From: an uncultured bacterium
GTDB lineage: Bacteria; Krumholzibacteriota; Krumholzibacteriia; LZORAL124-64-63
Assembly (NCBI GenBank): GCA_963732385.1
Contig: CAVSZB010000003.1
Span: 433,321 to 497,320 of the forward strand
Reading direction: 5' to 3'
DNA: 64,000 nt
In this document: positions 1-64,000 of the stretch, one piece after another
Numbering within the stretch: the first letter of the stretch is position 1
Layout: each line of letters begins with the position of its first letter
Notes under the pieces: model-generated
Told to the model about the DNA's origin: nothing
What the model saw: the letters and a program-made list of their open reading frames with translations, nothing else
The model's database searches: none
Made by a program: the position numbers and the translations under genes

Positions 1-331
1 GCCAGCCCCATCTCCCGGCCCCGAGCCGTCGGCTCAGGGCGAAACCGATGGCGGCCGCGGCGCCGGTGGTCAGCGCCTTCAGGATCGCGAGACTGAGCGC
101 GCTCGGACCGACCAGCCACGAGATCGGCAGGAGCAGGAGATAGCGCGCCGGACCGTAGATCGAGAACAGGTCGCGGTAGAGCAGCCCCCCCTCGGCAAGG
201 ATCCTGGCGCCGAGCACCCAGAGCCCGTCGTCGAGCAGGTTGAAACCCTGCCGGTAGACCGCCAGACCCAGGGCCAGCGGGCCGGCGCCCGCCGCCAGCG
301 TCAGCAGGCATTCGCGGCGTTGCGGTGTCAA
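1..331 (-). CDS. 5' part of a membrane protein, ArnT/GT-C glycosyltransferase-like; runs off the window start
   Basis: TTG at 331 with GAGG upstream; reads MTPQRRECLLTLAAG...GFNLLDDGLWVLGARILAEGGLLYRDLFSIYGPARY, the D-E/D-G...G.L.Y.D....YGP pattern of GT-C family N-termini. Confidence 0.55.
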   Translation of the reverse strand, partial: MTPQRRECLLTLAAGAGPLALGLAVYRQGFNLLDDGLWVLGARILAEGGLLYRDLFSIYGPARYLLLLPISWLVGPSALSLAILKALTTGAAAAIGFALSRRLGAGRWGW

Positions 332-589
332 TTTGCGGACCTCAGGGGAGTCGAGCCCGAGCGGATGACCTGTATTGCTGCCGGACTGGAGTCTCATCCT
401 AGCAAGGCTGGAGATCGCTGTCTCTACCGGAAACTCCCCTGCCCGCGGTTTTGAGTCGGCGGTGGCGGCCGAAATGATTCTCAGGGCCCAAGTGTGTCGG
501 ACGCGCGGTCGGCTGCCCATTTCTTTGACAGCGTTATGGCTCGCTTCACGTGCTTCCCTTTGGCGATGCTTGCCCATGGATGGGGCGGC

Positions 590-1801
590 TCAACCGGCCT
601 CCTGGGGGACAAGTCCGGTCCCCGCTGCCGGCCGGCAGGTGAAACAGACGCCATCTTTTCCGCTCTGCTGGCGATAACGCGCCTGCGTGGCGGCCGCGAA
701 GTCGGCGGCCGCTCCCGCTTCCACCAGCGCGATGGCGCTTCCGCCGAAGCCCGCGCCCGTGAGCCGCGCGCCGTGGCAGGTGGGGTGGTCGCGGGCCAGA
801 CCGGTGATCAGGTCGAGCTCGGGACAGGAGCCTTCGAACAGGTCGCGCAGGCTGGCGTGTGAGGCGTCCAGCAGACGGCCGGCCTCCGCGAAGTCGCGCC
901 CGACCAGGGCGGCGGCCAGGGCTGCCGGTCGGGCCATCTCCTCCACCACATGGCGGGCGCGGCGCAGGAGGGTGTCGCCGGGGCTGCGCAGGAGGGTGTG
1001 GCCGGCGGCGAGGAGGTCGGGGGTGACGTCGCGCAGCGCGGTGATCGCGGGATCGAGAACGCGCAGGCGCCGCACCGCTTCGGCGCACGCCGCGCGCCGC
1101 TCGTTGTAGGCGCTGGCCGCGAGCCGGCGCGACACGGCGGTGTCCATGACGACGAAGGCCACCTCCTCCGGCAGCGGCACCGGGGTGCATTCCAGCGAAC
1201 GGCAGTCGAGCAGCAACGCCTGGCCGGCGCGGCCGCACGCCGAGGCGTACTGGTCCATCAGGCCGCAGGCGACGCCGACGAACCGGTTCTCCGCGCGCTG
1301 GCACAGGCGCGCCATGGCGACCGGATCCCAGGGGAGGCCGGCGGCGGCGCAGAGGGCGCGGGCCACGGCCAGTTCGAGGGCGGCGGAGGAGGCGAGACCG
1401 GCGCCCAGGGGGATGCTGCCGGCGAGGGCGAGATCGGCCCCGACAATCGGGAGGCCGGCCTCGCGCAGGGCCCACGCCGTGCCGGCCACGTAGGCGAACC
1501 AGTCGCCGCGGTGCGTGGCGTCGGGCGGCGGGAGGACGAGGTCGGACAGGCGGGTCTCGCGCGTCTCGGCGAAGGCGGCGGCGTGGGCGCGCAGGGTGCC
1601 GTCGGCGCGGGGGGCGACGGCGACGGCGACGTGGCGGTCGATCGCCATCGGGAGCACCTGGCCGTCCTGGTGGTCGACGTGCTCGCCGATCAGGTTGACG
1701 CGGGCGGGGGAGAGGACGATCGCCGCGGGGGCTGCGGCGGGGCTGAAGGTGACGGCGAAGGCCCGGCGGACCGCCGAAATGAGTGATTGGGGCCGGGACA
1801 T
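590..1801 (-). CDS. galK: galactokinase
   Basis: PARVNLIGEHVDH signature, IPLGAGLASSAA GHMP motif, CGLMDQ, GARLTGAGFGG; ATG at 1801 with GGAGG. Confidence 0.93.
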   Translation of the reverse strand: MSRPQSLISAVRRAFAVTFSPAAAPAAIVLSPARVNLIGEHVDHQDGQVLPMAIDRHVAVAVAPRADGTLRAHAAAFAETRETRLSDLVLPPPDATHRGDWFAYVAGTAWALREAGLPIVGADLALAGSIPLGAGLASSAALELAVARALCAAAGLPWDPVAMARLCQRAENRFVGVACGLMDQYASACGRAGQALLLDCRSLECTPVPLPEEVAFVVMDTAVSRRLAASAYNERRAACAEAVRRLRVLDPAITALRDVTPDLLAAGHTLLRSPGDTLLRRARHVVEEMARPAALAAALVGRDFAEAGRLLDASHASLRDLFEGSCPELDLITGLARDHPTCHGARLTGAGFGGSAIALVEAGAAADFAAATQARYRQQSGKDGVCFTCRPAAGTGLVPQEAG

Positions 1802-2003
1802 GGGCAACCTCCCGCGGGCGGACGCGCCGCCGGCGGGGGATGATGGGACCGGGCGATGGCGGTTGTCCAGCCCGGGGAGTAGCAAAAGAGGAGTTTTCGC
1901 ATGAATTGTCATGTTATGATCAAGTGGTCTCAACTGCCACGACGAGGCGGCTGGGGCCATGGGGAGGGGCACAACGGGGGGATTGCTTTCGGAGGGGAGT
2001 TCC

Positions 2004-5000
2004 ATGGGAATCGGTTGCGGATTTAGACGTTTGCTGGCCGCGGTTTCGTGCGTTCTGATCGGTTCCGGAACCGCGGCGGCAACGGCGCCAACCTACGTCG
2101 AGAACTTCTCCACGACGGATTATCGGGACCCGGCCCAGACCACGGCGTTATGGAATACCGCTGCCGGTGAACTGCGGCTGCATCCTTTCCAGATGTCCCT
2201 GCTCGATGCCTTCGACACCGGCACCGCCATGGATCTGGCCGTCGCCGGTCAGAGAATCTACGTCGCCGATTACACCAACGGCCTCTGCGTCCTGGATCTT
2301 TCGTGGTCCGCGTCGCTCAATCAGATCGGCCGGTACGATACTCCCGGCAATCCCTACGGGGTATTCGTGGCCGGGGACGTGGCCTATGTGGCCGACTACG
2401 CAGCCGGCCTGATCGTGATCGATATCAGTAATCCCAGCGCACCCAGCCTCCTGGGCAGTTACAACACCGCGGGCTATGCCCAGGGCGTGGTCGTGGCCGG
2501 GAATTACGCCTTCGTGGCCGACGGCCCCGCGGGGGTGGCCGTGATAAACGTCAGCAACCCCGCGAGTCCGACCTACGCCGGCGGGCTGGACACTCCCAGT
2601 ACCGCCGTCCACCTGGCGCTGTCGGGAAACCTTCTCTTCGTGGCCGACGGAACGTCAGGTGTCCAGGTCATGGATGTCACGGTTCCCGGCTCGCCTTCCC
2701 TGGTCGGTTCCTACAACACACCCGGCACGGCGCGCGGGGTGGCGGCCGATGGCGACTGGCTCTACGTGGCCGACTACAATAACGGTCTGGTCATCCTGGA
2801 CATCGCCAATCCCGCCGTGCCGACCCTGCTCGGCACCCTCGACACATCGGGCTATGCCAACCGGGTGTTCGTGTCCGGGAATATGGCCTACCTGGCCGAT
2901 CACAACAGCGGACTGCTCGCGATCGACGTCACCGACCGGGCCCATCCCGTGCTGGTGGAAGCCTTCGATACCCCGGGCGCGGCCTATTCCCTGGTCCTGG
3001 CCGACGAGCGCGCCTTCGTGGCCGACGGCACCTCCGGCGTGCAGATCGTCGACGTCCAGGATCTGGGAACTCCCCTGATCACGGGCGTGGGATCCTCCGC
3101 GCTCAGCTCAGCCGTTGGCGTTGCGGTCCATGGTGATTTTGCCTTCGTGGCTGATGGACCGGGCGGAATGTCCGTCTATGACATCAGCGACCTGTCCTCG
3201 CCGCAATTCGTCGCGAACTATCCCGCCGTCGGCGGCGCGTCGGCGGTGGTCACGGACGGGAACCATGCCTTCCTCGCCTGCGGATCCGACGGGCTGCATG
3301 TTTTCGACATCACGATTCCGGCTTCGCCGGTCCGCGTGGGCGGGTACGACACGCCCGGCAGCACGCTCGATGTGGTGGTCGACGGAGACTACGTCTATCT
3401 GGCGGACGGCCTGAACGGGGTGGGCGTTCTGAATATCAGCAATCCCGCCAGCCCTGCCTATGTGGGATGGTACCAGACGAACGGCCTCGCCAGCGGACTG
3501 GCCCTGGCCGGGGATCGTCTCTTCGTGGCCGACAGCGGGAACGGAATCTGCGCACTGGATATCAGCAATCCGGCCTCATTGACTCTTGTGGGGACCCGTG
3601 CGGAGGCCGCCCGCCGTCTGGCCATCCACGGGGATCTTCTCTTTGTCGCGACGGACAACAATTTCCTGAACATTTTCGACATCAACGATCCCGCAAACAT
3701 TTACATCTGGAACCCCTATTACGGCGAGAACTACACGCAGATCCGGGATATCACGATCGAAGGGGACTACGCTTTCCTCAGCGACGCGTCCACCGGTCTC
3801 CATGTTCTGGATATTTCCGACCCCAGCCGCTCCCTGGTTCCCGTGGGGTGGTGTGATCTGCCGCACCCCGGGCGCGTCTTGATCCGCGGCGCCCACGCCT
3901 TCGTTCCGAACCGCGACCTGGGCCTGGCGGTCGCGGAGGTCTTCTTCCGGGATTTCGACCTGACGAGGAACCGGGCCCAGTCCCTGACGCTGAACCCGGA
4001 GGGGCTGGAGATCGTTCGCGGCCGGTTGCAGAGCGCCCAGACCGACAGCCTGACCTGGCAGTTGACGGCCGACGGGGGCGTCCACTGGGTGGATCTGGCC
4101 CCGGGCGAGACAGGGATCGCCTTCGCTTCTCCGGGATCGGATCTCCGCTGGAGCGCGGAACTCTTTCTCGATCAGCCCCAGGTCAGCCCCGCGGTTTCCC
4201 GGCTGCAGGTGGACTGGTTCTATGCGGTTCCCTTCATCGTCGCAGTCACCGACATCCCGAACGACCAGGGCCGGCAGGTCCGGGTGGAGTGGAGCCGCAG
4301 CGGTCACGATTTTCTGGGCGATCCGTCCCAGATCGTCGAGTACGCGGTCTACCGGAAGATCGCCGATCCGGCCAAGGCGACCGGCCCGGATCTGCCCGCG
4401 GCGCTGAGCGACGTGGCGCGTGAGTCCGCGCTGGCCATGGCCGCCGCCGGCTGGGATTTCGTGGCCAGCGTGCCGGTCCGCGTGCAGGACAGCTACGCGG
4501 TCGTCGTGCCCACCCTGGGGGACTCGACCCTCACCGACGGCCAGTTCTTCAGCACCTTCCTGGTCAGCGCGCTGACCGCTACCCCGGGCGTGTTCTTCGA
4601 TTCCCCGCCAGACAGCGGCTACTCCCTGGACAACCTCGCGCCCTCGGTGCCGGGCGGCTTCCTGGTGGACTACGCGCTGGCGGGCAACAGTCTCTCGTGG
4701 CTGGAAATCCCCGACCTGGACTTCCGCTGCTTCCGCGTCTACCGCGGCACGACGACCGACTTCGTGCCCGGCCCCGACAATCTGGTGCACCTGACGATCG
4801 GCACCGGCTGGGTCGACCCCGTGGCCGACCCGTGGCGCTATCGTTACCAGTTGAGCGCGGTGGATTTCGCGGGCAACGAAAGCCCCCTGGCCCTGCCCGC
4901 CGCGGTGACGGGGATCGACGACGGCGCCGCGCCCACGCCCTTCGCCCTGAGCGCGAACGCGCCCAACCCGTTCAACCCGTTGACGACGATCGCGTTCGTG

Positions 5001-5213
5001 CTGCCCCGCGCCGAGCGGGTCAGGCTGGGCATCTTCGATCTGACGGGGCGCGTCGTGCGTGTCCTCGTCGACGAAGTGCGGCCGGCCGGCAGCCATGAGG
5101 TCCAGTGGAACGGGACGGACCATCGCGGCCAGCCGATGGCCTCGGGGGTGTACGTCTGCCGGATGGAGGCGGGCCCGTTCCGCGAGACGAGGCGGATGAC
5201 GCTGGTGAAGTGA
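2004..5213 (+). CDS. large secreted LVIVD-repeat (beta-propeller) protein with C-terminal FlgD-Ig/T9SS-like sorting domain
   Basis: signal peptide; many repeats of G.Y.TPG.A..V.V.G..A(Y/F)VAD...GL.V.DISNP; C-terminal NAPNPFNPLTTI...WNGTD..G...ASGVY. Confidence 0.85.
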   Translation: MGIGCGFRRLLAAVSCVLIGSGTAAATAPTYVENFSTTDYRDPAQTTALWNTAAGELRLHPFQMSLLDAFDTGTAMDLAVAGQRIYVADYTNGLCVLDLSWSASLNQIGRYDTPGNPYGVFVAGDVAYVADYAAGLIVIDISNPSAPSLLGSYNTAGYAQGVVVAGNYAFVADGPAGVAVINVSNPASPTYAGGLDTPSTAVHLALSGNLLFVADGTSGVQVMDVTVPGSPSLVGSYNTPGTARGVAADGDWLYVADYNNGLVILDIANPAVPTLLGTLDTSGYANRVFVSGNMAYLADHNSGLLAIDVTDRAHPVLVEAFDTPGAAYSLVLADERAFVADGTSGVQIVDVQDLGTPLITGVGSSALSSAVGVAVHGDFAFVADGPGGMSVYDISDLSSPQFVANYPAVGGASAVVTDGNHAFLACGSDGLHVFDITIPASPVRVGGYDTPGSTLDVVVDGDYVYLADGLNGVGVLNISNPASPAYVGWYQTNGLASGLALAGDRLFVADSGNGICALDISNPASLTLVGTRAEAARRLAIHGDLLFVATDNNFLNIFDINDPANIYIWNPYYGENYTQIRDITIEGDYAFLSDASTGLHVLDISDPSRSLVPVGWCDLPHPGRVLIRGAHAFVPNRDLGLAVAEVFFRDFDLTRNRAQSLTLNPEGLEIVRGRLQSAQTDSLTWQLTADGGVHWVDLAPGETGIAFASPGSDLRWSAELFLDQPQVSPAVSRLQVDWFYAVPFIVAVTDIPNDQGRQVRVEWSRSGHDFLGDPSQIVEYAVYRKIADPAKATGPDLPAALSDVARESALAMAAAGWDFVASVPVRVQDSYAVVVPTLGDSTLTDGQFFSTFLVSALTATPGVFFDSPPDSGYSLDNLAPSVPGGFLVDYALAGNSLSWLEIPDLDFRCFRVYRGTTTDFVPGPDNLVHLTIGTGWVDPVADPWRYRYQLSAVDFAGNESPLALPAAVTGIDDGAAPTPFALSANAPNPFNPLTTIAFVLPRAERVRLGIFDLTGRVVRVLVDEVRPAGSHEVQWNGTDHRGQPMASGVYVCRMEAGPFRETRRMTLVK

Positions 5214-5404
5214 CTCTATATCCGCGGCTGTTTCGGCAGCAGGAGCGGGCGGCCGGAGCGAAGTCCGGCGGGGGAATGCGGGGCTGCCACATCCGCGCTT
5301 CCCCCGGAGCCGGCGCCGGGGCGAGCGGCACTTTTCTTGACACCCCCCCCGTCACCCCTTTCTTTGTCCCCCCTCCGGTCCCATACTGTCCGCGAGGAGT
5401 TGTC

Positions 5405-5869
5405 TTGCTCTGGACCTTGCCGACCAGCTATTGGCCCACTTCGGGCGCGGCCGAGGGGATCACGCCGCTGAACGCGTTCGACAACGCGCTTCTGCGGGCT
5501 GGCATCGGCAACCTGAACCTGGTTAAACTGAGCAGTGTGCTGCCGGCGGGGGCCGTCCGGCTGGCGGAGGCGCCGGCCATCGCGGCCGGCTCGCTGGTGC
5601 CGACCGTCTACACGACGAAGACCGGGACGAAGCCGGGAGAGGTCGTGGCGGCGGCGGTCGGGATCGGGCGCCAGCGCGAGGGTCACGGCATGATCTACGA
5701 GTGCACGGGCACTTCGCGGGCGGCCGTGGAGAGCCAGGTGCGCCGCATGGTGGAAGAGAGCTTCGCGCAGCGGGGGTACGAGCTGCACGACTTCCTCGTG
5801 GCCTCGGCAGAGCACCGGGTCGAGAGCGTCGGCTGCGCTCTGGCCGCGGTCGTTCTGTGGTGGGGGTGA
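5405..5869 (+). CDS. pdaD: pyruvoyl-dependent arginine decarboxylase
   Basis: LNAFDNALLRAGIGNLNLVKLSSVLP with the Ser-Ser self-cleavage site; TTG start after GAGGAG. Confidence 0.88.
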   Translation: MLWTLPTSYWPTSGAAEGITPLNAFDNALLRAGIGNLNLVKLSSVLPAGAVRLAEAPAIAAGSLVPTVYTTKTGTKPGEVVAAAVGIGRQREGHGMIYECTGTSRAAVESQVRRMVEESFAQRGYELHDFLVASAEHRVESVGCALAAVVLWWG

Positions 5870-5872
5870 GAA

Positions 5873-6304
5873 TTGGAAAGCATAGGCCGTCATCTCATTC
5901 TGGAGCTGTGGGGTTGTGACTTCGGCCTCCTCAACTCCGTGCCCGGCATCGAAAATGCCATGCGCGAAACCATCGACGCGAGCGGCTCGCGCTGCATCGA
6001 CCTGAAGGTGGTTCCGTTCACGCCGCAGGGCATCACGGGCATCGCTGTCCTGGCCGAGTCCCACCTGGTCATCCACACGTGGCCGGAGCGCGGCTATGCC
6101 GGCGCCGAGCTGTTCGTATGCAGTTCGCTCGTCGACCTCGACAAGGCCACCGAGGTGCTGCAGCGCCACTTCCAGCCGGCGCACATCGGGGTCATGCAGC
6201 TCAACCGCGGCGTGATGCCGATCGGCGGCCCGGCCGCCCTGCAAGGAGTCGCCGCATGCGCGAGTTCGCCGAGCCCTTCCGACACGGCTGGCGGCAAGCG
6301 GTAG
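5873..6304 (+). CDS. speD: S-adenosylmethionine decarboxylase proenzyme
   Basis: GRHLILELWGC; F.PQGITG...LAESH..IHTWPE.GYA cleavage motif; TTG start. Confidence 0.9.
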   Translation: MESIGRHLILELWGCDFGLLNSVPGIENAMRETIDASGSRCIDLKVVPFTPQGITGIAVLAESHLVIHTWPERGYAGAELFVCSSLVDLDKATEVLQRHFQPAHIGVMQLNRGVMPIGGPAALQGVAACASSPSPSDTAGGKR

Positions 6305-7146
6305 AGGTCCGGGCGACCCTCGTCGACATCCAGAGCCCCTTCCAGCGGATCCAGGTCGTGGACACGGTTCCGTTCGGCCGGATGCTGGTGCTCGACGACG
6401 CCGCGCAGACCGCCGAGACCGAAGAGTACGTGTACCACGAGATGCTGGTGCACGTGCCGATGCTGGCCCATCCCGACCCGCGCCGTGTCCTGATCATCGG
6501 CGGCGGCGATGGCGGCGCGTTGCGGCGCGTGCTTGCGCATCCGGTGACGCTGGCGCGCCAGGTCGAGATCGACGGCGAAGTGGTCCGGGTGAGCCGCGAG
6601 CTGCTGCCCTCCATTTCGGCCGGCGCCTACGACGACCCGCGCGCCGACGCGGTGATCGGCGACGGCGTGGCCCACCTGCGCGACACTGCCGAGCGCTACG
6701 ACGTCCTGCTCATCGACAGCACCGATCCGGTCGGTCCGGCCGTGGAACTGTTCGGCGATGCGTTCTATCGCGAGGCGCGGCGGGCGCTCGGCGGCACGGG
6801 GCTGCTGGTCACGCAGAGCGGCTCGCCGCTGGTCATGCTGGACGAATTGAAGGCGGCGCGCGCACTGCTGGCGCGCCACTTCCCGATCGTGCGGACCTAC
6901 GTGTGCAGCATTCCGGCCTATCCGGGCGTGCTGTGGAGCTTCACCGCCGCGTCGGAAGCGATCGATCCCGCACGGATCGACCAGGCTGCCGCGCGGAGTC
7001 GGCTGCGCGCGCTCGGCGCGCCCACCGGCTACTACACGCCCGCGGTGCACGCGGCGGCGTTCGCGTTGCCCAACTTCCTGCGCGCAGCCCTGGAGATGGA
7101 CGATGACGGTGATCCTCCCGCCCTCCCCCCGCCCGTTTCTGGCTAG
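6256..7146 (+). CDS. speE: polyamine aminopropyltransferase (spermidine synthase family)
   Basis: YHEMLVH, VLIIGGGDGG, VEID, IDSTDPVGP; ATG at 6256 with AAGGAG; overlaps speD. Confidence 0.92.
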   Translation: MREFAEPFRHGWRQAVEVRATLVDIQSPFQRIQVVDTVPFGRMLVLDDAAQTAETEEYVYHEMLVHVPMLAHPDPRRVLIIGGGDGGALRRVLAHPVTLARQVEIDGEVVRVSRELLPSISAGAYDDPRADAVIGDGVAHLRDTAERYDVLLIDSTDPVGPAVELFGDAFYREARRALGGTGLLVTQSGSPLVMLDELKAARALLARHFPIVRTYVCSIPAYPGVLWSFTAASEAIDPARIDQAAARSRLRALGAPTGYYTPAVHAAAFALPNFLRAALEMDDDGDPPALPPPVSG

Positions 7147-7957
7147 CCGTCCCGGCGGGCGGGGACGGGTGACGCTGCTGGGCGCGCCGCTCGACCGCAC
7201 CGGCTCGTTCCGGCCCGGCGCTGCGGGGGGTCCGGCCGGCATCCGCTGGGCGTCGGACAACCTCGAAACGTACAGCCCCGACCTCGATCGCGACCTGACG
7301 GAGCTCGACTTTGCCGATGCCGGCGATCTCGATCTCGGCGCGCTCGACCAGCCGGCGGCACTGGCGGCGATCGCCGCGGCGACCGGCGAGCTGCTCGCCG
7401 GCGGTGCCCTCCCGGTGGTGCTGGGGGGCGAACACACGGTGGCGCTCGGCGTGGCGCGCGCGGTGCTGCGGCGGCACCCGGACGCGATGGTCGTCCACCT
7501 CGACGCGCACGCCGACCTGCGCGACGACTACCTCGGCGAGCGGCTGTCGCACGCGACCTGGGCCTGCCGACTGGGCGAGGAATTCGGTTTCGACCGTCTG
7601 CTGCAGTTCGGTATCCGCTCGGGTTTGCGGGAGGAGTTCGCGCGGGCGCGGGAGAGTTGCGGGCACTTCGACCGCGAGGTCGTCCTGACCGAGGCGGCGC
7701 GCGGGCTGTTGGCGGATCGGCCGGTCCACCTGACGCTCGACGTGGACGTGCTCGACCCCGCCTTCCTCGCGGGGACCGGCACGCCCGAGGCGGGGGGATG
7801 CACCTGGCGTGAACTGACGGCGTTTTTGGCCGCTTTGGGCGGGACGCGGATCGTGGCGATCGACATTTGCGAACTGGCGCCCGCGCTCGATCCCAGCGGC
7901 GCCAGCAGCGCCGTCGCGGCGAAGCTCGTTCGCGAACTGGCGCTGCGGTTCGGCTGA
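7103..7957 (+). CDS. speB: agmatinase / ureohydrolase
   Basis: GGEHT, DAHADLRD, SHAT, DVDVLDP, GTGTPEAGG, ELAP arginase-family motifs. Confidence 0.92.
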   Translation: MTVILPPSPRPFLASRPGGRGRVTLLGAPLDRTGSFRPGAAGGPAGIRWASDNLETYSPDLDRDLTELDFADAGDLDLGALDQPAALAAIAAATGELLAGGALPVVLGGEHTVALGVARAVLRRHPDAMVVHLDAHADLRDDYLGERLSHATWACRLGEEFGFDRLLQFGIRSGLREEFARARESCGHFDREVVLTEAARGLLADRPVHLTLDVDVLDPAFLAGTGTPEAGGCTWRELTAFLAALGGTRIVAIDICELAPALDPSGASSAVAAKLVRELALRFG

Positions 7958-7981
7958 GCGGCGCGCCCGCGGCCCGCCGCG

Positions 7982-8344
7982 CTACTTTTTCGCCACGAGC
8001 AGGTCAGGCATCTGGCCCGGCGTGGTTTTGACGCCCGGTTCGGCGGTCTTGCGCGTGATCTCGGCGTTGGCGGTCTTGTCGGCCCGCTCGGTCACCGCCG
8101 GGCCGTGCGGTTTGTCCTGGTTGCTCAGGCTCTCTTCGAGCAGGGCCTGACCCGCCGCCGAGATCTCAAGGGAATCGTTGCCCCGGGCGAGCCGCATTTC
8201 CGCTGTTTTCTGATATTTCTGTACATAGCCTTCCTGCTGGCGGGCCGCGAGCGGGTTCGAGGGCCCGGCCTGTTTCTTCTCTTCCGGGGCGGCGGGGCTG
8301 GACGGGGGTCGGGCCAGAGGGGTCAGTGCGGCATCGATCTTCAT
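7982..8344 (-). CDS. small hydrophilic hypothetical protein with D-x-(L/V)-x-I-S motif (FlgM-like)
   Basis: ATG at 8344 preceded by GGAGG; 120 aa; DSLEISAAGQAL; sigma28-type promoter upstream. Confidence 0.6.
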   Translation of the reverse strand: MKIDAALTPLARPPSSPAAPEEKKQAGPSNPLAARQQEGYVQKYQKTAEMRLARGNDSLEISAAGQALLEESLSNQDKPHGPAVTERADKTANAEITRKTAEPGVKTTPGQMPDLLVAKK

Positions 8345-8404
8345 GATGTCTGCCTCCCTGCTGCCCGGGTCAGCCCCGGGCAAGTTTTCCGGTATGCCCC
8401 CTAT

Positions 8405-8432
8405 TTATCGGCAGGGTAAGCCAAAACCTTTA
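8405..8432 (-). promoter_or_regulatory. sigma28 (FliA/SigD)-type promoter
   Basis: minus strand TAAA-N16-GCCGATAA with an exact -10 box, 60 nt upstream of the 8344 ATG. Confidence 0.7.
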
Positions 8433-8442
8433 GCGCCATAAA

Positions 8443-9051
8443 TCACTTAAAACACCCCAAAGGCAAATCAAGTAGCCTGAGGTCAAAATTCCACGGGTCA
8501 TCCTTACGACCCGGAGAGATCCGTGCGTGGGTGACAACGTAGCGAAGCGGGTAAAGACGGCCCATCCGCGCCAGCAGGGCGTTCAGGCCGGCATATTGCG
8601 CCGGCGTCAGGCTGTCGGTCCTGGTGGTCATCATTTCGATGCCGAGGGAGAACCCGTTGACCCCGGTGCGCCCGTCGGACATCCGGCTGCGGCCGGCGTG
8701 CCAGGCGACGTCGCGGTCACGCACCGTCCGCCAGACCGTGCCGGCGCGATCGATGACGTAATGCGGGGCCACCCCGTACTGGCGGTACTCCGCGAGCAGG
8801 CCGTCGAGGTCGTACGGATCGGGACCGAGCGCGTCGTAGGACGAATGGATGACCACGGTGTCGATCGCGCGCGGTGCGGCGTGCGGCGCGTGGCCGAAGT
8901 CGACCAGGCGGTCGTGGATGACAAGAGAGTCGGGGGGGGCGGTGGCGGCGTCCGGCGGCGCCGGGGCGGCGGGCACGAGTGTCGCCAACAAACCGAGGGC
9001 CGCGACGGCCAGCCCGAAGATCGCGCGGAGAGACCGGGGGCAGGATGGCAT
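8443..9051 (-). CDS. N-acetylmuramoyl-L-alanine amidase (Amidase_2/AmpD-like), exported
   Basis: signal peptide; VVIHSS, HYVIDRAG, AWHAGRS, N.FSLGIE, HARISPGRKDDP. Confidence 0.88.
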   Translation of the reverse strand: MPSCPRSLRAIFGLAVAALGLLATLVPAAPAPPDAATAPPDSLVIHDRLVDFGHAPHAAPRAIDTVVIHSSYDALGPDPYDLDGLLAEYRQYGVAPHYVIDRAGTVWRTVRDRDVAWHAGRSRMSDGRTGVNGFSLGIEMMTTRTDSLTPAQYAGLNALLARMGRLYPLRYVVTHARISPGRKDDPWNFDLRLLDLPLGCFK

Positions 9052-9128
9052 GACCGACTCTCCCTGTCCGAGCCCCTTGTTCACGTGGCGAAAGACGCGG
9101 ACCAGGTTCCGCCGGCGGGCGATCTGCG

Positions 9129-9896
9129 TCACCCCGGATCGTCCTCCCCCAATAACCCCGCAATCCGCGTCCTGATCTTCTCCACGTGCGTTCCTGGCCA
9201 GTACAGGTGGTCGCAGTCGGAGCAGAGGAAGTAATTGTCGCACCAGGAGCGGGTGCGCAGGGGGACGCGTACGGCGATAGCGGACTTCGGCACCGGGCGC
9301 AGTTCGCCGTTGCAGAGGTTGCAGCGGGAGAAGGGGCGCCCGCGCCCGATCAGGTCGAAGCGCTCGATCACCTCGCACGCCTGCGCATCGACCGCGCGGG
9401 AGCGCACCAGGCGGCCGACCTCGATCGCGCGGCGCTTGAGCAGGGCGCGGCTGCAGGTCAGGACGGCGCGGTGGTCGCGTGTGGCGTTGCGCGCGATCTC
9501 CGTCTCGCCCCAGTCGTTGCTGTAGAGGGTATCAAAGCCGAGCAGCCGCAGCAGGCGCGCGAGGCGGCCGAGGTGCTGGTCGCAGACGAAACGATCGCGG
9601 GCGAGAGGCCGCTGTTGCAGGCGGGCCTCGGGCCAGGGTGGCGCAACGGCCGGTGCGCGGCCGGAGCGCGGGACGGGATGCACCTCGAAACGGTCGGCAT
9701 CGCGCACACGGTGGCCGAAACCGACCGGCAGACCGCCGAGCAGCAGGAGGTCGATCTCGGTATGGGGGATGCCGAGATTCTCGATCGCGTCCTTCACCGT
9801 GGTCGGTTCCGGCAGGCCCACCACATGGTGACGCAGGCCGGGCGCGCCGGTCAGCGAGGCCAGATCGCCATGGAGGCAAAAGGAGATCGCGAGCAT
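9129..9896 (-). CDS. Mut7-C RNase domain protein with N-terminal ubiquitin-like domain
   Basis: VKDAIENLGIPHTEID; RFVCDQHLGRLARLLRLLGFDT; C-terminal zinc ribbon CNLCN...CSDC..LYWPGTH. Confidence 0.88.
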   Translation of the reverse strand: MLAISFCLHGDLASLTGAPGLRHHVVGLPEPTTVKDAIENLGIPHTEIDLLLLGGLPVGFGHRVRDADRFEVHPVPRSGRAPAVAPPWPEARLQQRPLARDRFVCDQHLGRLARLLRLLGFDTLYSNDWGETEIARNATRDHRAVLTCSRALLKRRAIEVGRLVRSRAVDAQACEVIERFDLIGRGRPFSRCNLCNGELRPVPKSAIAVRVPLRTRSWCDNYFLCSDCDHLYWPGTHVEKIRTRIAGLLGEDDPG

Positions 9897-10141
9897 GGCG
9901 GTCTCCGTGGTTGGCGTTCAACCGCACGTTTGCAAGCCGGCGATGGGGGCCGTCCAGCCGACCGGGCCAGCATACCGCCAATCTCCCCCGGCCACAATGG
10001 CGGTGTGGGTTGACAGACCGGACCCGGGAAGGCTACTTTCCCACACCACGCGTGCCGCAAAGTCCGCGTGGCCGGTCGTGTCCCAGGCTCCCCGACCGCC
10101 TCGCGCGCCCCCCGGTCGCCGGCATCCCTGTGGAGGGCCAG

Positions 10142-12133
10142 GTGTCTGTCCCCCAATTGATATGTGCGCGGCGCCCCTGTGTTGCCGTCGCGGTGTTGCT
10201 CGCGTTGGGCCTTGCGGTCCCGGCGGCTGACGGCGCGCCGCGCAAGGACATCGTCACGAACGTCGGCCTGGTCGGGCTCACGATCACGAACCTGGGCTAC
10301 GTCGGCAACGGGTTCACCAATCAGTTCCAGCCGTCGTGCGAATATCCGCTCAACAGCCACGTGGAGCACGTCTTCCTCGGTGGAATCTGGGTCGGCGCGG
10401 TGGCGCCCGACGGCACGATCCACGTCTCGACCGGCGCGCAGGACGCCAGCAACCTGGTCGCCGGCGACGAAGTGCGCGAGTTCGTGGATTCGCCAGGCGC
10501 GGCGGTGGACATCTGGTCCAACAGCCAGAACAGCGACCGGTACCCTTACGATCCCCGCGCGCTGGCCACACAGCACATCGAAGTCACGTTCGACGACTAC
10601 GCGACCATCGAATCCGGCAGCCACACGCCGCTGGGGTTGCAGGTCGTCCTGCGGGCGCTGGCGTACGGCAGCCCCTATGCGGACGATTTCGTCATCCTCG
10701 ACTACGCCATCATCAACATCTCCGGCGGCGAATTGCGCGACGTCTATGTCGCCTACTGGACCGACACCACGGTGGGCAACACGACGCGGACGGTTCCCTC
10801 CGAATACGATCCCCTGGCTCCGGTGAAGTGGAATTACTACGACGACCTCAACGGCGGCTGGGGTCCGGCCCGCTGGGTCCCGCCCGGGAGCGTTGTCAAC
10901 GGTGATCCTGGCATCTGGATGATGTACGAGCACGACGACGACGGCGAAGAGAACCTCGCCACCTCCTGGGTCGGCAGTCGCCTGCTCGGGACGGCGCCGC
11001 TGGTGGCCACCCGCGTGACCGTCGCCGGCGACACCCTGCCGCCGGTGAGCTACAACAGCTGGCGTTTCCGGGGCGTGCCGGCCCAGGATGATGTCTACCT
11101 GATCAACCCGGGGCAGCCGACCGAAGAGCTGCGGGCCGGCAAGTACCAGGTGATGGGCAACGGCGATTTCGACGTGGGCGAGACGCAGAGCGAAAACTTC
11201 ACCGTCGCGTCCGACTGGATGGGACTGCTCTCGACCGGGCCGTGGCCCTACATGGCGCCGGGCGATACGATCCATGTCACTTATGCGATCGTCTGCGGGG
11301 CGGATTCGCTCTCGCTGCTGGCGAACAGCAAGATTGCGCAGGTGGCCTACGACGCCGGGTTCAGCATCCCGGCCGGGCCTCCGTCGCCGCGGCTCGCCGT
11401 CGCCACCGACAACGATCGCGTCATCCTGACCTGGAGCCCGGGCGATTCAGCCGCCGCCGACGCGGCCGGGCAGTCGCCCGAATTCCACCTCAGCTCGATC
11501 ACCAACAAGCGCGATTTCCAGGGTTACCGGATCTTCCGCTTCCAGGGCGAAACGATCACCAAGGATCCCTACAGTCTGGCGACCCTGATTGCCGAGTACG
11601 ACCGGATCGACGGCGTCGGCTTCGACACCGGCCTGCCGCCGCTCGATCTCGACGGCCGGCGGCGTTTCGTGGATGAGCACCTGCTCGACGGCTTCCCCTA
11701 CTGGTATTCCATCGTGTCGTTCTCGGCGCCCGACCAGGAGGCCGGCCTGCCGGAGTTCCAGAGCGGCTTCAATGAAAACGCGCGGCTGGTGTTTCCCGGT
11801 TCGGCGCCGTCCATCCCGACCGACCGGCGCACCGTGGGCGTCTTCCCGAATCCCTATCGCGCCGGGTCGTTCTTCGACTCGCCGCGCGGCGAAGTGGAGC
11901 TGGGCCGCAGGATCTGGTTCACCGGGCTGCCGCCCCGTTCAGTGATCCAGGTGTTCAACCTGGCGGGGGACCTGATCAGGACCCTGCATCACGACGATCC
12001 CAATTCGGGCCAGGAGCCGTGGGACCTGCTCACCGAGCCGGTGCGGGCCCTCGCGAGCGGTCTCTACGTCTACGTGGTGACCGATCTCGCCAGCGGCGAG
12101 GTCCAGCGCGGGAAGCTGGTGATCATCAAATGA
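10142..12133 (+). CDS. secreted protein with FN3-like segment and T9SS-type C-terminal domain
   Basis: GTG after GGAGG; signal peptide; TITNLGYVG, CEYP.NS..EH.F.GGIWVGA, FQGYRIFR; C-terminal VFPNPY...IWFTGLP...IQVFNLAGDLIRTL...ASGLY..GKLVIIK. Confidence 0.78.
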   Translation: MSVPQLICARRPCVAVAVLLALGLAVPAADGAPRKDIVTNVGLVGLTITNLGYVGNGFTNQFQPSCEYPLNSHVEHVFLGGIWVGAVAPDGTIHVSTGAQDASNLVAGDEVREFVDSPGAAVDIWSNSQNSDRYPYDPRALATQHIEVTFDDYATIESGSHTPLGLQVVLRALAYGSPYADDFVILDYAIINISGGELRDVYVAYWTDTTVGNTTRTVPSEYDPLAPVKWNYYDDLNGGWGPARWVPPGSVVNGDPGIWMMYEHDDDGEENLATSWVGSRLLGTAPLVATRVTVAGDTLPPVSYNSWRFRGVPAQDDVYLINPGQPTEELRAGKYQVMGNGDFDVGETQSENFTVASDWMGLLSTGPWPYMAPGDTIHVTYAIVCGADSLSLLANSKIAQVAYDAGFSIPAGPPSPRLAVATDNDRVILTWSPGDSAAADAAGQSPEFHLSSITNKRDFQGYRIFRFQGETITKDPYSLATLIAEYDRIDGVGFDTGLPPLDLDGRRRFVDEHLLDGFPYWYSIVSFSAPDQEAGLPEFQSGFNENARLVFPGSAPSIPTDRRTVGVFPNPYRAGSFFDSPRGEVELGRRIWFTGLPPRSVIQVFNLAGDLIRTLHHDDPNSGQEPWDLLTEPVRALASGLYVYVVTDLASGEVQRGKLVIIK

Positions 12134-13695
12134 GGCTGCGTCGTTTTCCGCGCCCGTCTGCCCGAAGTGTCGCGCTGACCGCCGCGCTGGCGACAGTGCT
12201 GGCGCTGGTGCTGGGCGGTGGCTGCACGAACGATCCGTTCGATCCCGACTCCCTCCCGAACGCGCGGCCGGTGGCGCGTATCTTCGTCACCTCCGCTCCT
12301 GGCGAGACGCTCAATGCGACCAGCTACTTCCGGCGCACCTTCCGCTGGAGCGGCAGCGACGCCGACGGCCGGGTGGTGGAATACCACGTCTCGATCGAGA
12401 CGCAGCGCGGGACGCCGGCGCCCTGGGACACGACCGCGCGCACTGACACCACGATGACCTTCACTACCGACGACGTGGGTCACGCCGAGGCCACCGTGCG
12501 TGTGGCCTGCCGGGACGATCGCGGCGCGCTCAGCGATACCGTCACGCAGTACATCCCGCTGCGGAATTTTCCGCCCGTGATCAATTTCCAGGCTGATTTC
12601 GACACCGTGCGCTGGAGCTACGGCGCCGCCAATTTCCGCCTGTTCGCGCTCGACCTCGATGGGAACGAGACGCTCGACGACTCGCTGCTCTACCGGCTGG
12701 ATACGGCCGACACGACTATCGTGCGCGCCAGCGGATCCCCGGGCGCCGATCCGGCCCTCTGCTGGGTGAAGAAGGCGTTCGACGATCCGCTGGGGCGGAC
12801 CTTCAGCATCGCGCTCAAGGGGACGCCCCCGGCTGCGGCGCGCACGCTCACGATCTCGGTGCGGGACGAAGCTCACTCCGAAGCGCGGCTCAACTGGACC
12901 TGGAAGGTTCTGGAGGCGCGCGGGCCGGTGCTGCTGGTGGCCGACGCCGGTCCGAGCACCTTCACCGCTTTCTATCGCCCGGTCATGGACGCGCTGTTGG
13001 GCGCGGGGCAGTGGTCGCTCTACAACGTCGGCAGTCCGCTCGTCGACCGCTCGCTCTCGGGCGTTTCTCCCGAGCTGTACTATGTGGGGTTGCCGGACAG
13101 GCCGTGGGTGCTGCTCGAATCGCTGCGGCAGTTCCCGGTCGTGCTGTGGTATACCGGAGGGGGCTCGTCGCTCAACCTGAAGAACTCCGTGGAACCGCTC
13201 AAGAGCTACCTGACGCCGCCGCCGAATCCCGCCACCGGCCTGCCGGAAGCGCCGGCCGGCCGGCTGGTGCTCGTGAGCAAGTCCATCATCGGGGTCTCCT
13301 CGAATCTGCCGGCCGACTTCGTCAAGAGCGTGCTCGGCGTGAGCACGGTCGCCGCGCCGCCGGCCGATTTCGTGGTCCCGATCGGCAAACAGGCGCTCGG
13401 CCAGCGGGTGACGCTGCCCCCCTTCACCGCGATTTCGTCGACCAACCGGCAGGCGATCGGGGTCAAGCTGCTCACCGGCACGGAAGCGCTCTACAAGCTC
13501 GAATACTATCAGTACAGCCCCGATGGCCGGCCGCCATATGACCCGATCGTGGTCACCCGGAAGCCGCCGGCCGCTACGGCTCCTCTGGCGAGCGTGCTCG
13601 TGATGTCGCTGCAGCTCGAGTACTTCGACCAGGCGCAGGTGGTCCTGGCGCTGCGGGCGCTGCTGCTCAATGAGCTGGGGGTGATGCTGCCTTGA
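12130..13695 (+). CDS. hypothetical lipoprotein with Ig-like domains
   Basis: ATGA overlap with the upstream stop; lipobox LGGGC; WSGSDADGRVVEY PKD/Ig-like motif. Confidence 0.72.
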   Translation: MRLRRFPRPSARSVALTAALATVLALVLGGGCTNDPFDPDSLPNARPVARIFVTSAPGETLNATSYFRRTFRWSGSDADGRVVEYHVSIETQRGTPAPWDTTARTDTTMTFTTDDVGHAEATVRVACRDDRGALSDTVTQYIPLRNFPPVINFQADFDTVRWSYGAANFRLFALDLDGNETLDDSLLYRLDTADTTIVRASGSPGADPALCWVKKAFDDPLGRTFSIALKGTPPAAARTLTISVRDEAHSEARLNWTWKVLEARGPVLLVADAGPSTFTAFYRPVMDALLGAGQWSLYNVGSPLVDRSLSGVSPELYYVGLPDRPWVLLESLRQFPVVLWYTGGGSSLNLKNSVEPLKSYLTPPPNPATGLPEAPAGRLVLVSKSIIGVSSNLPADFVKSVLGVSTVAAPPADFVVPIGKQALGQRVTLPPFTAISSTNRQAIGVKLLTGTEALYKLEYYQYSPDGRPPYDPIVVTRKPPAATAPLASVLVMSLQLEYFDQAQVVLALRALLLNELGVMLP

Positions 13696-16649
13696 ACCTC
13701 CGCCCCCTTCGCCTGCTGCCGTGGCCGGTGTCGATGGCTGTCCTGGCCCTCGCGCTCGCGGTCGCGCCGGCACGGGCGCAGGCGCCGGCGGCCGCCGGTC
13801 GCCTGATGTACGACGGCGCCGGGGCGGCCGCCGCGCCGACAAGCCTGCTGGCGCCGGGCGGAACAGGTGGCGCGCCCGATCTTGAGCAATCCCCCCCCGC
13901 GGTCATCAAGGGATTCGTCCGCGAAGCCGGGACGGGCGACTCGCTGCCCTACACGAACGTGTTCCTGGCCGGCACGAACATCGGCACCATGGCTTTCAAC
14001 GACGGTTATTACATCATCCGGGGGTTGCGGCCCGGCACCTACACCGTCAGGGCGTCCTACATCTCCTACGCGCTGGGCAGCCGCACGGTGACGGTGGGGC
14101 CGGGCGAGATCGCCCAGGTCGATTTCTCGCTGGAGGTCGAGGCGATCCTCATGGACGCCATCGATGTTTCGGCGGAGCGTCGCCTCATCGAGATCGAACG
14201 CACCGGCAGCGTGCATCGGCTTTCGGCCGCCGAGATGGCCGCCATGCCGGTGGACAACGTCGTCGACATGCTGCAGCACCAGGCTGGCGTTTCGGTGCAG
14301 GACAACGAGATCCACATCCGGGGCGGGCGCGCCGACGACACCCAGTTCGTCGTGGACGGCATGTCGGTGAATGACCCGCTCGCCGGCGGCGGCTATGGCT
14401 ATCAGATCGACCCCTCGCTCATCAACGAGATCGAGGTCCTGACCGGCGGCTTCAACGCTGAATACGGGCAGGCGGTGTCGGGCGTGGTCAACGTCTCGAC
14501 CAAGGAGGGCACCGACCGCGTTTCCGGGTCGGCGAGCTGGAAGCGCGACTACCTGACCGCCGTCAACAAGCACGACTACGTCGGGTGGCGGGACTATGAC
14601 GATTTCAGCGAGCCGCAGAACATCGACGTGGTCAAGGCGTCGCTGTCCGGGCCGGACCCGCTGTCGTCGGCGTTGCGCCGCGCGGGGATCGACCTGCCCG
14701 GTCGCCAGTACCTGCTCGTGAGCGGTTCGGCCGACCTGCGCGATGGCTATCTGCCGATCTTCTCGCGCACGCAGGACCTGCGCTCGCCGATGTACGCCGG
14801 CTGGCTGTCGCCGCGGCAGGAGTCCGAGTGGAACGGCATGGCGAAGTGGTCCTGGCACCTCACGCCGCGCCACAAGATCAACCTGACCTCGAGCCGCCAG
14901 GTCGGCATCGGCCAGGGCTTCGACCTGCCGGGGGAGGGTTTCCCGCGGCCGTTCCTCAACGGCCTCGACCGCTTTCTCGTCTTTACGAGCGAGAACATCC
15001 TCACGCAGCTCTACTACCGGCAGGTACTCGGCGAGAATGACTTCCTGGAGTTCCAGGTCGGACGCAATTTCAACCGCCTGCACGCGAACATCAACGGCGA
15101 CGACGACTTCACCGATTACGAACTCATCGACGCGCCCCCGTCGCCGGAGGGCCAGGCCGACGGCGGCGCGGACCGCTGGCACGATCACTATTCCGAATCC
15201 TGGACTGCGAAGGGCACCTATTCCTTCATGAAGAGCCGGGCCAACCAGTACAAGGCCGGCTTCGAGTTCTCGTTCACCGAACTGCAGCTTGTGGACCTGC
15301 AGTCGTCGCTCGGCTCGCCGCCGCCCGGCAAGCTCGCCATCCAGGACGACATCTTCAAGGTGCACCCGATCGTCGGTTCGGCCTTCCTGCAGGACACGAT
15401 CACGTACCACGGCATGATCCTGAACGCCGGCCTGCGCAGCGATGTCTGGGCGCCGGGGCGTGAAGTCGAGAGCGTGATGCGCAACGCTGACGACTACCTG
15501 TTCATCTTCCCCGAGATGGTGACCGACTTCGAGAACAGCACGATCGGGGTTTTGGGGCGACGCTGGAAGACCCGGGTTTCGCCGCGGCTCGGCATGAATT
15601 TCCCGGTGACCGAGCACGACAAGTTTTTCTTCAACTACGGGCATTTTTCGCAGTGGCCGCGGTTCGCGTACGTCTACCCGCAGCTCGAAGCGCGCTCCAC
15701 GACGAAGATCCAGCTGCTGGGCAACCCCAACCTCAATCCCAAGGTGACGGTCGAGTACGAGACCGGCGTGCAGCACGAATTCGGCGGGCTGTGGAGCCTG
15801 GGCGTGACCTTCTACAACCGGGACATCTACGGTTACGCCAAGTCGGTCACGCTGGCCCCGGTGGACATCGGCGCCGACGAGACTCCCGATCCCTACGATA
15901 CCGGCACGGTGACCGTGCAGCCGGTTCGCTACTTCAACGGTGACTCCGCGCGCAGCCTGGGCATGGAGATCAGCGTCACGAAGCGCACCACGCGGTGGCT
16001 CTCCGGATCGGGGAACCTGGAGTTTTCGCGCAGCACCGGCACCAACAGCAGCGCGGAGGAGGCCTACCTCCAGGCGGTGTATGACGAGGCCTACACGCCC
16101 ACCGCCTCGATCGGCGGTCTCAAGCGCACGCCGCTGTTGTGGGACCGGCCGTGGTCGCTCTCGTTCAACCTCGACTTCTCGGTCGATGACAAGGATCGAC
16201 CCACGCTGATCGGCTGGCGGATGCCGCCGAACTGGAGCGCCAACCTGCTGTTCAGCGCGGAGTCCGGCCAGCGCTACACGCCGCGTACCTATGTCGGGCA
16301 GGGCCAGTACACGTCGGGCGACTACAATTCGGGGCGCGGACCGTACCGCAGCAGCCTGAACCTGCGTCTGAACAAATACTGGACCCATGGGCGGCGGCAG
16401 AAGCTGACGGTCTTCTTCGAGGGGCGCAACATCTTCAATCACCGGAACTACCGGCGCATCAACCCCTGGACCGGCAGCGGCTACCGGATCGGCGACTTCA
16501 ATCCCACCTGGGTGAACCGCTGGTTCCCGGACGAGGACCCGGAAACGACCCTGGAGACCTATTCCGAGGCGTACGCCCAGGGTGTCGTGGATCCGAGCTA
16601 CGTGGAGGATCCGCGTATGCTGCTCGTGGGGGTGACGTGGTCGTGGTAA
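13692..16649 (+). CDS. TonB-dependent receptor with N-terminal carboxypeptidase-regulatory-like domain
   Basis: IKGFV..GDSLPYTNV..GT; plug HIRGGRADD...VDG; GGFNAEYGQAVSGVVN; SPRLG, GNPNL.P..TV.YE; terminal aromatic W. Confidence 0.9.
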   Translation: MNLRPLRLLPWPVSMAVLALALAVAPARAQAPAAAGRLMYDGAGAAAAPTSLLAPGGTGGAPDLEQSPPAVIKGFVREAGTGDSLPYTNVFLAGTNIGTMAFNDGYYIIRGLRPGTYTVRASYISYALGSRTVTVGPGEIAQVDFSLEVEAILMDAIDVSAERRLIEIERTGSVHRLSAAEMAAMPVDNVVDMLQHQAGVSVQDNEIHIRGGRADDTQFVVDGMSVNDPLAGGGYGYQIDPSLINEIEVLTGGFNAEYGQAVSGVVNVSTKEGTDRVSGSASWKRDYLTAVNKHDYVGWRDYDDFSEPQNIDVVKASLSGPDPLSSALRRAGIDLPGRQYLLVSGSADLRDGYLPIFSRTQDLRSPMYAGWLSPRQESEWNGMAKWSWHLTPRHKINLTSSRQVGIGQGFDLPGEGFPRPFLNGLDRFLVFTSENILTQLYYRQVLGENDFLEFQVGRNFNRLHANINGDDDFTDYELIDAPPSPEGQADGGADRWHDHYSESWTAKGTYSFMKSRANQYKAGFEFSFTELQLVDLQSSLGSPPPGKLAIQDDIFKVHPIVGSAFLQDTITYHGMILNAGLRSDVWAPGREVESVMRNADDYLFIFPEMVTDFENSTIGVLGRRWKTRVSPRLGMNFPVTEHDKFFFNYGHFSQWPRFAYVYPQLEARSTTKIQLLGNPNLNPKVTVEYETGVQHEFGGLWSLGVTFYNRDIYGYAKSVTLAPVDIGADETPDPYDTGTVTVQPVRYFNGDSARSLGMEISVTKRTTRWLSGSGNLEFSRSTGTNSSAEEAYLQAVYDEAYTPTASIGGLKRTPLLWDRPWSLSFNLDFSVDDKDRPTLIGWRMPPNWSANLLFSAESGQRYTPRTYVGQGQYTSGDYNSGRGPYRSSLNLRLNKYWTHGRRQKLTVFFEGRNIFNHRNYRRINPWTGSGYRIGDFNPTWVNRWFPDEDPETTLETYSEAYAQGVVDPSYVEDPRMLLVGVTWSW

Positions 16650-17674
16650 AGACGCGTCTCACGGCGGCCTGCGCGGCGGCTCTGCTTTTGTCTCTCGGCC
16701 TGGCCGGGACGGCGGCGGCGCAGCGCGACATTCTCAGCCTGTACGGCGGTGAAAACCGCGGTTCCGCCGGCGCGCAGTTTTTGCGCCTGCCGGTCGGCGC
16801 GCGCGGCATCGCGCTCGGACAGGCCTACACCGCCTCGGCCACCGACGGTTCGGCGCTGTTCTGGAACCCGGCCGGTGTCATGCGCACGCCGGCGCGGCGC
16901 AATTTCTTCCTGTCGCACACCGAGTACGCCGCGGGCATCGATCTCGATCACGTTTCCGCGCACTGGCGCGGCCAGAATTTCGGCTTCGGGGTGCTGGCCG
17001 GGATGCTCCGCTCCGGCGAGATCCCGCGCACGACGGAACTGCACCAGGAGGGGACCGGCCAGACCTTCCGCGCCGACCAGTACTTCCTCGGCCTGACGCT
17101 CGCGCGCGCGATGACCGACCGCTTCTCGATCGGCGGCACCGTGAAGTACTACCAGGAGAATCTCGACGACTTCGAGGTGCGCGCACTGTTGATGGACCTG
17201 GGCATTCTCTACTTCGTCGGTTACGGCGATCTGCGGATCGGTTTCGCAGTGCGCAATTTCGGCCCGGACCTTGCGCCGGGCGGCACGCCGCCGGCGCTGC
17301 CGGCCGGCTACCAGCAGACCGGAGATTTCCAGAGCTTTCCCGCCCCGACCTCCGGCTCCTTCGGCGTGGCGCATACCCTGGCTCTGGCCAGTCGCATCGG
17401 CCTGCTGTTCGCCGCCGATTTCAACCATCCGTCCGACTACTCGGAGAGCTTCCGGATCGGCGGCGAACTGGGGCTCGACGAGCGCCTCTTCCTGCGGGGC
17501 GGCTTCGAAACGAATCGCGACGAGGGGGGCTTCGCCGCCGGATTCGGCGTGAAGACCGGCATGGACGGCTTCGACCTGCGGGTCGACTACGCCCTCCGGG
17601 ACATGGGCAGCTTCGGCACCATGCACCACGTGTCGCTCGATATTTCGCCGCTGTTCGGGAGGAAGCCGCGATGA
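16637..17674 (+). CDS. PorV/PorQ-family outer-membrane beta-barrel (T9SS shuttle/FadL-like)
   Basis: GAQFLRLPVGARGIALGQAY.A..DGSALFWNPAG N-terminal signature; DLG..Y, LRGG, DYA strands. Confidence 0.85.
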   Translation: MVVVKTRLTAACAAALLLSLGLAGTAAAQRDILSLYGGENRGSAGAQFLRLPVGARGIALGQAYTASATDGSALFWNPAGVMRTPARRNFFLSHTEYAAGIDLDHVSAHWRGQNFGFGVLAGMLRSGEIPRTTELHQEGTGQTFRADQYFLGLTLARAMTDRFSIGGTVKYYQENLDDFEVRALLMDLGILYFVGYGDLRIGFAVRNFGPDLAPGGTPPALPAGYQQTGDFQSFPAPTSGSFGVAHTLALASRIGLLFAADFNHPSDYSESFRIGGELGLDERLFLRGGFETNRDEGGFAAGFGVKTGMDGFDLRVDYALRDMGSFGTMHHVSLDISPLFGRKPR

Positions 17675-18825
17675 AGGGCAGGGGCCGCGCGACCGGGATG
17701 TGGATCGCCTGCGCCGGCGTTTTGGCCGCGCTGGCGGCCGGTTGCGGCGAGAAGATCACTGTGCCGCGCCCCGAGGGTCTCTTCTCGGTGAGCGCGTACT
17801 ATCTCGACCACATCTTCGCCGACGAACAGCCGCTGCAGGTCGCCGTCGCCAACAACAACCTGTTCGTGCTATCGGCGAACGGATCGCTTACCAAGCGCAC
17901 GCTCGCCTATGACGAGATCGTCCGGGCAAGCGGGCTCGACCAGCCGACCGCCTTCTGTCGGGGCGATTACTCCGAGCTGATCTTCGTCTGGGAGCAGGGA
18001 TCCCGGCGCGTGAAGGTGCTCAGCTCCACCGATCTGGCGCCGCTCGACTCGAGTCTCGCCCTGCCCGAGGTCCTGGGCGTCAACCACCTGGCGACCTGCC
18101 GGACCGGCGTGGAGACGGTGGCGGGCGCCCGCACGTTCGTCTACCTGGCCGATTCCACCGCGGCGGTCATCCACCGCTACGCGTACACGGAGGGGGGCAG
18201 CTTCGTCTCGTGGGGTCTCCTGGCGCGCGGCGATGGCACCGGGGCGCGCTCCGTGCACCTGCCGTCGGGTATGGCCGTCGATGCGGCGGGCGCGTTGCTC
18301 GTCTGCGAAGCCGACACGGCGCGCAACTGGGTCATCCGTTTCGACCCGACCCCCGACCCGACCGATCTCACGCCGCTCTGGAACGGTCTGCCGCCGCTGC
18401 GCGGTCGCGCCGTCCCGTTCGGCACGCCGACGTGCGAGCCGGCCTCGCTGGCCGACGTCACGCTCGGCTACGCCGCGGAGTGCGGCCAGACCGACTGGGT
18501 CGGGCGGCGCGGCTCGGCCGAGGGTGAGTTCGATGTCCCGCTGGGGATCGTGGTGGACGGAGCCGGCCGCATCTATGTCTCCGACAGCGGCAACGACCGG
18601 GTGCAGATCTTCACGGCCGACGGTGTCTATGACATGCGCTTCGGCACCGCCGAGCGCACCCCCGCGCCGGCTTCGCTGGCGCTGGTCGACTGGCGCATCA
18701 GTTCGAACCGCATCAACTACGGGGCCTATCTGTTCATGGTCGACTCCGCCGGTGGTCAGGTCCGCAAGTTCATCTCCGCCGAGCAGTACATCTACGTGAA
18801 TCAGGAACCGCCGCCGCCGAACTAG
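17671..18825 (+). CDS. NHL-repeat lipoprotein
   Basis: lipobox LAAGC; GEFDVPLGIVVDGAGRIYVSDSGNDRVQIF NHL repeat. Confidence 0.8.
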   Translation: MKGRGRATGMWIACAGVLAALAAGCGEKITVPRPEGLFSVSAYYLDHIFADEQPLQVAVANNNLFVLSANGSLTKRTLAYDEIVRASGLDQPTAFCRGDYSELIFVWEQGSRRVKVLSSTDLAPLDSSLALPEVLGVNHLATCRTGVETVAGARTFVYLADSTAAVIHRYAYTEGGSFVSWGLLARGDGTGARSVHLPSGMAVDAAGALLVCEADTARNWVIRFDPTPDPTDLTPLWNGLPPLRGRAVPFGTPTCEPASLADVTLGYAAECGQTDWVGRRGSAEGEFDVPLGIVVDGAGRIYVSDSGNDRVQIFTADGVYDMRFGTAERTPAPASLALVDWRISSNRINYGAYLFMVDSAGGQVRKFISAEQYIYVNQEPPPPN

Positions 18826-18833
18826 GCGCGGCG

Positions 18834-20168
18834 TCAGAAGCTCCCGTACAGATCCTCCAGGCGGGTGTTCACCACGTTGTTGACGGCGGCGCCGAAGGTG
18901 TAGGTCAGTCCGACCTGGCCGGAGTAGCGGTAGGCGGTGGCGAGTTCCCGCAGGCGCGAGAGGATCTCCTCGTCGCTGGCGTCGCCGCGGGGCAGCGCAA
19001 GCTGATCGTGGATGCGCGACCAGGAGCCGGTCAGGGAGAGCGACAGGCCGCGGCACAGGCGCAACTGGGCGTTGGCGAGCGCGGTAACGCTGTACTTGTC
19101 GCCGTCATGCAGGTACTGCGTGGCCCAGACCGAGAGCGCGGTCGAGCCCCAGGGCTGCCGCAGGGCGAGCTCGGTCACTGCCCGGTGGTAGAAGAGGGTT
19201 TCCCGCGACTTCCCGTAGATCGTCTCCTGGGCGTAGTCGGCCCGATAGGCCCGGGCCTCCCAGGCCAGAATCCAGCTGCGGCGCGCCGATTCCGCGTACG
19301 GGAAGATGTTGAACTCGATGGTCGGACCGGCGCCGCAGGTGAAGTCGAGATTGCCGTACGTCGAATGGGACACGCTCCCGCGAGCGCCCGCCGACCAGCG
19401 CGGCGCCAGGCTCCGCACGCCCCGCGCGCCGACCGACCAGGAGCGGTTGATCGACGTGAATTGGCTGCCGTCGGCCAGGGTGTAGCGCCCCTCGCTGTAG
19501 CTGTGCGCGGCGTTCAGGCCGAGCTTCAGCGTTTCGGTGACCCGGCTCGCCGCCACCGAACTGCCGAGGTAGTGGTTGCGGTAGCTCTTCTCGCCGTCTA
19601 GCGAACCGCTCACGCTCGTGCTCATCACCCAGGCGCGCCAGGGATCCGCCGCCGGGACGGCGGCCGGACGCGCGGCGGCGCCCGGGCCCGGGACGTCGGC
19701 CATCACCCGGACCTCGAGCCGTTCCCCGTCCGGCGTGCCGACCAGATCGCGCGCCAGCCCCGCCGCCAGCGCGCGGGCGAGGGCGCGGCGCGTGTCGTCC
19801 GCGGTGCCGTCGCGCGGCAGGAAGAAGCGGAGCGTGTCGGCCGCGGGGCCCCGGCCGGGGCGGCGCAGGAAGCAGAGTTGCGTCGCGAAGCCGCCGTCGC
19901 CGGTTAAATTTCCCGTGACCAGCACGTGCACATCGGCATCCTCACGGTCCCGAGCCCAGTCCACGAAAGTCAGCTCGCGCATCAGGAAGGCGAGGTCGCA
20001 GTCGTTGCCCTCGCAGTCGAGGAAGAGGCGGAGGCGCGGCTTGCCGGGGGAGGCGGCGTCCGTAACGGGGACGTCAGCGGTGGCCTGAGCGCCGCGCGCG
20101 TCCGACGGCGGGGCGGCCGCGACCGTCAGCAACAGCAGCAAAAGACAGGTGGGTGCCGGTGTCGCCAT
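18834..20168 (-). CDS. hypothetical exported/outer-membrane protein, probable C-terminal beta-barrel
   Basis: signal peptide; LFLDC...CD..F...L.FVDW.RDR.DADVHVL domain, then alternating amphipathic strands. Confidence 0.68.
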   Translation of the reverse strand: MATPAPTCLLLLLLTVAAAPPSDARGAQATADVPVTDAASPGKPRLRLFLDCEGNDCDLAFLMRELTFVDWARDREDADVHVLVTGNLTGDGGFATQLCFLRRPGRGPAADTLRFFLPRDGTADDTRRALARALAAGLARDLVGTPDGERLEVRVMADVPGPGAAARPAAVPAADPWRAWVMSTSVSGSLDGEKSYRNHYLGSSVAASRVTETLKLGLNAAHSYSEGRYTLADGSQFTSINRSWSVGARGVRSLAPRWSAGARGSVSHSTYGNLDFTCGAGPTIEFNIFPYAESARRSWILAWEARAYRADYAQETIYGKSRETLFYHRAVTELALRQPWGSTALSVWATQYLHDGDKYSVTALANAQLRLCRGLSLSLTGSWSRIHDQLALPRGDASDEEILSRLRELATAYRYSGQVGLTYTFGAAVNNVVNTRLEDLYGSF

Positions 20169-20444
20169 CGTCACTCCGGATCGGGCTCCGGGACGGCGAC
20201 GCGGCAGAAGGCGAATTTACGGCGAATCTCCGCGGGGATCATGGCCCTTCCTGTCGGGGCGGGGGTGGCCGGGGAGGGCATGGTAGGCGCGGGCCGGGTC
20301 GCTGTCAACGACACCCCGCCGCCCGCGGGTCCTGCGTTAATTGCCCGATCCGGGCCGCAGACACTCGACGCGGTCCCCCGGGTGTATTACTATCCGTCGT
20401 CAGGCTGATGCGCCCTTGCCGGGCGCGCCCTGTGGAGGATCAAA

Positions 20445-21161
20445 TTGGCCGCCGAAGCGCCTCCGCCCCCCGATTCCCCGGAACTGGACGAGCGATCCCT
20501 TAAGGAGCTCGCGGAACGGACGCGCGCGCTGCTGGCGCGGCAGTTCGGCGTCGCGGTGCCGCCGACTCCGACCCGCCCCGCCGCGCCGGACGCGGCGGCC
20601 GGCCCGCCGCGCGCCTGCGCCGCCGCCGCCTCGTCGTCGCCGCCGTCGTCGCCGCGCCCCGCGCCGGTTCCGGCGCCGGCCCCGACCGCCCCGCGCCTGG
20701 CGCCCGGAGCGGATCGCCGGATCGCCATCGGCGCCGACCACGGCGGTTTCGCGCTGAAACAGCAGCTGGTCGAGCTGCTGCGGGAGCTGGCGTGGGAGCC
20801 GGTCGACGTCGGCACGCACGACCTCGGCGCCGTGGACTACCCGGACTTCGCGGTCAGGGTGGCGCGGACCGTGGCGCGGGGCGAGGCGTGGCGCGGCATC
20901 ATGATCGACGGCGCCGGCATCGGCTCGGCGATGGCGGCCAACAAGATCGCCGGGGTGCGCGCCGCGACCGTCCACAACGAGGCCACGGCCGTCAATTCCC
21001 GGGAGCACAACGACGCGAACGTGCTCGTGCTCGGCAGCGGGCAGGTCAACCGTGGCCTGGCGCGACGGCTCGTGCGCCTCTGGCTCGCCACCGACTTCGC
21101 CGGCGGACGCCATCAGAAGCGCGTGGACAAGATCATCGCGCTCGACCGGGAGAAGGCATGA
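20445..21161 (+). CDS. rpiB: ribose-5-phosphate isomerase B family protein with N-terminal extension
   Basis: IAIGADHGGF.LK, DYPDFA, DGAGIGSAMAANK, REHNDANVL, F.GGRH..RV.KI. Confidence 0.88.
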   Translation: MAAEAPPPPDSPELDERSLKELAERTRALLARQFGVAVPPTPTRPAAPDAAAGPPRACAAAASSSPPSSPRPAPVPAPAPTAPRLAPGADRRIAIGADHGGFALKQQLVELLRELAWEPVDVGTHDLGAVDYPDFAVRVARTVARGEAWRGIMIDGAGIGSAMAANKIAGVRAATVHNEATAVNSREHNDANVLVLGSGQVNRGLARRLVRLWLATDFAGGRHQKRVDKIIALDREKA

Positions 21162-21844
21162 CCGGAACCCCCGCGCGACCGCTGCCGGTCACGCCCTTCT
21201 ACCTCGCCATCGCCGGCAACATCGGTGTCGGCAAGTCCATGGTGACCGAATTGATCGGGCGGACGTACGGCTGGCGGACCTTCTACGAGCCGGTCATCGA
21301 CAATCCGTACCTCGACGACTACTACGCCGACATGCGGCGCTGGGCGTTCCAGCTCCAGATCTACTTCCTGAGCAAGCGGTTCGAAGTGCAGAAGGCGATC
21401 CTCGACGACGGCGGCCCGGCCGTGCAGGACCGCACCATATACGAGGACGTCGAGATCTTCGCGCCGACCCTGCACCGACGCGGCTGCATCGACGACCGCG
21501 ACTACGCCAGCTACCGCGAGATCTTCGCCAACATGACGGCCTTTTTGCGCGCGCCGGATCTGATCCTCTACCTGCGCGCCACGCCCGACACGACCATCGA
21601 GCGGATCCGGCAGCGCGGGCGGACCTGTGAGCAGGGAGTCCCGCGCGACTTCATCGTGGCGCTGCACGAGGCCTACGAGGCGTGGCTCGGACGCGCGACG
21701 GCGCTTTGCCCCGTCGAGACCATCGACACCGAAACCGTCAACCTGCGCGACGACGAGTCCGCTCGCCGCGGTCTCTTCGCCCTGATCGATCGTCACCAGG
21801 CGGCGCGCCGGGCGCGTGGCCAGGCCGCTGGAGAGAGCCGATGA
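21158..21844 (+). CDS. deoxynucleoside kinase
   Basis: IAGNIGVGKS P-loop, EPV..NPYL..YY, QIYFL..R, QDRTIYED, RI..RGR..E. Confidence 0.9.
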   Translation: MTGTPARPLPVTPFYLAIAGNIGVGKSMVTELIGRTYGWRTFYEPVIDNPYLDDYYADMRRWAFQLQIYFLSKRFEVQKAILDDGGPAVQDRTIYEDVEIFAPTLHRRGCIDDRDYASYREIFANMTAFLRAPDLILYLRATPDTTIERIRQRGRTCEQGVPRDFIVALHEAYEAWLGRATALCPVETIDTETVNLRDDESARRGLFALIDRHQAARRARGQAAGESR

Positions 21845-22947
21845 CCAGACGGAGCGATGCGCGACGCAGCGACCTGCTGCGGGGGGACGCCATCCCGGCC
21901 GATGTGCTGGCCGAGTTGCCCAAGACCGATCTGCACTGCCACCTCGACGGTTCCCTGCGCTGGGAAACGTTCGCGGAGCTGGCCCGCGCGGAGGGGATGG
22001 ACCTGCCCGACGACCGGGACGAGGCGCGCCGTCTCTACCTTCCGCCGTCGCACGTGAGCGGGCAGACGGAGTTCCTGGGGCACTTCGAGCATCCGTTGGC
22101 CGTTTTGCAGACCCCCGAAGCTTTGCGGCGCGCGGCGTGCGAGCTCGCCCTCGATGCCGCCGCCGAGACATGCTGGTACCTTGAGGTCCGGTTCTGCCCG
22201 CTGCTGCACCAGAGGCGCGGCATGGATCCGGAGGCGGCCGTGGCCGCCGTCGTGGCGGGGTTGCGGGAGGCCGAGGCGCAGGCGCGCATCACGACCGGAG
22301 TGATCGTGACCGGGCTGCGCACGATCGACCCCGCGAAGTCGCGCGCGCTCGCCGAACTGGCGGTGCGCTGGAAGGGGCGCGGCGTGGTGGCCTTCGATCT
22401 GGCGGGGGCCGAGAAGGACTATCCCGCCAAGGACCACCGCGAGGCCTTCTACCACGTCATGAATCACAACCTGAACACCACGATCCATGCCGGCGAAGGA
22501 TTCGGGCCGACGTCGATCCACCAGGCCCTGCACTATTGCGGCGCCAACCGCATCGGGCACGGCACCCGCCTGCACGAGGACGCCGACCTGCTCGCCTACG
22601 TGAACGATCACCGCATCCCGCTGGAGATGTGCATCAGCAGCAACGTGCAGATGGGGGTCGTTCCGGCCGTGGCGGACCATCCGCTGCGCCGGTATCTCGA
22701 CCTGGGCCTGCGGGTCACCATCAACACCGACAACCGGCTGTTCGCCCGCACCTCCCTGCTCAACGAGCTGCAACTGGCGGCGCGTACTTTCGATCTGACC
22801 CTGCTCGACGCGGAGAACCTGCTGCTCAACGGCTTCAAGAGCGCGTTCCTGCCGGCCGGCCCCCGCGCCGAGCTGCTGGGCGAGGCGCTCGAGACGATGG
22901 ACGCCCTGCGGGACAAGTTCGGTCTCGACGACCTGGAGTTGTCGTGA
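21841..22947 (+). CDS. add: adenosine deaminase
   Basis: PKTDLHCHLDGS, HAGE, RIGHG, LEMCISSN, NTDN. Confidence 0.92.
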   Translation: MTRRSDARRSDLLRGDAIPADVLAELPKTDLHCHLDGSLRWETFAELARAEGMDLPDDRDEARRLYLPPSHVSGQTEFLGHFEHPLAVLQTPEALRRAACELALDAAAETCWYLEVRFCPLLHQRRGMDPEAAVAAVVAGLREAEAQARITTGVIVTGLRTIDPAKSRALAELAVRWKGRGVVAFDLAGAEKDYPAKDHREAFYHVMNHNLNTTIHAGEGFGPTSIHQALHYCGANRIGHGTRLHEDADLLAYVNDHRIPLEMCISSNVQMGVVPAVADHPLRRYLDLGLRVTINTDNRLFARTSLLNELQLAARTFDLTLLDAENLLLNGFKSAFLPAGPRAELLGEALETMDALRDKFGLDDLELS

Positions 22948-23831
22948 ACGATGGCGCCGCCCGCATCGCCGCGCTCGGCGACGTCTGGCGCGACGACGTC
23001 GCCGCGGCGGCCGACTGGCTGCGCGCGCGCGGTTTCTCCGGGCGCGTCGGTCTGGTCCTCGGCAGTGGCCTCGGTGCGTTCGCCGAGACACTGCCCGGCG
23101 CGCGGGCCGTGCCCTACGCACAGATCCCCGGCTTCCGCACCACCTCGGTGGCGGAGCACAAGGGGCGTTTGGTGGTGGGCGAGGCGGCCGGGGTGCCGGT
23201 CATCGTCATGCAGGGGCGGCTCCACCCTTACGAGGGGTTGCCGGGGGCGGTGTCGCTGCTGCCGACGGCGGTGCTGGCCGGGCTGGGGGTCGACTCGGCC
23301 GTGGTGACCAACGCGGCCGGGGGGCTGAACCGGCTCTATCTCCCGGGCGACCTGATGGTGATCCGCGAGCAGATCGACCTGCACCTGCGCGATCCGCTGC
23401 GCGGACTGCTGCGCGAAAGCCCCGGGGGCGGGCCTGACGGGCGCCGTCCTCCCGGCGCCGGCGGTCCGTACCACGTCCGCCTCGCGCGCCTGCTCGTCGA
23501 GACCGGCGCGGAAATCGGCGTACCTTTGCACATCGGCACCTACGCCAGCATGTCGGGGCCGGCTTACGAGACACGCGCGGAGATCGGCATGCTGCGGCGG
23601 ATCGGCGGCGACGCGGTCGGCATGTCCACCGCCGCCGAAACGGCGCTCCTGTCGCGGCTCGGCGTGGCGGTCGTGGGACTGTCGTGCATCACGAACCCGG
23701 CGCGGGAGGTCGGACAGCCGGAATTGTCACACCAGGATGTCGTGGAGGTCGGCAACCGGGTGCGGGCGCGGCTGGAGCGGCTGTTGCTGGCGTTCCTGCC
23801 CCGGCTTGCGGATATTGGGGCCGGCTCGTAA
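22944..23831 (+). CDS. purine nucleoside phosphorylase (trimeric PNP family)
   Basis: LVLGSGLG, MQGRLH.YEG, TNAAGG, GP.YET.AE, GMST..E, ITN. Confidence 0.9.
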   Translation: MNDGAARIAALGDVWRDDVAAAADWLRARGFSGRVGLVLGSGLGAFAETLPGARAVPYAQIPGFRTTSVAEHKGRLVVGEAAGVPVIVMQGRLHPYEGLPGAVSLLPTAVLAGLGVDSAVVTNAAGGLNRLYLPGDLMVIREQIDLHLRDPLRGLLRESPGGGPDGRRPPGAGGPYHVRLARLLVETGAEIGVPLHIGTYASMSGPAYETRAEIGMLRRIGGDAVGMSTAAETALLSRLGVAVVGLSCITNPAREVGQPELSHQDVVEVGNRVRARLERLLLAFLPRLADIGAGS

Positions 23832-23854
23832 GCGGCGCGGAGGAGGTCCGTAAC

Positions 23855-24532
23855 ATGTTTTTCGATCCCACCTTCATGATGCTCATCCCGGTGATAATCT
23901 TCGCGCTGTACGCGCAGGCGAAGGTCAAGAGCACGTATCAGAAGTACCTGAAGGTGCCGGCCTCGCGCGGGCTGACCGGCGCCGAATCGGCGCGCCGGCT
24001 GCTCGACGCCGCGGGCCTGTCGGCGGTCGCGATCCAGACGACTCCCGGTCGTCTGACCGACCACTACGACCCCCGCAAGCGGGCGCTTTTCCTCAGTGAG
24101 GACAACTTCAACGGACGCAGCGTGGCGTCGCTCGGTGTGGCGTGCCACGAGGCGGGGCACGCCATACAGCACGCGCAGGCCTTCGCGCCGCTGGCGATGC
24201 GGCAGGCGATCTGGCCGGTGGCCGGTTTCGGCAGCTGGCTCGCCTGGCCCATCTTCTTCGTCGGGCTGCTGATGCGCACCCCGTTGCTGATGGACGTGGG
24301 CATCATCGTGTTCCTTGTGGCGGCCTTCTTCACGATCATCACGCTGCCGGTGGAATTCGACGCCAGCAACCGCGCTATCAAGCTGCTTGCGCAGCACGGT
24401 CTCGTCTCGCGCGAGGAGCAGAGCGGGGCCCGGGCGGTGCTGAACGCCGCCGCGCTGACCTACGTCGCTGCCGCGCTGATGTCGGTGGTGCAGCTCGTGC
24501 GGATGCTGATCCTGCGCAACGGTCGGAATTAG
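23855..24532 (+). CDS. membrane zinc metallopeptidase (YugP-like)
   Basis: LTDHYDP, HEAGHAIQH, TLPVEFDAS.RA, AAALTYVA. Confidence 0.9.
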   Translation: MFFDPTFMMLIPVIIFALYAQAKVKSTYQKYLKVPASRGLTGAESARRLLDAAGLSAVAIQTTPGRLTDHYDPRKRALFLSEDNFNGRSVASLGVACHEAGHAIQHAQAFAPLAMRQAIWPVAGFGSWLAWPIFFVGLLMRTPLLMDVGIIVFLVAAFFTIITLPVEFDASNRAIKLLAQHGLVSREEQSGARAVLNAAALTYVAAALMSVVQLVRMLILRNGRN

Positions 24533-24568
24533 CGCCCGGCCTCCGGCCGGCAGGAAGCGAGGAGAGCG

Positions 24569-25336
24569 ATGCGGAGCCACCTGGTCGCTGGGAACTGGAA
24601 ACTGAATCTGGGGCCCGCCGCCGCGCAGAAGCTCGCGCGCGAGGTGCGCGACGGACTGCGGGGCGTCGACACGCGCGCCGAGGTCCTGATCTGTCCGCCG
24701 TTCGTCTCGCTGGCCGCGGCGCACGAGATGATCGCCGGCTCGCCGGTGCGTCTCGGGGCGCAGAACTGTGCCGCCTGGGATGTGGGCGCCTACACCGGCG
24801 AGGTGTCGGCCGCGATGCTTGCCGAGGCGGGCTGCAGCCACGTCATCGTGGCGCACTCCGAGCGGCGGGCGCTGTTCGGCGAGCGGGATGAGGTTTTCAT
24901 CGCCAAAATCGACCGCGCCCATGCCGCCGGTCTGGTCCCCATCTTCTGTTTCGGCGAAGTGCTCGAGGAGCGCCGCGGCGGCCGCGCCGAGGCGGTCGTG
25001 CAGGCGCAGCTCGAGGGGGTGCTGCCGCACCTGAAGAGCTGTACGCCGGCCGACACCGTGCTGGCCTACGAGCCGGTCTGGGCCATCGGCACCGGCGAAA
25101 CCGCCACACCCGACATAGCGCAGGCCACGCACGCCTTCGCGCGCGGGGTCGTGGCGAAACTGCTCGGCCCGGTCACCGCCGCCGGCCTGCGCATTCTCTA
25201 CGGCGGCAGCGTGAAGGCGGGCAACGCCGCGGAGCTGTTCACGCAGCCCGATATCGACGGCGGTCTCGTGGGTGGCGCGAGTCTGCAGGCGGCGGAGTTT
25301 ATCGGCATCGTCAGAGGTGCGTCGGCCGGTCGCTGA
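24569..25336 (+). CDS. tpiA: triosephosphate isomerase
   Basis: AGNWK, GAQN, GAYTGE, HSERR, AYEPVWAIGTG, YGGSV, LVGGASL. Confidence 0.96.
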   Translation: MRSHLVAGNWKLNLGPAAAQKLAREVRDGLRGVDTRAEVLICPPFVSLAAAHEMIAGSPVRLGAQNCAAWDVGAYTGEVSAAMLAEAGCSHVIVAHSERRALFGERDEVFIAKIDRAHAAGLVPIFCFGEVLEERRGGRAEAVVQAQLEGVLPHLKSCTPADTVLAYEPVWAIGTGETATPDIAQATHAFARGVVAKLLGPVTAAGLRILYGGSVKAGNAAELFTQPDIDGGLVGGASLQAAEFIGIVRGASAGR

Positions 25337-25371
25337 GACCGCGGCGCGGCACCACGGCACGGAGGTTCAGG

Positions 25372-28104
25372 GTGACGATCGCGAGGCTGTGCAGGCCGCG
25401 GCGGACCGGGAGTGCGCAGCGCCCCGCGACCGTCGCGGTCGCGCTGTTCGTGATGGCCGGCGTTCTGGCGCTGGTCGCGGCGCCGACCGCGCGGGCGCTG
25501 ACGGCCGGCGGCGCGTCGCCCCCGGTCGGCGCGCCGAATCCGGTCTGGACCGGCGCCGATCCGACGACCGCGCGTCTCGATCCGGTCTTCCCCGCCCTGC
25601 CCGACGGCGCGGAGATTCTGCGGCTGGAGAACGGCCTGCGGGTCATCCTGCTGCGCAACCCCGCTCAGCCGATGGTCGGCATCTACACTCAGGTCCGGGT
25701 CGGCTCGGCGTACGAGGATTTCCGCACGAGCGGCATGTCGCACATGCTCGAGCACCTGCTGTTCAACGGCACCACGCTGTACACCCAGGAACAGCTCTAC
25801 GACCTGGCCGATCTCAAAGGGGCCTATAACAACGCCACCACCTCCACCTTCTTCACGAACTTCATGACCGTATTGCCGACGGGGGCGCTCGAGACCGGCC
25901 TGAAGATCCAGTCGCAGATGCTGTTCCACTCGACCCTGCCCGTCGACAAGTTCGCCAAGGAGCAGGGCATCGTGCTGGGCGAACTGGTGCAAAGCCGCGA
26001 CCGCGACTCCGACTTTGCCGGCGAGACGCTCCAGGAGGTGCTGTACGAGGGGAGCAGCCAGGCCCTGCCCACGTTGGGAACCCGCAGCACCATCGAACAT
26101 CTGAGGCGGGAAGATGTGCTGGCCTTCTACCGCAACTTCTACGTGCCGAACAACATGATCACGACCATCGCCGGGAATTTCGACCGTGCCCGCGTGCTCG
26201 AGCTGCTGGAGAAGCACTACGGCGCCGCGGCTCCCGGCACGGTCATCGCGCCGCCGATCATGCCGCCGGTCTTCGTGGACCGTACGCGCGCCGTAGTGCG
26301 TCGTGGGGGCGATCACCCGGTGGTCATGCTCGCCTTCGACGCGCCCACCTACGGCTCGTCTGATTACTTCCCGTTCCTGGTGCTGACGCGCCTGCTCGAT
26401 GCGCCCGGCACCGGCATTCTCACGCGGGCCGTGGCCCAGCTTCCGGCCGCGCGCCGTCCCGAGTTGTCTCTGCAGTGGGATCGGGCCGACATCTACGGGC
26501 GTCTCGTCGTACGCTTCGACCTCAAGCCGGGCGACGATCCGGCGCGCTACTACCGGCTCGTGCAGGAGGCCTGCGCCTCGGCGCTCGAGTGGGGGATCAC
26601 CGACGAAGAGGTCATCGAGATCATACGCGCCGAGGAGACGCAGACCCTGATCGACCGCGAGCAGTTGCGGCAGCTCTCGATCGTCGCCGCCGAGCCGATC
26701 GTGCTCGGCGGCCCCGACTTCTGGGTGACCACCCTCAGCCGCCTGCGTGAGGCGAACGCGATCCAGGTGGTCGATGCGCTCACAAATTACCTGTCCGAGA
26801 CGGCATGTCTGGCCGTGGCCTGTGTTCCGGTCGCGGCGCCCGAAGCGGGTGTGGGCAAGGCCGACGAGGGCAGTCCGGTCGTCAAGCGCTCGGTCCTCAA
26901 GAGCGGCGCCGTGCTGGTTTCGCAGGAGACGCCCGGCTCGCCGCTCTTCGCCGTCCACCTGACGATGCGCAACCGCGCCCTGCTCGACGGTGAGCGGCCC
27001 GGAGCCGTCAACCTGGTGCACCGGCTGCTGACCAGCGGTGTCGGCGGCTGCGATGCGACCTGCCTGCAGCGCAAGCTCAACCGCCTCGGCGCGGTGATCA
27101 AGCTGACGGACGATCCCCGCATCCCGATGGACAACTATTACACGAACGGCCGCTTCTCCTACATCCGGCTCGAGACCGCGGCCGACGCCGGGCCCGACGC
27201 CCTGGCCCTTCTGGCCGACCTGACCCGCAATGCCGGCTTCACCGCCGCGGACTTCGAGCGCGAGCGGGCCGCGCAGCTCACGCAACTCGGACGCCAGCAG
27301 GCCAGTGCCGGAACCACAGCCAGCCGCCGGCTCGAGGAGACGCTCTTCGGCAACCACCCGCTCGGCCTGCCGGTCGAGGGCGATGCCGCGTCGCTCAAGG
27401 CGCTCACCTATGACGAGACGCGGCGCGTCTACGGCCTGGCCTTCGCGCCGGAGAACCTGATCGTGGCCGTGGCGTCGCCCTTCTCCCACGAGCAGCTCGC
27501 CGAGACGCTCGGCGGCCTGCTGCCTGGCCGCGGTCGTCCCGCCGGCGGTCTGCCCGGGCTGCCGGTCACGACGCAGGCGACGCGCGTGGTCGCCTCTCTC
27601 GGCGGCCAGATGGCCGCGATCCGGGTCGGCTCGCTCATGCGCCTGCTGCCGGAGGACCGCCGTCCTCTGGAGTTGCTGACCGCGATCGTGTCGAACCGTC
27701 TCGCCATGGACCTGCGCGAGCGGAAGGGGCTCTCCTACAGCGTCGGTGCAAGCTGGGAAACGATGGGCGGCGAAGGAGAGTTTTCGGCCTGGCTCAATCC
27801 GCCGCGCGAGCGGATGGAGGAGGGCGAGCGCACGCTGAAGGAATTCCTGGCGGCGTTCGATCCCGCCACGATCACGGCCGAAGAACTGGCGCGCACCCGC
27901 AGCGCCGTGGCGGGCCGCCTGATGATGCGCCGCCTCGCGAGCATCAGCCAGGCCTACTACCTGGCGATGGCTGAACTCGAGGGGGATCTTACACAGTACG
28001 GGAAGTCGCTGCGGGCCTATGAGTCCGTGACCCTGGCCGATCTGCGGGGGGCCTGGACGAAGTACCTGAAGGTCGCGCCGCTGGTGACGGTGATCGTGGA
28101 CTGA
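25372..28104 (+). CDS. exported M16 (pitrilysin-like) zinc peptidase
   Basis: L.NGLRV, SGMSHMLEHLLFNGT (HxxEH), NA.T; second half with LRE.KGLSY. Confidence 0.9.
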   Translation: MTIARLCRPRRTGSAQRPATVAVALFVMAGVLALVAAPTARALTAGGASPPVGAPNPVWTGADPTTARLDPVFPALPDGAEILRLENGLRVILLRNPAQPMVGIYTQVRVGSAYEDFRTSGMSHMLEHLLFNGTTLYTQEQLYDLADLKGAYNNATTSTFFTNFMTVLPTGALETGLKIQSQMLFHSTLPVDKFAKEQGIVLGELVQSRDRDSDFAGETLQEVLYEGSSQALPTLGTRSTIEHLRREDVLAFYRNFYVPNNMITTIAGNFDRARVLELLEKHYGAAAPGTVIAPPIMPPVFVDRTRAVVRRGGDHPVVMLAFDAPTYGSSDYFPFLVLTRLLDAPGTGILTRAVAQLPAARRPELSLQWDRADIYGRLVVRFDLKPGDDPARYYRLVQEACASALEWGITDEEVIEIIRAEETQTLIDREQLRQLSIVAAEPIVLGGPDFWVTTLSRLREANAIQVVDALTNYLSETACLAVACVPVAAPEAGVGKADEGSPVVKRSVLKSGAVLVSQETPGSPLFAVHLTMRNRALLDGERPGAVNLVHRLLTSGVGGCDATCLQRKLNRLGAVIKLTDDPRIPMDNYYTNGRFSYIRLETAADAGPDALALLADLTRNAGFTAADFERERAAQLTQLGRQQASAGTTASRRLEETLFGNHPLGLPVEGDAASLKALTYDETRRVYGLAFAPENLIVAVASPFSHEQLAETLGGLLPGRGRPAGGLPGLPVTTQATRVVASLGGQMAAIRVGSLMRLLPEDRRPLELLTAIVSNRLAMDLRERKGLSYSVGASWETMGGEGEFSAWLNPPRERMEEGERTLKEFLAAFDPATITAEELARTRSAVAGRLMMRRLASISQAYYLAMAELEGDLTQYGKSLRAYESVTLADLRGAWTKYLKVAPLVTVIVD

Positions 28105-28154
28105 TCTTCCGGCCCGGGAGCCGCGTGAATCGTTTTACGGTTGGAGAGCCCGAC

Positions 28155-30251
28155 ATGAAGCTTCGAGCCGGAATGCGGCGCCTGGGCTGCGTCCTGTCGA
28201 TTCTGATCACGGTCCTGTGCGCGGCGCACGCGGTGGCGCAGCCGCTCGTTGTTCGCCATCGCGCGCATCTGACGCTCGACCCCGTCCGCAACGCGCTGGT
28301 CGTGACCGATACAGTGTCGTTCGAAGGCGCGGCGCCCGACTCGTTCTCCCTGAACCGGCGGCTTTCCCTCGCCACGGGCCCGCGCGACGCCGCGTCGGGC
28401 CGGTCCGATTCCACACGGACGACCTGGCCGCTGCGGGCGCTGTGCGCGTCGGACGGCAACGATCCGGCCGCTGTGTACGTCGCCCGGGCCTCAGGCGTCT
28501 TCCTCGAGTCCACGCAGGACGTCGTCTTCACGCGGGAGAATGTCGGACGCGAGATCCAGGCCACGATCGGCGCGGAGGGGATCTACCTGGCGGGCGAGGC
28601 GTGCTGGCTGCCGACGTTCAAGGACGCGCTCGTCACGTCCCGCCTGACGATCGACACTCCGGTCGGGATCGAACCGATGACGAACGGGGTGCGGGCGGGC
28701 CGCGAGGTGCGGGGCGAACGGCTGATCACCGTCTGGGAGGAAAAGAGCCCGGTCGACGGCATCGCGCTGATCGCCGGGAAGTACACGGTGACGGAGGAGC
28801 AGGCGGGGTCGGTGGCCATCTCCACCTGGCTGTTGCGGGACGAGCCGAAGCTGGCCGCGCTCTACCTGGAGCGGACCCGCGCCTACCTGTCCATGTACGA
28901 GCAGATGATCGGGCCGTATCCGTTCGGCAAGTTCGCCACGGTGGAGAACTGGTTCCCCACCGGCTACGGCATGCCATCGTGGACGCTGCTCGGCGGCACG
29001 GTCCTGCGGCTGCCGTTCATCCCGTACACTTCGTTCGGACATGAGGTGGCGCACAACTGGTGGGGCAACTCGGTGTTCGTGGCCGACGAGGGGGGCAACT
29101 GGTGCGAGGGGCTCACCTCGTACTGCGCTGATTACCACTACAAGGAGCTCGAGTCGCCGGCGGCCGCGCGCGAGTACCGGCGCAACCTGCTCAAGGACTA
29201 CGCCGCCTACGTGCGTGACCCCGCGCAGGACCTGCCGCTGACGCAGTTCCGCGCGCGCCACAGCGGCGCCACGCGGGCGATCGGTTACGGCAAGTCGATG
29301 ATGGTCTTCCACATGGTGGACCGCGCGATCGGGCGCGGCCGGTTCGAGCAGGCGCTGCGCGACGTCTACGCCGCGAAGCGCTTCCGGAAGGCGTCGTGGG
29401 ACGACTTCTTCGCCGCCTTCGCGCAGGCGGCGGACCGCGACCTGACCACCTTTGCCCGGCAGTGGCTCACGCGCACCGGCGCGCCGGTCCTCACGCTCGA
29501 CAAGGCGGCGCGGCAGGGGGACAGGGTCCGCTTTACGCTGAGCCAGGGTGCGCCGCCATACGATCTCGAGGTGCCGGTCGTGGTGACGACGGACACGGGG
29601 ATCGTCGACACTTCGGTGCGGCTCGACCGGATGAGCGGCGACTTCGAAATGGTTGCGCCTGGCGCGGTGTCGCTGGCGATCGATCCCGACTGCCACCTTT
29701 TCCGGCGGCTCGACCCGCGCGAGATCGAGCCGACCATCAGCCAGGTGCTGGGCGAGCAGACGCCGTTGATCGTCCTGCCTGACGCCACGGGGCCGGAACT
29801 GGCGGCGGCGGCGGCGTTCGCGCGGGCGTACACCGAAAGTGAAACGCCGATGACCGTTGGCGGCGGCCGTCCGCCGAACGACGTCAGGCCGGGCGCCGGG
29901 GTGATGAAGGTGCTCGTCAACCCGCGCCCCGAGGTGCTGGCCGAGCGGTGCGCCGGAGCCCTCAAGGGGCTGCTCACGGTCTCCGGAGACCTCGTCTTCG
30001 TGGCGGGGCAGCGCCACGACCTGAAGCAGAATGACATCATCTTCGCGGCGTACGATCCGCGCGACCCCTCCGTGACCGACCTGGTCGTGCTCTGCCGCTC
30101 GCCCGAGCGGCTGCCGGGCCTCGCGGGACGGATTGGGCACTACGGGAAGTACTCCTATCTGGTCTTTCCGGCCGCGCGCGGCGAAGCGGTCAGGGGGAAC
30201 TGGCCGACGTCCGGTGGCCGGCTCACGGCGACCCTGACGCCGGCGCCCTGA
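28155..30251 (+). CDS. exported M1-family aminopeptidase
   Basis: GPYPF.KF, HEVAHNWWGN...WCEGL (HExxH-x18-E), YGK..MVFH. Confidence 0.87.
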   Translation: MKLRAGMRRLGCVLSILITVLCAAHAVAQPLVVRHRAHLTLDPVRNALVVTDTVSFEGAAPDSFSLNRRLSLATGPRDAASGRSDSTRTTWPLRALCASDGNDPAAVYVARASGVFLESTQDVVFTRENVGREIQATIGAEGIYLAGEACWLPTFKDALVTSRLTIDTPVGIEPMTNGVRAGREVRGERLITVWEEKSPVDGIALIAGKYTVTEEQAGSVAISTWLLRDEPKLAALYLERTRAYLSMYEQMIGPYPFGKFATVENWFPTGYGMPSWTLLGGTVLRLPFIPYTSFGHEVAHNWWGNSVFVADEGGNWCEGLTSYCADYHYKELESPAAAREYRRNLLKDYAAYVRDPAQDLPLTQFRARHSGATRAIGYGKSMMVFHMVDRAIGRGRFEQALRDVYAAKRFRKASWDDFFAAFAQAADRDLTTFARQWLTRTGAPVLTLDKAARQGDRVRFTLSQGAPPYDLEVPVVVTTDTGIVDTSVRLDRMSGDFEMVAPGAVSLAIDPDCHLFRRLDPREIEPTISQVLGEQTPLIVLPDATGPELAAAAAFARAYTESETPMTVGGGRPPNDVRPGAGVMKVLVNPRPEVLAERCAGALKGLLTVSGDLVFVAGQRHDLKQNDIIFAAYDPRDPSVTDLVVLCRSPERLPGLAGRIGHYGKYSYLVFPAARGEAVRGNWPTSGGRLTATLTPAP

Positions 30252-30371
30252 GCGTCCTGATCGCCGACGCCAAGCTGCGGGCGACACCGGCGCCCGGTGG
30301 TTGTATCTTGTATGATCGGGGGGGCGGAAACCCGGCCCGATCGGTGTTTGTTATCTTGGGAGGACATTGTC

Positions 30372-31025
30372 ATGCGCAGACTGATTCCGTTCCTGGCCAT
30401 TCTCTGCCTCGTCGCCCTGCTCGCCGGATGTGCCTCCTGGAGTAAGACCGGTCAGGGGGCCGCCATCGGCGGCGCCGCCGGCGCGGTGCTCGGCACGGCC
30501 GTCAGCAAGGACAACACGAAGGGCGCCGTCGTGGGCGGCGCGATCGGCGCGGTGGCCGGCGGCATCATCGGCAACTACCTCGACAAGCAGGCGAAGGAGC
30601 TCGAGGCGGTCAAGGGGGCGGAGGTGGAGCGCCAGGGCGACGAGCTGAAGATCACCTTCTCGGAGAAGATCCTGTTCGACATCAACTCGTCCACGCTCAA
30701 GAGCGCCTCGCAGTCGCAGCTCGACCAGGTGGCCGACGTGCTCAACAGGTACCCCGACACCGATATTCTGGTCATGGGTCACACCGACGCCACCGGCACC
30801 GAGGAGTACAACCAGAAGCTGTCCGAGCGCCGCGCGACCGCGGTGACGTACTACATCGAGGGACGCGGCGTGGCCGACTCGCGCGTCCGCGCCAAGGGGT
30901 TCGGCGAGAGCGCCCCGGTGGCCGACAACGCCACCGAGGAGGGGCGCGCCCAGAACCGTCGGGTCGAGTTCTCCATCCATGTCAACGAGGCCTTCAAGGC
31001 CGACGCGGCCAAGCAGGCGGGCTGA
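30372..31025 (+). CDS. OmpA-family lipoprotein with glycine zipper
   Basis: lipobox LAGC; GAAIGG..GA glycine zipper; GHTD.TG..YNQKLSERRA; NRRVE. Confidence 0.93.
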   Translation: MRRLIPFLAILCLVALLAGCASWSKTGQGAAIGGAAGAVLGTAVSKDNTKGAVVGGAIGAVAGGIIGNYLDKQAKELEAVKGAEVERQGDELKITFSEKILFDINSSTLKSASQSQLDQVADVLNRYPDTDILVMGHTDATGTEEYNQKLSERRATAVTYYIEGRGVADSRVRAKGFGESAPVADNATEEGRAQNRRVEFSIHVNEAFKADAAKQAG

Positions 31026-31169
31026 CCGGCTTTCCGGAGCGCGGCGGGGGGGCCTCTTCGGCGCTCCCGCCGCCCTGCCCGCCGCATCTTGACTTCAACC
31101 GGGCCGCGGCTTAACAGTTGGGGCCCCCGATTGCGACCGGCAACCGCCAAGCTCCCCCTAGGAGGGATC

Positions 31170-32618
31170 ATGAGTCAGTACGATCAACTCGAACCGAAAG
31201 CCGTCTGGCAGATCTTCGGCGCCATGTCCGCCATTCCCCGCGGCTCGGGCAACGAGACCGCGGTCATGAAGATGCTCGCCGCCTGGGCGAAGGAGCGGGG
31301 CCTGGGCGTGAAGCAGGACCAGGTCGGCAACCTGCTGATCTCCATCCCGGCCACGCCGGGACACGAGAAAGCGGCTCCGGTCCTGATCCAGGGCCATGCC
31401 GACATGGTCTGCGTGAAGGACGAGGGGTCGAAGCACGACTTCATGAAGGATCCGATCCGCATGATCATCGACGGGGACTTCGTCCGGGCCGACGGCACGA
31501 CCCTTGGCGCCGACAACGGCATCGGCGTGGCGCTGGGTCTTGCCGTCGCCGTCGATCCCTCCGTCGTGCACGGCCCGGTCGAGGTGCTGGTAACGGTGGA
31601 CGAGGAGCGCGGTCTCACCGGCGCGGCCGGCGTCAAGCCCGGCTTCTTCACTGCCCGTAAGATGATCAACCTCGACTCCGAGGAGGACCACGCGATCTGC
31701 ATCGGCTGCGCCGGCGGACGCGACACCGTTTTCAACGTTTTGCCCACGCAGGCGCGCGCGTCCAAGGACAGCACGGCCCGCAAGGTGACGGTGACCGGCC
31801 TGCTTGGCGGCCACTCCGGCGTCGAGATCCACCGCAACCGTGGCAACGCGATCAAGATCCTCGCCCGTCTGCTGCATGCCGCGCTCGATGAGATGGACGT
31901 GCGGGTGGTCGCTGTCGATGGCGGCAGCGTGCGCAACGCCATCCCGTGCGAGGCCGTGGCTACGGTCGTCATTCCCGCCGCGAAGGGGCGTATTTTCAAA
32001 CAGCGCGTGGATGCCCTGGCCGCAAAGATCAAGGAGGAGCTCGAGGGGATCGACGACGGCTTCATCGTGAAGATGTCGACCGTGAAGGCCGCCCGCTGCT
32101 TCAGCCGCGAAGCCTCGCGCAACCTGCTCAACCTGATGGCCGCCATCCCCAACGGCGTGCTCGGCATGTCGCCCACCGTGGACAAGCTCGTCGAGACAAG
32201 CAGCAACCTCGGCGTGGCCAAGACCGACGGCGCGAAGGTGCAGCTGGTCAGTTGCAGCCGCTCCTCCGTGATGTCGACCCTCGACGCTCTCGTCCTCCAG
32301 CACCGTGCCCTGGGCGAACTGGCCGGCGTCGACGTTGTCCAGCCCGAAGGTTACCCCGGCTGGAAGCCGAACCTGTCGTCCGAGTTGCTCGGCGTCGTCA
32401 GCCGCAAGTACGTCGCCACCTTCGCCAAAGAGCCCGAACTCCTCGCCATGCACGCCGGTCTCGAGTGCGGCCTCCTCACCGAAAAGTACCCGGGCCTCGA
32501 CATGGTCTCCTTCGGCCCGAATCTTTTCGACGTGCATTCTCCCAAGGAGAAGGTAAGCATCTCTTCCCTCCAGAGGATCTGGAAACTGCTCAAGGGCGTG
32601 CTGGAAGACCTGTCGTAG
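31170..32618 (+). CDS. pepD: aminoacyl-histidine dipeptidase (M20)
   Basis: IPR.SGNE, QGH.DMVC, GTTLGADNGIG, DEE.G, NLDSEE, GGHSG..I, HAGLECG. Confidence 0.93.
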   Translation: MSQYDQLEPKAVWQIFGAMSAIPRGSGNETAVMKMLAAWAKERGLGVKQDQVGNLLISIPATPGHEKAAPVLIQGHADMVCVKDEGSKHDFMKDPIRMIIDGDFVRADGTTLGADNGIGVALGLAVAVDPSVVHGPVEVLVTVDEERGLTGAAGVKPGFFTARKMINLDSEEDHAICIGCAGGRDTVFNVLPTQARASKDSTARKVTVTGLLGGHSGVEIHRNRGNAIKILARLLHAALDEMDVRVVAVDGGSVRNAIPCEAVATVVIPAAKGRIFKQRVDALAAKIKEELEGIDDGFIVKMSTVKAARCFSREASRNLLNLMAAIPNGVLGMSPTVDKLVETSSNLGVAKTDGAKVQLVSCSRSSVMSTLDALVLQHRALGELAGVDVVQPEGYPGWKPNLSSELLGVVSRKYVATFAKEPELLAMHAGLECGLLTEKYPGLDMVSFGPNLFDVHSPKEKVSISSLQRIWKLLKGVLEDLS

Positions 32619-32656
32619 ACAGGATTGCGGGCCATCGTGCCGATATCGGGATAAAG

Positions 32657-32684
32657 CGGGGCCGTTCCTGCGGGGACGGCCCCG
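32657..32684 (+). terminator. GC-rich hairpin after pepD
   Basis: CGGGGCCGTTCC-TGCG-GGGACGGCCCCG inverted repeat; U-tract weak. Confidence 0.55.
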
Positions 32685-32806
32685 AATTCGTATCCCCCTT
32701 GACGTCCGGTCACTTCACGCTGATATTACTGTTTCACGGACTGGCGGCGTTTCAGTAATATTCGCCCCGTCGCCTGCGGTGCCGTTTTTCTTTCTGGAGG
32801 TAGGGT

Positions 32807-33343
32807 ATGCCCAGGACCAAGCCTGTACTCGCTTCAGACCTGAGCCTCGCCGATATCAAGCACCTGCTTGCGGCGAAGGAGAAGATGGTTGTACTCGAGG
32901 AGAAGAAGGCGAAGCTCGAAGAGGGTCTGGCTGCGGTGAACGCGCAGCTCGAAAAGCTGACCGCTTCAATCAAGCCGGGCGCGGCCAGAGCTGGCCGCAA
33001 GCCGGGTCGCAAGCCTGGCCGCAAGCCGGGTCGTCCGGCGGCGAAGAAGGCCGGGCGGCGTGTGATGAAGAAGGCGAAGACGAAAGCGAAGGCGAAGGCG
33101 CCGGTGGGCCGGAAGGCGAAGCGAGCGCCGGCTCGCAAGGGGGGCACGCTGCAGGAAGTCGTGGCGAATCTGATCCACGAGAACGGCAAGCCGATGGCCT
33201 TCCAGGACATTCTGGCGGTCATAGCGAAGCGCAAGCTGGTCAAGACCCGCAGCAAGAACTTCGCGAACGTCCTGCGGCGCACGATATCCGGGAGCAAGGC
33301 CTTCAATAACGTTGCTCGCGGCGTCTACGGTCTCAAGGGCTGA
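32807..33343 (+). CDS. basic putative nucleoid-associated protein (coiled coil + GRKP repeats + winged helix)
   Basis: GGAGG RBS; heptad-like N-terminus, GRKPGRKPGRKPGRP, K/A-rich linker, C-terminal TL.EVV..L...G.PM....I......RG.Y.L wHTH-like segment. Confidence 0.75.
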   Translation: MPRTKPVLASDLSLADIKHLLAAKEKMVVLEEKKAKLEEGLAAVNAQLEKLTASIKPGAARAGRKPGRKPGRKPGRPAAKKAGRRVMKKAKTKAKAKAPVGRKAKRAPARKGGTLQEVVANLIHENGKPMAFQDILAVIAKRKLVKTRSKNFANVLRRTISGSKAFNNVARGVYGLKG

Positions 33344-33394
33344 TCCACGGCCTGCCGGCAGGGTCCATACGTCAGCCAGCAGTTGAACTTCGAG

Positions 33395-33529
33395 ATTCCC
33401 TCGACTATCGAGGGGTTCGGTTCGACATCCTGTCGGACCGGTTTGGCGCTCGGGGAATCGCCCGGAATCATCCGGCGACGCTCCGCGCCTGCGATTGCCG
33501 GAGCCGCCGGCACCAGAGGTGAAGTCCGA
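33395..33529 (+). promoter_or_regulatory. structured 5' leader of the RRM gene
   Basis: hairpins CCCTCGA-CTA-TCGAGGG (33398-33414), CGGTTCGACA-TCC-TGTCGGACCG (33418-33440), and a third at about 33458-33478. Confidence 0.55.
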
Positions 33530-33781
33530 ATGAAGAAGATCTACGTTGGGAACCTGCCGTCCTCCGCGACCAGTGAATCCGTAACCCAGCTGTTCGCGCA
33601 GCATGGTGCGGTGCACTCCGTGGCCCTGATCAACGACCGCGAGACCGGTCGCCCCCGCGGCTTCGGTTTCGTGGAGATGGACGACAGCGCGGTCCCCGCC
33701 GCCATCAAGGCTCTCGATGGCCACGCGATGGACGGACGCAATCTCAGCGTGAACGAGGCCAAGGAACGGCCGGCGCGGTAG
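33530..33781 (+). CDS. RRM (RNP-1) RNA-binding protein
   Basis: KIYVGNL (RNP2), DRETGRPRGFGFVEM (RNP1), GRNLSVNEA. Confidence 0.95.
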   Translation: MKKIYVGNLPSSATSESVTQLFAQHGAVHSVALINDRETGRPRGFGFVEMDDSAVPAAIKALDGHAMDGRNLSVNEAKERPAR

Positions 33782-33936
33782 AGCCGGCCGTAAGCTCCGG
33801 TCTGATCGGCTGCCGCGCAGTCTCGTCGGCAGGATTATCGCTGCCTCGCGGTTCGGCGTGGGGGCGTTGGTGGAGTTGTTCGCGGCGTGCGGGGCTCGGT
33901 ACCAATCTGGCCGCACCCGCGGAAGTGGGAAAATGT

Positions 33937-33972
33937 GGGGGCCGTTCCTTCGGGGGCGGCCCCTGCTCCTTT
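33937..33972 (+). terminator. intrinsic terminator-like hairpin
   Basis: GGGGCCGTTCC-TTCG-GGGGCGGCCCC followed by TGCTCCTTT. Confidence 0.6.
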
Positions 33973-34122
33973 CGATCGGGAGTCACCCGCCTCGACCCGG
34001 GAGATCGCCGGTCGTCTGCTCCGACGGCGTGACGCCGCAGGCGGAGTGCCGTTTGCGACACCGGCGGGGGCGGGGCATATTCGACGCGCGGGCACATTGC
34101 CCGCGGAAGGGCGGCGCGCGGC

Positions 34123-35073
34123 ATGGTCACGGAAGAGTCCCGCGAATTGCCGGTTACGGGGGCGACGGCGGGCCTGCGCCTCGACCGGTTCCTGGCGACT
34201 GAGCTGTCGGTCTCGCGGGAGCAGGCTCGCCGTCTGCTCGAAGACGGACGGGTGCAACTCAACGACCGCCCAATCGGCGCGGCGCACAAGGGAGAGGCGC
34301 TGGCGGCCGGCGAGGTGGTCACGGTGCGCGGATTCCGTCCGCCGGGAGAGGCGCGGGCTGTGGCGCAGCCTGAGCGTCCGCTGCGCGTGCTGGCCGAGGG
34401 GGCGGGCTGGGTCGCCGTGGACAAGCCTGCCGGCATGGCCGTGCATCCGCTGCGCGAGGACGAGCGCGACACCGCGCTCAACGCGGTCGCGGCGCTATAT
34501 CCGGCGATCCACGGCATCGGCGAGGGGGGGCTGCGCAGCGGCGTGGCGCACCGGCTCGACGTGGAGACCTCGGGCGTGCTGTTGTTCGCCACGGAGCAGA
34601 CGACCTGGGAGCGGCTGCGGGCGCTGTTTGCCCGGCACAAGATGGCCAAGACCTACCGCGCGATCGTGCTGGGTGAACTCACGCGCTCCGGTTCGATCGA
34701 GCTGGCGCTGCGGGTGGCGCGGTCGGCGCGTCCGGCGCGGGTGGAGGTAGTCGGCGAAGGCCCGGCCTCCGGCACGCGCGCCTGCGGCCTGAGCTGGCGA
34801 CCGGTGGCCCCGTTGCGCGGCGCCACGCTCGTGGAGGCGCGCCCCGTGACCGGTTTTCTGCACCAGGTGCGGGTTACGTTCGCGCATCTCGGCCACCCGC
34901 TGGCTGGCGACCGGGTCTACGGGCCGGGGCCCGGCGAGGATCCCACCGGTGCGGCGCGCCACATGCTGCACGCCGCGCGCCTGGCGTGGGGCGACGTGGT
35001 GGTGGAGAGTCCGGATCCCGCAGATTTCGCGGCCCTGCTGGCCCGGCTGGCGCCGGACGCGAACGGCGGGTGA
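34123..35073 (+). CDS. RluA/RluD-family pseudouridine synthase
   Basis: S4 domain RLDRFL, VDKPAGM.VHP, HRLDVETSG, TG..HQVR...HLGHPL.GD..Y. Confidence 0.92.
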   Translation: MVTEESRELPVTGATAGLRLDRFLATELSVSREQARRLLEDGRVQLNDRPIGAAHKGEALAAGEVVTVRGFRPPGEARAVAQPERPLRVLAEGAGWVAVDKPAGMAVHPLREDERDTALNAVAALYPAIHGIGEGGLRSGVAHRLDVETSGVLLFATEQTTWERLRALFARHKMAKTYRAIVLGELTRSGSIELALRVARSARPARVEVVGEGPASGTRACGLSWRPVAPLRGATLVEARPVTGFLHQVRVTFAHLGHPLAGDRVYGPGPGEDPTGAARHMLHAARLAWGDVVVESPDPADFAALLARLAPDANGG

Positions 35074-35160
35074 GCCCAGGTCCGCGTTGCGGTCATCCTC
35101 TGTCACGCGATCAGCGGAAACCCCAACGGTGATATCCCCGGCGTGTGCTTGCTTCAGATA

Positions 35161-35227
35161 TTGACAACTGAGGACACAGAATATCATCATGGTCGCAGTT
35201 GTCCTGATCTGACCTCTGTTGTCCTGA
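35161..35227 (+). promoter_or_regulatory. sigma70-like promoter with direct-repeat operator candidate
   Basis: TTGACA at 35161, TATCAT/CATCAT at 35182-35190, GTTGTCCTGA at 35198 and 35218. Confidence 0.5.
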
Positions 35228-35239
35228 ACGGGATTGCGT

Positions 35240-35947
35240 ATGAAGCTGACGGTCGACGATGTCACCCGCCTGTTCAATGTCTCCGAGAAGACCGTGTACC
35301 GCTGGATCAAGAGCAGTGAGCTGCCGGCGTACCGGGTCAACAACCAGTACCGTTTCAATCGGGTCGATCTGCTGGAATGGGCGGCGGCGCACCGGGTGAA
35401 TGTCTCGACCGGGCTGGTCGGGGAGTCGCCCGATCCCGAAGGCTCCGAACTGCCCGGCCTCGCGGAGGCGCTGGCCACCGGGGGCATCCACTATCGAGTC
35501 GGCGGTCACGACAAGGAAACGGTCCTGCGGGAGATCGTCGGCCTGCTGCAGCTCCCCGAGCGGATCGAGCGGGAGAGCCTGTTCCAGATCCTGCTGGCGC
35601 GCGAGGAGATGGGGTCGACCGGGATCGGCGACGGCATTGCGATTCCGCACGCGCGCAATCCGATCGTCATGAACATCACCCGTCCGAGCGTCACACTCTG
35701 TTTCCTGGAAGAGCCGGTCGACTTCGGGGCGCTTGACGGCCGGCGCGTGCAGGTGCTGTTCACCCTGATCACGCCGACGATTCGCGTGCACCTTCATCTG
35801 CTGTCCCGGCTCGGCTTCGCGCTGCGGGCGGAAAGATTCCGGGCGGCGATCGTCGGGCACGCCTCGCGCGAGACCATCCTTGCGGAGGCGCGCCGCGCTG
35901 ACACCGTGATCGGGGCCGAGTCGAGTGCTCCGGGGACTCCGGACTAG
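35240..35947 (+). CDS. excisionase-type HTH fused to PTS EIIA (Ntr/Fru-type) domain
   Basis: LTVDDV..LFNVSEKTVYRW....LPA.RV...YRF; RE..GSTGIGDGIAIPHAR phospho-His motif. Confidence 0.9.
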   Translation: MKLTVDDVTRLFNVSEKTVYRWIKSSELPAYRVNNQYRFNRVDLLEWAAAHRVNVSTGLVGESPDPEGSELPGLAEALATGGIHYRVGGHDKETVLREIVGLLQLPERIERESLFQILLAREEMGSTGIGDGIAIPHARNPIVMNITRPSVTLCFLEEPVDFGALDGRRVQVLFTLITPTIRVHLHLLSRLGFALRAERFRAAIVGHASRETILAEARRADTVIGAESSAPGTPD

Positions 35948-35958
35948 ATCGGACGCGC

Positions 35959-37947
35959 ATGCGGCTGCTCGTCATGGCGCTGGGTCTGTTGACCGCCGGA
36001 GCGGTGGTGCCGCTGCTGTGGCCCCGCCAATCACGGTCGGGCGGCCGGTTCGGCGTGACCTGCGCCGTAACGGCGGGGCTCGTCGGTCTGGTCGGCGCGC
36101 TGCGGATCCTGCTGCGCCCCGGTGCCGTCGAGCAGGTACACCTGCCGTGGGCGGTGCCCTACGGCTCATTCTTCCTCGAAGCCGATCCGCTCTCGGTCTT
36201 CTTCCTGGTCCCGATCTTCCTGCTGACTGGACTCGCTGCCGTGTACGGAGCGGGCTATCTGAAGGTGCATGAAGGCGACCGGCCGACCGCGTCCGCCTGG
36301 GCCGCCTACAACGCGCTCACCGGAGCCATGGTGCTGGTGGTGCTCGCACGCAACGCCGTCCTTTTCCTGATGGCGTGGGAATTGATGGCGGTGACCTCAT
36401 TCCTGCTGGTGGCCCGCGACCACGAGAGCGCCGAAGTGCGCCGCGCCGGCCGGCTGTATCTCGTGGCCGGGCATCTCGGCACCACCGCCCTGTTTTTGTT
36501 CTTCCTGCTTCTGGGCCGGGAGGCGGGATCGCTGGACTTCGACCGTCTGGCCGCGGCGGGGCTGGGCGGGTATCCCCACGCCGGCCTGCTGCTGGCTCTG
36601 GCGCTGATCGGCTTCGGCACGAAGGCGGGCCTTGTGCCGCTGCATGTCTGGTTGCCGGAGGCGCATCCGGCGGCGCCCAGCCATGTTTCGGCCGTGATGT
36701 CGGGCGTGATGATCAAAACCGGGGTGTACGGCGTCATCCGCGCGCTGACCTGGTTTGGCCCGCCGCCGGTCACGTGGGCCTGGGCGCTGATCGGCGTCGG
36801 CCTGCTCAGCGGGGTGCTCGGCGCGTTGATGGCGCTGACGCAGCGGGATCTCAAGCGCGTGCTGGCCTACAGCAGCATCGAGAATGGCGGCATCATCCTG
36901 GCCGGTCTCGGCCTGGGAGTCCTCGGGCAGGCGACGGGGGAGGCTCCGCTGATCGTCCTCGGCTATGGCGGTGCACTGTTGCATGTGCTCAATCACGCCC
37001 TTTTCAAAGGGCTGCTGTTTCTCGGGGCCGGCAGCGTGCAGTGCGGCGCGCACACGCTGGATCTCGAGCAGCTCGGCGGCCTCCAGCGCCGGATGCCGTG
37101 GTCCGGCGCCGCGTTCCTGATCGGCGCGGCGGCCATCTGCGGGCTGCCGCCGCTCAACGGTTTCGTGAGCGAGTTCACGGTCTTTCTCGGCGCGCTCCAC
37201 GGCGTGCGCCTGGTCGGACCGGGCGTGGCGGCGCCGGCCTTCGCCGTGATCTGTGGACTCGGGCTGATGGGCGGGCTGGCGGCCGCCGTCTTCACCCGGG
37301 TGTTCGGCATCGGCTTCCTGGGCCGGCCGCGCAGCGCGTCGGCCGCGGGAGCCCGCGAGGCAGTGCCCGCCATGCTCTGGCCGATGGGGATCCTGGCGGC
37401 GCTCTGCCTGGGCGGCGGACTGGGAGCTCCGTGGCTGCTGGCCCTGCTCGGGCCGGTGCTGGCCCCGCTGGATGGCCTGTCACCGGGGGGTGGGGCGCGG
37501 ACCTGCGCGGACCTGGCCGCCACGTTGAAATCGGTCGTGCTGGCGGGAACCGGTTTGGGTGGCGTTGCGCTGGCGCTGGTCGCGTGGCGGGGCGCGTTGT
37601 TGGCGCGGCGCGAGGTGCGTACGGGTCCCACCTGGGGATGCGGTTATGCCCAATCTTCGCCGCGCATGCAGTACACGGCCTCGTCATTTGCACAGCCGCT
37701 CGTGGAGTTCTTCTCGCTCCTGCGCCAGCGGCGGGTGATCCGGAGGCCGCAGGGCGACTTCCCGGCCGGTGCCGAACTGACCACGGAAACGCCCGACGTC
37801 ATTGCCGCCCACGGCTGGCGGCCCGCGTTCGATGGCGCGGGTCGGCTGCTGCTCAAGGTGCATCGCCTGCAGACCGGCAGCGTACACCTCTACATTCTCT
37901 ACATCGCGCTCACCCTGATCGGGCTGCTGGTCTGGAGGCTGAGGTAG
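35959..37947 (+). CDS. HyfB/NuoL-like antiporter-type membrane subunit (Ehr complex)
   Basis: FLMAWELM, GFGTKAG..PLH.WLPEAHPAAPS.VSA.MSG, LAYSSIEN, NHALFKGLLF. Confidence 0.88.
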   Translation: MRLLVMALGLLTAGAVVPLLWPRQSRSGGRFGVTCAVTAGLVGLVGALRILLRPGAVEQVHLPWAVPYGSFFLEADPLSVFFLVPIFLLTGLAAVYGAGYLKVHEGDRPTASAWAAYNALTGAMVLVVLARNAVLFLMAWELMAVTSFLLVARDHESAEVRRAGRLYLVAGHLGTTALFLFFLLLGREAGSLDFDRLAAAGLGGYPHAGLLLALALIGFGTKAGLVPLHVWLPEAHPAAPSHVSAVMSGVMIKTGVYGVIRALTWFGPPPVTWAWALIGVGLLSGVLGALMALTQRDLKRVLAYSSIENGGIILAGLGLGVLGQATGEAPLIVLGYGGALLHVLNHALFKGLLFLGAGSVQCGAHTLDLEQLGGLQRRMPWSGAAFLIGAAAICGLPPLNGFVSEFTVFLGALHGVRLVGPGVAAPAFAVICGLGLMGGLAAAVFTRVFGIGFLGRPRSASAAGAREAVPAMLWPMGILAALCLGGGLGAPWLLALLGPVLAPLDGLSPGGGARTCADLAATLKSVVLAGTGLGGVALALVAWRGALLARREVRTGPTWGCGYAQSSPRMQYTASSFAQPLVEFFSLLRQRRVIRRPQGDFPAGAELTTETPDVIAAHGWRPAFDGAGRLLLKVHRLQTGSVHLYILYIALTLIGLLVWRLR

Positions 37948-37948
37948 C

Positions 37949-38866
37949 ATGATGGCGACCCTGCTGCCGTTCCTGCACCCGGTCATTGCGCTGCTGGCGG
38001 CGCCGTTGCTGCCGGGCGTGATCAATCGCGTCAAGGCGTTCTATGCGGGACGGCGTGGCCCGCCGCTGCTGCAACTTTACTACGACCTGGCCAGGCTGGC
38101 GTGCAAGGGCGCGGTCTACAGCGAGACCACCACCTGGCTGTTCAGGGCGGGACCCCTGCTTGGCGGCGCTGCGGTCGTCATGGCGCTGTTCATCGTGCCG
38201 TGCGGCTGTCTGCCCGCGCCGGTACATTTCGCCGGCGACCTGCTGCTGTTCGCCTGGCTGCTTGGTCTGGGTCGTTTCTTCACCGTGCTCGCCGCCCTCG
38301 ACACCGGCTCGAGTTTCGAAGGCATGGGCGCGAGCCGCGAGGTCTTCTTTTCCGCGCTGACCGAGCCTGTTCTGCTGGCCGGTCTGGCCGTGCTGGTCCG
38401 ACTGACCGGCACCGTCTCGCTGACCGGGCTCTATGCCGGCGTGACTCCTTCACTCTGGGCCGGTTCCGCGGCCGTGATCGTGCTGGTGGCAGTGACCTTC
38501 CTGGTGGTGCTGCTGACCGAGAACGCGCGGCTGCCGGTCGATGATCCCGACACGCACCTGGAGCTGACCATGATCCACGAGGTGATGGTGCTGGATCACA
38601 GCGGGCCGGATCTGGCCCTCATCCACTATGGCGCGGCTTTGAAGCTGTGGGTGCTCGGAGCGCTGCTGGTCGGGCTGTGCGTGCCGGTGCGCACCGGCCG
38701 GCCGCTGATCGACGCCGCCGCGATGGCGGCCGGCATGGTCACCCTGGCGGCGCTCGTCGGCCTGATCGAGTCCACCATGGCGCGACTGCGCCTGTCACGG
38801 GTGCCACAGTTGCTGGTCGGTGCCGGCGCGATCTCCACCCTGGCCGTCATTTTGTCGTTGAGGTGA
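37949..38866 (+). CDS. HyfC/NuoH-like membrane subunit
   Basis: GRRGPPLLQ.YYDL, DTGSSFEGMGASRE, RLPVDDP.THLELTMIHE. Confidence 0.88.
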   Translation: MMATLLPFLHPVIALLAAPLLPGVINRVKAFYAGRRGPPLLQLYYDLARLACKGAVYSETTTWLFRAGPLLGGAAVVMALFIVPCGCLPAPVHFAGDLLLFAWLLGLGRFFTVLAALDTGSSFEGMGASREVFFSALTEPVLLAGLAVLVRLTGTVSLTGLYAGVTPSLWAGSAAVIVLVAVTFLVVLLTENARLPVDDPDTHLELTMIHEVMVLDHSGPDLALIHYGAALKLWVLGALLVGLCVPVRTGRPLIDAAAMAAGMVTLAALVGLIESTMARLRLSRVPQLLVGAGAISTLAVILSLR

Positions 38867-38870
38867 ACCG

Positions 38871-39515
38871 TTGACGCACGTGGTGGACCTGATTCTCGCC
38901 CTGCTCGTGCTCTCGGGCTTCGTGTTTTTGGGATCGAGCCGCCTGCGGTTCTGCATCCGGACCCTGGCATTGCAGGGGATCATGATCGGTCTGCTGCCGC
39001 TCTGGAGCGGATCGCACACGTTGCCGGCCCGCGCCCTGGCGCTGGCGGCGATGAGCATCGCCATCAAGGGGGCGCTGCTGCCGCGCCTGCTCGAGCGGGC
39101 CATGCAGCGGGTGAACGTGCGGCGTGAGGTGGAGCCGTTCATCGGTTACAACGCCTCCCTGTTCGTGGGCATCGTCTGCCTCGGGATTTCTTTCTGGATC
39201 GCCGCAAGGCTGCCGTTGCCCGAGTCGTCCGGGTCGTCACTGGCGGTAATGGCGGCCTTCTTCACGATGTTCAGCGGCCTGTTCGTCATCATCAGCCGGC
39301 GCCAGGCCCTGACGCAGGTGCTTGGCTATCTCGTGATGGAGAACGGGATCTACGTTTTCGGCGTGGCGCTGGCCCTCGACACGCCGGCGCTCGTGGAGTT
39401 CGGGGTGCTGCTGGACGTGTTCGTGGCGGTATTCGTGATGGGGATCATGATCTTCCAGATCAGCCGGACGTTCGAGCACATCGACACCGACAAGCTGTCG
39501 GCGCTCAAGGAATGA
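38871..39515 (+). CDS. HyfE-like membrane subunit
   Basis: hydrophobic; QVLGYLVMENG, E.GVLLDV. Confidence 0.85.
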   Translation: MTHVVDLILALLVLSGFVFLGSSRLRFCIRTLALQGIMIGLLPLWSGSHTLPARALALAAMSIAIKGALLPRLLERAMQRVNVRREVEPFIGYNASLFVGIVCLGISFWIAARLPLPESSGSSLAVMAAFFTMFSGLFVIISRRQALTQVLGYLVMENGIYVFGVALALDTPALVEFGVLLDVFVAVFVMGIMIFQISRTFEHIDTDKLSALKE

Positions 39516-39521
39516 GCTGAC

Positions 39522-41018
39522 GTGACAACCGCGACCCTGGTGATCCCGGCCCTGGTGCTGGTGCCGCTGCTCGGCGGCATCGGCGCTCTCATGATCCGGA
39601 GCGACCGCTCGCGGCGGGCTCTGCTCGCGGGGGCGGCCGCTGTCCATCTGTTGCTGACGGCGCTGTCGGGGCAGGCCGCTCCGGTGCTCGGGAACTGGCT
39701 CGTGCTCGACCCTCTGGGCCGCCTGTTCCTTGGCATCGTCAGCACGCTGTTCCTGGCTGCGGCGCTCTATGCCATCGGCTATCTCGCGCGCGAAACCGGC
39801 ACCGCCGACGACCGCCGCCGTGTCCTGGAAGAGGACGCGCTGTTCAGCAACGCGCCGGAAGCAGTGTTTACCGGCTGTCTGCTGTGCTTCCTGGCCACGA
39901 TGACACTCGTCTGCGTGAGCAACCATCTCGGCATCCTCTGGGTCGCTGTGGAGGCGACGACGCTGGCCAGTGCGCCGCTGATCTATTTTCACCGTCACCA
40001 CCGCTCGCTGGAGGCCGCCTGGAAGTACCTGCTCATCTGTTCGATCGGTATCGCGCTGGCGCTGCTCGGCAACTTCCTGCTCGCCGTGGCGACCAAGAGC
40101 TCGCCGGGAGGAGAAATTCCGCTGCGCCTCGACCTGCTGCTGCCTGCCGCGGCCTCGTTCCAGCCGATGTGGCTTAAGGCCGCCTTCATCTTCCTGCTCA
40201 TCGGCTACGGCACGAAGATGGGACTGGCGCCGCTGCACACCTGGCTGCCCGACGCGCACAGTGAGTCCCCCTCGCTCGTGTCGGCGCTGCTCTCGGGCGC
40301 CCTGCTGAACTGCGCGTTCCTCGGTGTGCTGCGGGCCCTGCAGGTTCTGGCGGCCGCCGGGCTCGCGCCGTTCGGGCAGCAGTTGCTCGTCGGCTTCGGC
40401 CTGTTCTCGATGGGGCTCGCCGCCGCGTTCATCCTCGGTCAGCACGACTACAAGAGGATGCTTGCCTACTCCAGCGTCGAGCACATGGGGATCCTGGCGC
40501 TGGGCGTGGGGCTGGGCGGCGGGGCCGTGTTCGGCGCGCTGTTCCACGCCGTCAACCATTCGCTGATCAAAGGGATGCTGTTTCTTGTGGCGGGCAACAT
40601 CCTTACCGTCACGCGCACCAAGACGATCGCAGAGGTCCGCGGGCTGTCGCGCACGCTGCCAGTCTCCGGGGCGCTCTGGCTGGCCGGCTTCTTCGCCATC
40701 ACCGGCACCCCGCCGTTCGGCACCTTTCTGAGCGAATTCACGATCCTCAAGGCCGCGGTCGATGGTGGGCGCACCGGCGTGGCGATCGCCTGCCTGATCG
40801 CACTCGCGGTGGTTTTCATCGGCATGTGCGGGATCGTGCTCCGGATGGTGCAGGGACGCCCGTCGACCGCAGCCGCGGCCCCGGTTCGCGAGCCGTGGCT
40901 GGCGCTGGCGCCGCCGGCCCTGCTCGGTCTCCTCGGACTGGCGCTGGGCCTGTACCTGCCGCCGTTTTTCGAACAGCTTCTGAGGGACGCTGCGCGGCTG
41001 CTGGAGGGGCTGTCGTGA
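39522..41018 (+). CDS. HyfF/NuoM-like antiporter-type membrane subunit
   Basis: WVAVEATTL, EAAWKY, GYGTKMGLAP.HTWLPDAHSE.P, KRMLAYSSVEH. Confidence 0.88.
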   Translation: MTTATLVIPALVLVPLLGGIGALMIRSDRSRRALLAGAAAVHLLLTALSGQAAPVLGNWLVLDPLGRLFLGIVSTLFLAAALYAIGYLARETGTADDRRRVLEEDALFSNAPEAVFTGCLLCFLATMTLVCVSNHLGILWVAVEATTLASAPLIYFHRHHRSLEAAWKYLLICSIGIALALLGNFLLAVATKSSPGGEIPLRLDLLLPAAASFQPMWLKAAFIFLLIGYGTKMGLAPLHTWLPDAHSESPSLVSALLSGALLNCAFLGVLRALQVLAAAGLAPFGQQLLVGFGLFSMGLAAAFILGQHDYKRMLAYSSVEHMGILALGVGLGGGAVFGALFHAVNHSLIKGMLFLVAGNILTVTRTKTIAEVRGLSRTLPVSGALWLAGFFAITGTPPFGTFLSEFTILKAAVDGGRTGVAIACLIALAVVFIGMCGIVLRMVQGRPSTAAAAPVREPWLALAPPALLGLLGLALGLYLPPFFEQLLRDAARLLEGLS

Positions 41019-42493
41019 GCCGCGGCGACTATCTGGGCCTGCGCAACGGCGAGGCGGCGCGTCGGGCCGACCTGCCGGTCGTGCCTTTCCAGGCCTTCCG
41101 CCGCCAGGTCTGCGAGATGGTGGCTCACGGGGCGCGTCTGGCGGCGCTGTTCGTGGCGCCGACGCCCGACGGGAGGCGGCGCCTGCATGCGGTGGTGGCC
41201 CAGGCGTCGGTCGGGGAGATCCGGCTGCTCAGCGCTGATCCGGGCGATACGTTCGAATCGTTGACCCCGGACTGTTCCCAGGCGCAGGGCTTCGAGCGGG
41301 AGATCGCGGAGCAGTGGGGCCTGCATCCCGTCGGCCATCCGTGGTTGAAGCCGCTGCGCGTCCATTCGACCACACCCCCGTCCGACGGCGACTTCTTCCG
41401 GGTGGAGGGGGCGGAGGTGCACGAGGTGGCCGTCGGGCCGGTGCACGCCGGAATCATCGAGCCGGGCCACTTCCGATTCCAGTGTCATGGCGAAGAGGTG
41501 CTGCACCTCGAGATTGCGCTCGGCTACCAGCATCGTGGCATCGAGCGGACGCTGGTCGGCGGTCCCGGCCCCCGCACACCGCACTACATGGAAACCGTCG
41601 CCGGAGACAGCACCGTGGCGCACGCCATCGCCTATGGACTGGGGGTGGAGGGGTTGGCTGACGCGCGGGTGCCGGCTCGCGCCGAGGCGTTACGCGCGAT
41701 CGGACTCGAGCTGGAGCGCCTGGCCAACCACGCCGGCGATCTGGGCGCGCTCGCCGGCGACGTCGGTTACCTGCCGACCGCGTCGTACTGCGGGCGGCTG
41801 CGCGGCGACCTGCTGAACCTGACGGCCCGGCTGTGCGGAAACCGCTTCGGACGCGGACTGGTCCGGCCGGGCGGCGTCGGTTTCGATCTTGAAGGGCCGC
41901 GTGCCGCGACGGTGCTGGAGAATCTCGAGCAGGTGTTCCGGGATCTTACGGCGGCGGTCGAGCTGCTTTGGGAGACGCCGTCGGTCATGGCGCGCTTCGA
42001 AGACACGGGCAACGTGACGAGGGCCGACGCGCTGCGCCTCGGTCTGGTGGGCGTGGCGGCGCGGGCCAGCGGCGTGGAGGCCGATGTGCGCACCGATTTC
42101 CCGGCCGGGCTCTATGGCTTCGCCAGCCTGCCGCCCGCCACCTGGGACACGGGAGACGTGCTGGCGCGCGCTTTCGTGCGCTGGCTGGAGATCCGTCGCT
42201 CGGTCGATTTTTTGCGGGAACAGCTGCGGGCGCTGCCGGGCGGGCCGCTCCGGGCGCCGGTCGGGTCGACGAAACCGGAGCGGATCGTGGTCTCGCTCGT
42301 GGAGGGCTGGCGAGGCGCCGTCTGCCATGTGGCGCTCACCGACGCGGGCGGGAGTTTCGCGGCCTACAGGATCGTCGATCCGTCGTTCGCCAACTGGCCC
42401 GGCCTGGCCCTGGCCATGAGGGGTCAGCAGATTTCCGATTTTCCGCTCTGCAACAAGAGCTTCAACCTGTCCTACTGCGGCCATGATCTGTGA
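41015..42493 (+). CDS. HyfG/NuoCD-like large subunit lacking NiFe ligands (Ehr large subunit)
   Basis: GPVHAGIIEPGHFRF, LGY.HRGIE, LELERLANH, EGWRG; ETVAGDST and DFPLCNKSFNLSYCGHDL where the CxxC motifs would be. Confidence 0.88.
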   Translation: MSRGDYLGLRNGEAARRADLPVVPFQAFRRQVCEMVAHGARLAALFVAPTPDGRRRLHAVVAQASVGEIRLLSADPGDTFESLTPDCSQAQGFEREIAEQWGLHPVGHPWLKPLRVHSTTPPSDGDFFRVEGAEVHEVAVGPVHAGIIEPGHFRFQCHGEEVLHLEIALGYQHRGIERTLVGGPGPRTPHYMETVAGDSTVAHAIAYGLGVEGLADARVPARAEALRAIGLELERLANHAGDLGALAGDVGYLPTASYCGRLRGDLLNLTARLCGNRFGRGLVRPGGVGFDLEGPRAATVLENLEQVFRDLTAAVELLWETPSVMARFEDTGNVTRADALRLGLVGVAARASGVEADVRTDFPAGLYGFASLPPATWDTGDVLARAFVRWLEIRRSVDFLREQLRALPGGPLRAPVGSTKPERIVVSLVEGWRGAVCHVALTDAGGSFAAYRIVDPSFANWPGLALAMRGQQISDFPLCNKSFNLSYCGHDL

Positions 42494-42502
42494 GGCGAGA
42501 AG

Positions 42503-43303
42503 ATGCTGAAGATTCTGCGCACCCGCCTCGGCCAGGGGCACCGCACGCTGGCCTGGCCGGACCGGGAGCCGGAGCTTTCGGATCGGTTCCGCGGCCGGCC
42601 GGTGATCGACGCTGCCGCGTGCGCGCCGGAATGCAATCGCTGCGTGGCGGCTTGTCCGACCGGGGCCATCCTGGCGGCGGGCAGCCGCGCGGTGAGCGTC
42701 GATCTCGGACGTTGCCTGTTCTGCGCCGACTGCGTGGATGCCTGTCCCGCCGGGGCGATCCGCCACGCCGCGGACTACCGGCTCGCCGCCTCGCGGCGCG
42801 AAGATCTCGTGGTCGGGGCGGCCGGACCGGCCACGCCGCCGCCGATCCGCCTCGACGCGGAGTGCCGTCGTCTGTTCGGCCGTTCCCTGCGTCTGCGCCA
42901 GGTTAGCGCCGGCGGCTGCAACGCCTGCGAGGCGGACACGAATGTCCTGTCCACCATCGCGTACGACCTTGGCCGGTTCGGTATCCGGTTCACGGCATCG
43001 CCGCGCCACGCCGACGGCCTGCTGATCACCGGTCCGGTCACGGAGAACATGCGGGCGGCCCTGTTAGCGACCTGGGAGGCGGTGCCGTCGCCGCGATTCG
43101 TGATCGCCGTCGGCGCCTGTGCGATCTCGGGCGGTCCGTTCGCCGGCCATGTGGAGGTGCATGGCGGAGCGGGGAGTTGCCTGCCGGTCGATCTGCACGT
43201 TCCGGGCTGTCCGCCGCACCCGCTGACCATCCTCGATGGGTTGTTGCGTCTGCTCGGCCGGTTGCCGGCGCCGCCGGAAGCAATGCCTGGCGACGGCCGC
43301 TGA
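42503..43303 (+). CDS. Fe-S subunit, ferredoxin (HyfH-like) fused to NuoB/HyfI-like small subunit
   Basis: C..C...CP and C.FC..C...CP; GGCNACE, SPRHAD, GACA, PGCPP. Confidence 0.88.
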   Translation: MLKILRTRLGQGHRTLAWPDREPELSDRFRGRPVIDAAACAPECNRCVAACPTGAILAAGSRAVSVDLGRCLFCADCVDACPAGAIRHAADYRLAASRREDLVVGAAGPATPPPIRLDAECRRLFGRSLRLRQVSAGGCNACEADTNVLSTIAYDLGRFGIRFTASPRHADGLLITGPVTENMRAALLATWEAVPSPRFVIAVGACAISGGPFAGHVEVHGGAGSCLPVDLHVPGCPPHPLTILDGLLRLLGRLPAPPEAMPGDGR

Positions 43304-43336
43304 CGGTTCTCCCGCGGCGCAGGCGCTCCCGACCGC

Positions 43337-43996
43337 TCAGCCGGAACCGGCGCGCCCCACATATTCGTAGACCGCCCAGAAGTGGCAGCAGGTTCCCGCG
43401 AGCACGAACAGGTGCCAGACCGCGTGGTGGTACTTCATGCCGCGCCAAAGGTAGAACACGGTGCCGCCCGAATAGAAGAGCCCCCCGGCGAGCAGCCAGA
43501 GCAGGCCGGGGCCGGGAACGCTGTGGAGCAGTGGTTTCGTGGCCACGGCGCAGAGCCAGCCCATCCCGAGGTAGATAAGAGTCGAGACGAGCTTGAACCG
43601 TCCCGCGAACCAGACCTTGAACACGATCCCGCCGACGGCCAGTCCCCACACCACCCCGAACATGCTCCAGCCCCACGGCCCGCGCAGGCTGACCAGCAAA
43701 AATGGCGTGTAGCTGCCGGCGATCAGCAGGTAGATCGCGCCATGGTCCAGGATCTTGAAGACCCTTCGGGCGCGCGGCGGTTTCAGGGCGTGGTAGAGCG
43801 TGGAGGAGGTGTAGAGCACGACCATCGTCGCGCCGAAGACGGCGAAGCTGACGATCTGCCACGGATCGTCCGCGCGGACGGCTCGCACCACCAGAAGCAC
43901 CAGGCCCACGATGCTGAGCGCGACTCCCAGGCCGTGCGTGATGCTGTGCGCGATCTCCTCGCCCAGCGAATAGTGCGCCAGCCGGCGCTCCGCCAT
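43337..43996 (-). CDS. hemolysin III / PAQR family membrane protein
   Basis: EEIAHSITH, SSTLYH, DH.AIYLLIAGSYTP, H.VWHLFV. Confidence 0.92.
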   Translation of the reverse strand: MAERRLAHYSLGEEIAHSITHGLGVALSIVGLVLLVVRAVRADDPWQIVSFAVFGATMVVLYTSSTLYHALKPPRARRVFKILDHGAIYLLIAGSYTPFLLVSLRGPWGWSMFGVVWGLAVGGIVFKVWFAGRFKLVSTLIYLGMGWLCAVATKPLLHSVPGPGLLWLLAGGLFYSGGTVFYLWRGMKYHHAVWHLFVLAGTCCHFWAVYEYVGRAGSG

Positions 43997-44033
43997 TGTC
44001 AACCTCCGTCGGGCGGTCCGTCGCCGTCCGTTT

Positions 44034-45320
44034 CTAGTGCAGGCCCAGCAGTCGGTCCAGATAACGCGATCGCACCTGCTCACGCGCCAGCGTGCGCTTG
44101 ACTGGCGGCAGGTTGAGGATCGCGCCGAACACCGCCGCCAGGGCGCGATGGCTCCAGAGGGCGCGGTTGTCCCAGATGAGATGCTGCAGCTTGCCGCGCT
44201 CGATCGCCATCGCCACGTAACGGTGGGCGGAGGTGGCGGGGGTGATCACCCGCGCGGCACGCTGTTTCAGCTGCAGGGAGCCCGGCGCGCAGTGTCGCAC
44301 GCACACTCCGCAGCCGAGGCAGATCTGTTCGTCGACGACCGCCCGCCGCCGTTTCGGCCGGGCGGGATCTGACGCGCCCGCCAGGCTCAGCGCCGCCACC
44401 GGGCAGACTCCGACGCATTTTCCGCAACCGGTGCAGAGGTCTGCCGTCACGGTGGGCAGGTAGTTGGTCGTATGCACCGGCTGCAGGATGGCGAAGCGCT
44501 TCGCCGCGAGCATCGCCTCGCAGCAGCAGCCGCAGCAGTTGCAGATGAAACTCACGTGTCTTTTCACGTTCTCGCCGAACTGCACGAGGTCGGCTTCGCG
44601 GGCCTGCTGCAGCAGGTCGTGTCCCTCGGCCGGATCGACACGGCGCGCGTGTCCGTGCCGGATCAGCGAATCGGCCGTGGCGCCGAAGGTCATGCAGATG
44701 TCCTGGGGCGCGTCGCAGGCGCGTTCGAGGTGCTGCATCTTGTGTCGGCAGTAGCAGAGCCCGACACCCATATGGCGCGCCGTGGCGACGACCTCGCTGG
44801 CGCGTTCGTAGTCCAGCACGTGCAGGGTGTTGTCATCCGTAAGCGCGGTTTCGTGCACGAAAATGCGCCCGAGCTGCGTAGTGCCGTCGGTGAAGAGCGC
44901 GCGGATGAAGGTCTCGTCCCGCGTGACGTACTCGTTGAACAGCTCGCTGAGCAGCTTCTGGTCGAGATCTCCCCGCGTGCGCATCATGGAAAACTCGAAG
45001 AAGCCGGCCATGGGCGGCGGCAAAACGTAGAGAGTCGCGTTCCCGCGGCCCTTCATATCGACGAGCATGGCGCGGTCGGCGAGCGAGTCGAGAATCTTCT
45101 GCGTTTCCGCCTCGGGGAGATTCCAGCGACGCGCAGCCTGGGCAGCCGTGAATGGCTTCAGCGGCAGAAGGGAAAGCAGCCCCGCCTCCCGCTCGTCGAC
45201 GAGCAGGCGGAGGATCCGGAACAGCAGCTCTGACGGCGGCGCGCCCTGGGGGAAGCGGTTGAGCCGATCGCTCAGGTCTTCGTAGCCCGACTTCAGGGTG
45301 TGGTGGGCCATGGTCGCCAT
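44034..45320 (-). CDS. 4Fe-4S dicluster protein, Cys-rich
   Basis: CYCRHK, ICNCCGCCC, CTGCGKCVGVCP, CLGCGVCVRHC. Confidence 0.85.
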   Translation of the reverse strand: MATMAHHTLKSGYEDLSDRLNRFPQGAPPSELLFRILRLLVDEREAGLLSLLPLKPFTAAQAARRWNLPEAETQKILDSLADRAMLVDMKGRGNATLYVLPPPMAGFFEFSMMRTRGDLDQKLLSELFNEYVTRDETFIRALFTDGTTQLGRIFVHETALTDDNTLHVLDYERASEVVATARHMGVGLCYCRHKMQHLERACDAPQDICMTFGATADSLIRHGHARRVDPAEGHDLLQQAREADLVQFGENVKRHVSFICNCCGCCCEAMLAAKRFAILQPVHTTNYLPTVTADLCTGCGKCVGVCPVAALSLAGASDPARPKRRRAVVDEQICLGCGVCVRHCAPGSLQLKQRAARVITPATSAHRYVAMAIERGKLQHLIWDNRALWSHRALAAVFGAILNLPPVKRTLAREQVRSRYLDRLLGLH

Positions 45321-45539
45321 GCCTCGGGGGTTGGTCGCGTTACCGACGACATTCTAGCGCGGCGCGGGATGGATGGCCAAGGCATGATCAAGCCTGCGGC
45401 AGGGCGGCCGGGAGGCCCCCAGACGTTGGCTGCCGGCGGCGGCGCGGAGAATCGCCCCGCGCGGGTTGCGCCGGAGGCCATCAACGCATTGATTAAGGAC
45501 TCTCACCACCATCATCAGATCCCCGGCAAAGGCAGGCCC

Positions 45540-47366
45540 ATGGAGATCCGCAACGTCGCCATCATCGCTCATGTGGACCACGGCAAGACCACCCTGGTGG
45601 ATCAGATCCTCCAGCAGTGCCACGTCTTCCGGCAGGGTCAGCAGGTGCGCGAGCGGTATCTCGACTCCAATGATCTCGAGCGCGAGCGGGGGATCACGAT
45701 CACGGCCAAGAACTTCGCCGTCACCTACAACGGTGTTCGCATCAACCTGATCGACACCCCCGGGCACTCGGACTTCGGTGGTGAGGTGGAGCGGGTCCTG
45801 ATGATGGCGGACGGGGTCCTGCTGCTGGTGGACGCCTTCGAGGGTCCCATGCCGCAGACCCGCTTCGTCCTGCAGAAGGCGTTGGAGTTGAATCTCAAGC
45901 CGGTGGTCGTCATCAACAAGGTGGATCGCAAGGATTCGCGTCCGCATGAGGTGCTCGACGAGGTGTTCAACCTTTTCTGCGAGCTCAAGGCGACCGACGA
46001 GCAGCTCGACTTCCGCGGTGTCTACGCCGCCGGGCGCGACGGCTGGGCCGTGGGCGAGCTGGGCGACGAAAGGCGCGACCTTGCGCCACTGCTCGACATG
46101 ATCATCGCCCACGTGCCGCCGCCCCGGGTGCAGGAGGGGCCGCTGCAGATGCTGGTGGCCGCCATGGACCACAGCGATTACGTGGGGCGGATCGGCGTGG
46201 GGCGCATCATGCGCGGGCGTCTGCGGGCGCGCGACATGGTCGCCCTGCTCAAGCGCGACGGCAGTCAGGCCAATGCGATCGCGAAGCAGCTCTATGTGTT
46301 CGACAATCTCGGCCGACGCGAGGTGACGGAAGTGGAGTGCGGCGACATCTGCGCCGTGGTCGGCCTCGACAACGTGGACATCGGTGACACCCTGGCCGAT
46401 CCCCTGCACCCCGAGCCGCTGCCGGTGATCGCCGTGGACGAGCCGACGCTCAGCATGAGCTTCATGGTCAACGACGGCCCGTTCTTCGGGCAGGATGGCA
46501 AGTACGTCACGAGCCGTCAGCTGCGGGACCGTCTTTTGCGGGAGTCGGAGCGCGACGTCGCCCTGCGCGTGGAGGATACGGCCACGTCCGACACGTTTCG
46601 CGTGAGCGGGCGGGGCATCCTGCACCTGTCGATCCTGATGGAGACCATGCGACGCGAAGGTTATGAGTTCATGGTCGGACAGCCGCGCGTCATTTACCGC
46701 GAGATCGGCGGGCGCAAGGCCGAGCCGGTGGAGATCCTGACCGTGGACGTGACCCGCGAGCACGTCGGCACCGTTATCGAGTTCGCGGCGCAACGCAAGG
46801 GCGAGCTGATCAAGATGGAGCAGAGCGAGGCGCGCAGCCGGCTCGAATTCCGCGTGCCCAGCCGCGGCCTCATCGGGTTCCGCAGCCGGATGCTGCGCGC
46901 CACGGGCGGCGAGATCGTCATGCACCACCAGTTCTTCCAGTACGAGTACTTCAAGGGCAGCTTGCCCCAGCGCCAGACCGGAAGCATCGTCAGCATGGAC
47001 CAGGGCACGGCCGTCGCGTTCGCCATCGACGGACTTCAGGACCGGGGACGCTTTTTCAGCGAGCCGGGCGACATGCTCTACGGCGGGCAGGTCATCGGCG
47101 AGGCGAACAAGGAGGGCGACATCCTGGTCAACGCCCAGAAGGCGAAGCAGCTCACGAACCTGCGCGCCTCCGGTTCCGACCGCAAGATGCGCATCGCTCC
47201 CGCCATCAAAATGAGTCTCGAGGAGTGCATCGAGTACCTCAACGCCGACGAATACCTCGAAGTGACGCCGGATCACCTGCGGCTGCGCAAATCGCTGCTG
47301 GACGAGCACGCGCGCAAGAAGGCGTGGAAGCAGTCACGGGTGGCCGAAGAGGAGGAGAGCCCCTGA
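45540..47366 (+). CDS. typA: translational GTPase TypA/BipA
   Basis: [60 protein letters not shown]. Confidence 0.96.
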
Positions 47367-47469
47367 GACGCCCCCGGGATCGCCCCGGAACCGGCTAAAG
47401 ATTGGATCGCCCCGGACGATCCTCTATCTCAACGCCGGATTATCGGCTAAATGGTCTCAGGGGGGCCCG

Positions 47470-49515
47470 ATGGCGTCAAATTGCCTGCCAGACAAGCATG
47501 TCCGTGGCCCGTGGACAGGGTGCGCAGTTGTAGCTGTTCTGGCCGTCATGATATTCGCCGGCTGGCGTGCGTCGGCCTGCATCCCTTTACCGGTCCCGGC
47601 CGACGACGCGAACTTCCTCGACCTTTCGCTGGCCGAACTCCTTAACGTCGAAATCACCACCCCCTCGCGTCGTGCCGAGAGTATCGAGGCGGCGCCCGGT
47701 ATCGTTACGGTGATCACGCGCCAGGAGATCGAGGGCTACGACGCGCGCAACCTGGGCGAACTCCTCAATCGCGTCACCAGTGCGATTTTCATCTCCGCGA
47801 ACGTCATGACCGACAACCAGCTCGTCATGCGCCGACAGTCGCTCACGCCTTACGACACGCACATCCTGATCCTGCTCGACGGGCGACCGCTGCGCGATCC
47901 CATCGCGGGCGGGCTGAATAACTCCGTTTACGCGGTCTTTCCGGTCGATGCCATCGAATACATCGAGGTCGTGCGGGGGCCGGGCTCGGTGCTGTACGGC
48001 TCGAACGCCTACGCCGGCGTGATCAATCTTCACGTGCGCCGCCATGCCTTCGACGGCGGCGAGAGCGACGTAGCGGTCACCGCCGGCGCCTGGGGAGGAT
48101 TCGGCCAGTCCGCCGTCGTCGCCACGCGACGGGGCGACGCGCACGTGCTGATCGCCGGCGGGCGCTACCGTGACGACGGCCCGCGTTACAGCTTCACGGA
48201 TTACTCGGGGGTCGACTCGAGCGCAAGCTGGGGTCGGGAAACGACCGCCCTGCTTGCCAACGTCTCGTTCGGCCACTGGAGCGGCAAGGTCTACATCGGC
48301 GACTTCGACCCGTACTCACTTAACACGGCCATTAACAGCTGGCTGACCAAGCCGGTCAATGTCGTCAACCGCTCCGCCGCGCTCTTCACCGACCTGGGCT
48401 GGGAGGGACATCTGCCGTCCGGGATCCGGACGACCGCCAATGTCACCTACAACAATCACCAGTGGTACTCCGTCAATGACCTGCGCGAGGCGGATACGAT
48501 GATCGAGGCGAGCGACCTGCTCGGCGAGGTGAGCGCGTCGCGTGCGCTGGGTGAGAGTGCGGAGGTTCTCGCCGGCGGCACCGTCCAGCGCAGCAACTAC
48601 CGCAGCGAAATGCTGATCGATGGCATCGAGACCGCGTGGAGCCTGTTCGGACAGTGCGATTGGCAACTCGAACGCCGGTTGAAGATCGTCGGCGGCGCGC
48701 AATACAACAAACCCCAACGCACCGCCGGCATCGTGTCGCCCCGGCTCGGCCTGATCATGTCGCCGGGGCGCGGGTTCGGCGGCAAGCTGCTCTACAGTCA
48801 GGCCTTCCGCAGCGGCTCGCGCCTGGAGACCGCCTTCGAGCATCCGGTTTTCCGCGGCAACGAGCAGCTCGATCCGGAGATCGTCGATACCGGCGAGGCG
48901 CAGGTCTCCTGGCGCGGCGGCCCGGCGCAGTTCGCGGCAACCGGATACTTCAGCCGGATGTCCGACATCATCCAGAGACGCTGGATCGACGATCCCGAGG
49001 TGCCGATCTACGGGGGTTACCTGATCCACGAAAACGGAGGCCGGCACGACTTCAGCGGCGTGGAGCTGGAGTGGAAGATCGGCCTGCGCGACGACCTGCT
49101 GTTCGAGGGTTCGCTCTCGCACATGCGCGACGAAACTGAGGACGGCCGCGAGAACTGGACGCTGCACCCGGAGCTGATGATCAAGAGCGGCCTGCTGTGG
49201 ACGCAGCCGTGGGGCTCGCTCGGCATCTGGCACAGCCGCTTTGCCGGCCTGGGGCGCGTACAGGACTTCGCCTTCTTCGTGGAGGTTCCCAATCCCGACG
49301 CGGAGTCGTTCAGCCTGGTCTCGGCCAAGCTTGTGCTCGACGCGGGCCGCTGGTTCGGTCTGGCTGCCGGCGAGCGTCTCCGTCTGGCCGTGTGGGGCGA
49401 AAACCTGCTGGACGAGGACGTGCGCTATCCGGAATTCACCACCCGCGGCATCAATACGCTCACCCCCCTGCGCGGGGGCCGGGCGTTCTACGGCTCGCTG
49501 CGGTACGGGTTCTGA
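47470..49515 (+). CDS. TonB-dependent receptor
   Basis: DLSLAELLNVEITT.SR, IEVVRGPGSVLYGSNA.AGVIN plug motif, ENLLD, terminal F; exact start uncertain. Confidence 0.9.
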   Translation: MASNCLPDKHVRGPWTGCAVVAVLAVMIFAGWRASACIPLPVPADDANFLDLSLAELLNVEITTPSRRAESIEAAPGIVTVITRQEIEGYDARNLGELLNRVTSAIFISANVMTDNQLVMRRQSLTPYDTHILILLDGRPLRDPIAGGLNNSVYAVFPVDAIEYIEVVRGPGSVLYGSNAYAGVINLHVRRHAFDGGESDVAVTAGAWGGFGQSAVVATRRGDAHVLIAGGRYRDDGPRYSFTDYSGVDSSASWGRETTALLANVSFGHWSGKVYIGDFDPYSLNTAINSWLTKPVNVVNRSAALFTDLGWEGHLPSGIRTTANVTYNNHQWYSVNDLREADTMIEASDLLGEVSASRALGESAEVLAGGTVQRSNYRSEMLIDGIETAWSLFGQCDWQLERRLKIVGGAQYNKPQRTAGIVSPRLGLIMSPGRGFGGKLLYSQAFRSGSRLETAFEHPVFRGNEQLDPEIVDTGEAQVSWRGGPAQFAATGYFSRMSDIIQRRWIDDPEVPIYGGYLIHENGGRHDFSGVELEWKIGLRDDLLFEGSLSHMRDETEDGRENWTLHPELMIKSGLLWTQPWGSLGIWHSRFAGLGRVQDFAFFVEVPNPDAESFSLVSAKLVLDAGRWFGLAAGERLRLAVWGENLLDEDVRYPEFTTRGINTLTPLRGGRAFYGSLRYGF

Positions 49516-49646
49516 GCCGGCGGATCGTCACGGCTCTTGCCGTCAGGTCCGCTTCGGGCAATAATCCCTTTCCCTGATCCATTATCGATTTTTTGGCGCG
49601 CTGTCTTCGGCGCGTCGTGTGCATCCTTTGCCCGGAGGAGATTCCC

Positions 49647-51719
49647 GTGCTGCGATTCGTCTGTGCCGCCACCATTGTTCTCGGGCTGGCCGCTCCGATC
49701 TGCGCCGCCGGCGAGGCCGATCCCTTCCTCTGGCTAGAGGAAGTGCAGGGCCGGAAGGCCCTCGATTGGGTGAAGAGTAAGAACCGCCTGTCCACGAAGG
49801 AGATCGGGGCGGTTCCGGAATACCAGCCGATCCTCGAACGCTGCCTCGAGATCTACGATTCGCGCGACCGTATCCCGATGCCGACACAGGAGGGGGCCTG
49901 GATCTACAACTTCTGGCAGGATCCGACGCACGAGCGGGGGATCCTGCGCCGGACGACGCCCGCCTCGTACCGGACCGCCAGCCCCGAGTGGGAGACCGTG
50001 CTCGACATCGATGCCCTCAGCAGTGCCGACGGCCAGCAGTGGGTCTACAAGGGGCGGACCTCCCTGCCGCCCGCCAACCGCCACTGCATGGTCTCGCTCT
50101 CGGCGGGCGGCAGCGACGCCGCCATCATGCGCGAATTCGATACGGTGACGAAGGACTTCGTGGCCGACGGGTTCTCCCTGCCGGCGGCCAAGAGCCACCT
50201 GCTCTGGAAGGACGAGAACACGCTCTGGGTCGCCACCGATTTCGGCGCCGGCTCGCTGACGACGTCCGGTTATCCGCGCATCGTCAGGGAGTGGAAGCGC
50301 GGCACGCCGCTCGCCGACGCGCGCGTGATCTTCGAGGGGCATATCGACGACGTGAGCGTGTACCTCACCACGATCGAAGCGGCGGCCGGCAACCACCATC
50401 TGATCACCCGCAGTCCGACTTTTTTCCAGGGCGAGAACTTCCTCGGCGTGGGCGATCGACTGGTGCGTCTGCCGATCCCGCTCGATGCCGAATTCCAGAC
50501 GATTTTCCGCGATCAGGCGATCTTCTCGCTGCGCACCGACTGGACCGTCGGCGAAACGACCCACCCGCAGGGCTCCCTGCTGGCCATCGACATCGACGAT
50601 CTCCTGCAGGGTCGCACCGGATTCACCACCCTGTTCGAGCCTTCCGAGCGGGTGTCGCTCGGCGCCGTGACGACGACCAGCGACCGGGTGCTGATCACCA
50701 CGCTCGACAACGTCCGTTCCCGTCTCTGGCGGCTCGCGCCGTCCGGCGATCAGTGGTCGCGCGAGGAGATCGCCCTGCCCGGCATCGGCACTGTCGACAT
50801 CGCCAGCACCGCTGCGGACGCGGCGGAGTTCTACCTCACCTACGAGGACTTTCTCACGCCGGTCTCGCTCTACCTCGTGGCGGGCGGTCCGCCCGAGAAG
50901 CTCAAGTCGATGCCGGCCTTCTTCGACGCGGCCGGCATGAACGTCGTCCAGCAGGAGGCGGTGTCGAAGGACGGCACGAAGATCCCGTACTTTCTCGTCA
51001 CGCCTGCCGGCTACCGGGCCGACGGCGCCCGCCCGACGCTGCTCTATGGTTACGGCGGCTTCGAGGTCTCGCAGCAGCCGGTCTACTCCGCCACGATCGG
51101 CGCGAACTGGCTGGCGCGCGACGGGGTCTACGTCCTGGCCAACATCCGCGGTGGCGGCGAGTTCGGACCGCGCTGGCACCAGGCCGCGCAGCAGAAGAAC
51201 CGCATCAAGTCGTTCGAGGATTTCATCGCCGTCGGCGAGGACCTGGTGGCGCGGGAAATCACGTCGCCGCCGCACCTTGGCATCATGGGCGGATCCCAGG
51301 GGGGCCTGCTCGTGGGTGGCGCCTTCACGATGCGGCCCGATCTCTTCGGCGCGGTCGTTTGCCAGGTGCCGCTGCTGGATATGCAGCGCTTCAACAAGCT
51401 GTTGGCTGGCGCCAGCTGGATGGCCGAGTACGGCGACCCCGACGTCCCCGAGGACTGGGAATTCATCCGGACCTGGTCGCCGTACCATCTCGTGCAGAAA
51501 GGTGTGAAGTATCCGAAGGTGTTCTTCTGGACCAACACGCGCGACGACCGCGTGCACCCCGGTCACGCCCGCAAGATGGTCGCACGCATGCTCGAGATGG
51601 GGCATCCGGTCTACTACTTTGAGAACATCGAGGGGGGGCACGGGTCGGGCTCGACGAACAGCCAGCGCGCCCGGATCCGCGCGCTCGAGTTCAGCTATTT
51701 GTGGAAGATGGTGCGCTGA
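49647..51719 (+). CDS. prolyl oligopeptidase (S9A), exported
   Basis: DPFLWLEE, YGYGGF, NIRGGGEFG..WH, GGSQGG nucleophile, DDRVHP, GGH. Confidence 0.93.
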   Translation: MLRFVCAATIVLGLAAPICAAGEADPFLWLEEVQGRKALDWVKSKNRLSTKEIGAVPEYQPILERCLEIYDSRDRIPMPTQEGAWIYNFWQDPTHERGILRRTTPASYRTASPEWETVLDIDALSSADGQQWVYKGRTSLPPANRHCMVSLSAGGSDAAIMREFDTVTKDFVADGFSLPAAKSHLLWKDENTLWVATDFGAGSLTTSGYPRIVREWKRGTPLADARVIFEGHIDDVSVYLTTIEAAAGNHHLITRSPTFFQGENFLGVGDRLVRLPIPLDAEFQTIFRDQAIFSLRTDWTVGETTHPQGSLLAIDIDDLLQGRTGFTTLFEPSERVSLGAVTTTSDRVLITTLDNVRSRLWRLAPSGDQWSREEIALPGIGTVDIASTAADAAEFYLTYEDFLTPVSLYLVAGGPPEKLKSMPAFFDAAGMNVVQQEAVSKDGTKIPYFLVTPAGYRADGARPTLLYGYGGFEVSQQPVYSATIGANWLARDGVYVLANIRGGGEFGPRWHQAAQQKNRIKSFEDFIAVGEDLVAREITSPPHLGIMGGSQGGLLVGGAFTMRPDLFGAVVCQVPLLDMQRFNKLLAGASWMAEYGDPDVPEDWEFIRTWSPYHLVQKGVKYPKVFFWTNTRDDRVHPGHARKMVARMLEMGHPVYYFENIEGGHGSGSTNSQRARIRALEFSYLWKMVR

Positions 51720-51746
51720 CCGCGCGTCGGCGCGGCGGGTGATCGG

Positions 51747-53594
51747 TCAGCCGGTCTCGCGGCGCTGTTCGGGCGGTGACAGCGGCGCCGCGCTCGATGA
51801 GGGGGCATCGGGCACCTCGGGCAGGAGTCGCTCCAGCTCCTCGCGGAGCGACTCCAGCCCCGCAAGGAATTCCTCCCGCCGCTCCGCGACGATTTCCGCC
51901 GCCACCTCGCGGTAGTGACGGATCCCCTCGAGCAGGTTCTGCTTCGTCTCGGTCGCCGAGCGGCCGGCCGCGCAGATCAGCTCCTGACGGCGGTTGCCGG
52001 CGACGGCGCGGGCCCGCTCCACGTGCAGCGACAGCTCCTTGAGGAACATGTGCGGACGGCCGGGGGCCAGCGGCAGCGCTGCCCGTCCGTAGATGTGGTC
52101 GACCATTTCGTGCAGACCCGCCACGCGGCTGAAGTAGGCCGTATTCGGACCGCAGCAGACGGCGGTGTTGGCGTGGGGGTCGATGCCGGTGGAGACCGTG
52201 GCGCCGCCGCCCAGATCGTGGCAGATGCACGCCTTCGTTACGACCGATTCCCACTGCGCGGCATTTTCGGCGTCGGGTTGAGCGGAGGCGGCGATCTCGC
52301 CGAGCTTGCGGCGCTGGTAGGCGCGGCTGGCGGTGCAGATCGGCGTCTTCGTGAACTCGGTGTTGCTGACGAGATAGCCCTTGGGACAGGGGCTGCCGGG
52401 GTTGCCCTCGTCGATGCGCGCGTGCCGCGCGATCTCGCTGGCCGACGTGCGCAGGTTCCAGAACGGCACGCCGAGCGGCGAGTTGTCGCTCAGGACCACA
52501 TCCTCCTCGCGCGCTTCGCTCACCTTCTTCAGGTGCTCGTCGTCGATGCTGACCACTTCGGGGCAGAGCAGGAACGGGCTCGCCCAGCCGGTGCCGTCCA
52601 CGGCGTAGTGCGAGCGCAGCATGGCGTCCTCGTCCGCGGTGCCGATGCCCCCCTGCACGGTGACGCGGCACGGGGCGGCTTCGGCCGGCGCGCGACCCAG
52701 TCTGGCGAGCGCGCGCTCGCGGATCTCCCCGAGTTCCTCGGTGAGCCGGAGCCGTTCCCGCCGGAACTCCGCCAGCACCGGCCCGAGCAGCTGCCCCTTG
52801 CCGCCGAAGGCGTGGCCGCCGCAATTCAGGCCCGATTCCACGCGGTACTCCGACACCCACAGCCCCAGCCGCGCCAGCAGGTTTCCCTGCAGGTGCGCCG
52901 AGCGGAAGTCGTTCACTTTCAGGATGATCCGCTTGCGGAGCTCGCCGGCGCTGTCGGGGAAGAAATCGTCGAACTCGCCCAGGTACGAGAACAGGCGCCG
53001 GTTCAGGCCGGCCGAAAGCACCACCGACGACCGCAGCCCGCTGCGGGCGTACCCGCGCAGGGCGCTCAGCGCGTCGGAGCCCTGGGGGACCGGCTCATCG
53101 CCGCGGTGGAAGCGGTCCTGGTCGAGCTTGGTCATGATGTTTACGTCGATGGCCCCGGGCGCGATCTCCTGCCGCAGCGTCGCCTGCAGGTCGATGCGCT
53201 CCCCGCCATCGTCGGTGCGCCGCATGCGTTCGTAGAGCGCGCGCAGTGGCGAGGCCGGCAGCAGTTCGAAGTAGCGGGTGATCTCGCTGCCTGCCTCGAA
53301 CACCGAGGCGCGCAGCCGCGCCATCTGCCGCGTCACCTGGCGGTCGAGCAGATCGAGATAGGCGGTGATGCGGCGGGCCCGCGCGTCGTCCTCGTGCTCC
53401 CCGATGGGCGTGAACTCCGCGCCCTCTTCCTCGCTGATCCTTCGGCGCATCTGTTCGATGAGCGCATCGTCCACCAGGGAGATCACCGAGGAGATCCCGA
53501 AGCGCGCCACCTTCAGCGGCGTGCCGAGCGTGAAACCGGTGCCCATGACCGGGATATGGAAGGTGTGGGCAGGACGAGCAAGCGCATGACTCAT
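51747..53594 (-). CDS. conserved hypothetical protein, probable FMN TIM-barrel oxidoreductase with Cys cluster
   Basis: HTFHIPVMG, ESGLNCGGHAF, TVQGGIGT, GTGWASPFL, CPKG, ICTAS, CICHDL. Confidence 0.7.
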   Translation of the reverse strand: MSHALARPAHTFHIPVMGTGFTLGTPLKVARFGISSVISLVDDALIEQMRRRISEEEGAEFTPIGEHEDDARARRITAYLDLLDRQVTRQMARLRASVFEAGSEITRYFELLPASPLRALYERMRRTDDGGERIDLQATLRQEIAPGAIDVNIMTKLDQDRFHRGDEPVPQGSDALSALRGYARSGLRSSVVLSAGLNRRLFSYLGEFDDFFPDSAGELRKRIILKVNDFRSAHLQGNLLARLGLWVSEYRVESGLNCGGHAFGGKGQLLGPVLAEFRRERLRLTEELGEIRERALARLGRAPAEAAPCRVTVQGGIGTADEDAMLRSHYAVDGTGWASPFLLCPEVVSIDDEHLKKVSEAREEDVVLSDNSPLGVPFWNLRTSASEIARHARIDEGNPGSPCPKGYLVSNTEFTKTPICTASRAYQRRKLGEIAASAQPDAENAAQWESVVTKACICHDLGGGATVSTGIDPHANTAVCCGPNTAYFSRVAGLHEMVDHIYGRAALPLAPGRPHMFLKELSLHVERARAVAGNRRQELICAAGRSATETKQNLLEGIRHYREVAAEIVAERREEFLAGLESLREELERLLPEVPDAPSSSAAPLSPPEQRRETG

Positions 53595-53723
53595 GACGGC
53601 TCCCCGGGGGCGCGGACGCAACGCCGGCGCACTGCGGCGCAAAGAATCGGAACAAGATAACCGGGAAATGCTGCCGGCACAATGGGGTAAGGGGCCGGGC
53701 CGGCTCCCGCCGCGCCGGGGACG

Positions 53724-53760
53724 AAAAGAGGGCGCCGCCGCTCCATGCGACGACGCCCCC
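53724..53760 (-). terminator. intrinsic terminator on the minus strand
   Basis: GGGGGCGTCGTCGC-ATGGA-GCGGCGGCGCCCTC-TTTT; the three non-Watson-Crick pairs are G-U only on the minus strand. Confidence 0.75.
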
Positions 53761-53835
53761 GGAAGGTTCAGCTTCGGTGGCGCTGGGTTCCCCCGCTCGG
53801 GGCGATCCCGTGCAGCCACAGGCTGGAGAGGCCCC

Positions 53836-53883
53836 TCAACGCGGGGTCGCCACCTCCACTGAGCCGCATCTGTCCCAACTCAC
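53836..53883 (-). CDS. putative 15-aa small ORF MSWDRCGSVEVATPR
   Basis: GTG 7 nt after AGGAGG, inside the 14-nt AGGAGGTGATCCAG complementary to the 16S 3' end. Confidence 0.4.
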   Translation of the reverse strand: MSWDRCGSVEVATPR

Positions 53884-54098
53884 TGGATCACCTCCTCAGC
53901 GGGCGGACCCTCTTCGGCGAGACCCACCTCGCACGGCCCCCCGGCCGCCCTGGCCGCCGGAGCCGCCGCACCGCGGGGTGCGCGGCGAATGACCCCCACA
54001 GCCTACGGATAAACGGGTGCGGCCCGCAAGCGGGAAATCGTTCCGGCACCGAGCTCGCGGCCCCGGAGTTGGCGCCCGGCCGATTCCGGGTTATGGTT

Positions 54099-54114
54099 CG
54101 GCACGGAGATTGCA
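54099..54114 (+). promoter_or_regulatory. sigma54 -24/-12 promoter
   Basis: CGGCACG-GAGA-TTGCA with correct GG-N10-GC spacing, upstream of the 54157 ORF. Confidence 0.65.
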
Positions 54115-54156
54115 CAAACGCCCTCGTCCCGTTTCTGACCACGCACTACCGGAAGG

Positions 54157-54855
54157 ATGAGAGGCATGATGAGCCATCGTCATCGCAATATTCTCGCCCT
54201 GTTCGTCGGAATGCTCTGTCTGGGTTGCTTGTTCGGGGGCACAGCCCGGGCCGGCGTCGATATCGATCTGCGGGCGAGCGTCCCCATCGGAGACGATTCC
54301 CAGCTGTTCTTCGGGATCAGCTCCCAGTACTACGACCGCGACCGCATGGACGTGGAGCAGTGGGGCGGGCAGTGCCGCAATTCCGACGACCTCGCGGTCA
54401 TGCTGTTCCTAGCGCGGCACTCCGGCCGCCCGCCGGCGCAATTGATCGCCATGCGCCATGACGGTCTCACGTGGTGGCAGATCGGCCTGCGCCTGAACGT
54501 GCCGATGGACGTGTGGTTCGTGTCGATGTCCCGCGACCCGGGCCCCCCCTACGGCAGGGCGTACGGCCACTGGCGCAAACATCAGCGCGACCGCCGCCAC
54601 ACCTTCGTGCTTTCGGACCGCGAAGCGCGCGACTTCGTCGCCGTCCGCATGCTCCACGAGTACTATCGCGTCGACGTCCCCACCGCCATGAAGTGGCGCG
54701 CCTCCGGCAGCGACCTGCGTACCCTGGCGAACAGGGAGTACCGCCAGCGGCACGACAGCGGGAAGTCGAGCGGCCGCTCCGAGCGCGACCGGAAGGACAA
54801 GCGCACCCGCAGCGACGACAACCGTGGTCGCGGTCGCGACAAGTCCCGTCGGTAG
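54157..54855 (+). CDS. hypothetical exported protein (true start may be 54166 or 54169)
   Basis: signal peptide; PGPPYGRAYGHW motif; charged low-complexity C-terminus. Confidence 0.75.
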   Translation: MRGMMSHRHRNILALFVGMLCLGCLFGGTARAGVDIDLRASVPIGDDSQLFFGISSQYYDRDRMDVEQWGGQCRNSDDLAVMLFLARHSGRPPAQLIAMRHDGLTWWQIGLRLNVPMDVWFVSMSRDPGPPYGRAYGHWRKHQRDRRHTFVLSDREARDFVAVRMLHEYYRVDVPTAMKWRASGSDLRTLANREYRQRHDSGKSSGRSERDRKDKRTRSDDNRGRGRDKSRR

Positions 54856-55019
54856 TCGTGATCCGCGGCCCGCGAGCCGCAATGAGATCCCCGGCAGAGG
54901 CAGGGGCGGACCGACGTCACCGGAGATCGCTTATATTTTCGCGTTCCCGGTCGTTTCGGTCCGCCCCTCCCGAGCCGGATCCCCCGGCGCTTCGTCCCCA
55001 TCGACCCCGCCCGCCCGAA

Positions 55020-55590
55020 CCCCACCGGCGGTCGCCATCAGCCCCCACAACATCAATCGCAGGCTCCATGTCGGCCCAGCTACCCGATCCGTGCAAGCGC
55101 TGACTACAATGGCTCCTACGGTCTGGGGCTGACTATCGGTTCGTCGGCTTTGTTTACATGCGTTAGCGGGGTGGCGGCGGGGGCTGATGGCGCGATCTTC
55201 ACGGTCGATGAGTGCACTAATCTACTGCGGAAGTTCAGCGCGACAGGAGAATTACTGGCGTCTCGTACGGGGTGTGGTGGCTCATATGCGCCTACCTTCG
55301 GCGCGCCGCAAAGTGTGTGTGTGGATGGATCGGGCCGGATTTATGTGGCCGAACAGCAGAACAGCAGGGCGCAGGTGCTTCGTATTGACCCGGCGCCGGT
55401 AGGCATTAGTGATGGATCAACAGTCAACAATTATGATCAACACGAGCGCGGGGACCGTCTGCAGCTAGAAGTACTGGGGGTGGCGCGAGGTGATGGCGGT
55501 CGTGTGGATCTTGCGATGTATTTGCCCAAAGGTGGTCTAATGATCACGGTGTGCGTGTATGACGTGAGAGGGCGCTTGGTGAGGTGGCTA
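55020..55590 (+). pseudogene. decayed NHL-repeat + FlgD-tail secreted protein remnant
   Basis: FGAPQSVCVDGSGRIYVAEQQNSRAQVL NHL repeat; VYDVRGRLVR.L tail truncated; no signal peptide; apparent frameshift near 55100. Confidence 0.6.
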
Positions 55591-55788
55591 ATGCCCGGGG
55601 CGGCGGAGATCGACGACGGGGAGTTCTACGCCCAGATGAAGGCCCCGACGCGGGTCAGGGACCTGTCATCGGGGCAGCTGTCGTACCGCTGGACCGACAC
55701 CGGCGACCTGGATCACTACCGGCACGCGCAGGCGTTCGACCACCTGGTTGGGTTCTATCGGGAGGTGCCGGGGGTGTGGGTGATGTGA
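55591..55788 (+). pseudogene. fragment resembling the C-terminus of a phage terminase large subunit
   Basis: EFYAQMKAP.R...Y.W......DHYRHA; abrupt return to high-GC codon usage at about 55595. Confidence 0.4.
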
Positions 55789-55940
55789 GGCCAGCCCCGT
55801 GGCGGTCCCGCAAGTGACGATCTTCTGACGCGGATCTCGGATGGGCGCGATCGCCATTGATGCGATTATTTACGCGCACAGCAAAAATTTCATCATACAA
55901 ACCGGACCGAGGTGATATGCTTCCCGCCTCGCCCAGCTAG

Positions 55941-57305
55941 CAGGCTGCTGAAAAGCCCGCCTCACGCTCTCGTTGCTCGGCCCTCCGAGGTTTGCCGTGC
56001 GAGCTGACCTTCCGTCGTCCGATCAGTCGCCTTCTCGCCTCAGGGGCGTGTCATCGCTCCGTTCGACGTTTGATCGCGTTGTAGTGGCCAGTTCCTGGCC
56101 GATTCTCCGCGCTTCGGCGCCCCATCGGGGCGCGCCGTCTCGCTCAGCCGGTTTCATACAACAGCCGGCGCATCCGCAGCAGATTGTAGGCCGCTGCCGT
56201 GAAGCGGAAGATCCACGCGACCTTCTCGCGACCTCGGTGTCGCAGCTTGCGCAACAACCCGACCACCTTCATCCAGCCGAAGCACTCCTCGATCATCTTC
56301 CTTCGCCGCTGGCTGATCGCGTAGCCTTCGTGCCGCGTCGTCCGCTCATCCAGCGTCGTGTTCTGCTTGCAGACCACGTGCGGCGTGATGTCCATCGCCC
56401 GCAGCGTCTCGATGAAGACCGGCCTGTCATAGCCCTTGTCCGCGCCCATCGTTGCCCTCACGTGCGGCACGCTGCGCTCGGCCATCGTCACCGCCGCGTC
56501 GCACTCCGCCGTCCCAGTCGCCTTGATCACCTCGGTGTCCGCGATCAGGCCGTACCGATTGTCCGTCAGCAGGTGCCCGGCGTAGGACAGCTTCGCCTCC
56601 TTGCCGTTGCCTTTGCAGGCAAGCATGGCATCGGGATCGGTCTTGCTCTCGTGCGTCGCATTCGTGCGCTTCTCGCCGTGGAAGTCCACTTGCGGGTTGC
56701 GGCCGCCGCCCTGGCCGCCCTCGTCGTCGCTCTCGCTTTTGGCGCGGAAGCTCTTCAGGGAAGCGCAGGCCTCGATCAGCGTCCCGTCTACCGTGAAGTG
56801 TTCGCGCGAGAGCAGCCTGCCGGCCTTGGCCTGCTTGCCGATCTCCGCGAAGAACAGGTCGACGATCTCGCCTTCGAGCAGCCGGTCGCGGTTCTTGGTG
56901 AACGTGGTCGGGTGCCACACCTCGTCATCGACGCCCAGGCCGACGAACCAGCGGAACAGCAGGTTGTAGTCGAGGTGCTCGATCAGCTTGCGCTCGCTCG
57001 GGATCGAATAGAGGATCTGCAGCAGCAGGGCCCGCAGGAGGCGCTCCGGCGGGATCGAGCGGCGGCCATCGTCGGCGTACATGCGGGCGAACACCGGTTC
57101 GAGCCCCTTGAGCGCCTGGTTGACCATCTTGCGGATCGGCCGCAGGGGATGGTTCTGCGGGATCCGCGACTCGAGCGAAACGTAGCTGAACAGGCCGTCC
57201 TGGTGATGATCGCCACCGCGCATGCGGGCTCCTCCTTGGCTGCGGGGGAGTTTACGGCATGACGCGATCCGATGCGAGGGCGAGAGCTAGTTTTTCAGCA
57301 GCCTG
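55941..57305 (-). mobile_element. IS5-family insertion sequence, complete
   Basis: terminal inverted repeats CAGGCTGCTGAAAA / TTTTCAGCAGCCTG; CTAG duplicated at 55937-55940 and 57306-57309. Confidence 0.92.
56144..57223 (-). CDS. IS5-family DDE transposase
   Basis: HPLRPIR, GR.SIPPERLLRALLLQ.LYSI.SER, VDGTLIEA, ADKGYD, RK.IEE.FGW.K. Confidence 0.95.
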   Translation of the reverse strand: MRGGDHHQDGLFSYVSLESRIPQNHPLRPIRKMVNQALKGLEPVFARMYADDGRRSIPPERLLRALLLQILYSIPSERKLIEHLDYNLLFRWFVGLGVDDEVWHPTTFTKNRDRLLEGEIVDLFFAEIGKQAKAGRLLSREHFTVDGTLIEACASLKSFRAKSESDDEGGQGGGRNPQVDFHGEKRTNATHESKTDPDAMLACKGNGKEAKLSYAGHLLTDNRYGLIADTEVIKATGTAECDAAVTMAERSVPHVRATMGADKGYDRPVFIETLRAMDITPHVVCKQNTTLDERTTRHEGYAISQRRRKMIEECFGWMKVVGLLRKLRHRGREKVAWIFRFTAAAYNLLRMRRLLYETG

Positions 57306-57659
57306 CTAGTTTTTCAGCAGCCTGATAGCGCCCCAGGCTTCGCCGACTAAGTGACCCGCGGTCGATGCTCGCCGCTGGCGCGGGAGGCGAGGTCGCCGAA
57401 AATGGCCAGCGGTAAGTCTGTCAGTGCGCAGCACCGCGGTCACAGCCGCCGACTGACATCATCAGATGTCTGTTTTCAGGGGAAGCTTACGCTCGTACTC
57501 CACCTCTGCGGGCAGCACAAAGACAACGAACATAGTGCCATCCACACTCTTAATAGATGATGGCAGGCCCAACTCCACCCACCCCTCGGTCACACCAGCC
57601 ACAACTGCGCCGAAATGGTAGCCACTCCCAGCGATGAATGCAGCCAGATCATCAACCAC

Positions 57660-57865
57660 TCCAATCAGAAGCAACGGTGGCTGGCGACGGCGCTGCTGGA
57701 CATCGAGCCGCGCCTGCGTCGCGTGATGGGCTGTCTGCACCTGAAGAAGCTGCGTGAGGCGATCAAGCGTGAACTGCGAATCGAGACGAGCGAGCGGATG
57801 AGCGAGAAGGCGGAGTGAACGAGTCATGAGCCACGGAGATTTTCAACTGACTTTGGGATTGACCC
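57660..57865 (+). mobile_element. IS256-family right-end remnant
   Basis: SNQKQRWLATALLDIEPRLRRV.G..HL..LREA transposase C-terminus, then TTTCAACT...GGGATTGACCC terminal sequence. Confidence 0.75.
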
Positions 57866-58040
57866 GCACAGCTACACCAATGCATAATTGACTCTGAACT
57901 ATAAAAGCATGCTATCCTCGCCCCACGGTGACCGCAACGGAGACCGCGTGGACGGGATTATTGGAAGGGATAGCAGGCGATCGTTGGAAGTTCCGACACT
58001 ATTTGAGTCCACAGCTCCTTCAGCCTCGGAGGGTCGCGTC

Positions 58041-59408
58041 ATGTGTCGCTATATATTTGCAACTCTGATCATTATCCTGTTTTACGCTTGCCCGGCATTG
58101 GGACTAGGCGAGTGCGGGCATTATTGTTGGACTGATTATTATAATCCGAGCTGGGGGGGGGCCCTCGGAACCATGACTCCCTTGAGTTTTATTCCGGGCT
58201 CTACCACTGTGTTTTCGTGGGTCATAACAAATACTGGAGAGATAAGCCAGCAGGCCCAATTTTGCGCGGGCCCCGGTCTCGTTAGTGCCGTCATGCCGGG
58301 GATCGAGTTTGCATCTTGTCTCGATGACTGCTGCTATTGGATCTTAACAGAATGGCTTCCGGGAAGTGCGCGAACAATTACCGCGACCGTTGCCTGCCCG
58401 TTGGATGATCTGGTGCGATTTCAATTTGAAGATCTCTTAGGTTGGGATAATCTTTTGCGCTACTCTTGTGCGACACCCTACAGTGGAGGTGACGCAAGCA
58501 TAACGATTACGAAGTACCCAACGGCAGTGTCGACCCTTGATGGCATACGAGTTGAATTCGAAACAGGGGCTGCACTCGCCGGCAATTACCCGCGCGTGAG
58601 CTCACTAATAGCGCGGAGCGATGGTTCAATCCCGTCTCTTCCGCACTCCCCCAGAATAGAAAAAACTGGGACTACAGGATATGCGTACTTCGAAGCCAAT
58701 GTTCCGGACTATTATTTCGTCACCATCGGGGCGGAATTGGATCTGGCCTGTGAGACGGTAGGTCCCATTGTCGTATTGAGTGACGGCAACAATCCTCCTT
58801 TTGCCCAGCCTGAATACTCCCCTGATCCACCGACCGTCTTGGACGCGGTGAGTTTTTTGTCGAGAGCTTGGGACCATGAAGGAGATAGTATTTACTACAG
58901 CTGGGCATTCGGGGATTCCAATAGTAGCTACAATACCAGCAGCGATTCATCCGCTGTTCATATCTATCAGGAACCAGGCAACTACGTCGTAACTCTGACG
59001 GTTTCTGATGGCATGCTCCAGAGGAGTTACAATTTGTCGTTAGCTGTTAGCGAGGAAGATGTTTCTGGGGTCGATGATGGCTTGGTCGATTTTCCTGGCG
59101 GAGATGTTGGTAACTCACGCTGGTCTTCTCGGGACGTGCGTCTCGGCTGTTACCCGAATCCATTCAACCCATCGACTACATTATCCTTCGACCTACCTGA
59201 ACGGACTGAGGTGTATTTGCAAATATATGATCTGTCCGGCAGACTGATCAGAACGTTGATAGCTGGGGAGACTACTGAGCGGGGACAACGTGTGGAAGTT
59301 TGGAACGGTCGTGATGAATTGGGTAGGCTGGTTACTTCCGGCACGTACATCTACCGCCTGCAGGCCGGTGGGTTTAGCGAGGCGAAACGAATGGTCCTGA
59401 TAAAGTGA
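58041..59408 (+). CDS. secreted PKD-domain protein with FlgD-Ig tail
   Basis: signal peptide; D.EGD...Y.W.FGD...H.Y..PG.Y.V.LTVSDG; CYPNPFNPSTT...WNGRDE.G; lower GC than core genes. Confidence 0.85.
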   Translation: MCRYIFATLIIILFYACPALGLGECGHYCWTDYYNPSWGGALGTMTPLSFIPGSTTVFSWVITNTGEISQQAQFCAGPGLVSAVMPGIEFASCLDDCCYWILTEWLPGSARTITATVACPLDDLVRFQFEDLLGWDNLLRYSCATPYSGGDASITITKYPTAVSTLDGIRVEFETGAALAGNYPRVSSLIARSDGSIPSLPHSPRIEKTGTTGYAYFEANVPDYYFVTIGAELDLACETVGPIVVLSDGNNPPFAQPEYSPDPPTVLDAVSFLSRAWDHEGDSIYYSWAFGDSNSSYNTSSDSSAVHIYQEPGNYVVTLTVSDGMLQRSYNLSLAVSEEDVSGVDDGLVDFPGGDVGNSRWSSRDVRLGCYPNPFNPSTTLSFDLPERTEVYLQIYDLSGRLIRTLIAGETTERGQRVEVWNGRDELGRLVTSGTYIYRLQAGGFSEAKRMVLIK

Positions 59409-59834
59409 TCTGGATTGTTCTTTTGAGGATTGGGGGCGGCGCCGAGGATCAAGGCAGGCGCCAAGCGGCCTGATCAACGCGGCTTCCACTTGTAAGCGCC
59501 GGCGCAATAGTGCGGTATCCTTGGCGGCCGCCGGTGCCCACAGCATAACCGGACGCCGCCGTTCAGTTTGTGTGAATGTAGCGACCACCTATTCTGTCCA
59601 CTCACCTGACGCAAAATCAAGTGACACGTCCCCGCTGATCGCCAGCAGTCCGTGACGCAAGAGTACCACTTCCACGGCTCGTCGTCGAGCCCCTGCCCTC
59701 TGGCGGCGCGTGGCCGCCTTGCGGCTCGGCACGCGCATCTCTGATATTACTTCTCTGCGGAACATTGTACGGTCAGGCAGCGCTACGCGGTCGTCGCGGT
59801 ACGCCTCGCGCGCCGTTCTGCCGCCCAGCACGGG

Positions 59835-60431
59835 GCACTCAAAGAGGTTTTCAAGGGCGCTGCGACAACCGTCATCCTCCAGGCTCACGACGAGCCTCTT
59901 TATCAACACTACCAGAGCCTGCTCGACGGCGGGACCAAGCCCAATCTCGCCAAGCTGACCATCGCGCGGCAACTCGCCGCCATCACGCTTGCCCTCTGGC
60001 GCGAGAAGGAGGTCTACGATCCCAAGAAACTGACCCATGCATTCTGACGCGGCGCCAGGTCGCCGGAGCCGTCACATACGGTCGCGTACAACGATCCCTT
60101 ATGGCACGGGCACAGTGGTTACAGGGGAGAGTATCCGTTTCTTCCTTGGTCCCGGCACGTCCGGAGTCCCGACCTGTAGGCTATGCTCCCCTGCAGAACC
60201 AAATGAAGCAATGGGCCAACGAGTCCCTGATGGAAGGATGGTTCCCTCCCCATGGAGGAGAACGACGTCGCTGGAACGCCTGGTGTGAGTGGGATCAAGC
60301 GCCGGCCGACAGGCAGTTGAATCGGCTCCCGAACCGGCCTGGACGCAGCACAACGGCGGACGCTGGCTGCCAGACCTCACGCAGACAGCGTGGCGGGGAA
60401 ATGCGTCTTGACAGCCTGCCCCATGGAAGGA
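59835..60431 (+). mobile_element. IS110-family (IS1111-type layout) right-end remnant: transposase C-terminus plus 3' non-coding end
   Basis: ALKEVFKGAATTVI...LYQHYQSLLDGGTKPNLAKLTIARQLAAITLALW...YDP, stop at 60047; about 380 nt structured non-coding region; TTGACA at 60408 near the end. Confidence 0.78.
60110..60300 (+). ncRNA. candidate IS110 bridge/seek RNA (boundaries approximate)
   Basis: stem CAGGGGAG...CTCCCCTG enclosing a large internal loop; ATGGAAGGA and CTTCCTT match the element end at 60423-60433. Confidence 0.6.
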
Positions 60432-60648
60432 AGCCGGTGTCTGCCCGAAACCCCCGCCCCGAATCGACCAGCGCGGGGTTAAGGGGGAGACGCCAAATCT
60501 ATCTCGGCCTTCCCGCCAAGTGATTTCGGACGGCCCCGTTGCCGTTCGCGAATCTCACCGTTCGTCCAAGGCGGAAAGGTGGTAGAATCGAAACCTCGCC
60601 CATCTGGCTGCATCGCTATGCCTGAAGGTTTGAAGGGGGGGCTCGACC

Positions 60649-62239
60649 ATGAGACTCGCCATTCGTGCTTCGTGGGCTGTTGTGGCTTTGATGCTGTGGT
60701 GGGTTCCGGCCTGCGAAGCCGCGACATTCAACGTCACGCCAGACGGCACCGGGGACTTCGCCACCATTCAGGCCGCCATCGACGCGGCCGCCCCCGGCGA
60801 CACAGTGCAACTTGCCGATGGCGTTTTCACCGGATCAGGCAACCGCGATCTCCTGTTTGGCGGCAAGCCGCTGACCCTGCGCTCGGCGGGCGGTGACGCA
60901 GCGGCCTGTGTCATCGACGCCCAGGGCAGCGAATCGGCTCCGCATCGGGCCGCCTGGCTGCACGACCTGCCCGCACCGGGCGCCCTGCTCGAAGGGATCA
61001 CCTTCCGCAACGGCTGGAACGACGGCGCTGGCAGCGGCGTGTACGCCTACAACTGCCGGGTCGTGGCGCGGCACTGCGTCTTCCGGGACAATCGCGGAGC
61101 CTTCTACTTAGGCGGGGCTGGTATGGCCATCCAGAATGGCGAGGCCGTCCTGGAGGATTGCCTCTTCGAAGGAAATGTCTCGAGCAGTCCCATGCCCATG
61201 GCGGGTGGCGCCGGAGGACTCTTCGCCTCGAACACGACGGTCTCGCTTGAGCGCTGCGATTTCCTGAACAACCGAGCGGGCAGCAGCTTCGACAGTGGCG
61301 GAAGAGGCGGCGGCATGATTGCCGTCAGCTGTGCCATGGCGGCGACCGCGTGCACGTTCCGCGGGAACCAGGTCTCGCCCAGCATCATGTCGTCTCCCCG
61401 AGGCGGCGGGCTTTTTGTAGAGGATGGCACGGCGGAGTTGGCCGATTGCCTGTTCGTGGAAAACGCCGTGATCGAGTACGGGGAGGGCGGCGCAGTGGCC
61501 ACCTACGGCACGCCCAACCTGGTCATGACGAACTGCACGCTTCAGCACAACAACGGCTTGGGGGCGGTCCACCTCCGGGGCGGCACGGTGTCCCTCGAAC
61601 GGAGCATCATTGCCGACAGCTATGTGATCTACATGGGTGGCGAAGAACCGGGCGTTGCCTTCATCGTGGATGGAGGTGCCGTAACGCTCTCCGCCTGCGA
61701 TGTCTTCGGCCACACGGGGGGCGATTGGGTGGGACCGATCGCTGATCAACGCTATCTGCGTGGCAACTTCACCGCCGATCCCTGCTACTGCGACGCCGCC
61801 GGAGGAGACTTCCGGCTCTGCGCTGATTCTGCCTGTGCGCCCGAGCACAACCCGTGGGGCCAGAACGTGCTGGTGGGGGCGTTCGATGTAGGCTGTGCTT
61901 CGTGTGGATGTTCCCTGCCTGTCGGGATCGACGAGGGACACGACCCTGGCGCCACTCCCCGCACGATTGTGTCTTCACGGAGCGACGCCCAACCCCTTCA
62001 ACCCAAGAACCACGATCCGCTTCGACCTCCCGGCTGCAGGCAACATCCGCCTCGCCGTCTACGACCTCGCCGGCCGACTCGTCCGGGTCCTCGTAGAGGG
62101 GGAAATCCCCGCGGGGAGCCACGAGGCGGTTTGGGATGGCAGAGACTCCACCGGTCGCTCCGCGCCCTCTGGCAGCTACCTCGCCCGGCTGGTCGCGGGG
62201 GGGAAGGTGGAGGTTGTGAGGATGGGGCTGGTGCGGTGA
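60649..62239 (+). pseudogene. secreted parallel beta-helix protein with FlgD-Ig tail, +1 frameshift at C4 run 61957-61960
   Basis: V.PDGTGDF.TIQAAI, C.F..N....GGG repeats; removing one C joins it in frame to PNPFNPRTTI...MGLVR; may be a sequencing error. Confidence 0.78.
62009..62239 (+). repeat. sorting-tail DNA repeat, copy 1
   Basis: ungapped match to 63122-63352 with 27 differences in 231 nt by manual count. Confidence 0.9.
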
Positions 62240-62266
62240 GCGTGGCCGATCACAAGAGGAGTCCTC

Positions 62267-63352
62267 ATGCAAACGGTCCTTGTCCGTCAGTGGTCGGCTC
62301 TTGCCGTGATCACGATGACGCTGATCCTTTTCGCTCCGATGGTGGCTGGCTTCGACGGAATGCCAGACGGGAGCATCCAATTGCCGAGCGACGATGCCGA
62401 TTTCGAGCAACAGCTGCTCTTGCTGATCAATGAGTGTCGACGAACCGCTGGAGTTCTGCCGCTCGCATGGAGTAACGATCTCGCCGCTGCGGCCCGCTAT
62501 CACGGACACGATATGATTCAGGATGCGTACATGTCTTATGACACCTACGACGACGATTGGGTGTATGTGTGCCCGATGTCCTCACGCATCGGGGCCTATG
62601 TGCCGACGAGCACGTCCCATGTTGAACTGATTGGCGGCGGGTGGGCTACTGCGGAGCAACAGTTCGCCATGTGGACGGACCCGGAACACCTCGCCGTTCT
62701 CGTGAATACGACCGCAAGTGAGATCGGCATTGGCCTGGCAAAGGAAGGGTCGAGCATACCGCATTGCGTGGTGGATATGGCGCAGGTACTCGGAACCTAC
62801 CCGGTGGTAATCAATCTTGGGGCCTGTGAATCGGCCTCAGCGATGGTCGAGCTCGCAATCCACGGCGCATCGTGGTTCAATCAGATGCGGCTGAGGAACG
62901 ACGGGGGTGAGTGGACTGAGTGGACCGCCTTCCGCAGCACGCTGCCATGGTCACTGCGCCCGGTCGCTGGCCTGCGGACCGTTTACGTCGAGATGCGCTC
63001 CTTCATGTCGAACTACTCTACAAGCGCACAAATCACACTCCTCGACGGAGCGACGGGAGTGTCGAGTCCACGTCAAGCGTTCATGGAACTGCGGGCGATT
63101 CCGAATCCGTTCAATCCGCGCACCACGATCCGCTTCGACCTCCCGGCCGCAGGTCCGGTGCGCCTCACCGTCTGCGACCTCGCCGGCCGCCTCGTCCGGG
63201 TCCTCGTAGAGGGGGAAATCCCCGCGGGGAGCCACGAGGCGGTTTGGGACGGCAGAGATGCGTCGGACCGTGCCGCACCCTCTGGCAGCTACCTGGCCCG
63301 GCTGGTTGCGGGGGGGAAGGTGGAGGTTGTGAGGATGGGGCTAGTGCGCTAG
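62267..63352 (+). CDS. secreted CAP (SCP-like) domain protein with FlgD-Ig tail
   Basis: L.LINE.R..AG..PL.W...L..AAR.H..DM, W..P.H....,EIGIG; IPNPFNPRTTI tail. Confidence 0.85.
   Translation: MQTVLVRQWSALAVITMTLILFAPMVAGFDGMPDGSIQLPSDDADFEQQLLLLINECRRTAGVLPLAWSNDLAAAARYHGHDMIQDAYMSYDTYDDDWVYVCPMSSRIGAYVPTSTSHVELIGGGWATAEQQFAMWTDPEHLAVLVNTTASEIGIGLAKEGSSIPHCVVDMAQVLGTYPVVINLGACESASAMVELAIHGASWFNQMRLRNDGGEWTEWTAFRSTLPWSLRPVAGLRTVYVEMRSFMSNYSTSAQITLLDGATGVSSPRQAFMELRAIPNPFNPRTTIRFDLPAAGPVRLTVCDLAGRLVRVLVEGEIPAGSHEAVWDGRDASDRAAPSGSYLARLVAGGKVEVVRMGLVR
63122..63352 (+). repeat. sorting-tail DNA repeat, copy 2
   Basis: ungapped match to 62009-62239. Confidence 0.9.
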
Positions 63353-63526
63353 AGCTCTGGCTATCGGGGAAAGCGCAATGAAGCACTTGTCACGGACGCA
63401 TAGCCTTCTAATCACCGCCCTCGTTCGCGCGGGGCTTCTGGCGAAGCCTCAGATTGCCAGATGCTGGTTCCACCAGGGAACAAGCGCGCCTTTGAACGCC
63501 GACTTTCCGGCCAGGGAGAAACCGTG

Positions 63527-63997
63527 ATGAGAAGTCATACGCGACACGTCGCCTTCGCCTTCGCAATCGCGGTAGCGTCTGCGCTGCGGGCCCAGGGCGC
63601 GCCAGTAACGCTTGATCAGTTGGTCCCGGCGGAACGCCAGAAGGAATTGGGATTAGATACGCTTTCACCTGAGCAACGCGCCGGAGTTGTTCTGCTGCTG
63701 CAAGAAGTTTACCAGCTTGGCCTTCAGGAGGGGCAGAAGCCAAATGGGGAACCGCAAGCCACGCCGGGAGCGGCGACCCCCTCTGTTATTGAAACGCAGA
63801 TTGATGGTGAATTCGAGGGCTGGGAGGGCGAGACGATCGTAAAGCTGATGAATGGGCAAATCTGGCAGCAAACCGACTACTACTATTACTACCACTACGC
63901 ATACATGCCGTCAGTTCTCGTTTATCGCAGCGGCGGAGGGTACAAGATGAAGATTAATGGCATAGAAAAAGCAGTGGGAGTTCAGCGCCTGCGGTGA
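63527..63997 (+). CDS. conserved hypothetical exported protein
   Basis: signal peptide; GLD.LS..Q; IE.QIDGEFEGW.GET..KL.NGQIWQQ. Confidence 0.75.
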   Translation: MRSHTRHVAFAFAIAVASALRAQGAPVTLDQLVPAERQKELGLDTLSPEQRAGVVLLLQEVYQLGLQEGQKPNGEPQATPGAATPSVIETQIDGEFEGWEGETIVKLMNGQIWQQTDYYYYYHYAYMPSVLVYRSGGGYKMKINGIEKAVGVQRLR

Positions 63998-64000
63998 TAG

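Follow-up and report, generated by a model that had tools for sequence, protein, structure and literature searches.

The systems closest to the element described here are the IS1111 seekRNA elements (ISEc11, ISPa11 and ISKpn4; Siddiquee 2024, PMC11187229) and the bridge-RNA elements IS621 and ISCro4 (Durrant 2024, PMC11208160; Hiraizumi 2024, PMC11208158). IS1111 elements combine a DEDD transposase of 330-350 aa with a long downstream non-coding region, subterminal inverted repeats that have a 7-nt extension on the left, a junction promoter, a top-strand guide 5' of the bottom-strand guide, and repeated intergenic targets (PMC11187229); 93% of the IS1111 group have a predicted bridge RNA (PMC11208160). 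We analysed a remnant of an element with the same features in a stretch of 64,000 nucleotides from an uncultured bacterium (the window, to which all positions refer), and its layout is the IS1111-type one described in the accessible parts of PMC11208160 and PMC11187229. It is unlike the IS1111 elements in that its full-length protein relative, P0002, lacks the GL-P----SG motif, the inverted repeat is imperfect, and the donor loop is a simple internal loop and not a multiloop; this copy is also without enzyme or left end.

With IS621 and ISCro4 the element shares a target loop followed by a donor loop, four guides, and one dinucleotide core common to both junctions. Read on its minus strand it has, like IS621, a CT core in which the C is variable and second guides that end in AG plus two bases, and its second guide matches five flank bases, as in IS621. 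Unlike IS621, it carries the RNA in the right end, its protein is weakly similar (profile E 0.001), its first guide pairs with up to nine flank bases, mostly without CT facing the core, and slides by 0-2 nt, and a 2-nt unpaired stretch belongs to its first, not its second, donor guide. The remnant also resembles ssr9 of ISPpu9, a small-RNA piece that lies apart from its transposase; as presented in the available text of PMC12288879, ssr9 has defined ends and several copies, whereas the remnant is a single deletion product.

Family and extent of the remnant

We read positions 59838-60429 (plus strand) as what is left of a ~1.59-kb IS110-family element of IS1111-type layout: the last 69 codons of its transposase and the entire right end. 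The coding part (59838-60047) is the 3' end of a DEDD transposase gene for 350 aa, of which the final 69 codons and the stop remain, and the non-coding right end (60048-60429) is complete at 382 nt. A first-pass annotation had already named an IS110-family remnant, and placed it at 59835-60433. The stretch is indeed the tail of an IS110 element, and every motif listed in that annotation sits at its given coordinates, but homology to relatives begins at codon L282 (59838, not 59835) and the element ends at 60429.

Among 944 candidate longer proteins, 887 match the 70-aa remnant peptide; the best is P0002 (350 aa), whose C-terminus is 100% identical to the peptide over 68 aa. This identity bears out the family assignment, and with it the alignment of the peptide to IS110 transposases that had been proposed as a check. 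P0002 carries PF01548 and PF02371, both over cut-off, and residues D8, E54/55, D87 and D90 are conserved in its alignment with relatives. The remnant has lost residues 1-281, including all four of these positions and the S251-253 cluster; because it keeps residues 282-350 only, its assignment by IS110 DEDD residues and PF02371 runs through the identical full-length protein. The 70-aa peptide alone gave zero Pfam or NCBIfam matches. Against NCBIfam NF033542, P0002 scores 106 (E 1.6e-30), under the cut-off of 140; a profile search reached IS621 at E 0.001 only, and phmmer of P0002 against PDB returned no match. In place of the GL-P----S(T)G motif of the IS1111 group, the alignment reads GL(A/G)(V/I)V(T/M)RSSSDW and P0002 reads GLAVVTRSSSD. 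The class is the IS110 family with an IS1111-type layout, a name that follows the layout and not a placement in a protein clade.

Junctions, core dinucleotide and ends

We gathered homologous loci from metagenomes (80), genomes (80) and the phylum (13), and the motif analysis used 173 records including the window. Since these records contain two-tool duplicates and about 40 members of a single multi-copy family, tests were run on unique pairs or distinct guides; the homologues are related, so that the shuffle tests reported below overstate significance. Intact elements are ~1.58-1.60 kb long (12 examined); the medians are 148 nt for the left end and 388 nt for the right, the short left and long right of the IS1111 type. 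Across 78 aligned right ends, conservation is high at ~60112-60262 and again at 60405-60430, and then drops sharply after an AG. This AG (CT on the minus strand), at 60428-60429 on the plus strand of the window, is the core dinucleotide and the right end of the element. It is present at 116/126 right and 114/119 left junctions, these being the junctions that could be extracted from the 173 records; AA takes its place at 5/126 right junctions, which fits a tolerated first core base. The right end had been expected near 60430, and conservation does stop after AG, so that the last base of the element is 60429. The five-base core AAGGA, proposed as shared between the two guide segments, was dropped: the core is AG instead, the flanks diverge directly past it, and the GA that follows is constant in the RNA (113/122) and equals the flank in just 40/110 loci.

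An empty paralogue elsewhere in this genome (assembly G000; 3.82 Mb, 9 contigs, 95.8% complete) fixes the junction. This site, at C6:1857-1913, contains a single AG and aligns with the window from AG onward (87.8% over 49 nt), so the comparison of filled and empty sites that had been suggested places the junction at AG. Upstream of its AG, the empty site reads CCCGT, which matches the left target guide CCTGT (see below) at 4/5 positions plus a G-U pair.

An imperfect inverted repeat of ~15 bp is found 7 nt in from the left end, and from the right end it is separated by 3 nt and the core, in 4/4 elements examined; its right copy in the window is at 60410-60424 (plus strand), 3 nt inside the core. 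Overlapping it is the outward -35 box TTGACA (60408-60413, plus strand), whose partner -10 is lost here. In computed circle junctions of intact relatives, a 17-nt spacer separates the -35 from a -10-like hexamer in 95/95 complete elements, and most of the 95 have TTGACN with CATCAT/CATTAT. These computed junctions agree with the earlier view of TTGACA as the -35 half of a predicted circle-junction promoter in intact relatives.

Several other features were seen at the ends of homologues. At locus L019 the right end runs directly into the start of a left end, as in a circle or tandem. Five others (L038, L061, L137, L208 and L210) have an extra AAG between the core and the guide-matching flank at right junctions, and its occurrence in several unrelated elements suggests a recurrent 3-nt imprecision there. 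The left end of homologues forms a hairpin over the transposase ribosome-binding site in 116/148 loci, and a conserved GGAGAAC at the RNA 3' end (60257-60263 in the window) is complementary to the hairpin strand that blocks this site; together, GGAGAAC and the hairpin may form a translational switch.

The break and the surrounding genes

Immediately left of the remnant, on the minus strand, is the right end of an unrelated transposase with a PF00665 integrase core (59577-59836; last ~81 codons of ~324 aa); the 81 aa are 89% identical to P0122, a 324-aa PF00665 transposase. Sediment contigs (95-99% alike) run on past 59838 into the missing transposase codons upstream; at 59836 others pass into different DNA, that of another element. 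Because contigs diverge at 59836/59838 and the neighbour is a transposase C-terminus, we infer that a single deletion joined the IS110 remnant head-to-head with a second broken transposon. A MITE or other repeat as the left neighbour was dropped as a candidate, this neighbour being a transposase C-terminus.

The coding and non-coding parts of the remnant both lie ~0-5% from sister copies; contig X7 differs from it at 9/244, 3/139 and 2/120 positions, about equally in coding and non-coding sequence. Since the two parts have diverged about equally, the intact appearance of the RNA requires no selection, and would be explained most simply by a recent break.

Relatives at L011, L012, L015, L101 and L106 also hold partial copies, broken at different points. 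Elsewhere in the window, an intact-looking IS5-family transposase (NF033581 over cut-off) lies at 56144-57223 on the minus strand, and a short ORF at 57615-57818 (plus strand) resembles the C-terminus of another transposase, possibly an IS256-like one. Downstream (60649-62239, plus strand) is a beta-helix gene whose C-terminal sorting-type tail is in another frame (ORF 61895-62239), a change that is either a frameshift or an assembly error.

A conserved bridge RNA with one loop for the target and one for the donor

The conserved core of the bridge RNA spans 60116-60263 (plus strand; RNA ends predicted) and contains a target hairpin, a donor hairpin and a short terminal hairpin. We aligned the window with 48 of 54 non-redundant homologues (49 sequences), leaving out six length or divergence outliers. 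In the consensus fold, 99.2% of cells pair, and the stems contain 49 double changes as compared with 17.3±2.7 in shuffled alignments (0/500 shuffles reach it); slid controls gave at most 5 double changes, and once 8. By contrast with the comparative result, single-sequence folding equals shuffles, with z -0.05 for 60048-60433 and z 0.17 for the core, and Rfam yielded only two chance-level matches and no family. The case rests on comparison for this reason.

The target-binding hairpin (60122-60193, plus strand) has a large internal loop closed by CAGGGGAG at 60122-60129 and CTCCCCTG at 60186-60193, and the donor-binding hairpin, with its own internal loop, follows at 60196-60244 (plus strand); both rest on the consensus fold and pair counts. 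The stem that had been picked out earlier around a large internal loop is thus that of the target hairpin. The fold that had been suggested for the sequence from 60048 onward is at shuffle level when taken alone, and the comparative fold of homologues supports the hairpins; the proposal that target and donor loops are distinct parts of one bridge RNA is in this way upheld by 49 sequences. The remnant retains all invariant RNA positions and stems.

Guides in the target loop covary with the flanks

We assign four guides to the bridge RNA, two per loop, by sequence comparison. The first-pass annotation had claimed two; one in each loop was correct, and those at 60173-60181 and 60203-60209 were missed. 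The right (top-strand) target guide is GTTTCTTCCT (60137-60146, plus strand), followed by an invariant TGG at 60147-60149 that is found after this guide in 148/150 loci. In the window, CTTC of the guide pairs with GAAG of the flank, and CT faces the core. The segment CTTCCTT (60141-60147), reported earlier as the reverse complement of 60427-60433, is exactly that and lies in the target loop, but its last T is the invariant T of the TGG motif.

Over 76 unique pairs, the right target guide agrees with its own right flank at 6.25/8 positions as compared with 3.85±0.14 for shuffled pairs, the score being the best of three registers for real and shuffled pairs alike. Counted over 46 distinct guides, target guides agree with their own flanks at 5.46/7 positions (3.24±0.16 shuffled). 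Thirty of the 46 match the flank at >=6/7 positions, where 2.6 are expected, and 16/46 match at <6/7; among the 26 guides that are far from the consensus, 16 match at >=6/7. The guide-target covariation that had been named as a check is therefore present over 46 distinct guides. In the window copy itself, the right flank agrees with the guide at just 4/8 positions.

The left (bottom-strand) target guide, CCTGT followed by the core AG and GC, lies at 60173-60181 (plus strand). Its first five bases (60173-60177) agree with the left flank at 4.05/5 positions, as compared with 2.47±0.12 shuffled (58 pairs). Both target guides covary with the flanks, a pattern consistent with a target loop that pairs with both target strands. 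Relative to the fixed TGG, the first guide is in register 0, 1, 2 or mixed in 24, 4, 3 and 1 of 32 clearly matched guides, the guide of the window being in register 2; the left target guide keeps its register in 33/35 such loci. The GC after the left-guide core equals the dinucleotide with which the left end begins, and we consider these putative handshake bases. The pair is GC or GT in the target loop, and the left end starts with GC in 98/99 loci. In IS621, the available text of PMC11208158 describes an RTG that ends with A79-G80 plus handshake bases 81-82. Since these positions barely vary, AG plus handshake is a matter of consistency and not of covariation.

Guides in the donor loop

The right (top-strand) donor guide is ATGAAGC (60203-60209, plus strand), followed by two unpaired nucleotides and TGG. 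It is complementary at 6/7 positions to GCATCAT, the left-end start of intact relatives, and covaries with it (A with T in 8/8, G with C in 81/84). An alternative guide, GATG/AATG at 60210-60213, was dropped after it gave 11 A-C and 3 C mismatches as compared with 1 in the chosen register. The left (bottom-strand) donor guide consists of ATGGA, the core AG and GA (60230-60238, plus strand). As had been noticed earlier, the segment ATGGAAGGA at these positions is identical to 60423-60431. Its ATGGAAG does lie in the donor loop, but the last GA is a near-constant dinucleotide, which we regard as putative handshake bases; the G faces G or A in 104/110 loci. Guide plus core is identical to the element end in 103/110 loci, and an A/G position of the guide tracks A/G in the end in 109/110; at the second donor-loop base, GG goes with GG in 7/7, but GA with mixed flanks. 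The two covarying positions, each of which draws its changes from one or two lineages, point to a donor loop that would pair with the two strands of the end-to-end junction. As in the target loop (60137-60146 before 60173-60179), the top-strand guide precedes the bottom-strand guide. The matches of both loops to the element's own right junction, on which the original proposal was built, are real, but they are expected of any such element because this junction consists of left donor, core and right target.

The element lies in an intergenic repeat

The right half of the target (60430-60478, plus strand) belongs to an intergenic repeat with a 22-nt core, present in 11 copies in G000. The repeat was found in both same-genus genomes searched and in none of the other 38, except for one match within a coding-like stretch. 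IS110 insertion into repeated intergenic DNA is already known, according to the available text of PMC12288879 and 10.64898/2026.03.19.712850. The best genome-wide match to both guides (14/15 nt, at C5:403288) falls within this repeat family, on the opposite strand, and is unoccupied. One site in G000 matches the guides with <=1 mismatch, a number equalled by 10% of 150 permuted guides, and four match with <=2 mismatches, equalled by 19%. The number of guide-matching sites alone is not significant; what stands out is their placement, three of the four falling in the repeat family that flanks the element.

The repeat also abuts two unrelated IS110 elements in G000, a 299-aa piece (C5:387564) and a 411-aa gene (C6:53822), and may be a general IS110 hot spot. 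Its copies sit where genes for exported proteins and transposons are abundant.

An RNA-guided element, probably broken later by a deletion

We hold with high confidence that a ~1.59-kb RNA-guided IS110-family insertion sequence inserted at AG and was later broken by a deletion, leaving a relic. An intact element would have inserted at the AG core within the intergenic repeat, and a later deletion would have taken away the left target flank along with the left end and 281/350 codons, bringing what was left next to the 3' portion of a neighbouring DDE transposon. The boundaries, core, fold, four guides, repeat and absence of the enzyme come from sequence comparison; for intact relatives, we infer transcription, processing and strand exchange. 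By analogy with published IS110/IS1111 work, the excised circle would bring TTGACA to the left-end -10 box, and a transcript would cross the transposase into the right end. Loop 1 of the RNA would pair with both target strands, and loop 2 with both circle-junction strands. The remnant can no longer form a circle and is most probably inert.

The first-pass annotation had suggested that the orphan RNA may be usable in trans by an intact recombinase elsewhere in the genome, and this part of it finds no support: the 95.8%-complete, nine-contig assembly has no cognate enzyme or left end. A tblastn search of G000 with P0002 and a search with the alignment-A1 profile found the remnant only, a left-end motif search found none, and an RNA model search found no second RNA copy; the element is present once. 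The combination of both ends and a cognate enzyme, as an active or trans-mobilisable element would have, is missing from G000. The idea of a large cargo element bounded by a far-off left end was dropped as well, no such end being found at <=2 mismatches in an IS context. A broader form of the suggestion, in which upstream read-through supplies the RNA to another recombinase or to a cognate one that is unassembled or incoming, can draw on the retention of all invariant RNA positions and stems, on an upstream gene (57888-59408) on the same strand as the RNA, on near-identical full elements in sediment metagenomes, and on the unoccupied 14/15-nt match in the genome; in the available text of PMC13626964, extended read-through transcripts work for IS621, and in that of PMC11208160 and PMC11187229, RNA given in trans works. 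We consider it improbable all the same. The other IS110 proteins of G000 (402 aa in three copies, 411 aa, and the 299-aa piece) are only 21-25% identical, and these three types have right ends of their own. With the left end missing there is no donor substrate; no promoter-like site lies within 59300-60700; and the RNA part is kept no better than the dead coding part. Contigs from RNA libraries (X13, X16) cover parts of the element but stem from full-length sister copies.

It is less probable still that the piece is a non-autonomous module, excised and moved by bridge machinery in the manner of ssr9, even though solo RNA modules are described for ISPpu9 (available text of PMC12288879), flexible ends and half-match recombination are reported in the accessible parts of two preprints, and further partial copies exist at L011, L012 and L015. 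G000 has one copy; its left break is within two coding regions, with no core common to both sides and no donor-like sequence, and the partial copies in relatives break elsewhere. That the loop-junction matches are a chance likeness in a purine-rich, decayed tail is scarcely credible: the matches are short, one of 7 nt being weak by itself, the fold z is ~0 and there is no Rfam family, but 46 distinct guides covary with their flanks and the stems carry compensatory changes. Insertion followed by a deletion is the reading that we retain.

Discussion

The locus itself is an ordinary relic, a real and well-resolved bridge RNA in a dead element. Its relatives may form a divergent clade of bridge recombinases in which the RNA is the mirror image of that of IS621, with the CT core and the AG-plus-handshake geometry on the strand opposite the transposase, and in which the first target guide reads up to nine bases and slides by 0-2 nt while the other is fixed; the arguments for and against this reading seem to us evenly poised. 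If it is true, a plain strand flip would account for the reversed guide order that PMC11187229 leaves open for IS1111 elements. Neither the strand-flip geometry nor the sliding register appears in the passages of running text searched in PMC11208160, PMC11208158, PMC13604230 and 10.1101/2025.05.14.653916; flexible ends are already reported in two preprints.

What makes the remnant valuable is that it opens up a clade remote from the enzymes tested so far, with 46 target guides that differ naturally and a full four-guide map. P0002 and the remnant RNA would make a testable cognate pair, and the strand-flipped geometry and sliding register would bear on the reprogramming of right-end bridge RNAs and on their off-target rules.
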